The notes below the pieces were generated by a model. It was not told the DNA's origin. It searched no databases and was given only the letters and a program-made list of their open reading frames with translations. The translations under genes were made by a program, and so were the position numbers. A stretch of DNA of 64,000 bases, taken from NCBI RefSeq assembly GCF_905237075.1, contig NW_026136706.1, forward strand, positions 24,847,935 to 24,911,934, written 5' to 3'. Source of the DNA: Dicentrarchus labrax (Eukaryota). This document shows, piece by piece, positions 1 through 64,000 of the stretch (positions within the stretch are counted from its first letter, which is position 1; every line of letters begins with the position of its first letter).

Positions 1-703
1 CTGTTAGCACATTAACATGAAATCACTTTTAAAAATGTTTTTATTAACTAATGGCATTTGCAAGAATCCACCAGGAACTGAATGGAAACAACCAATCAAA
101 GGCGAGAAAGATGGGTGATTGCTAAGTCTCATTCCCAGGTCATTAAATACATATCCTTTGGGACCCTGGGAATGAGACTCAATCAAATAGAGCGAAGCCT
201 GCGAGCTAGTTCAGGCAGTCAACTCAAGCTGCGCTGATATACACACATGACATGCCTTATTCCATAATCACCAACCAAGCGCACCCTTCCTATCTGGTGG
301 TCTATTTAAACTGCACAATTTCCCAGCCCCCCCTCTGCTCTGTTAATGCCGCTGTTGCCCTGCATCCGTATTGCTGCTGTTGCTAGTGATGGCAGTGCGA
401 CACTGAAGCTTCGATACATGCTTCGAACCCTGAACTACAATTCCATAGAACCACTTCTTCAAAGCTTGCTTTGGTGCGAAAAAAATCACGTGACAAATGA
501 CGTCCGAAGCAGCAACTGTTCCATTGCCTGAATGAATCAGCTGTCTGGTTCGCGGTCCAATCAGGTGATTCACTGCCCCAATTCTGACAGGTGACAGGTT
601 ACGACAGTTTTGAATTTGAGCACCATTAACACTTTATAACCGCTCTAAACAATGCACAATTTGTGGGTTGCTATCGTAGTTGGAGAGTTACTATTTTGAG
701 TTA

Positions 704-799
704 TTGCGTTTGTATTGTTCATTACGTCTGTATTGATTCATTGTGTTTGTATTGATTCATTGCGTTTGTATTGATTCGTTGCGTTTGTATTGATTCATT
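704..799. repeat. Minisatellite of about 5 tandem copies of a 19-21-bp unit (gcgtttgtattgattcatt), ending exactly at the ATG of the hAT-like exon 1
   Basis: Direct reading: cattacgtctgtattgattcatt / gtgtttgtattgattcatt / gcgtttgtattgattcgtt / gcgtttgtattgattcatt, followed by ATG at 800. Confidence 0.8.
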
Positions 800-868
800 A
801 TGGAGCCAGCCAGGAAGAGAGGTCGTTCTAACATGTGGGAACACTTCAATTTGGTCAATCCTGATAAG
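800..868 (+). CDS. hAT/BED-type transposase-like gene, exon 1 (MEPARKRGRSNMWEHFNLVNPDK), ending at a canonical GTAGGT donor
   Basis: ATG at 800-802, open frame to 868, then gtaggtgtg at 869. The W-E-H-F motif is typical of the N-terminal part of BED fingers in hAT transposases and ZBED proteins. Confidence 0.6.
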
Positions 869-1057
869 GTAGGTGTGCTGTTTAATATGTAAAGTAGGAA
901 AAGTAAAGTTACATATACAACAGAAACTACCAGTACAGTACTATAGCTATGCTCCATCTCAAGTTTATATTTAGTAGCAACACACTAAAATAATGTATAT
1001 GATTAGTGTAGCCATTAGGCTATAGACATTTTTATTTACAAATGGCTTTCTCTACAG

Positions 1058-1172
1058 GTCCAGTGCTTGGTGTGTTCAGCTGAACTGAAGTATCGCGGCA
1101 ATACTTCCTCCATGATAAGGCACTTCACTGCCAAGCATGGAGCTGCTGTGAACCAGGGCAACACAAATCAAG
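1058..1172 (+). CDS. hAT/BED transposase-like gene, exon 2 (VQCLVCSAELKYRGNTSSMIRHFTAKHGAAVNQGNTNQ), the Cys2-His2 core of a BED zinc finger
   Basis: Acceptor tctacAG at 1056-1057 and donor GTATGC at 1173. C-x2-C ... H-x4-H spacing (CLVC ... HFTAKH) matches the BED finger. The frame is continuous with exon 1 (phase 0) and leaves phase 1 for exon 3. Confidence 0.6.
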
Positions 1173-1294
1173 GTATGCATTATATCATTATTAACTAGAC
1201 ACACTAACACAATATGATATGACTGTATTCCATGACTCATAGACCTGCTTCATAGAAATGCAATTTCACATAAATCCTTATTTTCTCTTATTCA

Positions 1295-1297
1295 TTT

Positions 1298-1333
<36 letters not shown>
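1295..1333. repeat. (TTTC)n microsatellite forming the polypyrimidine tract of intron 2
   Basis: ttctttctttctttc... repeated about 10 times, immediately before the AG acceptor at 1334-1335. Confidence 0.9.
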
Positions 1334-1335
1334 AG

Positions 1336-1640
1336 TGGACCGAAAGCGAGAGGTAGATGAAGCTCTTGTCAATATTGTGGTGAAAGACTCGCAGCCTTTT
1401 TCCATCGTGGATGACTGTGGCTTTAAGGAGTTTGTGGCATTGCTTGATCCCACATATAGTCTTCCATCCCGACGGGCTCTGAAGAACATGGTGGTTCAGA
1501 GGTATGAGGTGGAGAAAACCAAGACCAAGGCTGTAATTCAAAGGGTAGAGGCTGTGAGCCTGACTGCGGATATGTGGACCTCCATTAATATAGACGCATA
1601 TCTAGCAGTGATATGCCATTATCTGGATGAGTCTGTGTAA
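1336..1640 (+). CDS. hAT transposase-like gene, exon 3, encoding the N-terminal core region with the hallmark LTADMWTS motif; TAA stop at 1638-1640 (truncated relative to a full hAT transposase)
   Basis: Acceptor tttcttAG at 1334-1335 after a (TTTC)n polypyrimidine tract. The split codon g|tg is completed from exon 2. Translation: VDRKREVDEALVNIVVKDSQPFSIVDDCGFKEFVALLDPTYSLPSRRALKNMVVQRYEVEKTKTKAVIQRVEAVSLTADMWTSINIDAYLAVICHYLDESV*. The architecture resembles the equivalent region of Tol2 transposase (recalled from memory). No further hAT-like coding sequence follows. Confidence 0.6.
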
Positions 1641-1861
1641 TTAAAAGCATCATGTCCATCAACTAGCCTGCCTAATTTGACTGCAGCCTTGCACTTTGCC
1701 AGAAGAGGTCACTGTAACTGAAGCTTCGAGTAATGAACCCATTTTCGAAACAATTATCAGTGCTTCACAAAAGCTTCATTTGCCCATCACTAGCTGTTGC
1801 TCTGTAAGCTATTGCTGCCTGCTGCGCTGTAAGCCCCACCACCACCCCAGCATCCACCTGT

Positions 1862-1950
1862 AGGCTCCGACTGGGGGTTAAGGTATTTGCGCATCACTCC
1901 CCAATATCTCTATGTAAACATATCTGAGGGGAGTGATGAGGTCGGAGCCT
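1862..1950. repeat. Imperfect inverted repeat / hairpin (ggctccgac...catcactcccc // ggggagtgatg..gtcggagcc) with a spacer of about 40 bp
   Basis: The arms are readable reverse complements on direct inspection. This could be a small palindromic MITE. Confidence 0.5.
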
Positions 1951-3495
1951 AGACGCCAAAATCTAAATATGCTATAGTGCTCTAATAAACATTTCAAACG
2001 TGAGTTGGCTGACTGAACTATCTTAAAGCTTCCAACCCAAAGTGTCTTTATATCTTTCTCGGCTCTGATTTCATTCAGACCAGCTGGGAAAAAAATCACA
2101 GCTTAAATGTGCCCTGCTGTCCCCTTGATGAACACCCTAAATACATTAGAGCCTTATTCTGTGAGAATGAATTGGCACACTCAACACCAAAAATAATGTG
2201 TTATTAGCAGAAAAAGACATACTGTGATTTCCACACAATATTCCATGATTAGAGTGAGATGAGTCAAACGCTTAAATAGTGATTTCTTCTGAAAGTTACT
2301 TTGGAATACATAATTATATATTATTATATAATTTCAATCATCCCTACAGCATTGTGTTTTGACTTTTTGATATTTCAAGTGATGGTTTAATCTTACATTA
2401 TACATATATAGTTTTGCAATACTGCTTGACTTTATAATCCATATAGGACCTCATTCTTTTCGCTTTTCATTAGTGAAACAGAGAAACTGTGTCAGCTCAG
2501 CAGGGCTTCAGCAGTGGGGAATAGCAAATGGAATCTTATTTTATGGTCCAAATGTACAGTATGTGTGCAGATTTAAGACAAGGCCATTAGTAAACCGTGC
2601 AGTCATTGTTTTTCTACACATTATAACTGGGAGGGATATGGAAATGTGTGGTCCCCCATCAGCAACACTTGCTAGCATCAAAAGAGATGCATAATAGATG
2701 GTGGAAAAACCGTAGCAGGCCTACTGAGAACGAATTTTAGAAGTGAAACATGTAAAGAATCATGACTAACAAGGCCCCATTGTCCTGTGTGGATAAAAGG
2801 ACAAGCTTTTCTTAGTCAGATCACTAACTGAATAGATTAGGGATGTTTTTGTTCATATTTTAGTCTTCCTGTAATGTCTCTGAACCCAGATGTGAGGACT
2901 CAAAAGCAGGACTCAAACACAGATCACATGGTCGTTTAAAAAGACAATTACTGGAACACAAAAGCTGAAGAGCACACTGAATGATTTGGCAAAGAACTGG
3001 GGAAAATGGGCTCACCAGTTTTGAATACTGGCACCTTATTATCCACACGACTACCCTTACTTCTTATTGTGTACTGGGACCTCTGGTGAGCCTGGCCGTA
3101 CCTACCACTGATGTCACCGAGGTCTGGAACTCAGTATTTTTTCTGAGGGTTATACAGTCAAAGTTGTGAAATAATTTACTAAAAATGACTACATTGATAA
3201 ATTAGGGTAATTTGGCCCAGGCAGTGGATATTTCCGCTAAACAGAAAGGGATGACTGAAGGTGCAGAAGAACAGCACACAGGTGTGGAGGAGGAATGGAA
3301 AGATACTTAGGTTAATGTGGTGAGATTATAGTATGCACCATTGAAAAGCAGGTAAGCCTCTGGTATTATTTTACCTAGAAGTTGTTATGCTCTTTTATGA
3401 AGCTCATTTGCTGCCATTTTCATTCATATTCTCTTCTTCCAGTTATTACTTGCTGTTACAGTTGCTCCCTTTGAGCATAATTACTTGAACAAACA

Positions 3496-3545
3496 CTCTA
3501 AATCAGAATCAGAATCAGCTTTATTAGCCAAGTATGTGTACACAA
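3496..3545 (+). repeat. Copy of a short teleost interspersed repeat starting (cagaatcagaatcag...ctttatt); a second copy lies at 44654-44715
   Basis: Near-identical motif: 'aatcagaatcagaatcagctttattagccaag' here versus 'tcagaatcagagtcagaatcagaaatactttattgttcc' at 44654. Confidence 0.5.
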
Positions 3546-3939
3546 CCGTAACTTCTTGGTGTCCACATAGAAATACAAAACATTCACACAGAATGTACAG
3601 GAGCCATCCACACTTAATCACATACACCTCTGACCTAAAACACATACCCACCCAGTCCCCCTCATACCTACACAGAATACCCGCAACAGCAGCAACAACA
3701 ATGATAACTAATAAACAGATATAATGTCAGTCTCTCAATCTTCTAGTCCAGTTATGATTAGCTTAATAAGAAGAACAATCATTCATTGATGTCAAACAAA
3801 GGAACCGACATAACAGCTAAGAACAAGGACAGCAAAGCTGAACAAAAAAAGGTGAGACAGGACTATTATGTTTACATGTGAAGAAATATCTTTCATACAA
3901 ACATGAAGCACAAAGTGCTTCACATAGCAAACAACACAT

Positions 3940-4330
3940 AAAAATAATATGAAGGCAGTGAGTTCCACAGTTTAGTTTAGGCATAAAAACAGAAGGCATT
4001 CTCACCAGTCCTTTATGGGACATAAGGAACATTAAAAAGAAAAGTGGTGGAGGACCTCAGTGATCTAGCTGGAACATAAAATGAAAGAAAGTCTCCAATG
4101 TATGGTGGAGCAAGGTCATTTAAAACTTTATAAACAATTAAAAGAACTCTAAAATCAATTCTGAAAGATACAGGCAGCCAGTGCAATGTCTTCAGCAGAG
4201 GTGTGATGTGGTTCATTTTCCTAGTTTTAGTTAAGACTCTGGCCGCTACTAGCTCTAGCTTTCTTATAGACTTTTAAGGTAATCCCATTAAAAGAGAACT
4301 ACAATAATCTAAACAGAAAAAAATCAGAAT
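3940..4330 (-). mobile_element. 3' end of a non-LTR retrotransposon (L2/CR1-like LINE tail). The minus-strand ORF carries the conserved LHWLPV..RIDF.VLL.VYK.LN.LAP.Y...L..Y.P.R.LRS motif
   Basis: The ORF at 4013-4216 (-) translates to ...LKTLHWLPVSFRIDFRVLLIVYKVLNDLAPPYIGDFLSFYVPARSLRSS..., a motif I recognise from the C-terminal region of fish LINE ORF2. The flanking sequence matches a widespread fish repeat (ggccagtgcaatg...gttttagttaagactc). Confidence 0.5.
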
Positions 4331-4861
4331 CTAAAATCCCCCCCAAATTTGTGACATTATATTTTTATGTTTTTGGTAGGGTCACCCAGTATATTGATAG
4401 TTTTTCTCTCTCTGCTTTGGGTCCTATTAAAAGAATCTCTGTTTTTTCCTCATTAAGCTTTAAAAAGTTCTTACTCATCCATACATTGATGTCAGTGAGA
4501 CAGGCAATGACAGCATGTCATTGTCATTGTAGAGTTGGGGTTGTTTGGTGAAGCATAAAAATTATAATTGACTTGGTGATGATTAATGATATTTCTGAGG
4601 GGGGAGCATATATAGAGAGAACAGAATTGGTCCAAGAATGCTTCCTTGAGGGATACCATATTGAATACGAGAAACAAGTCCAGTGTTTCTGTACGTACAA
4701 TACCAAAAATATTGAATGGATTATACATGTAGTGGATGATTAGTATGTTGTATACATGTAAATACATGCTACTATATGTACAGTGTGAAGGATTTTTATT
4801 GACAATGAAATATGTTGTTTGTCAATTCCCTCCCTCTTCTCTAATCGGTTTTATAGTCTGA

Positions 4862-5115
4862 CAATTCTATGGTTATGGTTTAGTTAGGGTTAGGCATGAA
4901 AACAACTTGGTTAGGTTCGGCAAAAAATCATGGTTTGGGTTAAAATAAGTACTTCATCAACAATAGGGAAAAATTGTCATCAAACTTGACAAAAACCTTC
5001 ACTTCCTCTTGTATGAAAGTCAAATGTTTTGTTGACCCAACCATCCATCCCGAACTTCCCTGGATGTACTATAAGAACTGGATTTGGACTCAAAGATGAA
5101 CGGTTGTTGACGTCA
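4862..5115 (+). repeat. Interspersed repeat family A, copy 1, containing telomere-like GGTTAGGGTTAGG and 'catggtttgggttaaaataagt ... gttgacccaaccatccatcccgaac'; copy 2 at 34335-34650
   Basis: Clear similarity between 4893-5060 and 34330-34625. Copy 2 carries an internal triplicated subrepeat (gttaaagttaggg...). Confidence 0.6.
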
Positions 5116-5689
5116 CATGAATAGAAATTTAATAAAACGTTTCCAAGATCTGGGGAAGTTTTAATAATGCTGGTCTGTACTAAAGCAATAACAAAAAAAA
5201 TAAATAAAAAAATCGACATTTGAAAAAAAAAACTTTTGCTTTTTCTTCATAATATATCTAGGTACCCTAAAACCACCCACATACCACAACGCCTGATGGG
5301 AGTGGAAGTCACAGGGTATACTCAGTGGAATGGGATAGAGAACAAATTACAATAAAATGTTTGTGTTATGTCGCACCAGAAAATGAAAAGCTTTATAGCC
5401 AGTGACAGTCACCAGCTGATGGTACCAAGTTAACATTTTTCTGAGAGGGTAAATCTTACCAACCATAGCCACTGTTCTCTCAAAAGAAGCTGATTGCTCC
5501 CATTCTTTTTTTACAAGATGCACTCTCTCATTAACTATGTTGATTAGACTCTGGAAGGCTGGAACAATTAGTGTACAAGTCTAAAGATTTTTCTTTCATT
5601 CATTCATTATTCTAGTAAGGGGCACAGACAATGAGCAAGAAGTTAGAGCAGGTTGCTGTGAGAGCCTGGATGACCTACTGAGGAGGTCG

Positions 5690-6030
5690 GACTGTGTCAT
5701 GAAAGCTCTCCGTTTTAAAGCATACCCTGCTTTATCTAAATTGGACGATAAATTACACAAAGGTGATCATAATGTATTGAACAAGACTTGAAATTAGCAA
5801 TTGAGACCATAAACTCATTAGGAACTGTTTACTGAGCTAATAAATCAAGTGAGAAGTTCTCCATAAAGCTCAATACTATCGGCTTCTTTGTGCAGTCAAT
5901 GGTGCTGCCCCCTGCTGGCCTTTACATAGAATGTTTAAGACCCTTCTGTGCTGGCTTCACCTCACAGACCTGGAAGCCCTATCCACTATATATACTGTCA
6001 ATGGTTTTACTTCAGAGACAACAGGCCTCT
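5690..6030 (+). repeat. Interspersed repeat family B, copy 1 (…gagaccataaactcattaggaactgtttactgagctaataaatcaagtgagaagtt…); copy 2 at 47090-47345
   Basis: 'accatgaactcattaggaaacagattattgaggcaataaatcaagtgagaggtt' at 47150 versus 5790-5850. A further shared block is 'tcaatggttttacttcag' / 'tcagtggttttactgcaatg'. Confidence 0.6.
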
Positions 6031-7739
6031 TCAGCCACAGAGCCAATGAAACCCACAGCAACACTGGTCAACATCAGCAGAGGTTGGAACAATATGTTTC
6101 TAGACCGTATTGATCTTGATTCATTATTACTAGTCCAAGTTATTAAAATTGCTCTTGTCTCAGGGTGTCTAAGTTGACTTAGCTGTGCGGTCAGGAACAT
6201 TCTGTGCTGCAGCATTAGACATTAGACACATCCTGAACCTTTACTAAAGTCTCATCAGTTTGAAAATACACTCTCAGACCAATCAGAAACAGAATCACAT
6301 TCTCAAGTTAGAAGGATCTATTCTACTAAAGTATTACTCCCTGCTTACTCCTAACTCCTCCTGACGCTTATTCAATCTTTGGCCTGCCTAATGTGCTGAT
6401 TACCCCCCCACCACCACCCCCAAAATTAAGCAAAGCAGCAGTAACCAAACTGTTAGGTACAATCAATGTCAGATCTTAAAATTGAAATGTGAACATAAGC
6501 AGAGAGTGTATTATAAGTGTATTATCACACTTCACAATAACAGTTCAGACAGATCTTCCGGTACATCTACACATAAGAAAAGTGGAAATAATACAGAAAA
6601 CAAGAACTGTATACGTATGAAATGTGCCACGTTTCACGAGAAGCAAACATCTCTGTTCTAGTTAGCATGTTTCTGATCAGTGTTTAATGTCATTTGAGAT
6701 AATGTTTGAAACCACAATGCTTTGTCTCTGAAAAATGCCTCTCCGCCCGCCTGATCTTCTGTAATAGGAAAACCTTTCGAGATTGATAAATGACTCCTTA
6801 TATATCAGTGTCAAAATGTTATGGACTATGGAATACCTGTAATTAAATTACTTGGTCAGCTGTGGAGCAGTGTGGAAAGGCAATTGCACCAATCCAAAAC
6901 TGTTTTCACAGTGCATTGAATATGTATATATTTACAAAACATTTTCAACTTCTAACAAAATTTTAAATTACTCAGATTACAGTTATATTGATTAAAAAAT
7001 GGGATTATTTAGCAGTATTAGAGTTCTTCTTTTAAAAAAATCCACTTTCAGCAGATGAATGTAAAAACATCCTCCTACTGTCAAACTCTGCACAGACATC
7101 ATTCAAACATCACACTGTAGGAATGAGAAGAAACACTGATTTCTGACTGGAGGGGGGCTTTAAATATTGAAAAAGTCAACAGTGACATGGAGCGTGACAC
7201 AGGGTGTGTTTACTATATAAACATTTTACTGACACTACACTTTTAATTTAACCGTAACCAAAGTGCCTTTGTTGCTTTAATTTAACCACACACAGGACTC
7301 GGTATGAGTGTGCCCAAATGAGGCCCCTGAGGCCATGTTTGAATGTAGCAATGGGGACAGACAACAGTAAGGCTGCCACTCGCTCTCTATCTATGATTGT
7401 ATTTTAAAAAGGGCACGCTGTCTAGAAATGAAGGGCACCCTTTCAGCCGGCGGCACACACAGGCCTCCCTGAAGCCCACAGAGCGGCTGACTCCGGCTGG
7501 CCTTTTCCCTCAAGGCTTCTCCTATAAACTGTGAAGGTGATCCTTATGGGGAGAGCTACATTAGTCCATCACAGACGTGACCTCATTGGAAGTGAGAATT
7601 GTCCTTGAGATCTTTTGATTGTCCCACGCCTGCTTAGTTTCATTTACTCGACAGGCTTTTCCTTTCGTACATTAAATCACTACAAGGCTTTGCTCATACA
7701 GCAGTATTTTCATCTGAACATAGCAGGCAGTGTTTTTTG

Positions 7740-8140
7740 AAAATTATATTTGTATTCTATAGCCCAATTCGGATGGGATTAACATTAGAGGGGGAGGCGT
7801 AATATATTCTGTGTGCTCCTCCGTGACTTAGCTCATTGTTTCGGACGGCATTTTAACCACTTTAAAATACGGTGTGTATACATGGCAGCACTAGCCAAAA
7901 GAGAATACCAGTACTTAGCAGAAGCTGACATTACAACAGCCCATTAGATGAGCTTTTACGGGGTCATGCTCTCCTGATGGCTTGAATTTTTTTCTTTCGT
8001 AATATTAGTTCCCAAATAGGCCTAAACATTGGTGTTAAGATGTTTCCATCCGTCGGATTAGCAAGAACATTTTTTATTTCCTCCGTTTTCCCATAAAAGT
8101 CAAATTTCACACTGAGCTGTTGCAAAAAGTCTAAGGACAA
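7740..8140 (+). repeat. Interspersed repeat family C, copy 1; copy 2 at 55485-56095 with about 270 bp of extra internal sequence
   Basis: Shared blocks: 'cccaattcggatgggattaacattagaggggg...gtgctcctccgtgacttagctcattgtttcg' versus 'cccaattcagacagagttaacattacaagggg...gtgctcctctgtaatttaactcattgtttcg'; 'gagcttttacggggtcatgctctcctgatgg' versus 'gagcttttacaggtcttgctctcctgatgag'; and 'aaaagtcaaatttcacactgag' versus 'aaaagtcaaatttgacacggag'. Confidence 0.6.
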
Positions 8141-9850
8141 GCTCTTCACGGAGGAAAAATCCAATTCCAGTCAATGTCCAATTTCCTATGCATTGCACTC
8201 TGGTAACTGGTAATTCATTAAATGTATTATATTATGGCTCTCATTACATGCTGACTTAGCTGGGGGGTCTTATTTTGGTCTTTCTGACTGTTGCACTCTG
8301 CTTCTTTCTGCTCTACACTCATGATCTCTAGTTTTAATGACTACGATAAGTTAACCTTGTGAGGCAGCTGGACGAGAATCCATCTTGCCAGGCTTCAATC
8401 AGCACCCTTTGAGAAAGTACTGCCAGCTATGCACGCGACGCAGTGAGAGGATGTGTTCATCAAACAGCATTGGCGGCTGCTAAAGAGGTTAGTGTAGATG
8501 CAGTTCTATCAGAACTGGAGAGTATTTCTTCATTGAAAGAAGAGCAAATAACAAAATTCTCATCAGAAACACTCGACTGGCTTTGGTAAGAGTATAAATG
8601 CGTTAAAGGGTTGGTGGATTTGGTTTAAGTTGCCAGACGGTGACAGACAGATGGTTCATCCAATCCCCTGCTGATTATTTTTTTGGGAGCGTCTGCCCTT
8701 TTCCAAACTGTTTCCAAAGAGCATCTATCTATGAGCATCACAACAACAGCTTTAGTTTATTTTTGCACCTTTTTGCCCATTTACAAGCCCCGTCAGTTTA
8801 ACACTCTTACTATTCCAGATCCTGCCATACCTATCTCGTTTCTTTTCGCCTCCTACCGCCATTACTCACCTGATCAACACCCACCTGCACAGCTGCCCCT
8901 CAATCATTCACTCTCTGTATATTTATAGCTGCCCTCTAGCCTTTAAGCTCATTCACACCAGATAGCGGCACAGTGAAATTTACCTTTGGAAACATGGTGA
9001 CTACACTCAGAGCTAGTTAGTGAAGTAATCAATCTGGCTAGATAACCACTAACACGCTATCCAGCCGGGAACATGCTAACACTTCTCAGTCACAATGCTT
9101 ACAGTAAATTCCAGTGGGACAGACTGTTTTTATTATAATAAGATATGTGACTTTTCCCCTTATAACTGTCTGTAAGCCATTCCTCCTTTGTGGAAAAATG
9201 TACACTCATGTAACATGGTTCTCCTGATTTTTGGTCTTGTTGCCTCTGAGTTTTGCAATGTTCGGGCAATTTGCTACATGTCCAATTCGAGAGAATCCAC
9301 TGTGATTCTGCTGAATTTTATTGATTTCACCCCAAAAAATGCTCATGTGCCTTCTTGCCTTGATCACCCTGCCTCTCTTCTGACTGTTCTCTGAAACTAT
9401 TCCTAAATACTCATTAACGTTTTCAATTAAAGGTCTAATGTGTTGGATTTACTGGCATCAAGTTGTGTAGTGACAGATCACTCACTTGCTTTACCTTCCC
9501 TCTCCAAATGACAAGAAGAAACCGCTGTTTGTGAAACGTGTGATAACGTGAATGCCCCTATCTTTCCAGTGTTTGGTTTGTCCCTTCAGGGCAACTGTAC
9601 AAACACATTTTGCAACATCTTTGTAATTTTCTTTTTTTGAATAGTGGGCTCGTACGAGTGTGCCACATCAGATTCAACAAACACTCCTAACTTCAGATTT
9701 CTGTGTAAATCAACTGTGTGGCAAAAAGACGCCCTGATACCATATAAAGGCCTAAGAGAAATTCATAATAAGAGATTATTGGTCAATTTCCCAAGTTCTC
9801 CTAAATCAGTCGTACCAACCATGAGTGGTTCTTGTGTGAGGCCCATTGAT

Positions 9851-9950
9851 TCTTATTTTCAGGAGATTATACACTAATAAAAACATACCTATAAATATTA
9901 TATTCCATTTCTGCCAATAAATCCTCCTAATGTTACACACTGGACCTTTA
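9851..9950 (+). mobile_element. MITE-like family M, 3' partial copy (…ttattttcagg.gattatacactaat…ccatttctgccaataaatcctcctaatgttacacactggaccttta)
   Basis: Matches the 3' halves of the copies at 18852-19152, 37283-37568 and 39894-40134. Confidence 0.6.
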
Positions 9951-10260
9951 TATAGAAAGGATGTCGGATAGATAGAGTCACAGTCTGGGGACACATTTTC
10001 TGGGATCTAAACATGGCTGTTAAATATTGATCAGGTCTGATGAGTTGCTCCTGTCCTAGTTTATAATGGCTTCTTCATCACCTCAGTCATTATATTGATT
10101 TTGGCACCATGAGCACCACTTTCACATTAGGGTAATTTGAATCAGTGTTAATATCCAAAATGTTGATTAATGCAAGGTATTTCTCACTCTCTTATTCAAA
10201 TCAACTGAAACATATTTAGCACAAACGAGTAGACATCAGGCTTGCATCGCTGTCTGTTGC

Positions 10261-10325
10261 TGCGTGTATGTGTATGTGTATGTGTATGTGAGGGTGGGTG
10301 TGAGAGTGGGAGGATGGTGTGTGAG
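10261..10325. repeat. (GTGTAT)n / GT-rich simple repeat
   Basis: tgcgtgtatgtgtatgtgtatgtgtatgtgagggtgggtgtgagagtggg... Confidence 0.9.
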
Positions 10326-13167
10326 GGAAAGCTTAATGAACTGTGCTTCAAGTGTGACTCAGTGTGCATGCAGTGTCCTTCCCACGTGAAATTAACATAA
10401 TTTTAACTTTTGTCTCGGAAAAAAAAAGGATGAAAATAAAAAGAATCTACACATCAGAAATGTTCGAATCCGGTGGGAATTGAAGCGCTCACAGTGAGTG
10501 AGTCACAGATAGGAACTGCCTGAACCAAAAACAGACATCAATCCGTCTCTTCCTGTTTTCTGTCAGGCTCCACTGGTTGCTTTTATTTGTTCATGGATGG
10601 CTTTGTCAGTGGCCCGTCCTCATGTTCCACTTCTATTTTTGCATGTTAAATGCCTCAAAGCTCAAGTTCTTCTGCAAGGGAACTTTTTTACAGCCAGCTC
10701 TGTATAATGATCCAAATGAGGAGGAGGAACACTCCATCCTTTATTAAAGCATGAGCGCACACAAGAAAGTACAGTTAATGGATTAGACTTTGTGTTTTTT
10801 GTATAAAAAAAGAAGATGGAAGCCATGTCTCATTTGCTCAAGGATACTGAAAATGAGACTTGCAGCCTTCGCCTTAAAGAAATAGATATGTTGTCATGTT
10901 TAGTCCATTATAGTCACACCGTAACTCCAACTGTCATCTGTGACACATGGTGTGAGAATAGACTTCTTTTCCTTTCTTTCTTTTTGATCAGGCTAAAAAA
11001 CATGTAAATGCTGTATTTATGAATTCAGTTTCACTGCAAGAAAGATGTTAAAAAAGTTGTTAAACATGTCTTCCCAAAGTGGCGCCTTCTGTCTTTGGAA
11101 GTGAGAGAATAATCACTGCCAATTTTTGCACTTGCTCCGTTTCTGCGTTAAGATCTTTCTAAAAATTAAGACTTGGTGTGTAAATGTGAGATGGTGTGTA
11201 ATACAACCATGCCTTTAATTATAATATGAAATCCAGGTTATCTTGGCTGCATTTTCGTCAGCGCTGCTGGTAATTTCAATTAATAAACTTTTGAAATTTT
11301 TAACAATGTTGATGAATGTAAGAGCGCTGTTAGTTATTTAAGTCACTCCCAGGGGGATCAGTGAGCTTCAAGGGAATTAATCATGAAGTTGACAGAGCTG
11401 GTGAGGCAAAAAGGAGCTGCAGAGATGAGACGTTTTCTATTTTGAACTGAGAGCATCAAACGGTTGCAACATGAAAATAACAAAAGCAGAGTCCAGGGAG
11501 AGAGACAGCGATTCATGCTGAATGATGCTGTTCAGCACCAGCCTCCTCAACGTCTTCTGATGGCAGTTCCCAAAGTTTTTGTGCATATTTCAAGCATCCC
11601 GTTGCCTCCATTTGGAAGTAGCAAACCAGACTGCAGCCAGTTCCTGTCTTTCACTGCACCCTGCTGTGTTTTCCCTTTTCAAACACGAGCATCTCCTTGC
11701 ACACTCCATTGTCTAGTTTCGCTTGTGTCCTCGATGGCGTGGGTGTTATTTTTTTGTTGCAGAGTTGTCTCCCTGCTTTGTAGATTTGAACCAATAAAGT
11801 GTGTGAGACCTTCAGTGTGTCCTCACCGTCTGTTGTCTGAAAGGTGTCAGCTACAGCATGTGGTGACAACAGAATCATACTGAGTTCATTCGCTGTAGAC
11901 TCCACACTTATATACTAACATACTAAATGATAGTTTTCACATCAACACATCAATGTACTGTAAATGGAATTTTAAGGTCAAACGGTTAACGGTTGTATTT
12001 TTTTTAGCTTTAGTATCTAGGTTTAACACAGATGGGAAAATGAAGAGAGATCTCCAGTGGTGCAGTGGTGCAGTGGTGCCTGGAGAAGGAGGTATACTAA
12101 TTTATGCCCCCAATTTCTTTTAAAAGACCCGTCCAGCAAAGGATAAACGCCCTGTGTTATAAACAGGGGCATGTAAGACTTCTCTTGCATATTTAGCTCA
12201 CCCAGAAATGGGCCAGTAGTATTTGCACATTGTCACCTTCAAGGAGTAATGTTCATTATGACATTAACATCAGCCACAGAAGGGGTGCAGATTTTGCAAT
12301 TACCACTGGCCCACAAACGGGTGAGACAACTACATAATTCATAATTTTGAGTGTATTCCTTACTCCATACACTCTTGAAAATTGGACAGCTATGTCATGC
12401 CTTCGCCATCCTGCGCATCAGAGGGGATTTAGAAGTGGGTATACCAAATGCCGACTGAAAAATAAGTGTATTCTCCATACCTGTGTATACGCTGCCCTAC
12501 ACCAAACTGCTGGCCCTGGGGGCCATTTACGGCCCTCCATCACTCAAGTTTTTTTTTGGTATGATGTTAATAATGGATTTTTTTTTTTTTCAGAATAGAG
12601 CTTCCTTGTAGTACTTGAACTTTGAATTGGCCCTCCTATGAGATGACAATACCAGCAGGGGCCCCAAGCCAATCTGAGTTTGAGACCCCTGGTTTAAAAG
12701 CTGCTGTGTATTGCAAAAGCTTGTTGCCAGGGGTAATGGATTACAAGTAACGCACGATCAAAAAAGCCATTAATCTACTTTTCAGAACAAGAGGCGAATT
12801 CCAGCAGCAATCCCTGGCCACATCTGACCACTTTCCATACCAAAATCTGCAAAAGACAACATTTAGGCTACATGATGAAAACAACACTTAGTAAATATAG
12901 AGATCGCTGGCTAAAATTAGCCATGTTAATTTTTAATGGCTAACATTAATCTTTGATGTTATGATAATGAATAACGACTAGCTATCTTGTAGCTGCTGGG
13001 TTTTGAAATTGGTATGCTTTAGAAAGCAGTTAATCTAATGTAATGTCATCTTCAATGTTAATGTTAATGGAACACAGCGTTAGTTCAGGCAGGCCACGAA
13101 GTCAAGCTCAGCTCTCAATTCCAGCTACATCAGCTAATCACAGTCGTAAACACACATCAGCTGATTG

Positions 13168-13265
13168 CTCAGCTGATTCCTCCAAAGCTTCCTATTGGAA
13201 AATGACATACAATCAGGTGATAGCTCAGCTGATTCCCTTCAAGCATCCAATTGGCAAATGTCATT
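13168..13265. repeat. Local tandem duplication of about 54 bp (gctcagctgattcc.ccaa.g.tcc.attgg.aaatg.cat), two copies
   Basis: Direct reading of two adjacent near-identical blocks. Confidence 0.6.
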
Positions 13266-14745
13266 CAGGGCACTTTATTTAAGCTGCTTTAGCCTGCCTA
13301 CCCTCGCTGCTTCCTCTGCAATGCAGCTTCCTTTATGCTCTAACTGACTTAATCAATGTCATTTCTGTTGCCATTGATGCTTGCTCTGTTCTGTACCCTG
13401 GGGGGTAGAGCTGCTCTCCTTGTCTTAAGCTTTCCGGGTTTGCACATGGAAGGGCAGGGAGGTCCCAGAAGAGAGCCATGCCATCAAATATGCATTGGAA
13501 ATAAAGCTTTATTTTTGACAAAAAGGGTCCTAGCTGAATTTTGATAATAATCCTACAATGATAATTACAATAATAAGATGCAGTAGCAACCACAACCTAA
13601 AAACAGAAAAACAGAAAAGTAGGTTGTACTTTAAGTAATTTATTAACAAGGTCCCTTTTTACTTTTACTTGAGTAGGTTTCCTAAATTGCAATGTTCCCT
13701 TTCTTTCTTTTTTTATGGGAGTAATTGTAATTTTATTTTTAGATTTTCAGTACCCTACCCACCACTGCTTGTTGCCATCGCTCAGAACCAGAACACTGAG
13801 GCTTATTTTGTGAGGAACCGGCAAGTCTCCAGGCAAATGACATTACAGTCACCCTCCTGTCCTCTCACCACCCTGCCTCATGTTCCTGTCAACACAGATT
13901 GTGTAGGAGCCCGTCAGTGTTGTGGGTCAGAGTCCGAGGAGTCAGACACCCCATGTTATCTTGGAGACTGAACGTGTTGGAAGAGTGGCTGTCAAGAATT
14001 TGGGGACAGGGTGCATGGGGCCGCCAAGGGCAGTCTGAGTGGGGTAACAGGTTGTAGATTTCTTTTGTCCAGTTTACTTTATAAAGAGTGAAGTGTTTTG
14101 GCCATGCCTAGTTCACAGTCTATTTATTGTTATGTATCCTGTTATTATTATTATCATTGTAGTTATTATACAGTATTTTATTGTCCAAGGCCAACCTCTC
14201 AAAAATGTATCTTTTAGGGATTTTATTCCTCCCACATCTTTCTTTGTATGTATTTTGTTGTAAATAAATTACTTTCTTATTTAGTATACCTGTGTTTTTC
14301 ACATTTTTAGGCTGCACTGTGACAAAATTAGGAAAACAAATTAATAGTATATATAAAAGTAATTTCTAGGAGACAAGGTTGGGTCAGGTTTTAGAAGAAA
14401 TAGGATGACCTTGATAAGGTGTAACCACAGTAAGAGCCTGTCGCCCGCAGCCCTTTTCAGCTCACCGAGGTTGCTTTTCCTCCCTGCAATATTTAAAGTC
14501 TGTCTGAACTTAAATTGCATTTTTTTGTCAGCTACAGCGTATCTATCTGTTCTGCCCGCCGGTTCACCAGTGGAGAGCTTTCAGTGTGAGGCGGTAACAG
14601 CAGGAAAGGTTCAGTTTGCATTAGAGGAAAACTTAACACAGCTCCAATACGGCTGAATGTGATCTGTAAACAGTAAAATATGGCTGATATGTGAACATAC
14701 TGCATCTCAAACCATAGAAAATCTACATAACTACTGAGAGCTGAA

Positions 14746-14815
14746 CACAGACACACTTTTAAAAACAGCTTTCAGCATGGAGACACACTTTTAAAAACAG
14801 CTTTCAGCATGGACA
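14746..14815. repeat. Tandem duplication of a 34-bp unit (gacacacttttaaaaacagctttcagcatgga), two copies
   Basis: The block 'acacttttaaaaacagctttcagcatgga' occurs twice in tandem. Confidence 0.85.
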
Positions 14816-16814
14816 TATGAGTTTAGCCGCAAAAGACACAACTATGGGGAGTAGACAGATTGGCCAGTTGTCGGCCATGCTAACAAACACATAGCAGTGC
14901 TGCTGGGAGCAGCCGTTTCCCTGCTGTGAGGCATTAGTGCAAATGCATGTTACACAGCTTGGCTTGGCAGGGTAAGGCCAAAGCAGAGTGACCCATGCAG
15001 GCCCATGAAAAAACCCTATTATTGACTAAAAGTGTGTGAAAATTTGGTAAGAAATTGAGTTAATTTTAGGTTTATTTAATTCTTGTGTGGGAGCCAAATA
15101 GAGAGCCGAAGTGAAACTAGAACGTTTTTTTACTTTGGTTTAGTTTTCTAAGACATTAGGCTATTGTTACTTATTTTGAAGGAATCTTTTCTTTTCTTTC
15201 AAAAGGGTCAAATCTCTTTCACTTTTTTGGTTAATTTTAAAATATTATATATTATTTGTAAATCTAAACTGTCTTATTGTCTTATTATATGTATTTATAA
15301 TGTTTTCTGGGCTCAGTCAGTCTAAACGCAGTCCACAGCTTCTCGAGGTGTATTCACACCTAGCTCCTCTGGACCAGTGGTTTTAAAACCTGGAGCGTGT
15401 CCCCCCCCAGGTTTGGTTCATTTGCACATATGTGAACACAGAAATTGCACTTGAGTGTGGTGCAAAACAAGTGATTGCCTAGAAGTAGGAAATTCCTGGG
15501 GAAAAAAAAATCTCTTAAAGAGTGGGAATCCTGGAAGAGAGAACAGCTTGCCCGTGCATGGCGTTTGTTTACAACTTTTGACCGCTCTTGAAAGTTGCCA
15601 TGTGAATACAAATAAACCCAGGGGCAAATGCAGCAATTGTATTAAATAAGTCCCTGAATTGGAACAAAGCAAACAGGTCTGAAAGCGCCCTTAAATACAG
15701 CGTAGGATGGTGGGGTGCTACAGTTAAATCAAATCATTGTTTTTCTGGAATAAAGGGCAATATTATCCATAATTGGAGGAAGACTGGAGGTGGAGATGGA
15801 ATAAATTTGAACTGAAATGTTTGTAGAACTAAAGCCATCAGGTAAATATGCATTATTATTAAGCAGGCATTGAAAAATGCCTCTTGAGTATAATGTTTAC
15901 TTGTTTCTCTGTTAGATTGCATTTTAATCTTCTGTCCCCGACTGAAGATGTTCCTATTTGACTAGTAGTCATTAAATAAAGCCAATAGTCGGCTTGTGAT
16001 ATTAATTTAATGAATTAAAATATATCTTTTAACAGCCGCCTGTTAGATGATAACAGAAAAAGCAGTAATAATTCTGAATGTGTCGGAACAACCAGCAAGG
16101 AGACTGAACATTTAATTGATTTACGTTCAACACAGCATACAGGTAAGTGACTCCCTGTGTTACAAGAAAAAAGGTTAGTGTTGAAACAATCCCCTGACCG
16201 GTGACAAGGCACAGCTCCCGAATGGAGTTTGACTTTGTTTTTTTTTTCTTGCCACTATCCGACTAACGAAAAGTGGGTCGACTAAGAGTCTTCACATTGA
16301 CTAACGATTAAGTCGACTATTAGGAGGCAGCCCTAGTATGTTTATATTACTCAGTAAATGCAAGGTTTGTGTGATGCAAGAGGACAAAAAACGTACTATT
16401 CAGACAAATGGTCAAACTAAGCCTTGAGGTAACAGCCCGACAAGCTGCTTGAGGAGCTTTTGTTTAACTGCATATCTTTATTCTTTCTTGTAACAGATTA
16501 GATAAACAGGGTGAGCTCATTCTCACATAAAACAATGATTAAAAACAACTATATTCCGTTCTTAGTAGTAGTTAGACAGTAGTGGTCATTTTTTTCTCCT
16601 TGCTAAAGTGAGAGCCATGGGTTTCCAGCCAACTGACATCGCAGTGTCTCTAACCTCAGGGCAGAAGCCTCAGTCTGTGTGAGTCAGTGTGCAAATCAGA
16701 AGATTGGAGTACAGTTCATAGACTTTCCCTAATTTGGTCATCGTGCACAGTTGGTTGAAACACTAGTCGTGATACTGTTCAGTCGTCAAGATAGTCAGCG
16801 GTGGAAGATTTATG

Positions 16815-16849
16815 TGCTTTTTTTTAATTTTTTTTTTTTTTTTTAATTT

Positions 16850-16886
<37 letters not shown>

Positions 16887-16891
16887 TTTTT

Positions 16892-16930
<39 letters not shown>

Positions 16931-17075
16931 TTTTAATTAATTTAAATTTTTTAAATTTTTTTTTTTTTTTTAAAAACCCTTTTTTTTTCTTTTTTTAAAA
17001 AAATTTTTTTCCTTTTTAAAATTTTTTTTTTCCAAAATTTATTTTTTTAAAATCCCCTTTAAAGGTAATTTTGTA
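16815..17075. repeat. About 260 bp of extreme low-complexity T-rich sequence, poly-T runs interrupted by short A runs
   Basis: ttttttttaatttttttttttt... Read on the minus strand it could be a poly(A)-like tail, or it could be an assembly artefact of a long homopolymer. Confidence 0.8.
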
Positions 17076-17104
17076 ATTTTAAATAATTAATATACATTTG
17101 GTGC

Positions 17105-17530
17105 TCTAGTGCAGTAGTTCTCAACCTGGGGGTTGCCAAAGTTTCTTGGGAAGTCGTGAGGCCTTCTTGATTTTGAAGGGTGTAAGAAAACTGAAAAATA
17201 TCCACAGTACGCCTATATCTCAGCATTTGGTTCACTTCTGTGGAGAAAAATAAATGTAAAGTCAATTGTCTAACAGAACAATGGGCAAACACCAGGGACA
17301 AGAAAACACTGAATTCATCAGAAAAGAAGCCTATCAAGTATGTATGACTGTTAAAAATTATAAAAAATAAATAATAGACTCCCCTAACCTTCCCTAAACA
17401 GGAAACAATTCTTTTACACAAACTTCTTGCAGTTACTGAGTTCTCTGTTTGGGTTCATTGTAAAGTTCTGAATATAATTAGATTTATCCATAAAATATGT
17501 CACTTGAGGGGTTGTCAGTTTACTAAATGA
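17105..17530 (+). repeat. Interspersed repeat family D, copy 1 (…gtagttctcaacctgggggttgccaaag…cttcttgattttgaagggtgtaagaaaactgaaaaat…caccagggacaagaaaacactgaattcatcagaaaagaagcctatcaagtatgtatgactgttaaaaat…); copy 2 at 54362-54770
   Basis: Long collinear similarity with 54362-54770 (gtggttcttaacctgggggtc...gggttgccaaagcttcatgggg...cttcttgattttaaggggtgtaagaaaacttaaaaaac...catcagggacaagaaaaaacctgaatttgtcaaaaaagaagactatcaagtctgtatgattgttaaaaaat). Confidence 0.65.
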
Positions 17531-17974
17531 TAGAAAAAGAATTCCTATGATCTAGTGCGTGTTTACTGCAGCAGTAATGAAGTAATAGCAGCAATTTGAG
17601 TTATAATCTACTACTAGACATTGCTTCTTCATTATCACCATTTTTTTCTATTTCATTATGTCCTATTTTTCTATTCTATTTTTTATTTAATGTGTATTTT
17701 AGCAAGTGAATGTCCCCAGTGTTTGAACAATTAAGTCTATCTTATCTTATCTTATTATGACTTGCAACAATTGTATCAAGTAGACTGAAACAACCTGTAA
17801 CTGCCCTGTGATATTGCAACAAAGTTCCAACAGCCTGAATGAACTGAGACCCATCACTCAAAGGGGGACTTGTTTTGGTATCATATGAAAGTGGGTGTTA
17901 TTATTTTACGCACTGCTAGCGCTCCACTAGTAGGAGGATGCATTGGTTTTTGCGAGTCATAAATCCAATACAAA

Positions 17975-18195
17975 GCTGTCAATACAGAGGATTGTGGACT
18001 GTACTTGTATAGCGCCTTTCTAGTCTTCTGACCACTCAAAGCTTTTTAGCACAAACAAACTAATTAATTCACACAGCTAACACACGTTCATGTTAGCCGT
18101 GACCATTTGGGGTTCAGTATCTTGTTCAAAGACACTTCCACATACAGCAGGAGGAGCCGGGGATCGAATCGCCAACCTTCTGATTAGTGGAAGAC
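17975..18195 (-). mobile_element. tRNA-derived SINE (percomorph type with the body '...gtccttgagcaagacactgaaccccaaatggtcacggctaacatgaacgtgtgttagc...aaagctttgagtggtcagaagactagaaaggcgctatacaagtacagtcc'), minus orientation
   Basis: The reverse complement of 17990-18190 gives a B-box-like 'ggttggcgattcgatccccggctcc' followed by the conserved body and tail seen in the + orientation at 21297-21830 and 43978-44212. Confidence 0.6.
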
Positions 18196-18547
18196 AAATG
18201 CATTAGTTGTAATTTAAAAAAGAGTTGTTGTAAAAACAGTTGTTGTACTGCTTTCATGGGAGCTCAGCTCCCACTGGCTTATGTTCATTCCAAAGCAGAA
18301 ATGTCACCCAGTGCAATAATGTGCCTTATTTATAAATATATAAACAACAGTGGCACTCTATGGCACAGAGGAATAAGATCAGGCTTTGACTACACAGACA
18401 ATAAAAGGAATATATTGAAATCAATCTTTGGTCTCTCAATCTGTAATACTGTAAAAATGCTAGCCTTATACTACACTAAGTTATAATTAATGAACCAGCT
18501 TCAGGGTAGAAGTGATCATTTTCACTATAGTAAAATGGTTATTTTAT

Positions 18548-18600
18548 TTAAAGGACCAGTAGAGGCTTAAGTGGCATCCAGTGCCTAAAATCACCAGCAC
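18548..18600 (+). mobile_element. MITE-like family M, 5' terminal fragment (tttaaaggaccagtagaggcttaagtggcatccagtg)
   Basis: Same 5' terminus as the copies at 37283 and 39894. Confidence 0.5.
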
Positions 18601-18782
18601 TGAGTGACTTCTGATCAGGTCACTGGTACTTTTTCCAAGGTACACAATAAAACTTAATAGTGTAACAGTAACTGTGTTGATGAATCAAAGTAGTTTGTGC
18701 TGATGAGGTACTCTCGCGTAGCTAGCTCAATGCTAAGAAAACAGCACTGAAAACATCCAATAAAGGATAAAAAACCGCAAAA

Positions 18783-18836
18783 GAATTAGGTTAGGGTTAT
18801 GTTGTGTTTAGGGTTAGGGTTGTGCTAAATTAGGGT
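18783..18836. repeat. Degenerate telomere-like (TTAGGG)n tract: ttaggttagggttatgttgtgtttagggttagggttgtgctaaattagggta
   Basis: Several TTAGGG / GGTTAGGG units. It may belong to repeat family A, which also carries GGTTAGGGTTAGG. Confidence 0.5.
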
Positions 18837-18851
18837 ACCGGCAGCTTTTTT

Positions 18852-19152
18852 GGTCCACTTCAGGAACTGGTGGCATCTAGTGGTGAAGTTGCAGATTGCA
18901 ACCATTTGAATACAGAATACAGAAGAAGCTATGGTGCCTGCAAAACTCATGACTAACAAAAGATCCAGTGTTTGGTTTGTCCGTTCTGGGCTACTGTAGA
19001 AACATCGCGCTTCAACATGGACCCGCTCCCTCTGTAGATAAAAACAGCTATGATTATTATTTTCAGGTGATTACACACTAATGAAAACATACCTATGAAT
19101 ATTACATTCCATTTATGCCAAACCTACTAAATGTTACACACTGGACCTTTAA
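18852..19152 (+). mobile_element. MITE-like family M, near full-length copy ending ...ttacacactggacctttaa
   Basis: Its 5' end is ggtccacttcaggaactggtggcatctagtggtgaagttgcagattgcaacc. It contains ctccctctgtag, gtttggtttgtccgttctgggctactgtagaaacat, ttttcaggtgattacacactaatgaaaacatacctatgaatattacattccatt, and a 3' end ACACTGGACCTTTAA. Confidence 0.65.
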
Positions 19153-20341
19153 ATTACCGCCCTGTTCAGAATTCTGTCTAGTATTTCATATTTAGTCACA
19201 GAGGAACATTTATCATTCTTGGGATTCATTGCTGAAACCCACCAGCAACCTTCACTCTTGTAGGTGTAACAGTACCCAGACAGCCCTGTGGAAAGGTGTT
19301 CTCTCTGACATTACATTTTGATTTGTGCAAAATGTCAACACTCCAGAAAGTTCTGTTGACCTGGAGGCCTGTGGGAATACTTTGCCCATCATTTTGCTCA
19401 CATTATGTGGTTCTCTGTGGAATATTAGGGTGGCTTTTTCCACATGAAGGTGCATTTCAAGTACAAATATTTCAGCAGTGAGAGTAATGGCCTTATGTGT
19501 ATTTAAGTGAATAGGCAAATTTACATTTTGGAGGTTAACAAAGAGAGGCCACTGTACGAGTCCCTCTGAATGTGCCAGGAAGGCTACAATTTATTTCAGC
19601 AGAACAGAGATGTTCGACTGTCTTTTCTTCTTTTATACATTTGAACATTTGAAAGCTTTCTGCTTTCAAGTGAGAATAACATGCCAATGGGTGGAAAAAG
19701 AAAGTATCTGAATAAAATATGTGCAGTTTTCTTTCCTGTTTGTGTTGTGGGGGAATTGTAAGAGGAGCGCAGAAGCATTTTGTACATTCTGTATGTGTTA
19801 TTAAAAAAGAGAAATGATGAAGACAGCACTGATGAAAGTATGATTGAATTATAACAATTCATTTGTTAAATTGGGTCTAATGTAAATTTGATTTGACAAA
19901 TACAGGATGGATTTATGAAAAAAACTATTTTATATATCTATATATGTATTTATTTTTTCTTTATTTATTGACATGTTACAGTGAACAGTACCCCTGCTGT
20001 TAGTCTAATGCATTGTACACATACAGTATATACATAATGCACTATTGTAACTCAAGGATAAAGAGCAAGAAAAGCACAAAGCTCAAGAATCCTTGTTTAA
20101 AGGCCACATTAATAGATGTTTACTCAAAGGGGACTAATTTCAGATGACCCCGGTGAAATATGAAAGATAATTTAGTGTGGAATTTGTACTGATCAGATAC
20201 AGATGATTCACATTGGATTAAGAAAAAAGATGGGCTCAATATGTCATGGTGACATTAGCCCTGTCTTTTCTTGTGAATATGCCAGCTTTGCATTTTCATT
20301 AAGTCTTCAGATCCTGGTTTCGTCCTGCTTGCTAGGGGGGT

Positions 20342-20343
<2 letters not shown>

Positions 20344-20414
<71 letters not shown>
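20344..20414. repeat. (AC)n microsatellite, about 35 units
   Basis: acacacac... continuous. Confidence 0.95.
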
Positions 20415-20417
<3 letters not shown>

Positions 20418-21296
20418 TTGAACTTCCCAGGTTTGGTTCTGGCTTGGTTGCTGATCTGATTTGAACTTTTATAAATACTGTTGGGTTGCTTGATGTAGAG
20501 CAATGAATCATATTTTGTGTTTTTTTTTATGTAAAATTATAATCTACAAAGTGGCTAGTAAAGGAGTAGGAGTAGAAAGTATAATATTTCTACAGTGGTT
20601 GACGCGGGCAACGGCCCAAAACGTTTCCATTAGGACAAAATCTAATTTTGGATGCCAATTCAAAAACGCATGTGAAACTCAAAAACAAATGCAACAGTGG
20701 AAACATGCTGCAGAAAGCCACAACAAATACAATTACAGCAAACGTGCTGCAATTATAGAAACAATCCATCCAAAAAATCCAAAAACACATGATAGAATGG
20801 GAGGTAGGTTATATCCAGTTCTACCACTGCCAGCTTCAGTTGAGAATTTTGTTGCTGGTAGCAACCATTACTGGTACATTTCTATAGCCGTTTTACTGAC
20901 ATTGTGACCATTTTGTCAGATATTTAAGTGAGAATATATTGACAGGTATCTTTTAAGCTACTCTGCCTTTGTTGGACCACTATCTGTGCACTACTTTTTT
21001 CCAATAATAAGACTCAAATGTGGAGATAAGATTGGGCCACAAGATCAGGGAAAATGCAGCAGGCCCCTTTAATATTAATATTGTACTTAACTGGAGCAAA
21101 TTCCCTAACAAATTACATAACAATTAGCGAGTAATAAAACAAACTGACATCCAGTGAACCTACGGGGCTTCCCTGGTCCCTTGGGCATTTGACTGCTTCG
21201 GCCTGTTGGTAATTCATCCTTCCCTGTGTTACACTATACAACCATTCCTGTGATACTGCTGCTGCTGCATATGTACTACTAAACTGCTATTAGTAT

Positions 21297-21719
21297 GGCT
21301 AATAGAGTGGGTTGTTCACTAATCACAGGATTGGCAGTTCAATCCCCAGGTGTCCCTGTTCTCTTTTTATTTTAATGTGCGGCTAAACAACAGTGACATT
21401 ACAGATACAAAAATGAGAAATAGGAATAAAATACACAAAGGTAAAGGACTATATACTTTTTATACATATTATAATTATCAGCAAGAATAAGAACAATGAT
21501 AATGATAATAACGATAATTAACAAAATGGACATGTTTATATTACTTGTATTGAGGAAGAGAGAAATAATAATGAGTGAGAAAATAAATAAATAAATGATT
21601 TGCCAATAATTATTCCTATTGTACTATCTAGGTCTCCCTGTTCACATGTTAAACTGTCCTTGAGCAAGATGCTGAACCCCAAATGGTCACGGCTAACATG
21701 AACGTGTGTTAACTCTGTG

Positions 21720-21767
<48 letters not shown>

Positions 21768-21830
21768 AATGGGTGAATGAGAGGCAAATTGCAAAGCGAT
21801 TTGTTTAAAAGTGGCTATATAAATGCAGCA
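21297..21830 (+). mobile_element. tRNA-derived SINE copy (same family as 43978-44212) interrupted by a nested AT-rich insertion of about 260 bp (21358-21618) and carrying an expanded (TG)n at 21723-21765
   Basis: Head 'ctaatcacaggattggcagttcaatccccaggtgtccctgttc' followed by the insertion. The SINE resumes as 'ctaggtctccctgttcacatgttaaactgtccttgagcaagatgctgaaccccaaatggtcacggctaacatgaacgtgtgttaactctgtgagag(tg)n gaatgggtgaatgagagg...aaagcgatttg'. A duplicated 'tccctgttc' flanks the insertion. Confidence 0.6.
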
Positions 21831-24800
21831 ATTTATCATGTTTTTATTTATGGCTTATATAAAAGCAAGAAGAGTCATAAAATAGTCTCAGTGTGAAACC
21901 AACAGCTCTCAGCAGAAAAGCAGAAAAGTTGTTGAGTGTTGTTTCTTGTACTGCATTTTTATCTTGTTTGCTCTGAAGTGTGAGAGCTTAGAGACCTGGG
22001 TGTCTTCGGAGGATGACACTAAGTCAACAGGACTTGTTGTAGCTTGTGAGGGAGGTTTGGGAACAAAGATAAGGGCCCTCGTAACAGGCTGCATTCTCCA
22101 GCAAAGCGCAGGTGTCGATGAGATTTCAAGCTACCCCTTTGGACTCTGTTGCAGTATTAAAAAACACTTAGTCACTAAGCTATTCTTAGTGTACTAAGTA
22201 GTTAGTGTACAGTAGGGGATGTAACACATTATGGGGAATGACAAATATTCTCTTAGTTCAAAACATTCACTTCTTTGCAGCATAAAACTCTTAATAAAAC
22301 TGCTCCTATATCATCATCAGCTATATTCAGTCAAATAATGCAGCTTGAAGAATTTAAGGTAAAAGGGTACATTTAAGTGAGTAGAGTAGTATCTTCAAAA
22401 GTCACAATCAACCATCACAAAGACCTCTGAGCACACACAAGTAGGAGCGAGCACATACAAAGTGCAAAGTAAAATAAATCTTCCACAGAGATTATAATTA
22501 TAGTGTATAAATGATTTTCTTTGTTTCAGTTCCCATGCCTCTGCTGCCTTTCATTTGACAGCCTTTGTCTTTCTGTAACATGTTCTCATCTTCATTTCTA
22601 GTCTGCACTTTGAATTGCTTTCAGCCCTGCAGATGAAAGAACACTGATTGAACTACTATAACTACTGTATGAATATGGATGTATGTAGCTCTTATGCGTG
22701 TCTTTGGCCTTGGATCATAAAGTACTCCCACAGCTATTTAAATTATGATCAAACCATAAAAGTATTACTGTAGAGCAGTTATAAGAGAAATTGTCTCACA
22801 TGGAGTGCGTTTACATCCATTCTAGTATCCTGGTTTTAAGTCTTAGACAGTTTTTGTTTATATTCAGGATACGGCGTTATCCCTGTATAGACGACTGGAT
22901 TATAACAATAGCCAGGTTTCTGATTGTCTGCCTGCAGGTGTGGTTTGATGTCTCGCCGTATGCACCAGTAGAGAATGTTCAGAAACTAGGATTAGTTGTT
23001 TACATGTGCAAAACATAACCAGGATGCTCCAAAACAAGTTTACAACTAGGATACTAGTGGACATGGAAACACACCCAGATATAAGCTGAGAGATTATTAG
23101 CCTGTGATTGCAATCACAATATTGTAGATGGCCACTATGGCAAGAGTGTGATTGTACAAAGATGTAAAGCCATTCAGGATTTAGAGGTAGAGAAATATTG
23201 TGGCCAGATACAGCAGTTAAACTGTGACAGTCGTGATTTGCAAGCTGTGCTGGCAACCTGATAAATTTGCTCTTTTAATCATTTGATATTTGTGCTGAAT
23301 GCACATTTTTGGTTTTCAGGAAAGTAAGAAAAAAGCGATGGTGTTGAGTTCTGCAGGAAGTGCCCTTTTTTCTCTCTATACTTAGCATTGATCCAACTTG
23401 AAAACCAAGTTGGATGTTTTTATAATACGTTAGTAAAAAGTTTGCACAATTTGTCCGCTGCTATCCTCTGCTGCTGACAGGAGGCGGTTATCAGGACAGT
23501 GGCGGCCCGAAGGGAGGTCGGGGTTGATGTGGACGGAAACGGATGGAGGCTTCAGTGCTTGTGTGCCGCTTATGTCTTCCTGTGTCTGCTGTGAAGCTCA
23601 CAGACAACTTATGAGAAGAAGAGGACAGTCTTTCTGAGGTTGTAGCAAGCTCCGTTCTAAAGCTAGAGTGGAGATTCTGGTATCTTATGTCACTCTAGCA
23701 TGTTGGAAGGAGGCTAAGTAATGCTCCAAAGTTAGGCTAAATTGTGGTGATGGAAAAACTAGCACCAACTCTGACCTCAAGATATCTGAATGAAAATGTT
23801 CTATGGGTACCCACGGGGTTTGGAATCTTATTGGAATTGCATATAGATATTGGGAATAACTGGAAAGCTGAGACACATACTTTATGCCACCCCTGCAATA
23901 AGTCAAGTGCCACACTTGTGCCACCCAAGTCAAAAAAGTCTGGACACGCTCGGGGTGGAGAGCAAAAGAGGTGGAACGCATTGGCTGAAACTGACAATTG
24001 GCTATTGCCAGAAGACAATTTTGCTTTTTACTAACTTTAAAAAATAAATAAAATCTGCATTCATATGCAGCTATCTATCCATCCATCAAATACATTTAAC
24101 CCCTCGGTTCACAGCTCCATACTACTGCATTTTTTCATTTCTTATTCTTTCATACTGCCTGTCAAAAATTCTACTAAGGAAATCTCCTTTTTCAGCACTT
24201 TAATCCTCCTGTGAAATGTGCAGATTTTGTATATAAAAAGGATAGCATGGGTCATTTGGACCAGGAGATATATTGATGGATTTCATACATATTTACACAT
24301 TTTAGATGTTGATGCACCAGTTAGAAAGATGAGTCAGGTGTGAGAAGATCAAAATCAAGTTGAGTGTGTGCGTGTGTGGGAGTTTAAACATACCTGCTTA
24401 TACATCTACCTCTACCTTTCTCTGATCATTTTATGCACAATGAACTGCAGACAATTCACAGAGAAACAAGCAGAATCTTTATTTTCTATTGTAACTTCAC
24501 TTCAGTAAATGTACTGGCAATTTGACATTGGCACATTTTAAACAGATCCAGACAAATGTATCTGAAAAAGAGACAGACCATGTAACATTTCTGGAATACT
24601 CCTGACACGCCTTAAGTCTGGACGAAGTGCTGTTGCATCAACAGAAAGGGTAGAGCACTGGCATAAATGCACATATATACGAGAACCAGTAAATGTGCTC
24701 AGACAATTAGTGTTATAATTATATTTCTCATAAATATAATTGAAAATATCAATACAGTAAGAAAATGTTTTGAAAATAATTAGAGTTCATTATTATAAGC

Positions 24801-25559
24801 TGTTGCACATTAAGTGAGCCTATTAAAACATATTGCTCAAAATGTTTCTCCACTGCTGTACAAGGCAGGAAAAAAGAAAAAAAAAACCTTGGAAAATGCC
24901 ATTAATCAGCCTTCTCTTCCTACATTTTTAATTTTCATTGATACCTCCTGACAGGATGAAAATCTAGTAAAATGATTTACTCACAATATCGACCATGACA
25001 ACCAATACCTAATGTCTGTTGAGAAGTCTTGTAGTAAATGCTGCAGGGACACATTTGTAATGTGTGGAGTGATCATTAGAGGAGAGGAGCAGTATGAAGA
25101 GCACGAGGGGTTTGACTGTCGCAATGTGATGAATACTGGGAACAGGGACAGGACCCAAATGCAGATGAAGTCAACAGAGCATGAAGGTGCAGTTCAGTGG
25201 TTTATTTCAAATAGGGAGGCTTCCAGTCAGGCTAGCAGGCAGGTACAGATCCAGATAAAGAGTCGGGGTGAGGTTAAAGTTCCAGGGGTTGGAATTTGAA
25301 TACTCAAAGCAGGAATTTAGTGGAATCAACTAATTTGTCCTCATTAACTAAGTTTTATTAATTTCAAGCTAATACAAATTAAAATTAGTAGTTTTTATTT
25401 TCAGACAACTATAAACACAGCTTGCTCTGACTTTAAGTCTTTTGACTTGAAATTATTTGAATTATGTTCACTCAACTCATTAGGTTTCTAAAGATGCATG
25501 CACCGATTGAGAATTAAAACGTACAATATGTAATTTCTGCCACAACGGGGTCTCTCACA

Positions 25560-26300
25560 TAAAAACAATAACAAAAGCTGAAGTTTGATGATGTTGTGAA
25601 CAGTAATGGGTAGTAAGGCATAACTCAGTAACACGTTACTGTAATATGTAATAATGTAATAATATGTTATATTCTTACTTTCCCCAGTAACTAGTAGTGT
25701 AAGGGATTACTATTTCCAAAACAGTAATAATATTACTAATCCAAGTAACACTGTGTTACTGCGTTATTAGAATGTGATTAGTTTTTTTGTCCTAAGCTGC
25801 TAATTTAAGATGTGGTATTATGTGTGATTTCATGTCAGATAAGGGGGCAGGTCAAGTCGGCTGCTAGTTAAAAAGCTAAACGAAGAACGGAGAGGGAAGA
25901 TGGTGGGCTTTCTTCATACAGCTGGAAGTATTGCCATTGAGTTTGTCACAGTCAAAGATGCAAAGAACATTGTCACCTGTTAGAGCAAAAAGCTTCCCCA
26001 CCTATCTACCTTGAGACAGAATATGTGGTGATGGAATCTAAATTAAAGGCCACAGACACAAGGTAGACTTTGCTTCCACCACAGCTGACGTCTGGACAGC
26101 CAACAACAAAAGCTTTCTGGGTGTAATAGTTCACTGAATTAGCAGCCAGTTGTCCAAAGTTCAAACTCTGATGGCTAGGGGGTGAGGGTTGGAGAGAGCT
26201 TCTGACAGCAGAGTGTCACACAGCTGCACCTGCAGAGGACCCTGCCTCTGTGTCCACAACAGCAGCCAGCCATGGTGAAATGGACTTTTTTGCATTTGAG
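25560..26300 (+). mobile_element. Degenerate hAT-superfamily element: subterminal short repeats (agtaacacgttactg, ccaagtaacactgtgttactg) followed by a frameshifted transposase relic carrying the hAT motif VDFASTTADVWTANNKSFLGV..H
   Basis: 26068-26150 translates to FASTTADVWTANNKSFLGVIVH* with ESKLKATDTR upstream in another frame. This has the same pattern as the ...SLTADMWTS... block in exon 3 at 1336-1640. Stops and frameshifts show it is a relic. Confidence 0.5.
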
Positions 26301-26326
26301 ACAGAGCTCAAGGACAGCTATTATCT

Positions 26327-26440
<114 letters not shown>

Positions 26441-29400
26441 TATTTGAGGTCAGGGGGATATAAGGTTGAGGCTCTGAACCAGTTCTCAAACATCAACAAA
26501 CATTTACATGAAGTACACCCTGACCCCATCTAGCACACCTGTGCAGCTGCTTTTTAGTTTAGGAGGTTTGGTGCTCACCCCCAGAAGGAACAGACTGTCT
26601 GATCAGAGTTCTGAGAAGCTTCTGCTAGTGAGATACAGTCATTGTTTTACTTCTGAACATCATCACCTTGTCAGGGCAGAAATAACAAAGCAAGAAGCTG
26701 GACGCGAGTGTAAATGGCGCTAAGTGACTAAGTTATGTAAAGCCATTAAATACTCATTGCTGTGCCTATGAATGAATATGCAGAAAACATTAGTTAATAA
26801 GTCCTGTAGAGACTAGAGCTTTTTTTAAAATTTTCATTCAGTGTGCAAAGTTTTCTGTTTTGTAAAACCATTAAATACTGCTGCTCTTTCATGCAGAAGA
26901 ATATTAGTTAAAAAGTCGGGACTGGCTTTATTTTCTGTATTTACGCCAATGGCTTTAACCAATGTTTCCTGTTTTGTAAAACCACTTAATGCTGCTGGCT
27001 ATTCTTATTAATGATAATAATTATTTATTTCAGCCAGTGCCATTAAGAAACATTCTATGTTTTGTAAAACCATTAATTACTCCCTGCTCTTATGAATATT
27101 CAGAAACATATTAGTTAAAAAGTCAGGACAGACTTAAGTAAGTTTTTACAATTCCTGAGTCACTTGCCCAACACTGGTCGTGAAGTAGCGTGGGATCATG
27201 GGAGTTGTTGTCTTCACCACCATTACCATCATGGCAGTCAGCTTCTCTCAGTTAGGGTTACCTAGTCAGTGTTTGTTGTTCAGGAGGTTTTTACTGGGAT
27301 CTGAAACAAAACAAACAGACATACTGATTTAAACCGGGGAAAGAAACTGAATGAAGCAGCTCCACCAAAAAAGTGTTTCTCCAGTGTGTTGAGCAGACAA
27401 AGGACGTCCCGGAGGAGTTCTGAGTCGAGCTGCTGCTAACTTTAGCTCAGCTTGTTTCTCTGATAATTTAAGATCCAGGCATCGAAAAAAAATACTTCAT
27501 TCAACTAAAATATACAGTTCCAAATAACCAAGATAAATGTGGCATAAAAGTGGATACAAATTTATGAAACACTAAATAAAGGAATTCAGGGACGGAATTT
27601 AACACAACCTCACATGTTGAATTTGTATTATGTCTGTGGCTTCAACAGGAGGAGCAGCAGCTATAAGAGAACAGCTGTCCCTTTAAACTGAGGAAATGTT
27701 AATGTAGCAAATCTGACTTAAATGTGTCAGTGTGACTGAACAGCTGCTGATTCAACTAAATATCCTAAGTTGATTGAACTTGTTTTCATAAGTTCAGTGA
27801 ACTTGCCTCAGTTGGTTTTTACACTTTCAAAACTCGTAAGAAAACTCTGAAGTGACGATTTAACCTGAGTTCAGTTAACTCACAAATTTAGGGCAGCAGG
27901 GGAACTTCTCAGTTGAAGCAGCTTAAAATGACTTACAGTGCACAACAGTAAGGAGTTTGGAGTTAAGGGGAAAAGTTAACCTTTACTGACCCGTGGCAGC
28001 GGTTGGCAGCAGTGTGCTGTCACTTGGGATTTAAGCTTTATTCTCTTACTGGCTCAGAAAAACACTGTTAAACAAAAGAAAATACATTTAAGCGACATTC
28101 CTTCAACTATTTAACACCCATTTTCAAGTGTGCACTCTTCTGCACATTGTAGCCGAATTATTTTTAACAGTAGGTTTTCTTTTTGGTAAATGTCCGCAGT
28201 GACGGATAAGGTTGGAGGTCTCAGCTATCAATAAATGTATTACATGTTTAAATTCATGTAACTTTTTCTTGCAAAACCAGTTCATGTTACCATCCTGCAG
28301 GCAGAACAGTGGGTGGAAAAAGGGCTGCTATGTCCTTTCGCCCATGGTTTTGGTATTGTGCTGCGATTGTTGAGCAGCGAAGCGGCACAGGAGGAGGGTG
28401 ATCAGCTGCGTGCTGCCCAGGAGGAGCTGCTGACCCCTGAGTCAACCTCATCTGTTTTCCCCCATGGACCAACACTGCAGGAGCTCGGAGCAGGCTGCTG
28501 CTGCCGAGCTGCTGTCCATGTATCACCAACAAGATCTGCTTACTGCAGCCCGCAGCACTCCACACATCACACTATAAAGAAGGCTGGGGGAAACAGCTAC
28601 TGTGTCATGTACACCTGTAAGATACGGTCAGTCAGGTTAAGGGAAAAAAAAAAGAAACTTGAGATGATAAAAAAAACTAATAGGAAAAAAACCCCTCAAA
28701 GCTTGTAGTTAAAGCGTAGCTGGGATTTTATTAAACTCCTGACACCATGAATAGTAAGTACGCAGTGCACTGATTTCAGTCATAGATTACACCTGCTTCT
28801 TCACTGTGTGTATGTGCAAAAGAGTGCAAGACTACAGGTTTTCATTTCTCTAAGAAAATAACCAGCCAACATATGAAAAATGATTCTCCCTGGATAATAT
28901 TTTCATAAGAAAAAGGCCCATATTTTTATCATGAATCTGAGAAGGTGCATTATTTATAACAATATACTGTTTCAAATGATGATCACTCAGTAAAATGGTG
29001 CTCATAACGCTCTCATCCTCGCTAGATCAACCTGACACGACAAAATGAACAGTACAATGCGACTGTAGTGGTTAATGTTCTGTGGATGTTTGTGAAGATA
29101 TTATTTGACCTTTAAAGGCTCATGCATGAGTCAGTTTTGGATCCTCTCCATTCTCAGTCCTCTTTTCCAGTAGCGACGCAGAAGAGCAAGCTCAGCAGAC
29201 AGCGGAGAGGGATGAAGAAAGAAGAGAGAGGTGGAAAAGTCATTAACAGAAAATTGATCAGGTCTGGTTCTACCCAGAGCTAATGCCAATATTCTTCCAA
29301 GGCTGATGTCTTTGCTAACACCAAAACAAGTAATCAGAGGCTCTATCACACACACTACATGAGTCTACCACAGCCCACTAATGATTTTGTTTACATCCAT

Positions 29401-30970
29401 AGAAGGATGATAATTATCGTGCAAGTGCCGATAGAGTGACCAGTATGCAGTCTTTTCATTTATTCGCAAAAATGGAAAAAAAATCTTTGGTTTCATGTTT
29501 ACTTCCTACAAGTAAAATAGTCAGTTAATGTGTTTTGAATTACCTAAAGGACAAAAACAATTGCACTGCTTTGTATGAGACTGGTTTCCATTCGTAGAAA
29601 GGTTTGAAATTATAATATGATCAATTTAGCTCTCGCTGGTTTGTATAATTCCATTTTCTTTCCAACTTCATTCTGTGATTTGTGTCTATTTGATTCCTCC
29701 TTGGATATGTGATTTTTCTATTTACACCCACTTGGTTTGCCCTTTATTGAAAGCATAAAAGAATATAAGAAAGAAATAAGGAAAGAAAGAGATGACGAAC
29801 ATGAGGAGGAGGGCAAATTTGGAAGATTAAATCTATAATATGAAACATTTCCACATTCAAATGTCCATAAACATTAGACCTATGTTATATATGTAGTTGA
29901 CTTCTGTACATTATCCCAAATGTTTCCAACAATGTTCAAACCCAGAAAGATCTGTCAGTTTATTCAGGTATTGAATACCTAACTGACTCACTGGTCAGTG
30001 TCTAATCTGTGGTTGTCTGCTAAACTGACATGTTATCCAGTTTGTAAGCCATTTCTTTAGATCTTGGTCCCTTTTAACTCTATATTTTAACTGGATGAAG
30101 GATTTTGGTCATCGGAAGCCTGGATCTTAAGAAGCTGAGCTAACGTTAGCAGCCGCTCAGCTTTAGTCCCCTTTTGTCTGCCCAACAGCATTGGAGAAAC
30201 ACTGATTTTAAGGTGGGTCTGTTTCTTTTGTAGAGGAGGAGACCTCTGTGGATAATTCCTGGTAAAAACCTCCTGAATGATGAACACTGTAGGAATCCTA
30301 ACCGGGAGAAACTGACTGCAATGACAACAATAGTGGTGAAGACATCAACTCCCACGATCCCACGCTACATCTAAACAACATCTAACGTCTTTTGTTATTG
30401 TTTTGATGTGAGAGACCCCCTAGTGGCAGAATTTACACATTGTACATTACAATTTAACCTAAAAAAACGAGCCAGAAATAAATGAAGGTTAACAGCTTTA
30501 CCCTACAGAGCTTCCTGGCAAGGAGTTAAAGGTAGGAGTTAAAATACAAAAACAATTATCAGAAAGAATTCACTAAAAACATTAGGCCGGCAAACAACAT
30601 ACAAAGGAGCATACATACAGAAGTTCACAGTCCCAACACAAACAGATCATAATACAGTACATATACTTAAAAGTGTATATATACTTTAAAGACGCAGCAG
30701 TAAATGACCAATTGACCCAGAAGTACAGCTCCTCGGCTGATATTCAGTGATTGCCTACAGGTCCAACAACTCCTCTGTACTGAATGACAAAATATGCTGG
30801 TTATTTCTGCACTCCTCCTTTTTTTGATAAATTCAGTGTTTTCTTGCACCTATTGCTTTGCCATTGTTCTAATTAATTTATATTTCTTCACAGAAATGAA
30901 TGAAATGCTGAGATATAGGCCATGAATATTTAGTTTCCTCCTATTGCACCTGAAAATTTGAAAACTGTAT

Positions 30971-30974
<4 letters not shown>

Positions 30975-31005
<31 letters not shown>
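30975..31005. repeat. (TA)n microsatellite
   Basis: tatatatat... about 15 units. Confidence 0.9.
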
Positions 31006-31010
<5 letters not shown>

Positions 31011-32475
31011 CATGGGGCAGTTCGATGGTTACCTGCTCTGTTACAGAAAGTACCCCTTCCAGCCCCTCCCAGCAGCATTATAATTTGACTCACTGCATGA
31101 CACGAGGCAGGACAAAGATGATCACTGGGATGCTCAAGAGAGTCATAGGCTCAGAATCTGATTAACCCATCACCTCCCCAGTGTCAAATAAACAATATCC
31201 CTTTCTTTTTATGAAGTTTTCTTTATTTGCTGCAAGTACAAATGCAGTACAGTAGCTGACATATTTTTAATGTTCAAACAATTAAAGTCATCCACCTGTG
31301 TGCACCTCACCCACCTTTAACTGATGTTCCAGCAATTGTATTTCTATTTCTGTCTTTTGCATCTGCAGCCTTACGTGGTCCATTTTTAAATTAGATTTTT
31401 CAATTTGTTTCTCCGAGGAACACCTTGTACAGCTGTTTCACAGGGAGCTATAGGAGCACACCAAAAAATGACATTGAATTTCACAGTGCCAGGTCTGCTT
31501 AGTTTCGTTGTAAGTCATGGGCCAATGCTGAACAGCATCTTACTGAGGTAAGCTGTGCTGTGGACGTGGATGGACCCTCTTTCTCAGTGTTATTTCCAGT
31601 ATGGCTGAGAAAAATAAAGTTTATTATTGTACATCAACAGTTAGATGTTATTTTTAAAGTGTCTGTATCTTCCCTCTCCGTGGCAGCTGACAGGGTGTCT
31701 TCATCATCTTCCCATAATGAAAATTAACTATTTTTGTGTTGTACTCCAACCCATTATGAATAATATGTGAAGCACTAACTGCGTGGAGGTCTATTATGGC
31801 AGAAAGCTCCAAAAAACAGATTAAGTCTTCAGTAAGTGGTAGAAGATGAAGATTAGACAATTAAATTATAACTTTGCTCAGAAAATGCCCCAACCTAATT
31901 TGAATTTTGTGTGCCGGCCACATCATCGTTTTTCAGATGAGTCATGTTGAAATAAATTCTGATGTCTGCAGGACAACTACAAATTAAGTAACAGCAGTCA
32001 ATTATAAAGAATTGTACCCCTCCAAAATATCAGTGTGCCAAGTTGTGTCTAAGATGGATGGGCAGCTGTCACTGAGCTAAAAAAAGGGCAAAAGGATAAA
32101 TGCACATCATTAATTTGAATAACTAACCTCTTATGTAGGCCCTTGTGTCCTGGGGTGGTTGGGTCAGATAAACGTCCTCTAGATATGCCATCAGCAATAG
32201 GTTGCCCACTGTTTTGATTGAGCCATCTCTGTGTGGCATAGTGGACCCCACCTGTTTTTCAGTTCTTTTTCTTTAAAGTGTAGCTTTCAAGTAAACACTA
32301 TTAAACCCCAGCATTCTAAGGATTGCTAAATAAATACTTTTTATCTGCATCTCATGTTGACTTCTGAATGCTGTTTAATTTGGTAGACTAAACAACTAAT
32401 AACAAGTAATATTAAACATGTGTGCACACAGACACACTATTATATATATATATATATCTATAGAAGCCGACTCAA

Positions 32476-32476
<1 letters not shown>

Positions 32477-32548
<72 letters not shown>
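32477..32548. repeat. (TCTA)18 tetranucleotide microsatellite, preceded by (TA)n at 32443-32460
   Basis: tctatctatcta... continuous. Confidence 0.95.
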
Positions 32549-34334
32549 CACACACATGTTTAGTAACTGGAACACTTGAGATAAAGGGTTTTTTTTGAGT
32601 AAATTCTCATGCTTAGACTCTTTTTTCATAAATATATACTCATATTGTGCACACACACATTCTTTGTGCGCGCCCTTTTTTCTCCTGTTGCCATGATAAA
32701 TCATGTGATCTGTGTAGTATTGCCTTTGTCAAATACATGCTTTAGGGGCCGTACACACCAAAAACGATAACGATACACAAATTCAGCAATTGGTTTGAGT
32801 GCTTTGCCATCTAGCGGCTGTTTTGGAGCAGCTAAAAAATGATATACTTCTCGACAGCTTGCATCTAAATGTGCACATACTATAGAGAGTAATGGCGACT
32901 TAATTGCTTCCGGTACTTCCCCCAGATTTGTGTCCAACAATAACTATAAATACATGTATTTAAGCGTCACTCAAACTCAAGTGGATGGCGGACAATACCA
33001 CAAATAAAACAACATCATAGAGGCGAACAATATCAATGGAATCAATTTCAGAGTGATGTGATAAACGATATTGTGGTAAACAACTTAGTAAACATAATAT
33101 TAGGCTGCAAATCACACAGACATTTCATTTTACCTGAGACATATTGAAGAATGGTCTTTAGCACTGATCGGATCTCTGAAGTATTGATTTATCCTTTCTT
33201 ACCAATGTATGAATACAATTTGTCTTCAAAAGACAAAAACTTTTGTAACAGTGTTAGATACTCTTAACTCCCCTTGTCTTTGTGAACCCAGATCCTTCTA
33301 GTCTTCTTTTTGTTTCTCTGTGCAATCTGCAGCAGTAACAGGTCATCAGTATCTTTATTTCCCAATTAAGCTGCAGACAGCTAGAGTGTGCACGTCCTTA
33401 CATCAATAAAGTTACTGCTGTTTGCGTGGATGACCATTTACACAGGGTTAACGCAACTCAGACTTGATTGAACTACTTCTGAAACAAAAAATCTGAGTTT
33501 GACCACTCAGTCAGTCAAGCCACAGTTCAGGTTTAACCTCATATTGTTAAACCTGCTTTGTGAAACATATGTCAAAAATACATACATTTGCAATAATCAA
33601 CATGAAGCAAAACCAAGTTGTGAAATGTAAGGTGGGGTGCTACTATTGTCAAAGGTATATATAATAAATAAAGCCAGTATGTGTGTTTGTCAATCTCTTT
33701 GAGGAGCTATACAAAGACCACCATGCAGTCTCTCTATACCCTGCAGGCTCTATCATATGGCTCCATACAGCTCACATGACAAACATTAAAAATACAGTAG
33801 CTGACCGTTATAACACAGAGCCTCCATATATCAGCTGTGAAAAAAAAAAAAAAATAGTGTTTGTGTGGGAGTGTTTCTACAAGTACTGGTGAGGAAGTAA
33901 TACATCCATTAGAGTGAGGGCTTAACATGCCGAAACACTGCACTCTGGAAAGCAGATATTATTTTCTCCCTCATCTTGACGATTGGGAGGTAAGCAGAGA
34001 AAAGAATTGAGCCATGTTCAACTTATTTGAAGGGCGATTCGGCGTTATGCATACTGTGTATATGCATATTGTTGAGAAACCAAAAGAAATGAACCAGTCA
34101 TTAAAGCTTCCAATAATCTAACCTCATCCTTGATGGGGAAGGTGGAAACAAGAAAAGTACTAACAGTTCCTCAAAAGCAAATGGCACAATACGTTCACTA
34201 ACTAAATTTACTAAACAGCACATAGAAGAGTCATCGGCAGGAAGATATTATTTAGCTGTGCCTTGCGAAACCTTTATAAATAAAAAATACATCAGTTTTA
34301 TAAAGCGACTACACAGTTTCAGTTTAAGCTTAAA

Positions 34335-34650
34335 AAATACTTGGTTAGGTTTAGAGAAAGATCATGGTTTGGGTGAAATTAAGTCATTTGTTAAAGTTAG
34401 GGAAACATTGTTGTTTCTGTTAAAATGACTGCTTCACTAAAGTTAGGGGACCTTTGTCGTCATGGTTACAATAATAAACGTGGTTAAAGTCAGAGAACAA
34501 TCATTGTCATGGTTAAAAGAAACCAATGTTGACTGTCTGGAAACAGGAAATGAACAGTGGTCAAGTTTGATGTCCAACGTTTTGTTGACCCATCAATCCC
34601 GACCTCCTCTGTGTGGACTCTGAAATAACGTCACCTGTCTTTCATTGTGT
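34335..34650 (+). repeat. Interspersed repeat family A, copy 2
   Basis: See copy 1 at 4862-5115. Confidence 0.6.
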
Positions 34651-36046
34651 CTGTCACTACCACTAGAGAAGGCCTGTTTGGCCCCACATGAACATGTGCT
34701 GGCGAACAGTACTCTGGTGAAGCTTAAATAGGCCACTGAAAAAAACGAAAACAGTGATAAAACAAGCAACTGAAAATTGTTGCTAGGTAAATTTAATGCA
34801 CAACAGGACTTTTATTAGTAAGTGTTAGAGGCTGTTGGAAACATTTAAAAAGAGACTGACAAAAGTTGTCCAAATATACTACGAGTAATGTTGCAAAGAC
34901 AACCTTTTGTCAGCCTTGCTTCTACATGGTTGGAGGGCAATTTACTGACTTGTAACTCAACAGCTCCTCCTCCCTTTTTGAGGACATCCACTTTGGGTGC
35001 TGTGGATCATATAAGATGAGCCGCTTCTGTCATCTTAGTCTCTCATCATTTCTGGCAGAAGGCAAACTTACCCCACGTGCTCATGTTTAATGCTGACTAT
35101 AGTCTCACATAGGCAGACCTATTTACAGACTTTGTTTTAGCAGGTTTAAGGAGGAGAAAGTGTGCAAAACTTAAATAAAAATAGAACCAGAGCGAGCGAT
35201 TTTTCAAGCATAAAGCATTGCTAAGCCTGACGCACAGAGCATCTTCATTGGGGAAAAAAAAAACAAAATCTGATGTTCGCTAATTTTCATTGTTATAAGA
35301 ACAATAGGAGTTGAAAACATTATTGTTTTGTGTGTACTCTTGGCCACTGCCATTAACCCAAGATCTGTCTTTATCTTAACATGAATTGTATCTTAAAATT
35401 GTTTGAATGAGTATAAATAAATTGTTTGAGTGACTTTTTGTTTGCAAGTCTACTTGTCTGAAGTTGTCTGTTGAGTGGCAAATAAAGAACTTCGAGTTTA
35501 GTTGAATTGTTAACATGAATAATTGGGAAATACGCGGCTATTTAAAATGCTAAATTATTCAAGTGACCCCAGTCTGACAGAGACTCAGTGTTCAGTGGGT
35601 TAGTGAGTGATCTATACATCAACAAACAAGTAAATCTGGATACCACTGATGTTGGAATCAAAGAAACAGCATGCCAGTGTGAAAAACAAGGGTAGTCCAC
35701 AGAGGCAAAAAACAATTAGTTGCCGTTCAAAGGGATGGACCAACATGAGAAATGATCAAAGTGTGAAGCTGAAACACACGTTGGGACAGAAAAGGCTGCA
35801 GGGACTTGTTGTTGGTTGCAGGGTAACAGATGAAAAAGCCTCTGCAGTTCCAGGCATCTTCTAGCATCCAGAAGAGCGATGTCACATTACTTCTCCTGTG
35901 CTCTGCCAGCTGCTGCAGGGAGAGTGTAGCTCGGTCTGTCAATAGCAGCAGCAGCAGCAGTCAATCTGTTTCCAAAGCCCTGAAGCTCAGACAAAGAAAG
36001 AGAGTGCGAGTCTGTGTGTAGAGAAGCATCATCAGTCTGGTTTGCT

Positions 36047-36054
36047 GTATAAAG
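36047..36054 (+). promoter_or_regulatory. TATA-like box (TATAAAGG) 30 bp upstream of the candidate start codon at 36084
   Basis: ctgTATAAAGGctgttcgtgcccaacatcaacgccaaggATG. Confidence 0.3.
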
Positions 36055-36083
36055 GCTGTTCGTGCCCAACATCAACGCCAAGG

Positions 36084-36170
36084 ATGCTTGATATGTTCAA
36101 GAGTCAAGGTTATTACGCTGAAGACCGACTGAGGGCCAACTTTACTAAAGCTTTAGCGCCAGTTTTCCAG
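36084..36170 (+). CDS. Candidate first coding exon of an unidentified host gene (MLDMFKSQGYYAEDRLRANFTKALAPVFQ), ending at a GTACAG donor in phase 0
   Basis: ATG in a reasonable Kozak-like context (ccaaggATGc), 29 clean sense codons, then 'ccag|gtacag'. A TATA-like box lies upstream. I do not recognise the protein. Confidence 0.3.
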
Positions 36171-37282
36171 GTACAGATCTGATACATTCTGCAGTAAGAG
36201 GTGGTTTGAGCACAGTGGCAATTTCATGTAAAAATTGGTACCAAAATACGCTACCCTTTACTCATGAAAACTGCATTATAACCATATTCCACTGACTTTG
36301 GAGGAAAAACAGAGCCCAAGGATATGGTCAGAGAACTAGTTAACTTGCACAATAAGGTGCACAAATATACTTGTAGGAAGAGTAAATAACAGATTAATAT
36401 GTGAATTCAACAATCAGCCAAAGAAATTAAGATATTTTAAGCTCAGCCCTTCACAATTATAATAACCTACCCAGTTTATATGACACACTGTCTCCTCAGC
36501 TACATTAGTCAGCAGCCTGAGGTATGAAGCTCTGTGAGATCCAAGGTACCAGTACTTAAATCCCTTTCCATATTATGGATATGAATGCTTAACAATGCAT
36601 TATATTACATTCAAAACTAACAAGTACTAAATATTACAGTGACCATATGAGCACAATACAAAAATATACTCAAATAACACTTAACGAAAGGATTAACGGA
36701 ATCCAACTGTGAATGAAACTATGCAATATAGTATTTGAGCAAATATCAGCCATAACTGAGTGAATCACTTTCATTCACACACTCCCCCACAATTCAGTCA
36801 CTAGTAATAAAAACACTGCAGATGACGACCTTCTTACTATAGTAATTGAATGATTAACAGCAGCAGCATCAATATCACTAAAACCGGAACATAATGGTAA
36901 TAATCATTTATTTGGTAAAGGAGCAGCAGCTGGCTGAAGGAATGAGTCCTAAAACCTGGAACAGGGTTAGCATTTTTACCACTGGGTTTTTGGTTAGATG
37001 CCTGAAATAAGGTCTGTGGTTAACATAAGCATTAGAGATTTTTACATTTAGTTCGGAAATACACCAGTAAATACCCTACCCATTTCGAAGCTTTTACATG
37101 TGTTAAAAAGGCAGTTGCTAACAAGTGACTAAATGAGACCAGAGGTTGTCGGGGGTATTAAACATCAGCACACCGAACATGGAGACTTATCTACTCACTA
37201 GCCCACCTGTACAGCCTCTGTTGTGTTTAAACTATTCTAACTCAAACGTTACAACTTCCTGATTTTACTTACAAGATTTAAA

Positions 37283-37568
37283 AAAGGACCAGTATGTCGG
37301 ATTCAGTGGCATGATTGCAATTCCCTCGCTTCACCATCCCCTTCCAATGGTGTAGGAGAAACTACAGTGGGTATCAAAGGCTCTATCTAGACTGAATGTT
37401 TTTGCTTGTCTGTTCTGGGCTACCGTGGTACTTGGCAGTTCAACATGGCGGATCCCCATAGAAGAGGACCCACTCCCTCTGTACAAACAAAAACAACAAT
37501 TCTTATTTTCAGGTAATTATATATAAAAAAAAATGTGCCAATAGATCCTCCTAAATGTTACACATGGA
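37283..37568 (+). mobile_element. MITE-like family M copy (aaggaccagtatgtcggattcagtggcat ... ttattttcaggtaattatatat ... cctcctaaatgttacacatgg)
   Basis: Collinear with the copies at 18852 and 39894. The 3' terminus is slightly truncated. Confidence 0.65.
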
Positions 37569-39893
37569 AAAATCCCATTGGCTTTTTGACGGAAGAACCA
37601 ATGCAAACATATGCAGCACTCTATATGCTCTTCACACCGCCACTGGTAAGATTTACCAGACATGCTTCTTTTGATGGTGCATGGTGATATTGAAATATTA
37701 CACAAGAAGTGTAGCTGGTTAAGTGCTACTTTGGGTCATCTGATCATTTGGAACTCAAGTTCAAGTGATGTCACCTTTGGTCAGGTGCAGCTGTTTGACA
37801 TAAGTGATGGTCAGTATGACATTGATATAGTGCAGTGTGTGTTTTCACCTTAAACATCCACATCATCAACATCATTGTCTCGTTTCATACAAGTTGTCAG
37901 TGTCAACATTTTTACAATTGATCCATGACCATCTTAACCAAGTGATATTGATTCAGTAATTTGTTGTTGCATATCCAGCCGTATGTTGCTGTTGCAGATA
38001 TTGAAGGAATATCCAATAGCCCTTTTTCACAGAAGACATTTTAACTTGTCACAGTAGGAAGAGCACAGGAATAATAAAATTAATTATAGCTGAATTCCAT
38101 TTAGCTGCTTTTGCTCCATGGTTCTGGTATATTGCAGGCTGGCTCACTGTCACAATGCCAGGGCTTACTGAGAGACTTGAATACAATGTTAATGTTATTA
38201 GTACCTAATACCTGTGCTTTTCCAGCTATGAGAAGTCAAAATGCCTGCTGTAAAAAAAAAAAGGCCCATTGATTTGCTACATTTTCAAAGAACATATCGT
38301 GAAATCTGTGTGTAGTTTAGATCACAGTGGCGACCTCCTGTCCAGCGGGCGAGCAATCTCTCTGAGGTGCTGTTAAATAACAACAAGATGGACAGAGATT
38401 GAGGAGCACAGTTCACAGGTTTCAGAGGACCACGCTGCACAAACAGCCATATATCATCATCATTATTCTGAGGGGCTGAAGATCAGTGACAGGAGGGCAT
38501 ACAGCCAAATCACATCACAAGTGACATGATAACACAACAACAGAGAGGTCATCACAGTGGGGAATACAGAATCACTGAAATGTGATGGTGGATATGCAGC
38601 TGAATATTGCTGTGTGCTGAATAAAAAGTGGAAAAGGCGACTGGATTTATATACATAAATGAAACACAATTAGACTGATGGCAGTGGTCACCTCGCTTAA
38701 ATCATGGATGTCAAGGATCTGGCAAAATTGCTTTTTCTTCTCATTTGCACGGGTCACACATCCCACTTATCTGCTTTGATTTAATTGGACAGTGACAGCA
38801 AAACTTTGCAGCCAGAGTGTTCAGGTATTTCCATATATATATATATATCTTGCTAACTAGACAATGTGTGTCAGACAAACGGCTGAGGTCAGCTGGGACT
38901 GGTGGTTAGTGGAACAAATTGAAATACGATTCTATCATGAGTTTTTTTTAATCATTTCCTTGAGCAGAAAAGGAAATTACATTGATATACAGCTAATTTG
39001 CAACAGCAAATATGTATTGAGAGAAATGAATTCCATTTTTTGAATGATCATAATTAGGAAGCGGTTTAATACAAACTTATCTCCAAAGTCGCTAGTGTTC
39101 ATACTGAATGTATGTGTAACATATTTAATTTATTTTCTCTACTAATGTCACTTGTAGCAATTTAAGCATGATTAATGAGAGATCATGATCTTGGTTAAAT
39201 ACTGAAATGGTCAACACATGAAGCATGAGACACATGAACATTTAACCAAAATCACAATCTTACCCCATACCTTAGCACCAAAGTACTTTTGTTACTTAAT
39301 CCTAACTACACATGGGTCTAAAACCCCAGTTTTTGAGACCACCCAGCCCGTTCTCATTCCTGGTGCGTCAAATACCGATGTTTTGTCTCTGCTCTTTGGC
39401 TCAAACACTAAAGTGTACCTGCACCAAGCTTTCATCCAACTCAGATGTAAGCCATCCGCATCAGGTAAAACACTTTCACCTAGGAGGCCGGGGTTCATGT
39501 CCCGCGTGAAACCAACACTTAATCCTGACTTACAAAGCATTAAGTTACATAACATAATGTACATGACTTGTGACCCGTTACTTCATAATGGGACTTGTTG
39601 CCACAATAATGGCGACATGACTTGTTTCACGAAACATACTTATTTTCAACTCAAATTATAATCTTTTCCTAAACCTAATCAAACTGTGAACGTATCACCA
39701 TTAACCACGTGTTAAAATGGCATCTCATAAAGACACTAAACGGTACCTTGTGCTTCTGTATATGATGCTGAGGGGTGTGACAAAGCAGCATTGGTATTGG
39801 ATGTTGTTGGGATTAGTATTTGATTGGGATGAGAACGTGTTGGTTCACCATCTACCATGTACCTCTTTTGTGTTGTACAAAAACATATTCATT

Positions 39894-40134
39894 TAAAGGA
39901 CCATTGTGTAGGATTTAGTGGCATCTAGCGGTGAAATTGCAGATTGCAAGCAACTGACTACAGCTCAGTCTGTGTAGGAGACATTACTGTGGCAGTAAAA
40001 CTAAAAGCACTATCTAGTTTTTGCTTTGTCTGTTCTGGGCAACTGTAGAAACATGGTGGTTCAAAATGGTGGTAACAAATGAAAATACAACAGTTGCTAT
40101 ATTCATTCATAAATATTACACGCTGGACCTTTAA
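39894..40134 (+). mobile_element. MITE-like family M copy flanked by TTAA on both sides (catTTAAaggaccattgtg ... cgctggaccTTTAAgtt)
   Basis: Terminal inverted repeats: AAGGACCA(g/t)TGTG at the 5' end and CA(c/g)(a/g)CTGGACCTT at the 3' end, flanked by TTAA or TA. Internal blocks are shared with the other copies. Confidence 0.65.
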
Positions 40135-42939
40135 GTTATTGCCACTGCACATAATCCAGACACCAATCATGTTGCACTCAAAATGTATTTGGGAATACAA
40201 ATTAGCAGTAAATAAACAATTTCTAGGAGTCATGGTTGCTTTCATACACTATTTGAATTTTTCCTCAGATGTTATTCCCCAATTTATAGGCCCATTAAAA
40301 ACATACACCTTGCCGCTTGCTTTATTTTCTGTTGGCTTTACTTGATTGGAAGCAGTGGTCCTTCAACTGCGGATCCTCTAAACAAGCAAGCAGCTGCTCT
40401 TCTGGGCCAGCCACTTCAAGGTGCAGCTGCTTGAAAGCCTCTTCAGATAAAGGAAAAATCTGTCACAGTGAATATCTTTGATCTGATAGGTTTGATCCCT
40501 AATCATACGTTTTTTTTTTATATTAATATTGAATTATTGTCATTATACAACACTGATTGCATCAGAACACTAAAATTAGTAGTTTCAGTTGTTTATGTTT
40601 GTTTTAATAAATGCAGATTACAGTCATATCTTGGTGCATGGTCATGGTTTTCAGTGTTACAAATTCATCAAGGCCTTTGTGGTCACTTGAGACAGCGTCA
40701 TAATATTGCCACCACTGGTCACACCTTAATGATCTAAGTGCTTCTGAAGGCCTCAGTACCTCACTGCTCATCCGTCAGCATTCACCATCAGGCTGTGACA
40801 GCTCAGCAGTAATGGTGTAGCCTTTCTATTTTGAAGGTCGCTTACCAGTTTAAAGTGACAAGGGAAAGCGAAGGGCCTGTGTGTCATTCCGGGCCAATAC
40901 CAGTTTGACATCTGCTTCCCTTGACGTTCAATCACTGTGATTTTCTGTTTCCCACTCAGGCTCTGTGATTCTGCAGCCCAGCTCTGCTCAGGCAGGTGGG
41001 AAGTGATGAATGTGGCTCAGGCTCCGGCAGGTGGAGAATGATGAATGGCAACAATCACACCTGACCATCAGTGGAGGTGGCACAAAGCAGCAACACAAAG
41101 AAAATGATTATCAGAGGACTTCTGTTCAATCAGTGACTTCTTACTTGGCACTACCCATGCTGTGTCTCCAAATAGCCGGATCAATAGGTCAACAGTTATT
41201 TAATTTTGAATGCTCAAATATATAAATTGAGGGAACATTTTAGTAGTTTTGGCCCAAAGACTGGATACTGAAAAAAAGTGAAAAGTTGTTTTAGACCATC
41301 AGAATCACATATAATCACCCAGTCACATGATGAAATCCCCTCACTTCTAACTGACACACCATGGATTCACTCCTTATACTTGAATGAAATTCTAGGGTCT
41401 TTATGGGCACTGACAGGAATTAAGGAAGTGAAGGTTTTGAACTTAATTCAAACTGCGCTGTACACATCAGAGACAAGCACTCCATGATCTCTAACCTCTC
41501 TAATTCATTCGTTTTCTTAGCTGTAACCATGATTGTGCGTATTTTCCTGGCGGTGCCCTAGAGATAAAGCTTTCAAGAGAATTTTAAAATGCTTAACACA
41601 AAGTTCTGCATTAATTTTATTCAACAGGAAAGTTATTTAGTCTTTAAAACATTTACTTTGACGGGCCGCCGGTATATTAACAGGGACATATTTTAGTATT
41701 TTGCAGAGAAACAGACGGAGAGAGAGAGACGTTATCTGGTGGATGTTTTACAAGCACAGAGAAGGTAAAGCAACAGTTTTGTTTTCGATAGGTTCACCTG
41801 CTGCTGTGAACACGGAATTGCGGGTGAAAGGATTCAAAACGTGGGTTGTGTTTCTTGGGCTACTACTATAAAACTTTGTGCTGACCAAAGTAACAGCAGA
41901 CACACACACAGCCTGTATATGGAGAGGGAAGCAGAAAGAGGTGAGTGGGTCAGCTGGTGTGTGTGAGACAGAGGTGTAGGTGTTGTTGTTAAGAATGGTA
42001 AAGAAAAGTAAATAAATAAATAAAGCTACACTATAAAGATAAGGTTTTAAATAGACCCAGTGATTGTTATCGGCTGATACTGCTTCTAGTGATCGGCCTC
42101 AAAAACCCTGATCGGAGCACTCATAATAATTTTGGCCAGATGGTGCCACTGAAGAAAGATCACGTTGTTTGTGGTTGAATAGATAAAGATAGATAGTTTT
42201 TCTTTGGTAAAGATGAAATTTTGACGAGATTCTGGACCTACACAGGTCAAAAAGTCAGCAAATCCTCAGGTTTCGGTCTCTGGGGTCCATGAATTTTCAC
42301 AGCAAATTAAATGACAGTTTGCTTAGTAGTGGCTGAGATATCTTGCTCTCAGCCAGTGCTCCTTGAGCCTTGAAAATTCTGTATTACTTCTTCTGCTATT
42401 TCAAGCCAGCAACATGCAAATGTGTCCTCTAAAGCTTTAAGCGTTATTACAGATTGCAGAGCCTCTTGATCTCAAAAAGTGAAGAGTATTTATCTCTTCC
42501 AGTTACTGTTTAAAATTCCACAGTGTTGTCTCAATCCTCACCAACCTGAGACTTGCAGCAGGAGAACTGGCAGGACTCTGTTGGCCATATCTGTCTGGCA
42601 TGCAAAGCAATGAGTTAATTCCAAGGCTAATATTTTCAAGATTTCAGACTGAAATCAGTTCAATGGCAGGATACTTTTAGTGAATCTAAAGCATGTGCTT
42701 TAAAACTCCCTCTTGCATAGTAATTAAAAATAGTGAGATGTTAATGGTAATTGATGGAAAAATAAGTAGCTTACCGTGCATTTTCCCATTCCCTCTGTAG
42801 AATGAAATGGCCTGGTCTCAGCAGCCTAAGTTACAGCAAAATCTACAAGTGATGGATTTAGCCCAAAGCCACTGAGAATTAAAGTGTGGCTTTTTAGGGA
42901 AACCACAGAAATCTTGGACCATAAGAATATGTGATCGAT

Positions 42940-42941
<2 letters not shown>

Positions 42942-42983
<42 letters not shown>

Positions 42984-42984
42984 G
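42942..42984. repeat. (GT)n microsatellite
   Basis: gtgtgtgt... about 20 units. Confidence 0.95.
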
Positions 42985-43977
42985 GAGAGAGTCAGAGAGG
43001 TGAAGCATAACAGCATAATTCCTATAAATAAATATAATTTATGTGGTCAGGAAGAGTGGCGCAAATTGCCAATTACTGAGTAAAATCCAATCGAAAGCCC
43101 TCACAAATGGTGCCTTTGAGGGAGCTTAGTGCCTCCACCAGGGAATGAAACACTGAGCCTGAGGAAACATGTAAATATTAATCCTAACTATCATGTAAGA
43201 GTCTGGCACACTATAATCAATACTGAATAAATTACAAATTAGGGTCCCCATATTACCAAATTACCGGATAATATACCTTTGGATTCCACATAATAGCACA
43301 TAAAGATAGATGGATAGATAGATTGATGTTCACTGACATGTATTTCATTTTATTTGTAGCAACTACAGAATGATTACATTCTTATATACATTAAGATTTG
43401 TTTTGCCACCTGGTTAAGGATAGGTAGATTAATTTGTGTTTACTTCATTAACATTGGATCAAATCCAACCAGCAATTATGATTTTGCACAAATAGTGTAA
43501 TTAACAATTATGACATAATTTAAAAGGAAACAGTGTTCTAGAAACAATAATAGAAAGAAAAGGAGGAAGAAAGAGCAGCCATCCCGGTTTGGAGGACTTT
43601 GAGTTAGGCACATGCTCATATGGTTGGGCCCAGTGTGAATCTTTAAAAGGACTCTTAATTGCCCTGTGCTTGTTTGGGTAAGTTTGATCTGGTTGTGCTG
43701 CATCATTAGTGGCTCCAACCATGAGTCATCTTCAGTATTGAGTTCTGCCTGCAGCAAAGTGTGTCTCTAACTGTGTCTTAATCAGTAGCACACTTTGTTT
43801 TTGGTTTTTAGCAATGATGATAGCAACTGACATGCTAGTTTTCTGCCAACTGTTTATTTGTGAGCCCTGTTATGCGTATGGATCCTTTAATAGTTGAATC
43901 ATGAGGCTGGCCTGTGTTAAGTCTCCTTTTTTTCGGTGAGTTGGTGCAAGATAATATTTGGGCACTATTATTTGAGC

Positions 43978-44212
43978 TATGGGTGGCTTAGCAGGTAGAG
44001 CCAGTTGTCCCTGTAATTGCAGGGTTGGCGACTCAATCCCTGGCTCCTTCTTTCCACATCATGAAGTGTCCTTGAGCAAGACACTGAACCCCACATTTTT
44101 TCTGATGGTCAGGCCAGCGCCTTACATGCTGCCATCTGTGTGTGAATGGATGAAATTTAGCTCGTTTAGATAAAGGTGCTGTATCAATGCAGTCCATGTG
44201 TCCTGTATCTAT
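43978..44212 (+). mobile_element. tRNA-derived SINE, near full length. The head is tggcttagcaggtagagc...ggttggcgactcaatccc (A- and B-box-like). The body is gtccttgagcaagacactgaaccccac...tgctgccatctgtgtgtgaatggatgaa...
   Basis: tRNA-like boxes followed by the conserved body shared with the copies at 21297 and 17975. Confidence 0.65.
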
Positions 44213-44295
44213 TTGTCTACATGCTTATGGTATATACTAAAGGAAGTTGGCAACATTAGCCTATAGGTTTGACCCAGGGTTGATGGCAACCAACA

Positions 44296-44420
44296 ACAAT
44301 ATTAACCAGTGGTGGAAAGAGTACTGAAAATCTGTACTCAAGTAGAAGTAGGCTACAGTTACTTTACTGAAATATTACTCTGCTAGAAGTAAAACTACTG
44401 ATGTTATCCCAAATGACTTA
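44296..44420 (+). mobile_element. hAT-like transposon terminus (CAGTGGTGGAAAGAGTACTGAAAATCTGTACTCAAGTAGAAGTAG...) with AAGTAC/GTACT subterminal motifs. No partner end was identified
   Basis: A CAGTGGTG start and repeated (a)gtact(c)aagta motifs resemble hAT/Tol2-type ends. The other end was not found. Confidence 0.35.
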
Positions 44421-46539
44421 CTAGTAATTACTAGAGGTGAGCGAGCACACCGTTATCTGTATCTTTTCAACCAACTACATTATCTGTGTTTGTATTCGTA
44501 CTCGGATGGGTGGGGCTTAAAGCAGACATAGGTGGGGCTTAAATTGGAAGTGGGTGGGGCAACCGAGACACCAAAGTTGCTATATTTATTTGAAAACTAT
44601 AGAACAGCCTCAGAATTGAGTTTTAGCTACCTGGTCTTAAGTGGGTGTATTTCAGAATCAGAGTCAGAATCAGAAATACTTTATTGTTCCTGGGGGGAAC
44701 CTGGTTAAATTAAAGTTTCACATTTTCTTTTAAGCCTTTTGTTTTTGTGTTGGAGATGACAGGTGGTCTAAACAGACAGAAATAAGTGCAATTTCATGCC
44801 AAAATGAGCACGAAAGTCACACTGTGCCATCTGATTGGAATAAACACATTCTCGCTGACTGCATTCCACCCACCCAAGCGGGAGTTTGGAGCCAGGAAAT
44901 TGAGCACTAACATTGCAACAGTGTTTGTGCTACAGCTGATAATGCGCTGGCATCAACATTGTACCCAAAAGGTTTCAGTTTTACTTACATCTATCTATCT
45001 GTTGCCACACTGCATGAGGAGGTAACACCTCTCTTGATTACTCTTTGGTTAGTGTTCGACAATTGTAGCAGCAACATTTACTATTTGAATAAACACACGC
45101 ACAACACCACATTCTAATCAGATCAACTGCCTACTACAGCAAAATGATAGCAAATAACACAGGGACATAACTGCTGAACTGCTGCTAGGATTGGCTTTCA
45201 CGTGTTTGGTGTATGAGGCATAAGGGATTTCTGATTTTTCTCTTTTATGAACCAATTATACGAAATGGAATAAAACATTCCTGAAGTAGGCCTGTGGTCC
45301 CACAGGCTCAGACAATACATTTCAGAATGAAAAAACACCTTCTCTCCAATGAATGACTTGAAGCTAACACAGCAATTACAGTAGAGTTTCAGCAGAATTT
45401 GCCTCGTTGTATACAGGGACTACAGGATTGCTGTTTCTTGCTAAAATGCTATTACATTTTGTGCTCAGCTAATGCAACTTTCAGTGTTCAGCTCAGGTTC
45501 GGTGTGCTACATGATATGATACATGAGCTCAGTAGCCCGGCTGGAGGTTTTTGGAGGTTATTGGAGTTTCAGCTCTGATGATACACCGCTCTCATTGTAC
45601 TCTTAGATATGCAGCACTCTGAGATAGAAACGGAGAGCTCTTCTGCAGTTAGCAAGTCTTACAATCTATCAGCTTTGCAACTTTTTAATAACATTTCCTA
45701 CACTGCAAGATGTGCAGTATTGGATAATGTACCACTAGCTTTATCCATAAGAGGATGATTAAAACCTGCTGCCAGGGGCTGATAGCATTAGCCACTATGA
45801 TAAATGACCATCACATCTATCAACCTTATTGTCAGAAAAAGAGAAAATGTTTAGTGATGTGATTAGTGTGGCTGAGGGAGGAGGAGGAGGAGACAATGCA
45901 GGAGGACATCAGGGGGCTTCATTAGCATCATTAGCAGAGATCACTCTCGAAGGTCATTTTTTGAACATTGCATCTGCAATTCAGAATAGCCAGATTTGTT
46001 CATGCTGACCTTCCCTTCATCGTCTTCACACCACTAAGTCCCATTGATCTGAGATGTTGCAGTTAGTCGTGTCTCAGAAAGTACTGTCAGTTTACTGTGC
46101 TTTAATGATGATCCTCTCGTCGCATATTGCAGACACTTCACTTGAAAATGCCAGATTGGCTTTCTAATGATGAACAAGCCATGCAAAGACCTTTGGCATT
46201 ACATTTCTACTTCAGATAAAGTTTTCTTATAACACAAGAATGATGAATGCCCACCTGCCATCTGAAGGAAATGTATTGAAAGAAATGAAAATAGCATCAA
46301 ACCTTGTTTGACTGCCGCCTGCCTGTGCCAGTTTCTTTAACAGTAGCTAATCACATCAACAGCAGGGTGACATATACAGTATATATAGTCCTATAGTTAA
46401 CAGCAATAAATTATTACAGCCTTTAACTTCAAAACAAGAGAAGACAAGACAGTCCAACAGTCTGCCCTGCTTCCTGCAGTCTGTGGCCAGGTGTAAAAAG
46501 GTTTGAAAACGGGTGAATCTCAAAGTGCTCTGCAAATGA

Positions 46540-46700
46540 TCCTTCCTATCCTGCTTATCCCGTGCAGGATTGCAAGGGGCTTGAGCTTAACCCAGCTCAT
46601 GCCCAGCTTTAGGGCCAGGGGCTGGGTACATCCCTGGACAAATTGCAGGTCTATCACAGGGCTGACACATATATTTGGCCTTTTCCACCACAGGAATCTG
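46540..46700 (+). repeat. Fragment of a widespread teleost interspersed repeat (…ggggctgggtacatccctggacaaattgcaggtctatcacagggctgacacatat…)
   Basis: Matches the common fish repeat core '...gggtacaccctggacaggtcgccagtctatcgcagggctgacacatagagac...' as I recall it. Confidence 0.5.
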
Positions 46701-47089
46701 ACAACCTTTAACTTAAGGAGGTGGTACTAAATCCAAATTGATATTTTCTTGGGGGCAATTGCTGCTTTGAAACACTGCAACCACAATAAAAAATGCAGGT
46801 GTGTTTGATCAGCACTGCAAGGAAGGGTGTTTCACCTATGTACAGACAATATGGCCGTCGCCATTTTGTTTTATTTGAGACAGAAGTGACTATATTTGGA
46901 CAAGAGCATGGAGCTGGTGTGTGATGTATTGTGAGTTGGGCTGCAGTTGGTTTTTACTCCATTTTCAAGCAGGAGAAAATGGCAGCCTGCCTGGTCACAA
47001 ACTTTCTTGTATTAATGTTAAACAGTACGCTAAAATATGTTTCTGAAAGAATTTGAACCCTGAAGAAAAGCCCACTTTATTGTCTGTTT

Positions 47090-47345
47090 TACTGGGACTA
47101 TAATTTATTAAATGAACATCATACTGTATGAAAGAAGCCTTGAAACTAGCAGTTAAGACCATGAACTCATTAGGAAACAGATTATTGAGGCAATAAATCA
47201 AGTGAGAGGTTTTGCCATTCAGTTGAATACAATCAGACTTCTTTTTGGAGAAAATGCAGATCATAAGAAAGAATGCAGGTTTAAGGCATTTCTGCAGAAG
47301 CTCTGTACACTAATGTATACCATCAGTGGTTTTACTGCAATGTTA
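47090..47345 (+). repeat. Interspersed repeat family B, copy 2
   Basis: See 5690-6030. Confidence 0.6.
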
Positions 47346-50300
47346 TGGATTTGTAAACTGTAGATAGTTAGCACAACGTGAAGAGTGTGAAGTACTGTAG
47401 CAACCTATTTTTTCCACTCAGTAGCAGGGCAGCACGACCTAATGCTTCATCATTATATTTTCACCTCAATAAAATATTTTCTTATCCTAGTGCTACTGTG
47501 ATCTGCACACTAGAATGCGCCCGAGCCACATAAGTCAAGTAGGCTAGTCCAGCTGATGTGACCAAAACATTTTTCAAGACTTTTGTCTGAACCCAGCCCA
47601 ACCCATCGGGTCCCAATGGATCCTGTCTTGGGTTAGGGTCAGGTATGAAATAAGTTTGTAAATTTTCTTATAAAAGGAAAATGGAAAGGATGTCTAAATA
47701 GGGGATGCTATGGATACCAAAATGTCAAGTGATCTGTTTAAAACAGGTGTAGCAGGATGTGTTTCAAAAGGGAGAGGTGTCTGAGGCTTGATAGCATACA
47801 GTAACAGATTCAACAGATACACAGTTAAATTAATCCCTTATGGTTAAACACTGTTTAACTATAATGTCTCTGGTTGGATAATGAGCTAACAGTGTGTCAT
47901 AATGTTGCCTTGCATTGACAATGGACTGGGAAGAAGAATTGGAGTGCACAGCTGGCTGATGGGAGCAGTCAGATTGTAAGCAGATGAAGCTGTCCTTGTC
48001 TAAACTAATAGTTATATGTCAGTTTGAATTGTTTTTCACAGACTGTGAAGTGATAGGTGTTAACATGAAAGTACATCTTCCTTCTTAGGAGCTAATTAAG
48101 GGTATTATTCCATTTCCCAGTCCCTGTCTGTGTGTATACATAATCCTTGTTTGCATTTTCTTTTGCTTTACTTATTCTACATATTCTTAGTTATTCTCAC
48201 AATACGTTGTAGGTATTTGGCAGTTATGCAAGCCAATGTAAAGCAAGGTGCTCCTTAGAGGAGTTAAAGCTATGAATTTGAAAAAAAGTTGTGTCTTTAT
48301 CTTGGGAGACCAGACAAACAATATTTCACCACGGTCTTACCCAGCAAACTCAGCGGCGCTCACATTGAGACTCTCTCCCTATAAACAGAGCTAGTTCACA
48401 GTAATGGCTTCCTGAGGGACAGATAGGAAATAGACCCTACAGAGGTAGATAGTCCTCCTCTCACAAGTCCCATCTTCTTGTAAATTTGCAGCAGTCTCAG
48501 TGGGGTGATAAAACAGATGCACAATTTACAAGCTGTGGGACAGCAACAACACGCATTTGAGTTATTACCAAGAGCAGAAAATTGAAGCAGGAGTCATGTT
48601 TTATGCAAACAACTAAAATATCCCTGTCTACCTCCTGTATCATTAATGTTTACCAATTCAAAAGATACTTTAGTGTTTGGGAACAACACTGAAAACCACA
48701 ATCTAAAGAACAAAATAATAATGCTTTCAGAGCTATGCTGGTTGTAAAGAGAGCTGCTAATGTTGTCCTAAAGGTGGCGCTAGAAAAAAGCCAATGAGGT
48801 CATTAAGTTCAAACAGAAGGTTTTACCCCTTCAGAGCATAATTGTGCTCATCAAACTTCACAGCAAACTTCATTGAAGACGCTACAAAGGGAACCACTGT
48901 CGCTAATATATTATCCAACAACCAAGTTGCAGTGGGAGATAACAGCTGAGAGACAAGCTTCCAATTCTTTCCTGATGCAATCTCTTTTTTTAATTAAAGA
49001 AATATATTTTATTAAAAAACGGCTTATGGCAGATCGTTAAAAAATAAACACCATTAGAGAACAATTTTTAATCAACTCTGAAAGCAGCAGCCCCTTAAGT
49101 GCAGAAATGTATTTGTTTATTTTCAGGGCCAATGCACATTGATCAACATCAATATAAATGTGTTACAAGTGTTTTATTGTCAACTGTTGTCCCATTTATA
49201 TGGTATTAAATTGTTTTCCTAAATACACGTAGTGTATGTAGTGAGAAACAAATCTTATTATGTTCAGAGGCAATGTTTTTCGGACAGCATGAAGTGCTAC
49301 ATTTATGCATTGCATGTTGGGGGGGGTAGTCAAGTCTCAAGTCACATTTTTCCATTTTGAAACTTCTTTATAATCTTACCAAGTGCCGTCATGTACCTAA
49401 ACATAACCATAAAAAGCTTAATGACGCTGTACTCACTACAAGATATTGTATTGCAAGAAATTGATATTTTGGTGGAAAACAAATACATTGTGTGAACATT
49501 TTACTGATATGTTCAATTTCAACATTTCGCAAGATGCCACATTTGTTAATTAACAACATTTCCGCTTCATGTTAATAGAGAATATAGTACAGTCTGCATT
49601 TCCTTCAAAACATATTTGCTGTTGCAGTTGTGCATTAACATAATTTCTAGGGGACGTGGATGTTCAGTGTGTACACAAGATGCATTCAGCCACAGTGTGT
49701 TGTCACCCACATTTTGGCAGCTCTCAGTGCTCGAAACACAATCACTGTAGGTATGTGTGCAAAAAAGGAGCAAATAGACTTAAAGCCTAAAAAATATGCC
49801 TCTGGCCGTGGTTGTATGTGTAAAGCACAAGCCTGTGTTATTGATTAAAATGAAGACAGATGCCTGAAAAACACAGCTGAAATGCACCCGGTGTCAACAG
49901 GGCAATGCTAGCAGCTCTGAGGCTGTACTAAGGTTGTGATTTAAGTTAAATTTGAATGTTTTCATTCTCACAATGAACATGTTAACAAACCAATGTCTGT
50001 CCAGCCAAATTAAAACACGTCTTACAACTCCTCTGCAGTATACACAATTTGAGCTGTCTTCAGATGATAAGCAGGTAGAGCTCAGAGCATGGATGTATAA
50101 ACAGAACTGGATACAGTGTTGGAGGCGGCGCTCCATTCGTCCCTTTTGAAAGCTGCTCATGGGCAACCGTGGCCCATAGAGCATGCGCACTAGAGACTTT
50201 TTCTGGCTATGTTTGTGATTAAAAGCATATCCCCTGTCACTGTGTATGCAACAGCTAGGCTAACTTTAGCAAGCTACGTTAATAAACTATATGTCTATTC

Positions 50301-52689
50301 ACAAAGCTGATAGTTGCCCCCTCTGACTGCTGACATTTCACCATTACCTTTCCTGGTGAACTGGTATGTTTTTAATGTGTTAAAACGTTGAGTTCAGGGA
50401 AGACTTCAATATTTTCTACCACTCAGTGCTCTCTACCTCCCCTGCTTGCATGTGTCGCTTCTACGCTACATCACAAACAAAAAGCTATTATTTCACTGGA
50501 TGCACTTTGAAAGGTCAGCGGCAACTAAAGTCAAAGTTGAAATAATTTGAACTTTGAGCACGCTCGGTGGGCATTTTGGACAATGCACCTCCGCCTAGTT
50601 TGGCATCACCGCTGTCCCCGTTGGAAAACAATGGCACGGCCAGTGCAGAGTGGTTTAACTGCTGATCAAGTGTTGCAGACTTTATTCATCAAACGTTTTC
50701 AGCTATCTTGCCTTCAGGGTAACTTTGTTAGCATTCTAATGATTTGAGTAATGAAACCGTTTGAGTAAACGGTTTCACTTGCTACCATTCTAATTTGCAC
50801 AGAACACTCAGTTGCCTATGCTGAGGCTGATAGGAATGTTTGGCAGGTATGCAAAAGTATTAGACACATTTACCTACATGGTCTGGAAACCATAAATATC
50901 TGTACCACACCTCAAGGCAAGGCATCCAGCAGTTGTCAGTTTATTCAGTCTGGACGTTGGACTAAGTAGGCTAACCGACCATCATTGCCATCCCTAGACC
51001 AACGCTACCGGTGTGGCTAACAGTGCATTCTGTCCTTCGTGTTTATGGATGAGTAACCAATGTGTGACTTGACGTCTGTCATTTGAAGGGTTGCTGGTTC
51101 CTGTTATGAACATATGCTGTTCTCTACGCTATCACATGAGAATGTTAATATTCTGCACATGGAATTCCATCAACTCTTCTCATTTAGAAACTCCTTTGTT
51201 GAGTCAGGGGGAATTGATTATCATTAACTCAATGGAGAGGACCAGACTGGCACCACCACTTGCATGCACTTATTGGCTGATTGTATTGACACTCTGATGC
51301 GGAGATGAGGTGGCTGATTTGAAGTCAGAGTTTGTTCTGTCAATTGCCAATGTTGCTATACGTGTCTGAGAGACTGTTTGGGATTAAATGGTGAACAGGC
51401 ATTAATTATCCTGGTACTGTTCTTTCGTGTCTTTTAAGCCTATACTGGTGGGGAACCATGTGGTGAAGGGACACTTAGATAAATCAGTCAATCAAAAAAT
51501 CTTGTGCTTTGGGAGGAGCTGATGGCTAAGTCAGTAATCTGAGCATGGAAAGAAACAGGCACTCTTTAGCAGTGCTGCACAGCACTTTCACATAGCCTCC
51601 AGTATGTGTTTAATATAATTTAACAAAATTTAATGCAAACCTAGGGGGGATGATACACTGCTATAGACTGACCGTACTACCTCTAAGTAGGGCCCCATGA
51701 AGTCCATCAAGTCCATCAATCACTTTTACACTGATTATGCATGTGACGTTCCTTAAAGTCTGCGATGGTTCAATGCTTAGGGCTTAAAGCAGACATGAGC
51801 TGTAGACTTATGATAGCAGCAGCTCTCTTCAATCAGAAACCTATTTTAGAGCCCATACAAGTTTTGTTCATAAGCCCTGGCTCGCTTATAAACCTACAGT
51901 AGATATAGTGAAATGAAAAAGTCAAATTTAACTCAGTGGTTTGTTCGCTGTTAAAATCAAAACGGAAAAACCCAAAGTGAGTGTCCAAATATTTCTGCAT
52001 CCATCACTACTCAAATGTCGTCATGTATGGAATGCTTCTCAAACTGCCCCTAAAGGTGCAATCTGTTCCACATGCACAATTCTGAAACAACAACCAGCTC
52101 ATGTTTTGACAGTTTTGACAATGAAGATTATTGTACCTGTTGCTCATGTTAATTACAGCATGCTCTTTTCCGTCTGCCTCTGCAAAGCAGCTTGAAATGA
52201 GGCTCTGCTCTGCATGGTGAGGGGGGATTTGCAGTAATTGGCTCCCTGAGAGTTGTGTAAAGATGGCAGCTGAACATGTGCTTCGCCCGCTTGGCTCCAT
52301 TAGTGTAATGGTCCATTTGTACCTGTGATGTGCTGAGGTGAGCACAGGCAAGGTATATGGAACATAACTTTTTTGTCTTGTAGGCAACAACCCTCCATCC
52401 CACTGCTGTCATCAAGGGCTCATGTTGTACTTGTTTGGCAAATAGTGAACGGTAGGGAGAGAAGGCAGACTGATGATAAGGACATTCTGTCAGAGGTGTA
52501 GGCCGGTGGAAATACAACAGTCTAGCATAACAACAAAATGACCTACCAAGAATTTAGTCAGCAGTGATGTTTTCCCCAAGAGGCCAAAATTAGTCTCCTG
52601 TTATTCAGGCTGCTTCCAATAAAAAGATCAAACAACTTTCTTTTTTGATTACCTTTACTGCATTCATCGTGGCCATCTCTTCCCCAGAG

Positions 52690-53000
52690 ATGGATACTGC
52701 AGAAGGCATAGTGTCAAAGTGAATGGAAATCTCTTGATTAGTATTATCAATACAAACCTGGACTGGTCTCATAACACTGACACCCTGTTCAGGAAGGCAC
52801 AGAGCACACTGTTCTCCCTGAGGAGACTCCTTCAGTGTGCGATCCTGCAGGTCTCTAGTGGCCAGTGCTCTGTTCTGTGATGTGTGCCGTGGGTGGTGGC
52901 TCAAGAGGCCAGCAGAGTCACCAAGCTGCTTAAGAAGTCTAGCTCTGTGGTCATTGAAGCCATCCTGGATAACCCCCTCTCACCCTCTTCATGACGAGCT
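52690..53000 (+). mobile_element. Degenerate 3' fragment of a fish LINE (ORF2 C-terminal region: ...IINTNLDWSHNTDTLFRKAQSTLFSLRRL...AILDNPLSPSS...)
   Basis: DNA and protein similarity to a teleost LINE 3' region that I recall (…YIDNKLDWAKNTEAVYRKGQSRLYFLRRL…TILDNVSHPLHDTLV…). Stops and frameshifts are present. Confidence 0.45.
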
Positions 53001-53094
53001 GCGGCATTTTTATTATATATTATAAAATACTATATTGTATCAAACTATTATATTGTACTAATATAGGCGTAAATATGCTCATACTGGTGGTAAT

Positions 53095-53215
53095 AGCTTA
53101 GTCTGTAGGGACTTGGCTTGTGCCCTTGAGCAAGGCACCCAACCCCTAACTACTGGCGGAGCACCCCTACATGAAGAGTGAAAAAAGAATTTCCCCATTG
53201 GGGATTAATAAAGTA
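53095..53215 (+). mobile_element. SINE fragment of the 'gtgcccttgagcaaggcacccaacccctaactactg' family
   Basis: Conserved 'cccttgagcaaggcac..aacccc' core. A related minus-strand copy lies at 56395-56535. Confidence 0.45.
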
Positions 53216-54361
53216 TATCTTCTTCTTCTATACATTATTATACTACATCCTGTCATAATGTATTATGTTGTATGTTAAGACTTGATGAAAGCATTGTAAT
53301 TCAAAATAAACAACCAGCAGTTTCCAGTTATTGCATCTTCCATTATTGCAAATTATATTGGAAAACCACCGTGGATTTTGGTGAGAAAATACAGCTTAAA
53401 ATGACTGAATGAGAAAAGAATTTGACAGTGCCACATTAGGTCGGGTAGAAAAAGCGGACAAGTCAGCATACATGCACCGGAGAGAGGTGGACACCAAGTC
53501 TGTGGCGGAAGAACTCAAGTTGGAGCTTTTAGGATTAGGTTGTTGAACACTTCTTCAAACACCATTTGGTGAGATAAACAATCCAATCCTCGCACTCGCT
53601 CTGTGGCTTGATGGCAAATTGGTTCCCATCTGTACAAACATAGTATGAACATGACATTAATGTGCAATGCTTGATGAGATTATGTTTGTAATGGGGAAAA
53701 TGTAATGTACCTTGTTGCCTGAATGTAGCTGTTTGTGCTGTATTATAGTCTGGGCTACTGGAGTATGTCATTTTATGGTCTCCACATACAGACATTCAGC
53801 GCCATGGACGGAGCCAGCTAGGGCTTGGAGCAAATTGAACTATTTTCTTTCAATTTCACATTTATAAGTTGCCATTTTTTGTCAGGTGTGATTTGTGGTT
53901 GTTTGTAGATGTGCAGAACTCTGAAACTGTTTCATCTCTGCTTTGACTTCTAGTCATGCTGTAAAACGAACGAATCTTAATAATTTGTTTTAATTTGATT
54001 GGTTTATGAGTTTATTTTATTGACAAAGCATGTTAATGAACATCAGTGTAAAAGTAAAGATGTAAACATGCTGGAGTTAGCAGGAATGCTAATTTACATT
54101 CATAGTCCCTAGGCAGGTAATGTAAACATTACTAATGACAATACAGAAATGCATGTATAATACAAAGCAGTTAAATGTAATCTGATATTCCTTAAGCCAT
54201 TTAGATATGTAGGGCAAGTGGGAGGCCATCCTAATATTTACTTCCCTTTACTGACAGTGCAATTTGTCCAAATGTGTTTCACACATGATGTAGCAGCTTA
54301 CAAGGGAACCAATTAGCTTTAATATATAAGACAGACAGTTGTCATGTTACTATATGCTATG

Positions 54362-54770
54362 TCAGTGGTTCTTAACCTGGGGGTCAGGACCCGCACTATG
54401 GGTTGCCAAAGCTTCATGGGGGGTGGCGGGGGCTTCTTGATTTTAAGGGGTGTAAGAAAACTTAAAAAACATTATACACAGTAGGCCTATATCACAGCAT
54501 TTGATTCGCTACGATAAGTACATTGTCTAATATAACAATGGCCAAGCATCAGGGACAAGAAAAAACCTGAATTTGTCAAAAAAGAAGACTATCAAGTCTG
54601 TATGATTGTTAAAAAATATAAACAATGCATTATACAAACAGAATTGTATAAAAAGTTGCCAAAACAGGAAATAATCTCAGTTCACTGTTGAACGAAATGA
54701 AATAACCATAAAATGTCACTTAGTCAGGAGTCAGTATATTAATGATAGAAAAGGGGTCTGTTACGGACAA
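54362..54770 (+). repeat. Interspersed repeat family D, copy 2
   Basis: See 17105-17530. Confidence 0.65.
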
Positions 54771-55484
54771 AGGCTTGGGAACCAGTGCTATGTAAAATGT
54801 TTCATTTTGATATGACATAAATCTGCTGTCTTAATACCATCCTGAGGATAAAATCAAATCAAATATGTTGTTTGTGTGACACTGCCTTGAATAAAAAATA
54901 ATATTTTTTAAAGGTTTCATGAGTTTGTTGTGCCACGTCTGATCAATGGTCTGAATAACAAGAGGTATATTTCTGACAGTCTGTTCACCCCTCCAGGAGC
55001 TTGCACACTCTTATCTTACACTGTACGGTTTGTGCCTTTGTTTTGAGAATATATAACTGCATTTAACTAATCTAACTTGTCACAATCATTTTCTTTCAAA
55101 CCCGTGTTTCACAGGTACCTATATTCAACTTGTGGTCTTGAGGTAAGTGCCATGTAAAATTGGAGTGTCATAACATTCCTGCCAGGAGCCATGCCTGTTA
55201 TGTTGGGCTGAACTGAAGGGGTATATATGCACATCTTACAGTATATAGTGGAAAACTAGCTCTGAATCTAGAACACCGTGGCACTGCTGATATACACGTA
55301 AACAACAATAATTGTGATGCTACAGTCAGTTTTGGCTGTGGGTGGTAAATTTATCTGCTGTTCTGGCCACTTGGGTTTAACATCCGTTATTTAGGAGACA
55401 CATTCCTCTGTAGAACTCGATTTTGCCAGTAAAGTAGTTCAGCTGAAAGGCGGTGAATTATGGCATTTAGGAGCCACTATGGCC

Positions 55485-56095
55485 TATACTGTGCACTGCC
55501 CAATTCAGACAGAGTTAACATTACAAGGGGAAGTGGGGAATGACATTTTCACTGTGCTCCTCTGTAATTTAACTCATTGTTTCGAAAGGCATTACCTATC
55601 CTGAAATCACAGGATATGGTCTGTAATATACACAGGACTCAGGAGAGTAGAGTAAGATACTGTGTGAGGTGAGATTCAGACAAAAATAAAACAACCATAT
55701 ATCTGCTTTAAATCATATGGAAAAAAGAGGCTTCAGAACTCGCCTGAGAATCACCACATTTTTACATTTTCTTCAGTATTAAAGTTATCCAGTCATAGTT
55801 GTCCATACATCCATGGTTACATTGCTAGCTGGGACTGCTAATAGCCAATTCAGAAAACTTTAAATGGTGCCGATTTGCCAAAACTTAAAATACTTTTAGA
55901 CTAAAAACAGGGCTCAGAAGAGAACATTTAATGAGCTTTTACAGGTCTTGCTCTCCTGATGAGTTTCCTCTTTTTACTTTGTTTTCCCAAATAATCCTAT
56001 ATTCAGGTGTTAGCGTGTTTCCATGTATCAGTTTAATAAAACTCCACTTTCACACAAAAGTCAAATTTGACACGGAGTTGATTAAAAGTAGGACA
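55485..56095 (+). repeat. Interspersed repeat family C, copy 2 (the longer version)
   Basis: See 7740-8140. Confidence 0.6.
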
Positions 56096-56394
56096 AACAG
56101 CTCATCCTACCGTAAGAACTCAGAGATCCACTTTAAAATACAAGGACGTCCCTCTGGACCAGATTTAAATTACAGGAGGAGCGGCAAGTTCGCCAAAAAA
56201 CAGTCGGTTATTGCGGCTGCTACCATTACTGTGGTTTGGATTAAAAATGACCCACATATTTCACGTTTATTTATTCAGGGGGGTTTTCACTGAGACCAGT
56301 GCTCTCGTTTTCAGGAATGCTTTGATCACATTCACACCTGGAGGCTGCTCAGTACAACAGCAGCCTGATCTGCTGGCCACTCAGCAGCTCCACT

Positions 56395-56535
56395 GGAGCA
56401 GCTGGGGTTAAGGGCCTTGCTCAAGGGCACCTCAGTGGTGGTAATGAGGGAGGAGCCATCACTGCTTTTTCACTTTCCCTACACAGATTTACTCTGGGGG
56501 ATTCAACCAATGACCTTCTAGTCACAAGCTAGCTT
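56395..56535 (-). mobile_element. tRNA-derived SINE (reverse complement: ggttagagaagctagcttgtgactagaaggtcattggttgaatccccc...ggtgcccttgagcaaggccc)
   Basis: The reverse complement shows a B-box-like 'ggttgaatccc' and the cccttgagcaagg core. Confidence 0.5.
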
Positions 56536-57419
56536 CTCTAACCTTTATGCCACCACTATCCCACATGCGCTCCGGACGGGATTAAAAGCACTGAGCAGAG
56601 CATGGAATGTTAAAAAATAGGGCTCCAGCAACACTGCCTGCAAATCTAGAGACCCTATTAAGGGACAATAGTTTGAAAAACCTCAATATAGAAGAATTTT
56701 TATCCTTAAAAAGGTCTACTGAGTAACATTTAGGAGGATCTATTGTCAGAAATGGAATATAATATTCATTAGAAAACATGAATATAAGAATCGTTGTGTT
56801 TTTGTTACCTTTCTACTGTAGCCCAAAAGGGACAAACCAAACACTATCGCATTTTGGCGTGTTTTCGGGCCACTGTTGTTTCTCCTACACACTTGGAAGG
56901 AGAGGGTGAGGTGAGTGCTAGATGCCATAAAATCCTAAATAGTGGTCCTTTAAATTAGTTAAATAATATTTTTTTATTGAAAATGTAAGCTTCTTTTATT
57001 TGGCAATTTCCTAAAGAGGAAAAAGTTTGATTCAGTTACTTAACTTGACTGCAGGATTTGTTCTTGAATTTCTTTAAATATAAGAAACCATATGCTCACT
57101 CTAACACTATAAAAGACTATCAACACCATTAACAAACAGAGCTACTAATTAGATTCAACACTTTAGTTACAATATTTTCAGGTGTTATAGGTGTAACCAG
57201 CTGGGCCACTAAAATAAGCCATGTTAGCCCTTGTTGCACTTGAATAACAAATTGTCATTCTAACCGGTGGAACAAAATACAACAAGTTTTTATCACATAA
57301 AATAACAAAATACAAACTTATAGTAAGTAACCGGTAGGGTTATCCCTCTCTTCAACAACTGTATTACTGTCTTATATTCAACAACAAGAAAACCACGAAA
57401 ACAGAAAAGACAATAAAAT

Positions 57420-57730
57420 GTAAGCAGTAGCTCTTCATCAGGGCTGGGAGGGTCACTTTAAAAATGTAATCTGATACAGTTAAAAAATGTAGTCAGTAAC
57501 CTAATCCAGATATGACAAATATTAAAGTGATTATTTTCTGTTACTTTTAGATTACCTTAGCACTGAATATGCAAAGAAACACAAGAAAAGTAGTATTGAT
57601 ATAGGTTTATTTTATAAGACAACAGAAGGAAAGCAAACTGATGTATTACTCTAATAATCCCCATTTTTACTAAATCTAACTGCAATCTGATTACCTCTTT
57701 TTTTCTGTAATGGGTTACACGTTTTTGTAT
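57420..57730. mobile_element. Putative non-autonomous hAT-like element with subterminal repeats (gtaatctgat..., agtcagtaacctaatccag, ctgcaatctgattacc, ctgtaatgggttacacg)
   Basis: Clusters of the short inverted motifs GTAATC/GATTAC and GTAAC/GTTAC, typical of hAT subterminal regions. Its boundaries are not defined. Confidence 0.3.
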
Positions 57731-59369
57731 CCCAAGCCTGCTCTTTAATGTCGTTTTACTGAGACAATAACCTGACCTCGCATGAATATCTATTGTGTAA
57801 AAAGAGCCTCCACCGAAAAATGCTTTGTTAAGAGGTTGTGGTCATTTCTGGGAGATCAGGTTGCTTTAGCTCATCTTATTAGAATCACAGTAGCTTTGTA
57901 TGTTCACTGACCGGTCTGCAAGCCTAGCATAATCACGTGGAGCTAACTTCTCTTTTTCACAATATTACTGGAAAAACTCTTTTAATATGTTATTTATATC
58001 ATGTATATATAGTTTATCTGAAAAAAATTTATTGCAGCAAATTGTCCAAAGCTATAATTTAAAAACCCTGTGATTTCCACTCAATCTTTGGCCTTCAGTT
58101 CCACCCTTCTTCACCTTGGGAGGTTTCAGTCAGTTTAACTTATTATATGCTGTGAGTTCAGATCATTGAAACAGTGTCAGATCCTGCTGTTTCCCCTTGA
58201 GGTTTCAGGGGTCAGAGAGGCAGTGGAGCGTCCCCTCTGATCCAGGAAGGCGGCTCACCATGGGGATCTGACAGACTGACCTGCCTGGCAGCTATGATAG
58301 ATACACTGGGACTGGTCTGACCTCTCTGGCTGACATCCACAAGCTCGCTGTTGGCCCCAGTCATCATCTCTGGGTTGAAGTGCAGTTTGGGAATGGTGGA
58401 ACTGCCGTGGTATATTCTGCTCCATTTCTGCTGGACTCTCGAATCACCTCTTTGTGTGCCGGAAAACGATATTTGCTATGAGGATTTCAAAGTGACTGAG
58501 TATCAACGCACTCAAAGGCCACAGAGAAGCAATATGTCCTTCCAATTCTGTGCGTCCTAGGGTAAAATGACCAATAACCAGGGAAAAAATGTACTCCTGA
58601 AAAAACAGTAAGACCAAGTAGAACCCATGGGGAACATAGAGAACATAGAGAACTAAAAACCTCTGAACCGTGACTTTCTGCCCATAAATATCATTAAAAC
58701 CTCTTTTCACATATGTAATGTGAGACTCCTATCCGATCATGTCTGGCTGGAATTCTTTCTGAAAAAAACTGTTTAATATCACCAGTAACTATTCATTTAT
58801 TTAGTTTGATTCCTGATTTTTCTAACCTCACAGAACCATTTGGAAAGTCATCATTGGAAACTATTTGGGAAAGAGCAGGCACTTTCAGAAAATACTAGGT
58901 CTAACCCAAGCAAATTTCAACCAGTCGGATCAACCATATAATTCTACTTCTTTGCCCTACTTTAAATGAAGAAATACTCTCCAGTTTTGATAGAACTGAT
59001 GCTAGCAGCATCAACACTAACCTTTTCAGCAGGCATCATTGTTCTTTAATGACAAGCGTCTTCTGCGCCCCACACCTTGCGCCCTCTCATGCAGCTGCCA
59101 GGACTTCCTCATAGGATGCCGATTGGTCCGCTACAACAAATGCATAGACTGAAGCCTGGCTAGATGGATTCCTGTGTGATCCCCTCGATTTTGGCAATGG
59201 CTTCGCGTTCAGACGCAGTGGCTGGTAGCTCCTTCAAAACTTTCTACTTTTTTGTTTTAATTTTCTTTTCAGCTGTGTTGCTAAAAATGCGGGACTAGCT
59301 CATCAACAGTGGCTGCTGTCGCTCCAGGTGTACAGGGAAGAAGAGCCGGATAAAAGCCATGCTGGCCCA

Positions 59370-59730
59370 GCTTGGACTTAAGGCTGCTCCTGGCTAATGT
59401 CCGGTTTTGGAAGAAATGGGACTCAGGCTGGCCAAACAATGGGAAATTAGAGAATGTTGTGCCCACATCTTTACAAAGACCTGCTCCATCAACATCCCAG
59501 ATCAACAGTCGACAGGAGAACCGTGTTCTGAGCCAACAGGGCGCAGGACAAGAGGAGGCGGACTGTGTTTATATCGATGATGCTTGGTGGTCAACTAGAC
59601 ACTGGATGGACACCGTTTCTCTTTATGTGAAGAGAAAACCATATTATCATAACTATTTTGTTGCTGCTGTTTACATTCAAACAGACGCAAATTCAAAAGA
59701 TGCACTGCAGAATTATTTCAACTGTGTATA
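59370..59730 (+). mobile_element. Degenerate LINE ORF2 N-terminal (endonuclease-domain) fragment: LRLLLANVRFWKKWD...ADCVYIDDAWW...RKPYYHNYFVAAVYIQTDANSKDAL
   Basis: Matches the conserved pattern of fish LINE endonuclease N-termini (LLLANVRSL.NK.DEL ... GGG..VY.ND.WC ... RP.YLPREF....VYIPP.ANA..AL), recalled from memory. Confidence 0.45.
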
Positions 59731-61786
59731 AATATGTATGTATGTGTAGCATGAAGGAACTACAACCTTTTATTTCATTATATAGCCTTGTGTTGTATAA
59801 TAAAGAATACATTTCCTTCATTCCAGCTGCCTCACAAAGTTATGATTTTTAGCCATGCTAGCGGCCTGGCTCTAAGGATGGCAAAGTCAGTCTGTCAGTC
59901 CACTGCTTTGGCCCAGACAGAAATATCTTTATTCAACTATTCAGTGGATTGAAATGAAATTTTGAACAGACAATGAATCCTACTGACTTTGGTGATGCCC
60001 TTACATGTCCTCTTGCAAAACCATGAGGTTGGTTATTGGATGGACCTATTGGATGGTTACATTTGGTACACCATCCACCACATTACATAAATGTAGTGTT
60101 TCAGAAATGCTGTCTCTCCACAACGTAATTATGAAGCAATTTAGTAATATACAAACAAAGTACAGCTTCACAGAGCTGCCAGCATGGCCTCAATAAAAGC
60201 ATAAGTCAACAATGGGCAGCTCCAGCATCTAAAAATTTAAAGAGTTTAGGGGTCATTAGATTTTGACCCATCTCAGCAGTGTTACAAAAACATCATTTCA
60301 CTTGAGAAACATTGCCAAAGGTTGACCCTTACTGACCCATAATGGCGCAAAAAAAACATAATCATGCTTGCATTTCAAGCAGACTGGACTATTGGATTGC
60401 ATTATTCATTCACAGGCCTTCTGAAAAACTCTTGACAGACTTCAGCTGGATTAAAGCTCCGTTGCTAGATTGCTAAATACAACAGAGCAACATGTCGAGC
60501 CAGTTGTGGCCCAGCAACACTAGCCTTCAGTATCTTTTAAGATACTTAGAATTAAGCTTAACGTTCTTGTACTAAAATACAAAGCTCTGAAGCTCAGTTC
60601 ATCTTTCATATTCTTTTTAAGCTCCGTCACGCACTTTCAGATCATTCTCTGCCCATATACCGGCTATATCTACTGGCCTCAGAGGAAAATTGGGAATGTG
60701 GGTTTCAAAAAATATGCTTCTAAACTGTAGAACACTTTATGTATTTAAACTTGAATACAACTTGTTCCTCCTGGTTCTTATTTTTGAATATTTCCCATTT
60801 AATCAAATATACTCCTAAACTTTATTACTGTATCCTGTGTGTTGTATTTGTTTATTTCTTATTTGTTATTTGTATGTGTGTGTAGAGCACTGAATTCAGT
60901 GCACACATTATGCGCCATAAATAAATTGTATTATTACTGTGATTATTATGATTAAATTATAGCTCAGCTTTCATCTCTGCAGATAGAATTTGCTCCTGCC
61001 TCTTCTGTCTTTTTCCTCCCCCTCCCTCTTTGTCTTTGTCCCCTTGACAACCACTTTCTGCTCTGTAGGACAAAGTGAAAATGATTGAAAAGTCAACAGT
61101 GGCTCTCTTCAGCGTGTATTCAGGCATACTGAACACCCACCGGCCAGTCAAAAGCTTTGTTCCGCAGCAGACTCCCACCTGCTGTCAGTGCAAGAAGCAC
61201 TTGAAAAATATTAGAGGAAATGATACACACAGACTGCTCGACACTTAAGAAAACACTCCTCCCACCGCAGGAACCCGAAGACCCTGAAGATATTAGAGTC
61301 TGTTTGCTGCACACCTCATCTCACACATGCACATCTAGGAGTATTGATTTAGTCAGTCAGTCAATAAAAGACATTCAGTCCTCCTGCCCTTATTCACTCA
61401 GCGGTCAGCAAAAGTTACTGTTGCTCGGCTGAAATTGAATGCAATTATAATGTGTGTTAAATATGTTTCTAAAAGTAAACAATGTAAACAAATGTGAACG
61501 TTTGCAGAACTATGGATACTGCCTGTCTCGAAAAATATGTGATCTGAAATATTATTTAAAATGAAAAATCTAAACATCTACTCCCATTCTACAATATAAA
61601 AAATTTTCTGGAGGTTAGGAAATAACAATCGGTAGATAGATACTTTAGTCACACCCTTTGGGAAATTCAGGTATCCAGTAGCTCACAGAGTTTGCATAAA
61701 TATACAGATTAAAGATAAACAATAGAAGATGGTAATGGCTTGAAACAGATAAATAATTACTAGATGGTTAGAGCATTTACTCATAT

Positions 61787-61815
61787 AAATAAATAAATAA
61801 ATAAATAAATAAATA
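61787..61815. repeat. (AAAT)n microsatellite
   Basis: aaataaataaat... 7 units. Confidence 0.9.
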
Positions 61816-63120
61816 CATAGTGTTGGGCTACCACAAATTGTATCACAGGTGTTGAGTTAGCTATGTGTTACCAATTAATGTGGTATAACCGTTGGTAAGA
61901 AGGGTACGCAGTTAAAAAGGGCTCATACAGCAGCTTGCCCTGACCGTCTACGCACCAGTATGGTGGTATAAAAAATTCATATCATACGGTAAATGAAGAC
62001 CAGTATAGATGAGAGCAGCCACACGTCACTTTCTTGTCTTCAGAATGACCACAGCCCCTTTTGGGTGAAACAAGCGCTGTAAAGGTGGTCTGATGCCTAA
62101 ATATGTGTTGCATTTTGCACAGTTACTTAACTAATCAACGAAGGACAATAGAATAAAAGATATGTGGCTTTGTTTAGGCAATCAACAAAGAGGATAAAAA
62201 TGTTAAACTGTGTTAACTGTGGGACCCGGACAGTCAGTATGTGGCACTTCATCACAGGTTAGTTAATAGTGTTACTGAGTAAATGACATGAATTATTATA
62301 ACTGTAGATTGAAGAGAACAAGTTAAGAGTCTTAGTGATGGTGTAAATAAAGTTTTTACTGTGAAAAATATGGCCCTACCAGGTTAGACAGTGTGGAGCA
62401 GAGGGTATTTTAACCTTAATAATTCACATGAACTGAGCTGACCTTCCCTCTAATAATGAACCTTGTAAACAGCAGAGTAATGTAGGAAATGGAGATAAAA
62501 CCCACCTGTTTTCTTCTTCTTTTGGCTCATAGTAAAAGATCTATTAATAAACAGAAACAGTTGTTCTGCTTCGCCACAGATATACAATTAGTTTACAGTA
62601 CTGTCGCATTGGACAGACGACCAAAATAGATAAATAAATGACAGAAGAAGTGTCAGATGTCAGAAATATGAGATTTAATAATGTAGTTGTATATGTCAGG
62701 TTCATCCAATTAGATGGGGTCAGACTGAAAGGACTGAATCAACCCATGTTTCTTTATCTCTTCTATATAACAACGCCGATCATTGATCGACAGTGACATA
62801 TCAGGATTGTTTGCCTGGTTGGCCATAGGGTTTTGGCTCCTAATAGCAAAAAAACAATACAGTATTCTTATTTAATGGTATTAAATTGGCAAAGACCTCA
62901 GAATTAACATTCACCCCCAGTCATATTAGAGGGGCGGCTTTCACCCAAAAGGGGTTGGGGGTTGGATGCGAGGCCAAAGTACCAGGACAGACTGCTCTCG
63001 TCTATACCGGTTCATCCGGATATCAGCCAGCACTAAGATGAATACAAGTTAGTCTTGAGTTGAGTTTGTCACACTGCTATTTTCATTCAACATTTACGTT
63101 CAATACTGAGCTTTTATTTG

Positions 63121-63671
63121 CAGAGGTGGGAAGTAACAAAGTACAAATACTTAGTTACTCTTTAAACGTTTTTATGACAAAATGTTCTTGCTACAATGTA
63201 TAATTAAATGGGTTTTTGTGTGTGTAATTTCTATTCTCTTTTAACCCATGTGGTTGATGTGTGGAAATACACTATTAGTCTGTATTATTTGTAAACTCTT
63301 TGGTTATATTTTTTTGGCATGTATGAAATTGGCATGCACTTGTTTTGTTGGTTTTACCTGGTTAATTAAAAATGAAAATAAAAATACTTTCAGGTATCTA
63401 TAGTTAACTTGACTCTTAATTTTTCTCACAACTCCTACTTTTACTCACTACATTTTTACACAAATATCTGTACTTTCTACTCCTTCCTCTACTCAAAGAC
63501 CGGTCCATATCACGCACAGACCTAACAAGATGTATAAGACACAATGACATAACATGACAAAACAGACTAGACTTTTTTCGCTCGTATTTGAGTAAAGAAG
63601 CTGAATCAGTACTTCTACTTTTATTTACCTTCTACTTTTATTGGAGAACAAGTGTACTTTTGCCACCTCTG
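63121..63671. mobile_element. Tol2-like non-autonomous hAT element (551 bp) with terminal inverted repeats CAGAGGTGG... and a perfect 8-bp target-site duplication TTTATTTG (63113-63120 and 63672-63679)
   Basis: The 5' end is cagaggtgggaagtaacaaagtacaaatactt. The reverse complement of the 3' end is cagaggtggcaaaagtacacttg. Internal AAGTAC/GTACTT subterminal repeats are present. Flanks: ...gagctTTTATTTG|cagagg ... cctctg|TTTATTTGctg. Tol2 ends are CAGAGGTGTAAAGTACTTGAG... and ...GTACTTTTTACACCTCTG, recalled from memory. Confidence 0.75.
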
Positions 63672-64000
63672 TTTATTTGCTGTTAGCTGTGTTGCTATAA
63701 TGAGCAAAAAATAATAATTTCCATTCTACACAGCTGCAGCAGTAGCCTTTACCCGTTATCTCGTGCTGTATGTACAGTAAAACATGTGTCAAAGTCTTAA
63801 AAACATTTTTAACTACTAATCACTAAACTAGGTCAGGTAAAGTTATCTCTGAGGTTTTGATCAATGTTTTTGCATCATTACAGCCTACATGTATGAATGT
63901 CCCATGAGATCATTCTGGTGGGTGAATTCAGGAGAAAAAACTAAAAACTACAACAACAGGCTATTTCCAAGACACTTCTCTTTGTGACAGGATTAAAAAA

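What the first reader, a model, noticed from the sequence alone, without database searches (positions are those of the whole stretch)
700..1640. Three-exon BED-zinc-finger/hAT transposase 5' fragment with clean GT-AG introns: either a Tol2-like intron-bearing transposase or a truncated domesticated ZBED-like gene
Exons 800-868, 1058-1172 and 1336-1640 splice in frame into a roughly 162-aa product. It contains a BED finger (C-x2-C...H-x4-H) and the hAT hallmark SLTADMWTS block, then stops. Most hAT transposases are intronless, and intron-containing ones are characteristic of the Tol2 group. A bona fide Tol2-like terminus lies elsewhere in this window at 63121-63671. A minisatellite abuts the ATG, and CRE (TGACGTC, 497-503) and E-box (CACGTG, 488-493) motifs sit in a GC-richer stretch upstream, so this could be a promoter captured by or driving the element.
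Basis: partly seen in the sequence, partly recalled or inferred. Interest (0 to 1): 0.6.

Follow-up and report, generated by a model that had tools for sequence, protein, structure and literature searches.

The report
Internally deleted hAT transposon copy
The three-exon BED-finger fragment is real, but it is the front end of an ordinary defective copy of a fish "cut-and-paste" hAT transposon that has lost its middle 1.6 kb; it is neither a Tol2 relative nor a host gene.

Summary
Exons 800-868, 1058-1172 and 1336-1640 splice in frame through GT-AG introns into a 162-aa product. It carries a BED finger, a Hermes-like DNA-binding domain and the first catalytic Asp of a hAT transposase.

The fragment lies inside a bounded element, window 384-1792. 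This element has perfect 9-bp terminal inverted repeats (TAGTGATGG) and a perfect 8-bp target-site duplication (GCTGTTGC).

It aligns end to end, introns and untranslated ends included, at about 80-90% identity with a 2.9-kb, four-exon element of the chub Siphateles boraxobius. One copy there encodes an intact 579-aa transposase. The window copy lacks about 1.6 kb of the interior, and its stop codon sits at the deletion junction. It is therefore a Ds-like non-autonomous deletion derivative.

It is not Tol2-like:
- it is 22-24% identical to Tol2/Tgf2 transposase and falls in a separate clade;
- its terminal repeats differ from Tol2's;
- no intron position is shared with a real medaka Tol2 copy.

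It is not a domesticated gene, because its termini and target duplication are intact. The CRE-like and E-box motifs belong to the element's own conserved 5' region.

The finding is ordinary and of low interest. Side observations: the family looks horizontally spread among teleost orders, and a truncated double-BED derivative appears domesticated in Cyprinodontiformes.

The parts
376..383 (.). Left copy of the 8-bp target-site duplication, GCTGTTGC
   Evidence: It is identical to 1793-1800. It is the only TSD8 + TIR9 combination found in a 200x200-position scan, and 0 of 200 shuffles gave any.
384..392 (+). Left terminal inverted repeat, TAGTGATGG
   Evidence: It is a perfect reverse complement of 1784-1792. 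The same terminus is found in Siphateles copies L001, L002 and L003 and in Trematomus L004.
384..702 (+). 5' subterminal region and 5' UTR of the element, its probable own promoter. It contains the E-box CACGTG (487-492), the CRE-like TGACGTC (498-504), a CCAAT box (557-561) and GAAGCTTC subterminal motifs.
   Evidence: It aligns to the 5' end of the Siphateles and Trematomus elements. TGACGTCCGAAGCA and GTCCAATCAGGTGATTCA are invariant in all four sequences. CpG o/e is 0.79 here against 0.32 for the window. Promoter function is inferred, not shown.
703..799 (+). 19-bp minisatellite (ATTGCGTTTGTATTGATTC, 5.2 units) in the 5' UTR, ending at the ATG
   Evidence: Tandem Repeats Finder score 159. 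The unit is single-copy in the Siphateles and Trematomus elements, so the expansion is specific to this copy or its lineage.
800..868 (+). Exon 1 (aa 1-23), start of the BED finger region
   Evidence: It has the same 69-nt exon length as in intact Siphateles L003 and in the cyprinodontiform genes.
869..1057 (+). Intron 1 (189 bp, GT-AG)
   Evidence: Its position is identical to intron 1 of L003, which is 195 bp. It is 86.8% identical to L003 with non-3n indels. GC is 31%.
1058..1172 (+). Exon 2 (aa 24-61 plus 1 nt), the C-x2-C...H-x4-H core of the BED finger
   Evidence: The exon is 115 nt in all relatives examined.
1173..1335 (+). Intron 2 (163 bp, GT-AG), with a (TTTC)n tract at 1296-1333 serving as the polypyrimidine tract
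   Evidence: It has the same position and the same length as intron 2 of L003. It is 84% identical to L003 with non-3n indels.
1336..1637 (+). Truncated exon 3 (aa 62-162): the Hermes-like DNA-binding domain and the start of the RNase-H-like catalytic domain, including the first catalytic Asp (D140)
   Evidence: Pfam DBD_Tnp_Hermes. Hermes alignment places D140 at D180. It is 87.7% identical to L003 exon 3 with no indels. Homology to the full-length element ends at 1637.
1638..1672 (+). Internal-deletion junction. The in-frame TAA (1638-1640) is the first codon after the breakpoint. The 35 bases 1638-1672 fall outside the BLAST alignment blocks.
   Evidence: Weak 3'-side homology may begin near 1654. 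Relatives read VKLATVLLG... at this point.
1673..1792 (+). 3' terminal region of the element, corresponding to positions 2782-2912 of the 2912-bp L003 element. It lies downstream of the transposase stop codon and ends in the right terminal repeat CCATCACTA (1784-1792).
   Evidence: About 84% identity by BLAST, or 91.7% counting aligned bases only. Terminal repeat.
1793..1800 (.). Right copy of the 8-bp target-site duplication, GCTGTTGC

Best explanation
Window 384-1792 is a 1,409-bp non-autonomous, internally deleted copy of a teleost hAT DNA transposon. This is the same relationship that Ds bears to Ac.

The full-length element is about 2.9 kb. It has 9-bp terminal inverted repeats (TAGTGATGG) and a conserved 5' region of about 350 bp. 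Its four-exon gene encodes a 579-aa transposase made of a BED finger, a Hermes-like DNA-binding domain, a DDE RNase-H-like catalytic domain and a C-terminal hAT dimerisation domain.

The window copy inserted by cut-and-paste transposition, which duplicated 8 bp of target (GCTGTTGC). It carries a deletion of about 1.6 kb that removes the rest of exon 3, intron 3, exon 4 and about 250 bp of 3' UTR. What remains is both ends, the promoter and 5' UTR region, exons 1-2 and 302 nt of exon 3. A TAA at the junction closes the reading frame at 162 aa.

Shown here: the boundaries, the target duplication, the terminal repeats, collinearity with full-length relatives, the conserved intron positions and family membership.

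Inferred:
- The deletion arose by interrupted gap repair after excision. This is the established route for Ac/Ds, hobo and P derivatives (my own knowledge).
- The copy cannot move by itself, because it keeps only one of the three catalytic residues and has no dimerisation domain. It could be moved in trans by a full-length family member.
- Any product made would be a DNA-binding-only protein.
For: - A perfect TSD plus TIR pair is found only at 384/1792, and 0 of 200 shuffles gave any.
- The alignment to the Siphateles element has three collinear blocks. Window 384-724 matches the 5' end, 778-1637 matches exons plus introns at 83% identity, and 1673-1792 matches the 3' end. About 1.6 kb is missing between the last two.
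- Siphateles copies L001 and L002 are 99.86% identical with different target duplications, ACTTGGTG and ACAATTGT.
- Intact copy L003 is 2912 bp with TSD CTGTAAAG and four exons separated by three GT-AG introns. It encodes P0040 (579 aa).
- P0040 has zf-BED, DBD_Tnp_Hermes and Dimer_Tnp_hAT. It matches Hermes transposase at E=8e-32 and keeps the equivalents of D180, D248, H268, W319 and E572.
- Window introns 1 and 2 are at the same positions as in L003.
- Window D140 corresponds to Hermes D180, and nothing downstream of residue 162 is retained.
- Other deletion derivatives of the same family, with different breakpoints, are annotated as proteins in other fishes: P0006 from Pampus and P0029 from Pogonophryne.
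- No further exon of this family occurs anywhere in the 64 kb.
Against: - No full-length or other copy from the window's own genome could be examined, because the source species is unknown. The deletion is therefore defined against elements of other species that are 12-20% diverged.
- The 162-aa frame and both splice-site pairs are still intact. This is mildly unexpected for a long-dead copy and leaves room for expression.
- The mechanism of the deletion and mobilisation in trans are inferences.
- The 35 bp at the junction are unexplained in detail.
Confidence: 0.93

Rival explanations
1. It is a member or deletion derivative of the Tol2 group of hAT elements, recognisable by its introns, perhaps paired with the Tol2-like terminus at 63121-63671.
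For: - It has an intron-bearing, four-exon transposase gene, as Tol2 does (Tol2 has four exons: bioRxiv 10.64898/2026.01.12.699174 and PMC4818426).
- An element with a CAGAGGTG terminus is present in the same window.
Against: - It is 23.6% identical to the Tol2/Tgf2 cluster representative P0160. That cluster includes Q9PTV1_ORYLA and BAA12332.
- The two groups form separate deep clades.
- The terminal repeats are TAGTGATGG here and CAGAGGTGTAAA in Tol2.
- None of the three intron positions coincides.
- There is no DNA similarity to a real Tol2 copy.
- The 63121-63671 element is complete in itself, with its own target duplication, and lies 61 kb away.
Confidence: 0.01
2. It is a truncated, domesticated ZBED-like host gene encoding a 162-aa BED-finger DNA-binding protein, driven by a captured upstream promoter.
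For: - The 162-aa ORF is intact with canonical splice sites.
- The 5' region is conserved and carries CRE-like and CCAAT motifs.
- A truncated derivative of this same family (BED plus DNA-binding domain, no catalytic part) sits at a syntenic locus in three cyprinodontiform species with dN/dS of 0.22-0.25. Such exaptation therefore does happen in this family.
Against: - The terminal repeats and a perfect target duplication still flank it. Presence of TSDs and TIRs is the criterion used to recognise (recently) active transposons as opposed to ZBED genes (PMC3606216).
- The promoter-like region is part of the element in three species, not captured.
- The stop codon is created by the deletion junction.
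- There is no synteny with the cyprinodontiform gene.
- No exact match to this product is on record, and the best database hit is 92% identical over 88 aa.
Confidence: 0.03
3. It is a fragment of a hAT copy broken by an unrelated event, such as a later insertion, a rearrangement or an assembly break, rather than a bounded deletion derivative.
For: - Homology to the transposase stops abruptly at 1637.
- About 35 bases at the junction do not align with the full-length element.
Against: - The genuine 3' terminus of the element follows within 35 bp and ends in the matching terminal repeat and target duplication.
- No foreign repeat lies between the two parts.
Confidence: 0.02

Closest known systems
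Ac/Ds of maize (autonomous hAT element and its internal-deletion derivatives)
   Same: - Both have the same architecture: short terminal repeats, an 8-bp target duplication and an intron-containing transposase gene.
- In both, non-autonomous copies arise by internal deletion and keep both ends.
- The TIR TAGTGATGG resembles Ac's TAGGGATGAAA (the Ac sequence is recalled from memory and was not tested).
   Different: - This is a vertebrate family with a 579-aa transposase and a 2.9-kb element.
- It has three introns, where Ac has four (own knowledge).
- Mobilisation of this copy has not been shown.
Teleost 'ZBED1-like / ZBED4-like' hAT transposases, e.g. P0040 Siphateles boraxobius, P0041 Trematomus bernacchii, P0044 Dicentrarchus labrax
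   Same: - The window product belongs to this family. It is 83-92% identical in protein to these relatives and 80-90% identical in DNA, introns and ends included, to the Siphateles and Trematomus elements.
- Intron positions and terminal repeats are identical.
   Different: - The window copy lacks codons 163-579 and about 250 bp of 3' UTR.
- It has a copy-specific expansion of a 19-bp 5' UTR unit.
- The 'ZBED1/4-like' names come from automated annotation. These are mobile elements, not orthologues of the domesticated ZBED1 and ZBED4 genes.
Tol2 (medaka) / Tgf2 (goldfish)
   Same: - Both belong to the hAT superfamily.
- Both have an 8-bp target duplication, a BED finger and a four-exon gene.
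- Both occur in teleosts and show signs of horizontal spread.
   Different: - Protein identity is only 22-24%, and the two fall in separate clades.
- The terminal repeats differ.
- Intron positions are not shared.
- Tol2 is 4.7 kb with roughly 300-bp internal inverted repeats (bioRxiv 10.64898/2026.01.12.699174). This family is 2.9 kb, and no such repeats are present in the window copy.
Hermes transposase (Musca domestica; PDB 8EDG, 2BW3, 4D1Q)
   Same: - The domain order is the same.
- The catalytic D, D, E and the CxxH and RW motifs align.
- Hermes provides the mechanistic model for the family, in which BED domains bind the transposon ends (PMC10368747).
   Different: - Hermes is an insect element and is intronless (own knowledge).
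- Sequence similarity to this family is low (phmmer E=8e-32).
Domesticated ZBED genes (ZBED1, ZBED4, ZBED6)
   Same: - Both have a BED finger and hAT-derived domains.
- Both derive from the Ac family of hAT (PMC3606216).
   Different: ZBED genes are syntenically conserved host genes without terminal repeats or target duplications. The window copy has both and is truncated by a deletion.

Membership tests
hAT superfamily DNA transposon | 8-bp target-site duplication | tested here: met
   GCTGTTGC is present at 376-383 and 1793-1800. Relatives also have 8-bp duplications: ACTTGGTG, ACAATTGT and CTGTAAAG.
hAT superfamily DNA transposon | Short terminal inverted repeats | tested here: met
   TAGTGATGG / CCATCACTA, 9 of 9 complementary, and conserved in three species.
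hAT superfamily DNA transposon | N-terminal BED zinc finger and Hermes-type DNA-binding domain | tested here: met
   Pfam zf-BED at E=1.5e-8 and DBD_Tnp_Hermes at E=2.5e-4, both above their gathering scores.
hAT superfamily DNA transposon | DDE RNase-H-like catalytic domain | tested here: met
   Met for the family. P0040 aligns with Hermes D180, D248 and E572, plus H268 and W319. The window copy retains only the first Asp, D140.
hAT superfamily DNA transposon | C-terminal hAT dimerisation domain (PF05699) | tested here: met
   Met for the family. P0040 residues 499-579 score E=5.5e-22. The domain is absent from the window copy because it lies within the deleted interior.
Non-autonomous internal-deletion derivative (Ds-like) | Both element ends retained and collinear with an autonomous relative, with the interior missing | tested here: met
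   Three collinear alignment blocks, with about 1.6 kb missing between 1637 and 1673.
Non-autonomous internal-deletion derivative (Ds-like) | Mobilised in trans by the family's transposase | not testable with these tools
   This needs an excision or transposition assay, or polymorphism data from the source species.
Tol2 group | Tol2-type termini (CAGAGGTGTAAA...) | tested here: not met
   The real Tol2 copy L008 has CAGAGGTGTAAA at both ends. The window element has TAGTGATGG. There is no DNA similarity between them.
Tol2 group | Transposase clusters with Tol2/Tgf2 | tested here: not met
   23.6% identity to P0160, against 83-86% to its own family. The two clades are separate in the neighbour-joining tree. 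The top-120 lists of the two searches share no protein id.
Tol2 group | Shared intron positions | tested here: not met
   The family's junctions are at aa 23, 61.3 and 471.3. Tol2's are at aa 108, 460.7 and 566.3, which map to P0040 aa 47, 319 and 427.
Tol2 group | Internal inverted repeats of about 300 bp | tested here: not met
   No long internal inverted repeat is present within 384-1792. The feature is described for Tol2 in bioRxiv 10.64898/2026.01.12.699174.
Domesticated ZBED-type host gene | Loss of terminal repeats and target duplication | tested here: not met
   Both are intact. The criterion follows PMC3606216.
Domesticated ZBED-type host gene | Syntenic orthologues across species under purifying selection | tested here: inconclusive
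   There is no synteny with the cyprinodontiform derivative of this family. The source species and its relatives could not be searched. The codon-position bias is equally expected for a transposase that evolved while active.
Ac versus Buster family of hAT | Target-site consensus (nTnnnnAn for Ac, nnnTAnnn for Buster; both recalled from memory) | tested here: inconclusive
   Four target duplications were seen: GCTGTTGC, ACTTGGTG, ACAATTGT and CTGTAAAG. Only one fits either consensus, which is too few to decide. Placement in the Ac family rests on the ZBED1/4-like names and on PMC3606216.

The most novel reading that the evidence does not exclude
The deletion derivative is not inert. Its own conserved promoter region, intact splice sites and open 162-aa frame would yield a protein with only the BED finger and DNA-binding domain. 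That protein would bind the family's ends and repress transposition, or it has been taken over by the host as a DNA-binding factor. This would repeat what appears to have happened independently to the same family in Cyprinodontiformes, where a 231-232-aa double-BED derivative sits at a syntenic locus with dN/dS of about 0.22-0.25.
Probability: 0.05. Interest if true: 0.45.

Novelty: new member of a known kind. Interest (0 to 1): 0.12.

Why it matters
The finding matters little in itself. It is a routine repeat-annotation item: a defective hAT copy that should be masked as a transposon rather than modelled as a 'ZBED1-like' gene.

It does illustrate how such deletion derivatives are picked up as short protein-coding genes in many fish annotations.

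The surrounding family may deserve separate attention for three reasons:
- An apparently intact, recently active copy exists in Siphateles boraxobius. It is 2.9 kb and compact, which makes it a possible vector candidate.
- DNA identity of about 80-90%, introns included, between a cyprinid, an Antarctic notothenioid and the window's (probably percomorph) genome suggests horizontal transfer.
- A truncated derivative appears to have been domesticated in Cyprinodontiformes.

Tried and rejected
- **Exact-sequence look-ups.** The exon-3 ORF was not on record. The source species therefore stays unidentified. The nearest protein, from Dicentrarchus labrax (92% over 88 aa), is only a hint.
- **P0044 locus.** No record was found for it.
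- **Nesting in an older element.** The hAT copy might sit inside an older inverted-repeat element, suggested by matches of 94-112 with 2052-2070 and of 204-226 with 2001-2023. These are weak (E=0.01-0.08) and no other copy is in the window, so I make no claim.
- **Premature stop as a nonsense mutation (AAA to TAA).** I replaced this reading. DNA homology ends exactly at 1637, so the TAA belongs to the deletion junction. Residual protein-level similarity beyond it is marginal.
- **Source of the junction filler.** No convincing template was found in the full-length element.
- **Subterminal RAAGCTTY motif.** It is enriched window-wide, 19 matches against 8.6 expected, but this says little about the element.
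- **Terminal repeats for the second hAT remnant at about 26 kb.** None were found with the TSD/TIR scan.
- **Rfam scan of the window.** No hit.
- **Target-site consensus for Ac versus Buster.** There were too few sites to decide.
Full report
**1. Observation**

The window is vertebrate-like DNA, with GC 38.8% and CpG observed/expected 0.32. The segments 800-868, 1058-1172 and 1336-1640 join in frame to 489 nt, giving 162 aa plus TAA. Both introns have canonical GT...AG ends.

Pfam finds a BED zinc finger (E=1.5e-8) at residues 10-50 and the Hermes-transposase DNA-binding domain (E=2.5e-4) at residues 62-96. Both are above their gathering scores. The 'SLTADMWTS' block aligns to Hermes 'SATIDLWTD', so D140 corresponds to the first catalytic Asp, D180.

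The 19-bp minisatellite of 5.2 units at 703-799 abuts the ATG. The CACGTG and TGACGTC motifs exist at 487-492 and 498-504, one base off the coordinates given.

**2. Real exons and introns**

- Annotated homologues in many teleosts use the same two junctions...PDK|V.C... and ...NTNQ|VD.K....
- Against the Siphateles element, the three exons are 88-90% identical with no indel.
- The two introns are 84-87% identical and carry many indels whose lengths are not multiples of three.
- Coding differences fall 16/9/31 by codon position.
- Exon GC is 46-50% and intron GC is 28-31%.

**3. What it is**

The protein search returned dozens of short teleost proteins named 'ZBED1-like', 'ZBED4-like' or 'AC transposase' at 75-88% identity. 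Fetching the locus of one of them, P0005 from Siphateles boraxobius, gave two loci. They share a block of about 2.9 kb that is 99.86% identical and ends abruptly.

That block has TAGTGATGG terminal inverted repeats. Its 8-bp target duplications differ between the two loci, ACTTGGTG and ACAATTGT. It is therefore a recently mobile element.

The window aligns to this element in three collinear blocks:

| Window | Matches | Identity |
|---|---|---|
| 384-724 | 5' end | 80% |
| 778-1637 | exons and introns | 83% |
| 1673-1792 | 3' end | 84% |

About 1.6 kb of the interior is absent.

In the window the element starts at 384 with TAGTGATGG and ends at 1792 with CCATCACTA. It is flanked by GCTGTTGC at 376-383 and at 1793-1800. 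A scan for an 8-bp duplication plus a 9-bp terminal repeat finds only this pair, and 0 of 200 shuffles gave any.

**4. The full-length relative**

A conceptual translation of the Siphateles element retrieved P0040, an intact 579-aa protein from a third Siphateles locus. That copy, L003 2647-5558, is 2912 bp with TSD CTGTAAAG. It has four exons separated by GT-AG introns of 195, 163 and 75 bp.

P0040 carries zf-BED, DBD_Tnp_Hermes and Dimer_Tnp_hAT. It matches Hermes transposase at E=8e-32. It keeps the equivalents of D180, D248, H268, W319 and E572.

The window's introns 1 and 2 are at exactly the positions of L003's introns 1 and 2.

The window lacks the following:
- the remainder of exon 3;
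- intron 3;
- exon 4;
- about 250 bp of 3' UTR.

Its TAA at 1638-1640 is the first codon after the breakpoint. The 35 bases 1638-1672 lie outside the BLAST blocks, and weak 3'-side homology may begin near 1654.

No other piece of this family occurs in the 64 kb.

Other fishes carry different deletion derivatives of the same family, in which N-terminal parts are fused to the C-terminal domain. Examples are P0006 and P0029.

**5. Mechanism**

Shown here: a bounded hAT element with a target duplication, terminal repeats and a collinear internal deletion.

Established for the superfamily: hAT elements move by DDE cut-and-paste transposition that makes 8-bp duplications (PMC4818426), and BED domains bind the transposon ends (PMC10368747).

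Inferred:
- The deletion arose by interrupted repair of an excision gap, as for Ds, hobo and P derivatives (own knowledge).
- The copy is non-autonomous, because it has one of three catalytic residues and no dimerisation domain. It keeps both ends and so could be moved in trans.

The 5' region 384-702 is conserved in the Siphateles and Trematomus copies. TGACGTCCGAAGCA and GTCCAATCAGGTGATTCA are invariant, and the CRE-containing unit is duplicated in Trematomus. The CRE-like, E-box and CCAAT motifs are therefore the element's own, probably its promoter and/or transposase-binding sites. They are not a captured host promoter.

The 19-bp unit is single-copy in the relatives, so the minisatellite is a copy-specific expansion of the 5' UTR.

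**6. Not Tol2**

My recalled Tol2 transposase sequence matched database protein P0160 at 99%. The P0160 cluster contains Q9PTV1_ORYLA, BAA12332 and the goldfish Tgf2 proteins.

- The window product is 23.6% identical to P0160 (E=6e-12), against 83-86% to its own family and 50-67% to other 'ZBED1/4-like' teleost families.
- P0040 is 21% identical to Tol2.
- A neighbour-joining tree separates a Tol2 clade from the clade holding this family, which also contains an insect sequence at 44% identity.
- A real medaka Tol2 copy (L008) is 4688 bp with termini CAGAGGTGTAAA and TSD ACAATGTA. Its exon junctions are after aa 108, 460.7 and 566.3. These map to P0040 aa 47, 319 and 427, whereas this family's junctions are at aa 23, 61.3 and 471.3. 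None coincide.
- There is no DNA similarity between the window element and Tol2.

Introns are therefore not a Tol2 signature.

The segment 63121-63671 is a complete 551-bp element with CAGAGGTGG termini, TSD TTTATTTG and weak Tol2-like subterminal similarity. It is unrelated to 384-1792.

**7. Not a domesticated gene at this locus**

Intact terminal repeats and a target duplication are the criterion used to recognise (recently) active transposons as opposed to ZBED genes (PMC3606216). The promoter-like region belongs to the element, and the stop codon is a deletion artefact.

What remains open is whether the still-intact 162-aa frame is expressed. I give this reading about 5%.

**8. Side findings**

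(a) Elements from Siphateles (Cypriniformes), Trematomus bernacchii (Notothenioidei) and the window are about 80-90% identical in DNA, introns and untranslated ends included. The window's best protein match is European seabass. If the window is from a percomorph, this is far too similar for vertical descent and suggests horizontal transfer. Such transfer is documented for other fish hATs (PMC11008031; bioRxiv 10.64898/2026.01.12.699174). The element's CpG o/e of 0.52, against 0.32 for the window, is compatible with a relatively recent arrival.

(b) In Anableps, Xiphophorus and Cyprinodon, a 231-232-aa protein has two tandem BED-plus-DNA-binding units derived from this family.
- It is encoded by five exons of 69, 115, 164-167, 115 and 233 nt.
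- It has a 7tm_1 GPCR gene downstream in all three species, and VHL upstream in Xiphophorus and Anableps.
- dN/dS is 0.22-0.25 with dS of 0.28-0.68.
- This looks like a genuine domestication. The window shares no synteny with it.

(c) A second hAT remnant lies at about 26042-26650. It is nearer the Tol2 clade and appears to be another deletion derivative.

**9. Verdict**

The finding is an ordinary, defective member of a known kind of transposon. Interest is low.

Noticed in passing
L005 10001-14253, L006 10001-16399, L007 10001-13397 (outside the window): Cyprinodontiform proteins P0001, P0002 and P0003 (231-232 aa) consist of two tandem [BED finger + Hermes-like DNA-binding] units derived from this same hAT family, with no catalytic domain. 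All three have the same five-exon structure. A 7tm_1 GPCR gene lies downstream in all three, and VHL lies upstream in Xiphophorus and Anableps. dN/dS is 0.22-0.25 with dS of 0.28-0.68. This is probably an undescribed domesticated hAT gene ('uncharacterized protein LOC114135785').
   Followed up: partly
L003 2647-5558; L001 and L002 9650-12573: Siphateles boraxobius carries an apparently intact 2912-bp autonomous copy with a 579-aa ORF in which all catalytic residues are kept. It also carries two frameshifted copies that are 99.86% identical to each other and have different 8-bp target duplications. This implies very recent transposition in that species.
   Followed up: partly
window 384-1792 versus L003 and L004 3611-7347: A cyprinid, an Antarctic notothenioid and the window's genome share about 80-90% DNA identity, introns and untranslated ends included. 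Within this family, protein identity is 83-89% between Siphateles and copies from notothenioids, seabass and a grouper, and 78% to a gadid, while other hAT families are about 50%. The pattern suggests horizontal transfer, but the source species of the window is not known.
   Followed up: partly
window 63121-63671: A complete 551-bp non-coding hAT-type element has perfect 9-bp terminal repeats (CAGAGGTGG) and an 8-bp target duplication (TTTATTTG). Its terminal core matches Tol2's CAGAGGTGT at 8 of 9 positions. Its subterminal regions show weak (60-70%) similarity to Tol2's. It is unrelated to the 384-1792 element.
   Followed up: partly
window 26042-26650: A second hAT remnant matches Tol2-clade proteins around the first catalytic Asp (26042-26149) and hAT C-terminal dimerisation domains (26502-26650). 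The two parts are separated by a (TA)n tract at 26318-26395. It is probably another internal-deletion derivative. No terminal repeat or target duplication was found.
   Followed up: partly
L004 about 3700-3770 (Trematomus bernacchii): The unit of about 30 bp that contains CACGTGAC.TATGACGTCCGAA.CA.CAACTGCTTC is tandemly duplicated in the Trematomus copy. This hints that it is a functional subterminal module, either a transposase-binding site or a promoter element.
   Followed up: no
window 351-383 and 1793-1825: The insertion target lies within a short tandem-like repeat: GCTGTTGC-CCTGCATCCGTATTGCT-GCTGTTGC on the left and GCTGTTGC-TCTGTAAGCTATTGCTGCCTGCTGC on the right. This explains the direct-repeat signal across the element.
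   Followed up: yes
window 94-226 versus 2001-2070; also the hairpin at 125-139 / 165-179: Weak collinear inverted matches flank the hAT copy (19 nt at 89% and 23 nt at 87%, E=0.01-0.08), and there is a perfect 15-bp hairpin. They might mark an older element into which the hAT inserted, but they are not significant.
   Followed up: partly
window 4096-4488: An inverted repeat has 35-nt arms that are 74% complementary and 323 nt apart. It is possibly another small terminal-inverted-repeat element.
   Followed up: no

What the first reader, a model, noticed from the sequence alone, without database searches (positions are those of the whole stretch)
63113..63679. Tol2-like non-autonomous hAT element with an intact 8-bp TSD, a signature of a clean insertion
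The termini CAGAGGTGG...AAGTAC... and ...GTACTTTTGCCACCTCTG closely resemble the Tol2 ends (CAGAGGTGTAAAGTACTT... and ...GTACTTTTTACACCTCTG). The 8-bp direct duplication TTTATTTG on both flanks is perfect, as expected for hAT integration. Together with the intron-containing transposase fragment at 800-1640, this suggests that a Tol2-group family is, or recently was, active in this genome. Tol2-group elements outside medaka are sparsely documented.
Basis: partly seen in the sequence, partly recalled or inferred. Interest (0 to 1): 0.6.

Follow-up and report, generated by a model that had tools for sequence, protein, structure and literature searches.

The report
Non-autonomous Tol2-clade hAT transposon copy
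This is a 551-bp non-coding "hitch-hiker" copy of a fish DNA transposon related to Tol2, flanked by the 8-bp duplication made at insertion; it is real but an ordinary kind of repeat in teleost genomes.

Summary
Window 63121-63671 is a 551-bp element with CAGAGGTGG...CCACCTCTG termini, flanked by a perfect 8-bp duplication (TTTATTTG).

It is not a chance arrangement. An exact search for its right end found at least 120 fish-derived metagenome contigs. About 100 of them carry copies of a ~550-bp family with the same ends, and 13 of 18 full copies keep a recognisable 8-bp duplication.

The ends of the element match the ends of autonomous 3.6-4.5 kb elements in other teleosts (Melanotaenia, Knipowitschia, Acanthochromis). 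Those elements encode transposases 52-54% identical to Tol2/Tgf2. So it is a non-autonomous deletion derivative of a Tol2-clade hAT element, moved in trans.

- The "transposase fragment" at 800-1640 belongs to a different hAT element (384-1792, TAGTGATGG ends, its own TSD). Its full-length relatives are only 20-28% identical to Tol2-clade proteins.
- A perfect TSD does not show recent activity. Copies 12-14% diverged from their consensus also keep one.
- Tol2-clade elements are widespread in fishes, not sparsely documented.

There is no second copy in the window, and the source genome could not be searched. This is a new member of a known kind and of low interest.

The parts
63113..63120 (.). 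Left copy of the 8-bp target-site duplication, TTTATTTG
   Evidence: Read directly; direct repeat D9.
63121..63137 (+). Left terminal inverted repeat, CAGAGGTGGGAAGTAAC
   Evidence: All 17 nt are identical to the left ends of the autonomous M. boesemani and K. caucasica elements.
63121..63160 (+). Left subterminal region, including a short palindrome (AGTAACAAAGTA / TACTTAGTTACT)
   Evidence: Matches family model positions 1-40. It is 37/38 identical to the 19-copy consensus and 84.6% identical to M. boesemani element positions 1-39.
63161..63387 (+). Copy- or lineage-specific segment of about 227 bp, with no counterpart in the family consensus or in the autonomous elements. It replaces about 16 bp of the consensus. 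It is bounded by a 15-nt imperfect direct repeat (63138-63152 and 63375-63389).
   Evidence: Alignments; repeat D4. Its origin is unknown. Filler DNA or a nested insertion is my inference.
63388..63485 (+). Internal segment homologous to the 5' subterminal region of the autonomous elements
   Evidence: 81.8% identity over 99 nt to M. boesemani element positions 55-153, E 2e-22. Matches family model positions 55-143. This is the only part of the window hit repeatedly by the metagenome copies.
63486..63583 (+). Short central segment without a detectable homologue. It takes the place of about 310 nt of the family model.
63584..63671 (+). Right subterminal region with repeated CTTCTACTTTTATT and GAGTAAAG motifs
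   Evidence: Matches family model positions 455-559, E 4e-14. Window element positions 465-503 are 87% identical to M. boesemani element positions 4238-4276. Repeats D1 and D2.
63654..63671 (-). Right terminal inverted repeat, GTACTTTTGCCACCTCTG (reverse complement CAGAGGTGGCAAAAGTAC)
   Evidence: Exact matches in at least 120 metagenome contigs. It is 2 nt longer than the left TIR, the same asymmetry as in Tol2.
63672..63679 (.). Right copy of the 8-bp target-site duplication, TTTATTTG
   Evidence: Read directly; D9.

Best explanation
Window 63121-63671 is one copy of a non-autonomous (MITE-like) DNA transposon of the hAT superfamily. It belongs to the Tol2 clade, in a sub-lineage whose autonomous members are seen in Melanotaenia boesemani, Knipowitschia caucasica and Acanthochromis polyacanthus.

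It keeps only the cis-acting parts of its parent:
- the terminal inverted repeats (CAGAGGTGG...);
- about 40 plus 100 bp of the 5' subterminal region;
- about 90 bp of the 3' subterminal region, rich in (A/G)AGTA motifs.

It has lost the transposase gene. Inferred mechanism: a Tol2-like transposase made by an autonomous copy elsewhere binds the subterminal motifs and TIRs, cuts the element out, and inserts it at a staggered 8-bp cut. Repair of that cut produced the TTTATTTG duplication.

Shown here: the TIRs, the TSD, the absence of transposase coding sequence, homology of the ends to autonomous elements, and a multi-copy family with 8-bp TSDs. Inferred: mobilisation in trans, and the time of insertion, which is unknown.
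For: 1. The TIR and a perfect 8-bp TSD are present and are rare by chance.
2. The exact 18-nt right end occurs in at least 120 metagenome contigs, mostly GenBank MDSP01/MDSQ01. A 559-nt model built from five of them finds copies in about 100 loci, 19 of them full length at 474-588 bp.
3. Of 18 full copies with both flanks, 13 have 3 or fewer mismatches between the 8-nt flanks. My binomial estimate of the chance rate is about 3% per copy.
4. The window copy matches that model at both ends and at one internal block. Its first 38 nt are 37/38 identical to the consensus and its last 20 nt are identical.
5. The family model matches both ends of autonomous elements: M. boesemani, 4,348 bp, E 2e-38 and 3e-28; K. 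caucasica, 3,565 bp; A. polyacanthus, 4,468 bp. The left ends share CAGAGGTGGGAAGTAAC exactly.
6. These elements encode 643-665-aa proteins that are 52-54% identical to Tgf2/Tol2 over their full length and 62-75% identical to each other. They are flanked by perfect 8-bp TSDs.
7. The right TIR is 2 nt longer than the left, as in Tol2, which has 17- and 19-bp TIRs.
8. (A/G)AGTA occurs 15 times in the element against 5.4 +/- 2.1 in shuffles (0 of 500 shuffles reach 15). That is 27 per kb against 3.8 per kb in the whole window.
9. tblastn with 120 Tol2-clade proteins finds nothing inside the element.
Against: - No second copy lies in the 64-kb window.
- The source genome could not be searched, so copy number, age and the presence of an autonomous partner in this genome are unknown.
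- The related copies come from another, unidentified fish. They share only the ends and one block with this copy (75-95% identity).
- 227 bp (63161-63387) and the central 98 bp have no known homologue.
Confidence: 0.93

Rival explanations
1. The family is active now, or was very recently, in the source genome, and this copy is a young insertion.
For: The TSD is perfect, and the termini are identical to the cross-species consensus over 38 nt (37/38) on the left and 20 nt on the right. Autonomous relatives with 99.9% identical copies, intact ORFs and perfect TSDs exist in three other teleosts, so the clade does include recently mobile members.
Against: A perfect 8-bp TSD dates an insertion poorly: 2 of 18 copies that are 12-14% diverged from their consensus keep one. 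No second copy and no Tol2-clade transposase lie in the window; the only tblastn hits are the unrelated fragment at 1353-1628 and a weak C-terminal remnant at 26502-26639. A second Tol2-clade-like end at 44307 is truncated and degenerate. In the one fish where many copies were seen, the family is old, with a median 11.9% divergence from its consensus.
Confidence: 0.2
2. The element is mobilised by, or derived from, the hAT family whose transposase fragment lies at 800-1640 of the same window.
For: Both are hAT elements with 8-bp TSDs in one window. The fragment has BED zinc-finger and Hermes-type DNA-binding domain matches.
Against: The fragment sits inside its own element (384-1792), with TAGTGATGG/CCATCACTA termini, GAAGCTTCGA-type subterminal repeats and TSD GCTGTTGC. 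None of these resembles CAGAGGTGG or the AAGTA motifs. The fragment is 23-37% identical to Tol2-clade proteins, which share 41-100% with Tol2 in that region. Full-length relatives of the fragment, such as P0153, are 20-28% identical to Tol2-clade proteins.
Confidence: 0.02
3. The inverted ends and flanking repeat are a chance arrangement in AT-rich sequence, or the region is a structured RNA gene and not a transposon.
For: The perfect TIR is only 9 nt long, the TSD is AT-rich, and there is no second copy in the window.
Against: There is a multi-copy family with the same ends and with TSDs, and the ends are homologous to those of autonomous elements. The shuffle control gives 0.03 such arrangements per window. 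No Rfam match at E <= 0.1. The folding energy is ordinary, z = -0.67.
Confidence: 0.01

Closest known systems
Tol2 of medaka (Oryzias latipes) and Tgf2 of goldfish; the 'Tol2 family' in the strict sense, which also includes cyprinid, Amia and lamprey (Tel2) elements
   Same: Both are hAT elements with 8-bp TSDs and termini beginning CAGAGGTG. The right TIR is 2 nt longer than the left, and the subterminal regions are full of AAGTA/TACTT motifs. The right end is 16/18 identical (CAGAGGTGGCAAAAGTAC against CAGAGGTGTAAAAAGTAC).
   Different: Nucleotide similarity to Tol2 was seen only at the published ends: 27/40 on the left and 22/27 on the right. The transposases of the nearest autonomous relatives are only 52-54% identical to Tol2/Tgf2, so this is a sister lineage and not Tol2 itself. 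This copy has no transposase gene and no ~300-bp internal inverted repeats. Tol2 copies in medaka are almost all autonomous and homogeneous, whereas this family is MITE-like and its copies are diverged.
Unnamed autonomous Tol2-clade elements: M. boesemani (4,348 bp, protein P0028 / LOC121655155), K. caucasica (3,565 bp, P0032), A. polyacanthus (4,468 bp, P0038)
   Same: The first 17 nt are identical (CAGAGGTGGGAAGTAAC) in the M. boesemani and K. caucasica elements, and 33-34 of the first 39-40 nt match in all three. The right end is GTACTTTT(G/A)(C/A)CACCTCTG, with GACACCTTTG in the A. polyacanthus element. Window block 63388-63485 is 82% identical to M. boesemani element positions 55-153. All have 8-bp TSDs.
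   Different: Those elements carry a four-exon-size transposase gene and are 3.6-4.5 kb long. The window element keeps only their ends, plus 227 bp of unknown origin. They come from other species, so none is shown to be the actual partner in the source genome.
Ac/Ds of maize, the paradigm for a hAT autonomous and non-autonomous pair
   Same: A deletion derivative keeps the TIRs and subterminal transposase-binding repeats and is moved in trans, making 8-bp TSDs (established knowledge, not tested here).
   Different: It belongs to a different hAT clade with different termini (CAGGGATGAAA in Ac, from memory) and is found in plants.
RepeatMasker/Dfam class DNA/hAT-Tol2
   Same: This is the class under which such an element would be filed. 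It is reported routinely in teleost genome papers, for example 751 kb in Anisarchus medius and in Osteoglossidae.
   Different: I could not query Dfam or Repbase, so I do not know whether this exact family already has a name.

Membership tests
hAT superfamily | 8-bp target-site duplication | tested here: met
   TTTATTTG on both flanks. 13 of 18 related copies keep a recognisable 8-bp TSD.
hAT superfamily | Short terminal inverted repeats of hAT type, (C/T)A(G/A)NG... | tested here: met
   CAGAGGTGG / CCACCTCTG: 9 nt perfect, 12 nt at 92%.
hAT superfamily | Autonomous relatives encode a hAT (BED finger, RNase-H-like, hAT C-terminal) transposase | tested here: met
   Elements with homologous ends encode P0028, P0032 and P0038. 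These carry PF27041 (ZBED1_RNase-like) and are 52-54% identical to Tol2/Tgf2 transposase. This was shown in other species only.
Tol2 clade of hAT (DNA/hAT-Tol2) | The transposase of the autonomous partner groups with Tol2 and not with other hAT lineages | tested here: met
   Partner-lineage proteins are 52-54% identical to Tgf2/Tol2 over about 635-650 aa. A non-Tol2 hAT protein (P0153) is 20-28% identical. No formal phylogeny was made.
Tol2 clade of hAT (DNA/hAT-Tol2) | Tol2-type termini (CAGAGGTG..., right TIR 2 nt longer than left) and AAGTA-rich subterminal repeats | tested here: met
   Compared with published Tol2 ends. Motif enrichment is 15 observed against 5.4 +/- 2.1 expected.
Tol2 clade of hAT (DNA/hAT-Tol2) | An autonomous partner is present in the same genome | not testable with these tools
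   The source genome is not available. None is present in the window.
Tol2 family in the strict sense (Tol2, Tgf2, Tel2; Iida et al. 2026 preprint) | Nucleotide-level similarity to Tol2 along the element, closer than host genes | tested here: inconclusive
   Only the published terminal ~50 nt of Tol2 were available. Identity there is 27/40 and 22/27. The partner proteins at 52-54% identity argue that this is a sister lineage and not a member.
Tol2 family in the strict sense (Tol2, Tgf2, Tel2; Iida et al. 2026 preprint) | 302/303-bp internal inverted repeats | tested here: not met
   The element has no long internal inverted repeat. This is expected for a 551-bp deletion derivative.
MITE (miniature inverted-repeat transposable element) | Small size, TIRs and TSD, no coding capacity | tested here: met
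   551 bp, with no transposase similarity.
MITE (miniature inverted-repeat transposable element) | High copy number in the host genome | not testable with these tools
   There is one copy in 64 kb. At least 100 related copies were found in contigs from another fish, but the source genome could not be searched.

The most novel reading that the evidence does not exclude
The source genome might carry an intact, currently mobile autonomous element of the M. boesemani / K. caucasica sub-lineage of the Tol2 clade. In that case this MITE would be a young, possibly polymorphic insertion. That would add another naturally active vertebrate hAT system, of use as a gene-transfer vector and as a case study for the horizontal-transfer history of Tol2 relatives.
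Probability: 0.15. Interest if true: 0.4.

Novelty: new member of a known kind. Interest (0 to 1): 0.15.

Why it matters
For this locus it matters little: it is a routine repeat annotation (class DNA/hAT-Tol2, non-autonomous).

The wider point is modest. The Tol2 clade is much broader than the few hosts discussed in the Tol2 literature. Several teleosts (Melanotaenia boesemani, Gadus chalcogrammus, Acanthochromis polyacanthus) carry multiple 99.9% identical autonomous copies with intact ORFs and perfect TSDs. Those copies, and not this MITE, would be the candidates for new active vertebrate transposon tools.

Tried and rejected
- **Second copy in the window.** blastn and pattern search found none. 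CAGAGGTG at 4196, 41969 and 52491 and CACCTCTG at 3625 are isolated chance matches. The CAGTGGTGGCAATA match at 40704-40717 has no AAGTA-rich neighbourhood and was dismissed.
- **Literature search for the exact termini.** No paper holds them. Urasaki et al. 2006 (PMC1602067), on Tol2 subterminal repeats, is not held.
- **Viral contigs.** There was one exact 17-mer match (L137). It shows no extended similarity and no transposase, so it is chance.
- **Empty-site search.** A reconstructed empty site found no paralogous or orthologous match in any DNA fetched.
- **Host of the MDSP01/MDSQ01 contigs.** The accession prefixes were not found in any paper. Those contigs share nothing with the window except this family, so they come from a different species.
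- **Source species.** It was not identified. The window's hAT ORF has no identical entry in the protein collection; the best match is 85%, from Larimichthys crocea. No clear host exon was seen among 208 stop-free segments (inspected by eye only).
- **RNA gene or hairpin reading.** No Rfam match, and the folding z-score is -0.67.
- **Other look-ups.** P0036 is not on record. For P0055 (L136) neither the TIR/TSD scan nor the family model found element ends. The N. celidotus element ends were found, but without a matching TSD.

Full report
**1. The observation**

The sequence is as described.
- TTTATTTG lies at 63113-63120 and again at 63672-63679.
- Between them is a 551-bp element (63121-63671). 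It starts CAGAGGTGGGAAGTAACAAAGTACAAATACTT and ends GTGTACTTTTGCCACCTCTG.
- The repeat finder reports the flanking repeat (D9) and the inverted ends (I14: 12 nt, 92% complementary, outer 9 nt perfect).

Chance is an unlikely explanation. The window is 38.8% G+C, so an 8/8 match at two fixed positions has a probability of about 2e-5 (my arithmetic). A 9-nt perfect TIR flanked by an 8-nt perfect direct repeat within 100-3000 bp occurred 0.03 times per shuffled window. In the real window, the only cases outside simple repeats are this element and a second hAT at 384-1792.

The window holds no second copy.

**2. It belongs to a multi-copy family that makes 8-bp TSDs**

Most are GenBank MDSP01/MDSQ01 contigs. 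Their content identifies them as fish host DNA.

A 559-nt profile built from five copies finds family members in about 100 of the 120 loci. Nineteen are full length, at 474-588 bp. Of the 18 with both flanks present, 13 have 3 or fewer mismatches between their 8-nt flanks, against a chance rate of about 3% per copy.

Those copies are old. They are 9.7-15.9% diverged from their consensus, median 11.9%.

The window copy matches the profile in three places:
- profile 1-40 at window 63121-63160;
- profile 55-143 at window 63388-63488;
- profile 455-559 at window 63584-63671.

Its first 38 nt are 37/38 identical to the consensus, and its last 20 nt are identical. Two parts have no homologue: 63161-63387 (about 227 bp, bounded by a 15-nt imperfect direct repeat, D4) and a short central part.

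**3. Its parents are Tol2-clade autonomous elements**

I queried with the Tol2 transposase written from memory. It proved 99% identical to a database goldfish protein (P0027, the Tgf2 cluster). The search returned 230 proteins. Many are full length and 50-56% identical, from dozens of teleosts, and also a turtle, a coral and a sea cucumber.

I fetched their loci and defined element boundaries from multi-copy alignments or from TIR/TSD pairs.

| Species (protein) | Size | Copies read | Left end | Right end | TSDs |
|---|---|---|---|---|---|
| M. boesemani (P0028) | 4,348 bp | 4 (99.95% identical); 7 loci encode the same protein | CAGAGGTGGGAAGTAACGAAGTATTTGTACTTCGTTACTGTACTTAAGTAG | GAGTACTTTTACCACCTCTG | perfect 8 bp |
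| K. caucasica (P0032) | 3,565 bp | 1 | CAGAGGTGGGAAGTAACGAAGTAC | GGTACTTTTGACACCTCTG | CCTACCAC |
| A. polyacanthus (P0038) | 4,468 bp | 1 | CAGAGCTGTCAAGTAACGAAGTACAAATACTTCGTTAC | not listed | CCAGCCGG |

More distant lineages are G. chalcogrammus (3,974 bp, 3 copies), A. polyacanthus P0029 (6,451 bp, 5 copies) and N. celidotus.

The match between the MITE family and these elements is as follows.
- The family profile matches both ends of the M. boesemani element (E 2e-38 and 3e-28), the K. caucasica element and the A. polyacanthus P0038 element.
- Window positions 63388-63485 are 82% identical to M. boesemani element positions 55-153 (E 2e-22).
- 33-34 of the first 39-40 nt of the window element match these three elements, against 27/40 for Tol2 itself.
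- The three proteins are 62-75% identical to each other and 52-54% identical to Tol2/Tgf2.

So the element derives from a sister sub-lineage of Tol2 within the Tol2 clade.

Two further Tol2 hallmarks are present. The right TIR is 2 nt longer than the left (CAGAGGTGG-CAAA-AGTAC against CAGAGGTGG-GA-AGTAAC), as in Tol2's 17- and 19-bp TIRs. And (A/G)AGTA motifs are enriched: 15 observed against 5.4 +/- 2.1 expected, 27 per kb against 3.8 per kb in the whole window.

No transposase similarity lies inside the element. It is not a known RNA, and it does not fold unusually (z = -0.67).

**4. How it most likely works**

It is a deletion derivative that keeps the TIRs and the subterminal binding regions of its parent. 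A Tol2-like transposase supplied in trans would excise it and reinsert it at a staggered 8-bp cut, which gave the TTTATTTG duplication.

The structure, the homology and the family behaviour are shown here. Trans-mobilisation follows from established knowledge of hAT elements (Ac/Ds, Tol2) and was not tested. The 227-bp extra segment may be filler DNA from abortive gap repair or a nested insertion; that is speculation.

**5.

(a) The transposase fragment at 800-1640 is not part of this system.
- It lies in a separate 1,409-bp hAT deletion derivative (384-1792) with TIR TAGTGATGG/CCATCACTA, GAAGCTTCGA-type subterminal repeats and a perfect TSD, GCTGTTGC.
- It carries BED and Hermes-type DNA-binding domain matches. 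Its closest relatives are annotated as ZBED1-like or AC transposase, at up to 85% identity.
- In this region it is 23-37% identical to 97 Tol2-clade proteins, which themselves share 41-100% identity with Tol2 there.
- Full-length relatives found by an exhaustive search, such as P0153 (610 aa), are 20-28% identical to Tol2-clade proteins.

(b) A perfect TSD is weak evidence of recent activity. Two of the 18 old copies, 12-14% diverged, keep one. Nothing else in the window speaks for activity. A second Tol2-clade-like end at 44307 is truncated.

(c) Tol2 relatives are not sparsely documented.
- The strict Tol2 family is described in Oryzias, Cypriniformes, Amia and lampreys.
- DNA/hAT-Tol2 is a routine class in fish genome papers.
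- The protein search shows the clade throughout teleosts.

**6. Limits**

- The source species was not identified, and its genome could not be searched. Copy number, age, polymorphism and the presence of an autonomous partner there are unknown.
Their host fish is unknown.
- I could not query Dfam or Repbase, so the family may already have a name.

**7. Verdict**

The feature is real and correctly recognised as a Tol2-like non-autonomous hAT element. It is an ordinary one: a new member of a known kind, of low interest. The link to the nearby transposase fragment is wrong, and the claim of recent activity is unsupported.

Noticed in passing
window 384-1792 (TSDs at 376-383 and 1793-1800): A 1,409-bp internally deleted hAT element of a different, Ac/ZBED1-like lineage. 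It has a perfect 9-nt TIR (TAGTGATGG/CCATCACTA), a perfect 8-bp TSD (GCTGTTGC) and GAAGCTTCGA-type subterminal repeats. It keeps only the N-terminal BED and DNA-binding part of the transposase (about 800-1640), interrupted by a (TTTC)n microsatellite and by insertions.
   Followed up: yes
window 44307-44440 (+): The left end of another Tol2-clade-like element: CAGTGGTGGAAAGAGTACTGAAAATCTGTACTCAAGTAGAAGTAG... It matches the MITE family profile weakly (E 8e-5) and appears truncated. No partner end was found.
   Followed up: partly
L126-L129 (M. boesemani), L130-L132 (G. chalcogrammus), L001-L005 (A. polyacanthus): Autonomous Tol2-clade elements of 4.35, 3.97 and 6.45 kb, each present as several 99.9% identical copies with intact 643-656-aa ORFs and perfect 8-bp TSDs. 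This suggests very recent or ongoing transposition in three teleosts that the Tol2-family survey I read does not list as hosts.
   Followed up: partly
window 26502-26639: A weak remnant of a hAT C-terminal dimerisation domain, 38% identical over 47 aa to P0131.
   Followed up: no
window 63138-63152 and 63375-63389: A 15-nt imperfect direct repeat (AAAGTACAAATACTT / AAAATAAAAATACTT) brackets the 227-bp segment that is absent from all related copies. This could mark a microhomology-mediated filler insertion.
   Followed up: no
window 4013-4216 (-) and about 52000-53500: Stop-free segments that, by eye, look like tails of non-LTR retrotransposon ORFs (for example ...HWLPVSFRIDFRVLLIVYKVL...). The window appears to be repeat-rich intergenic or intronic teleost DNA, with many microsatellites.
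   Followed up: no
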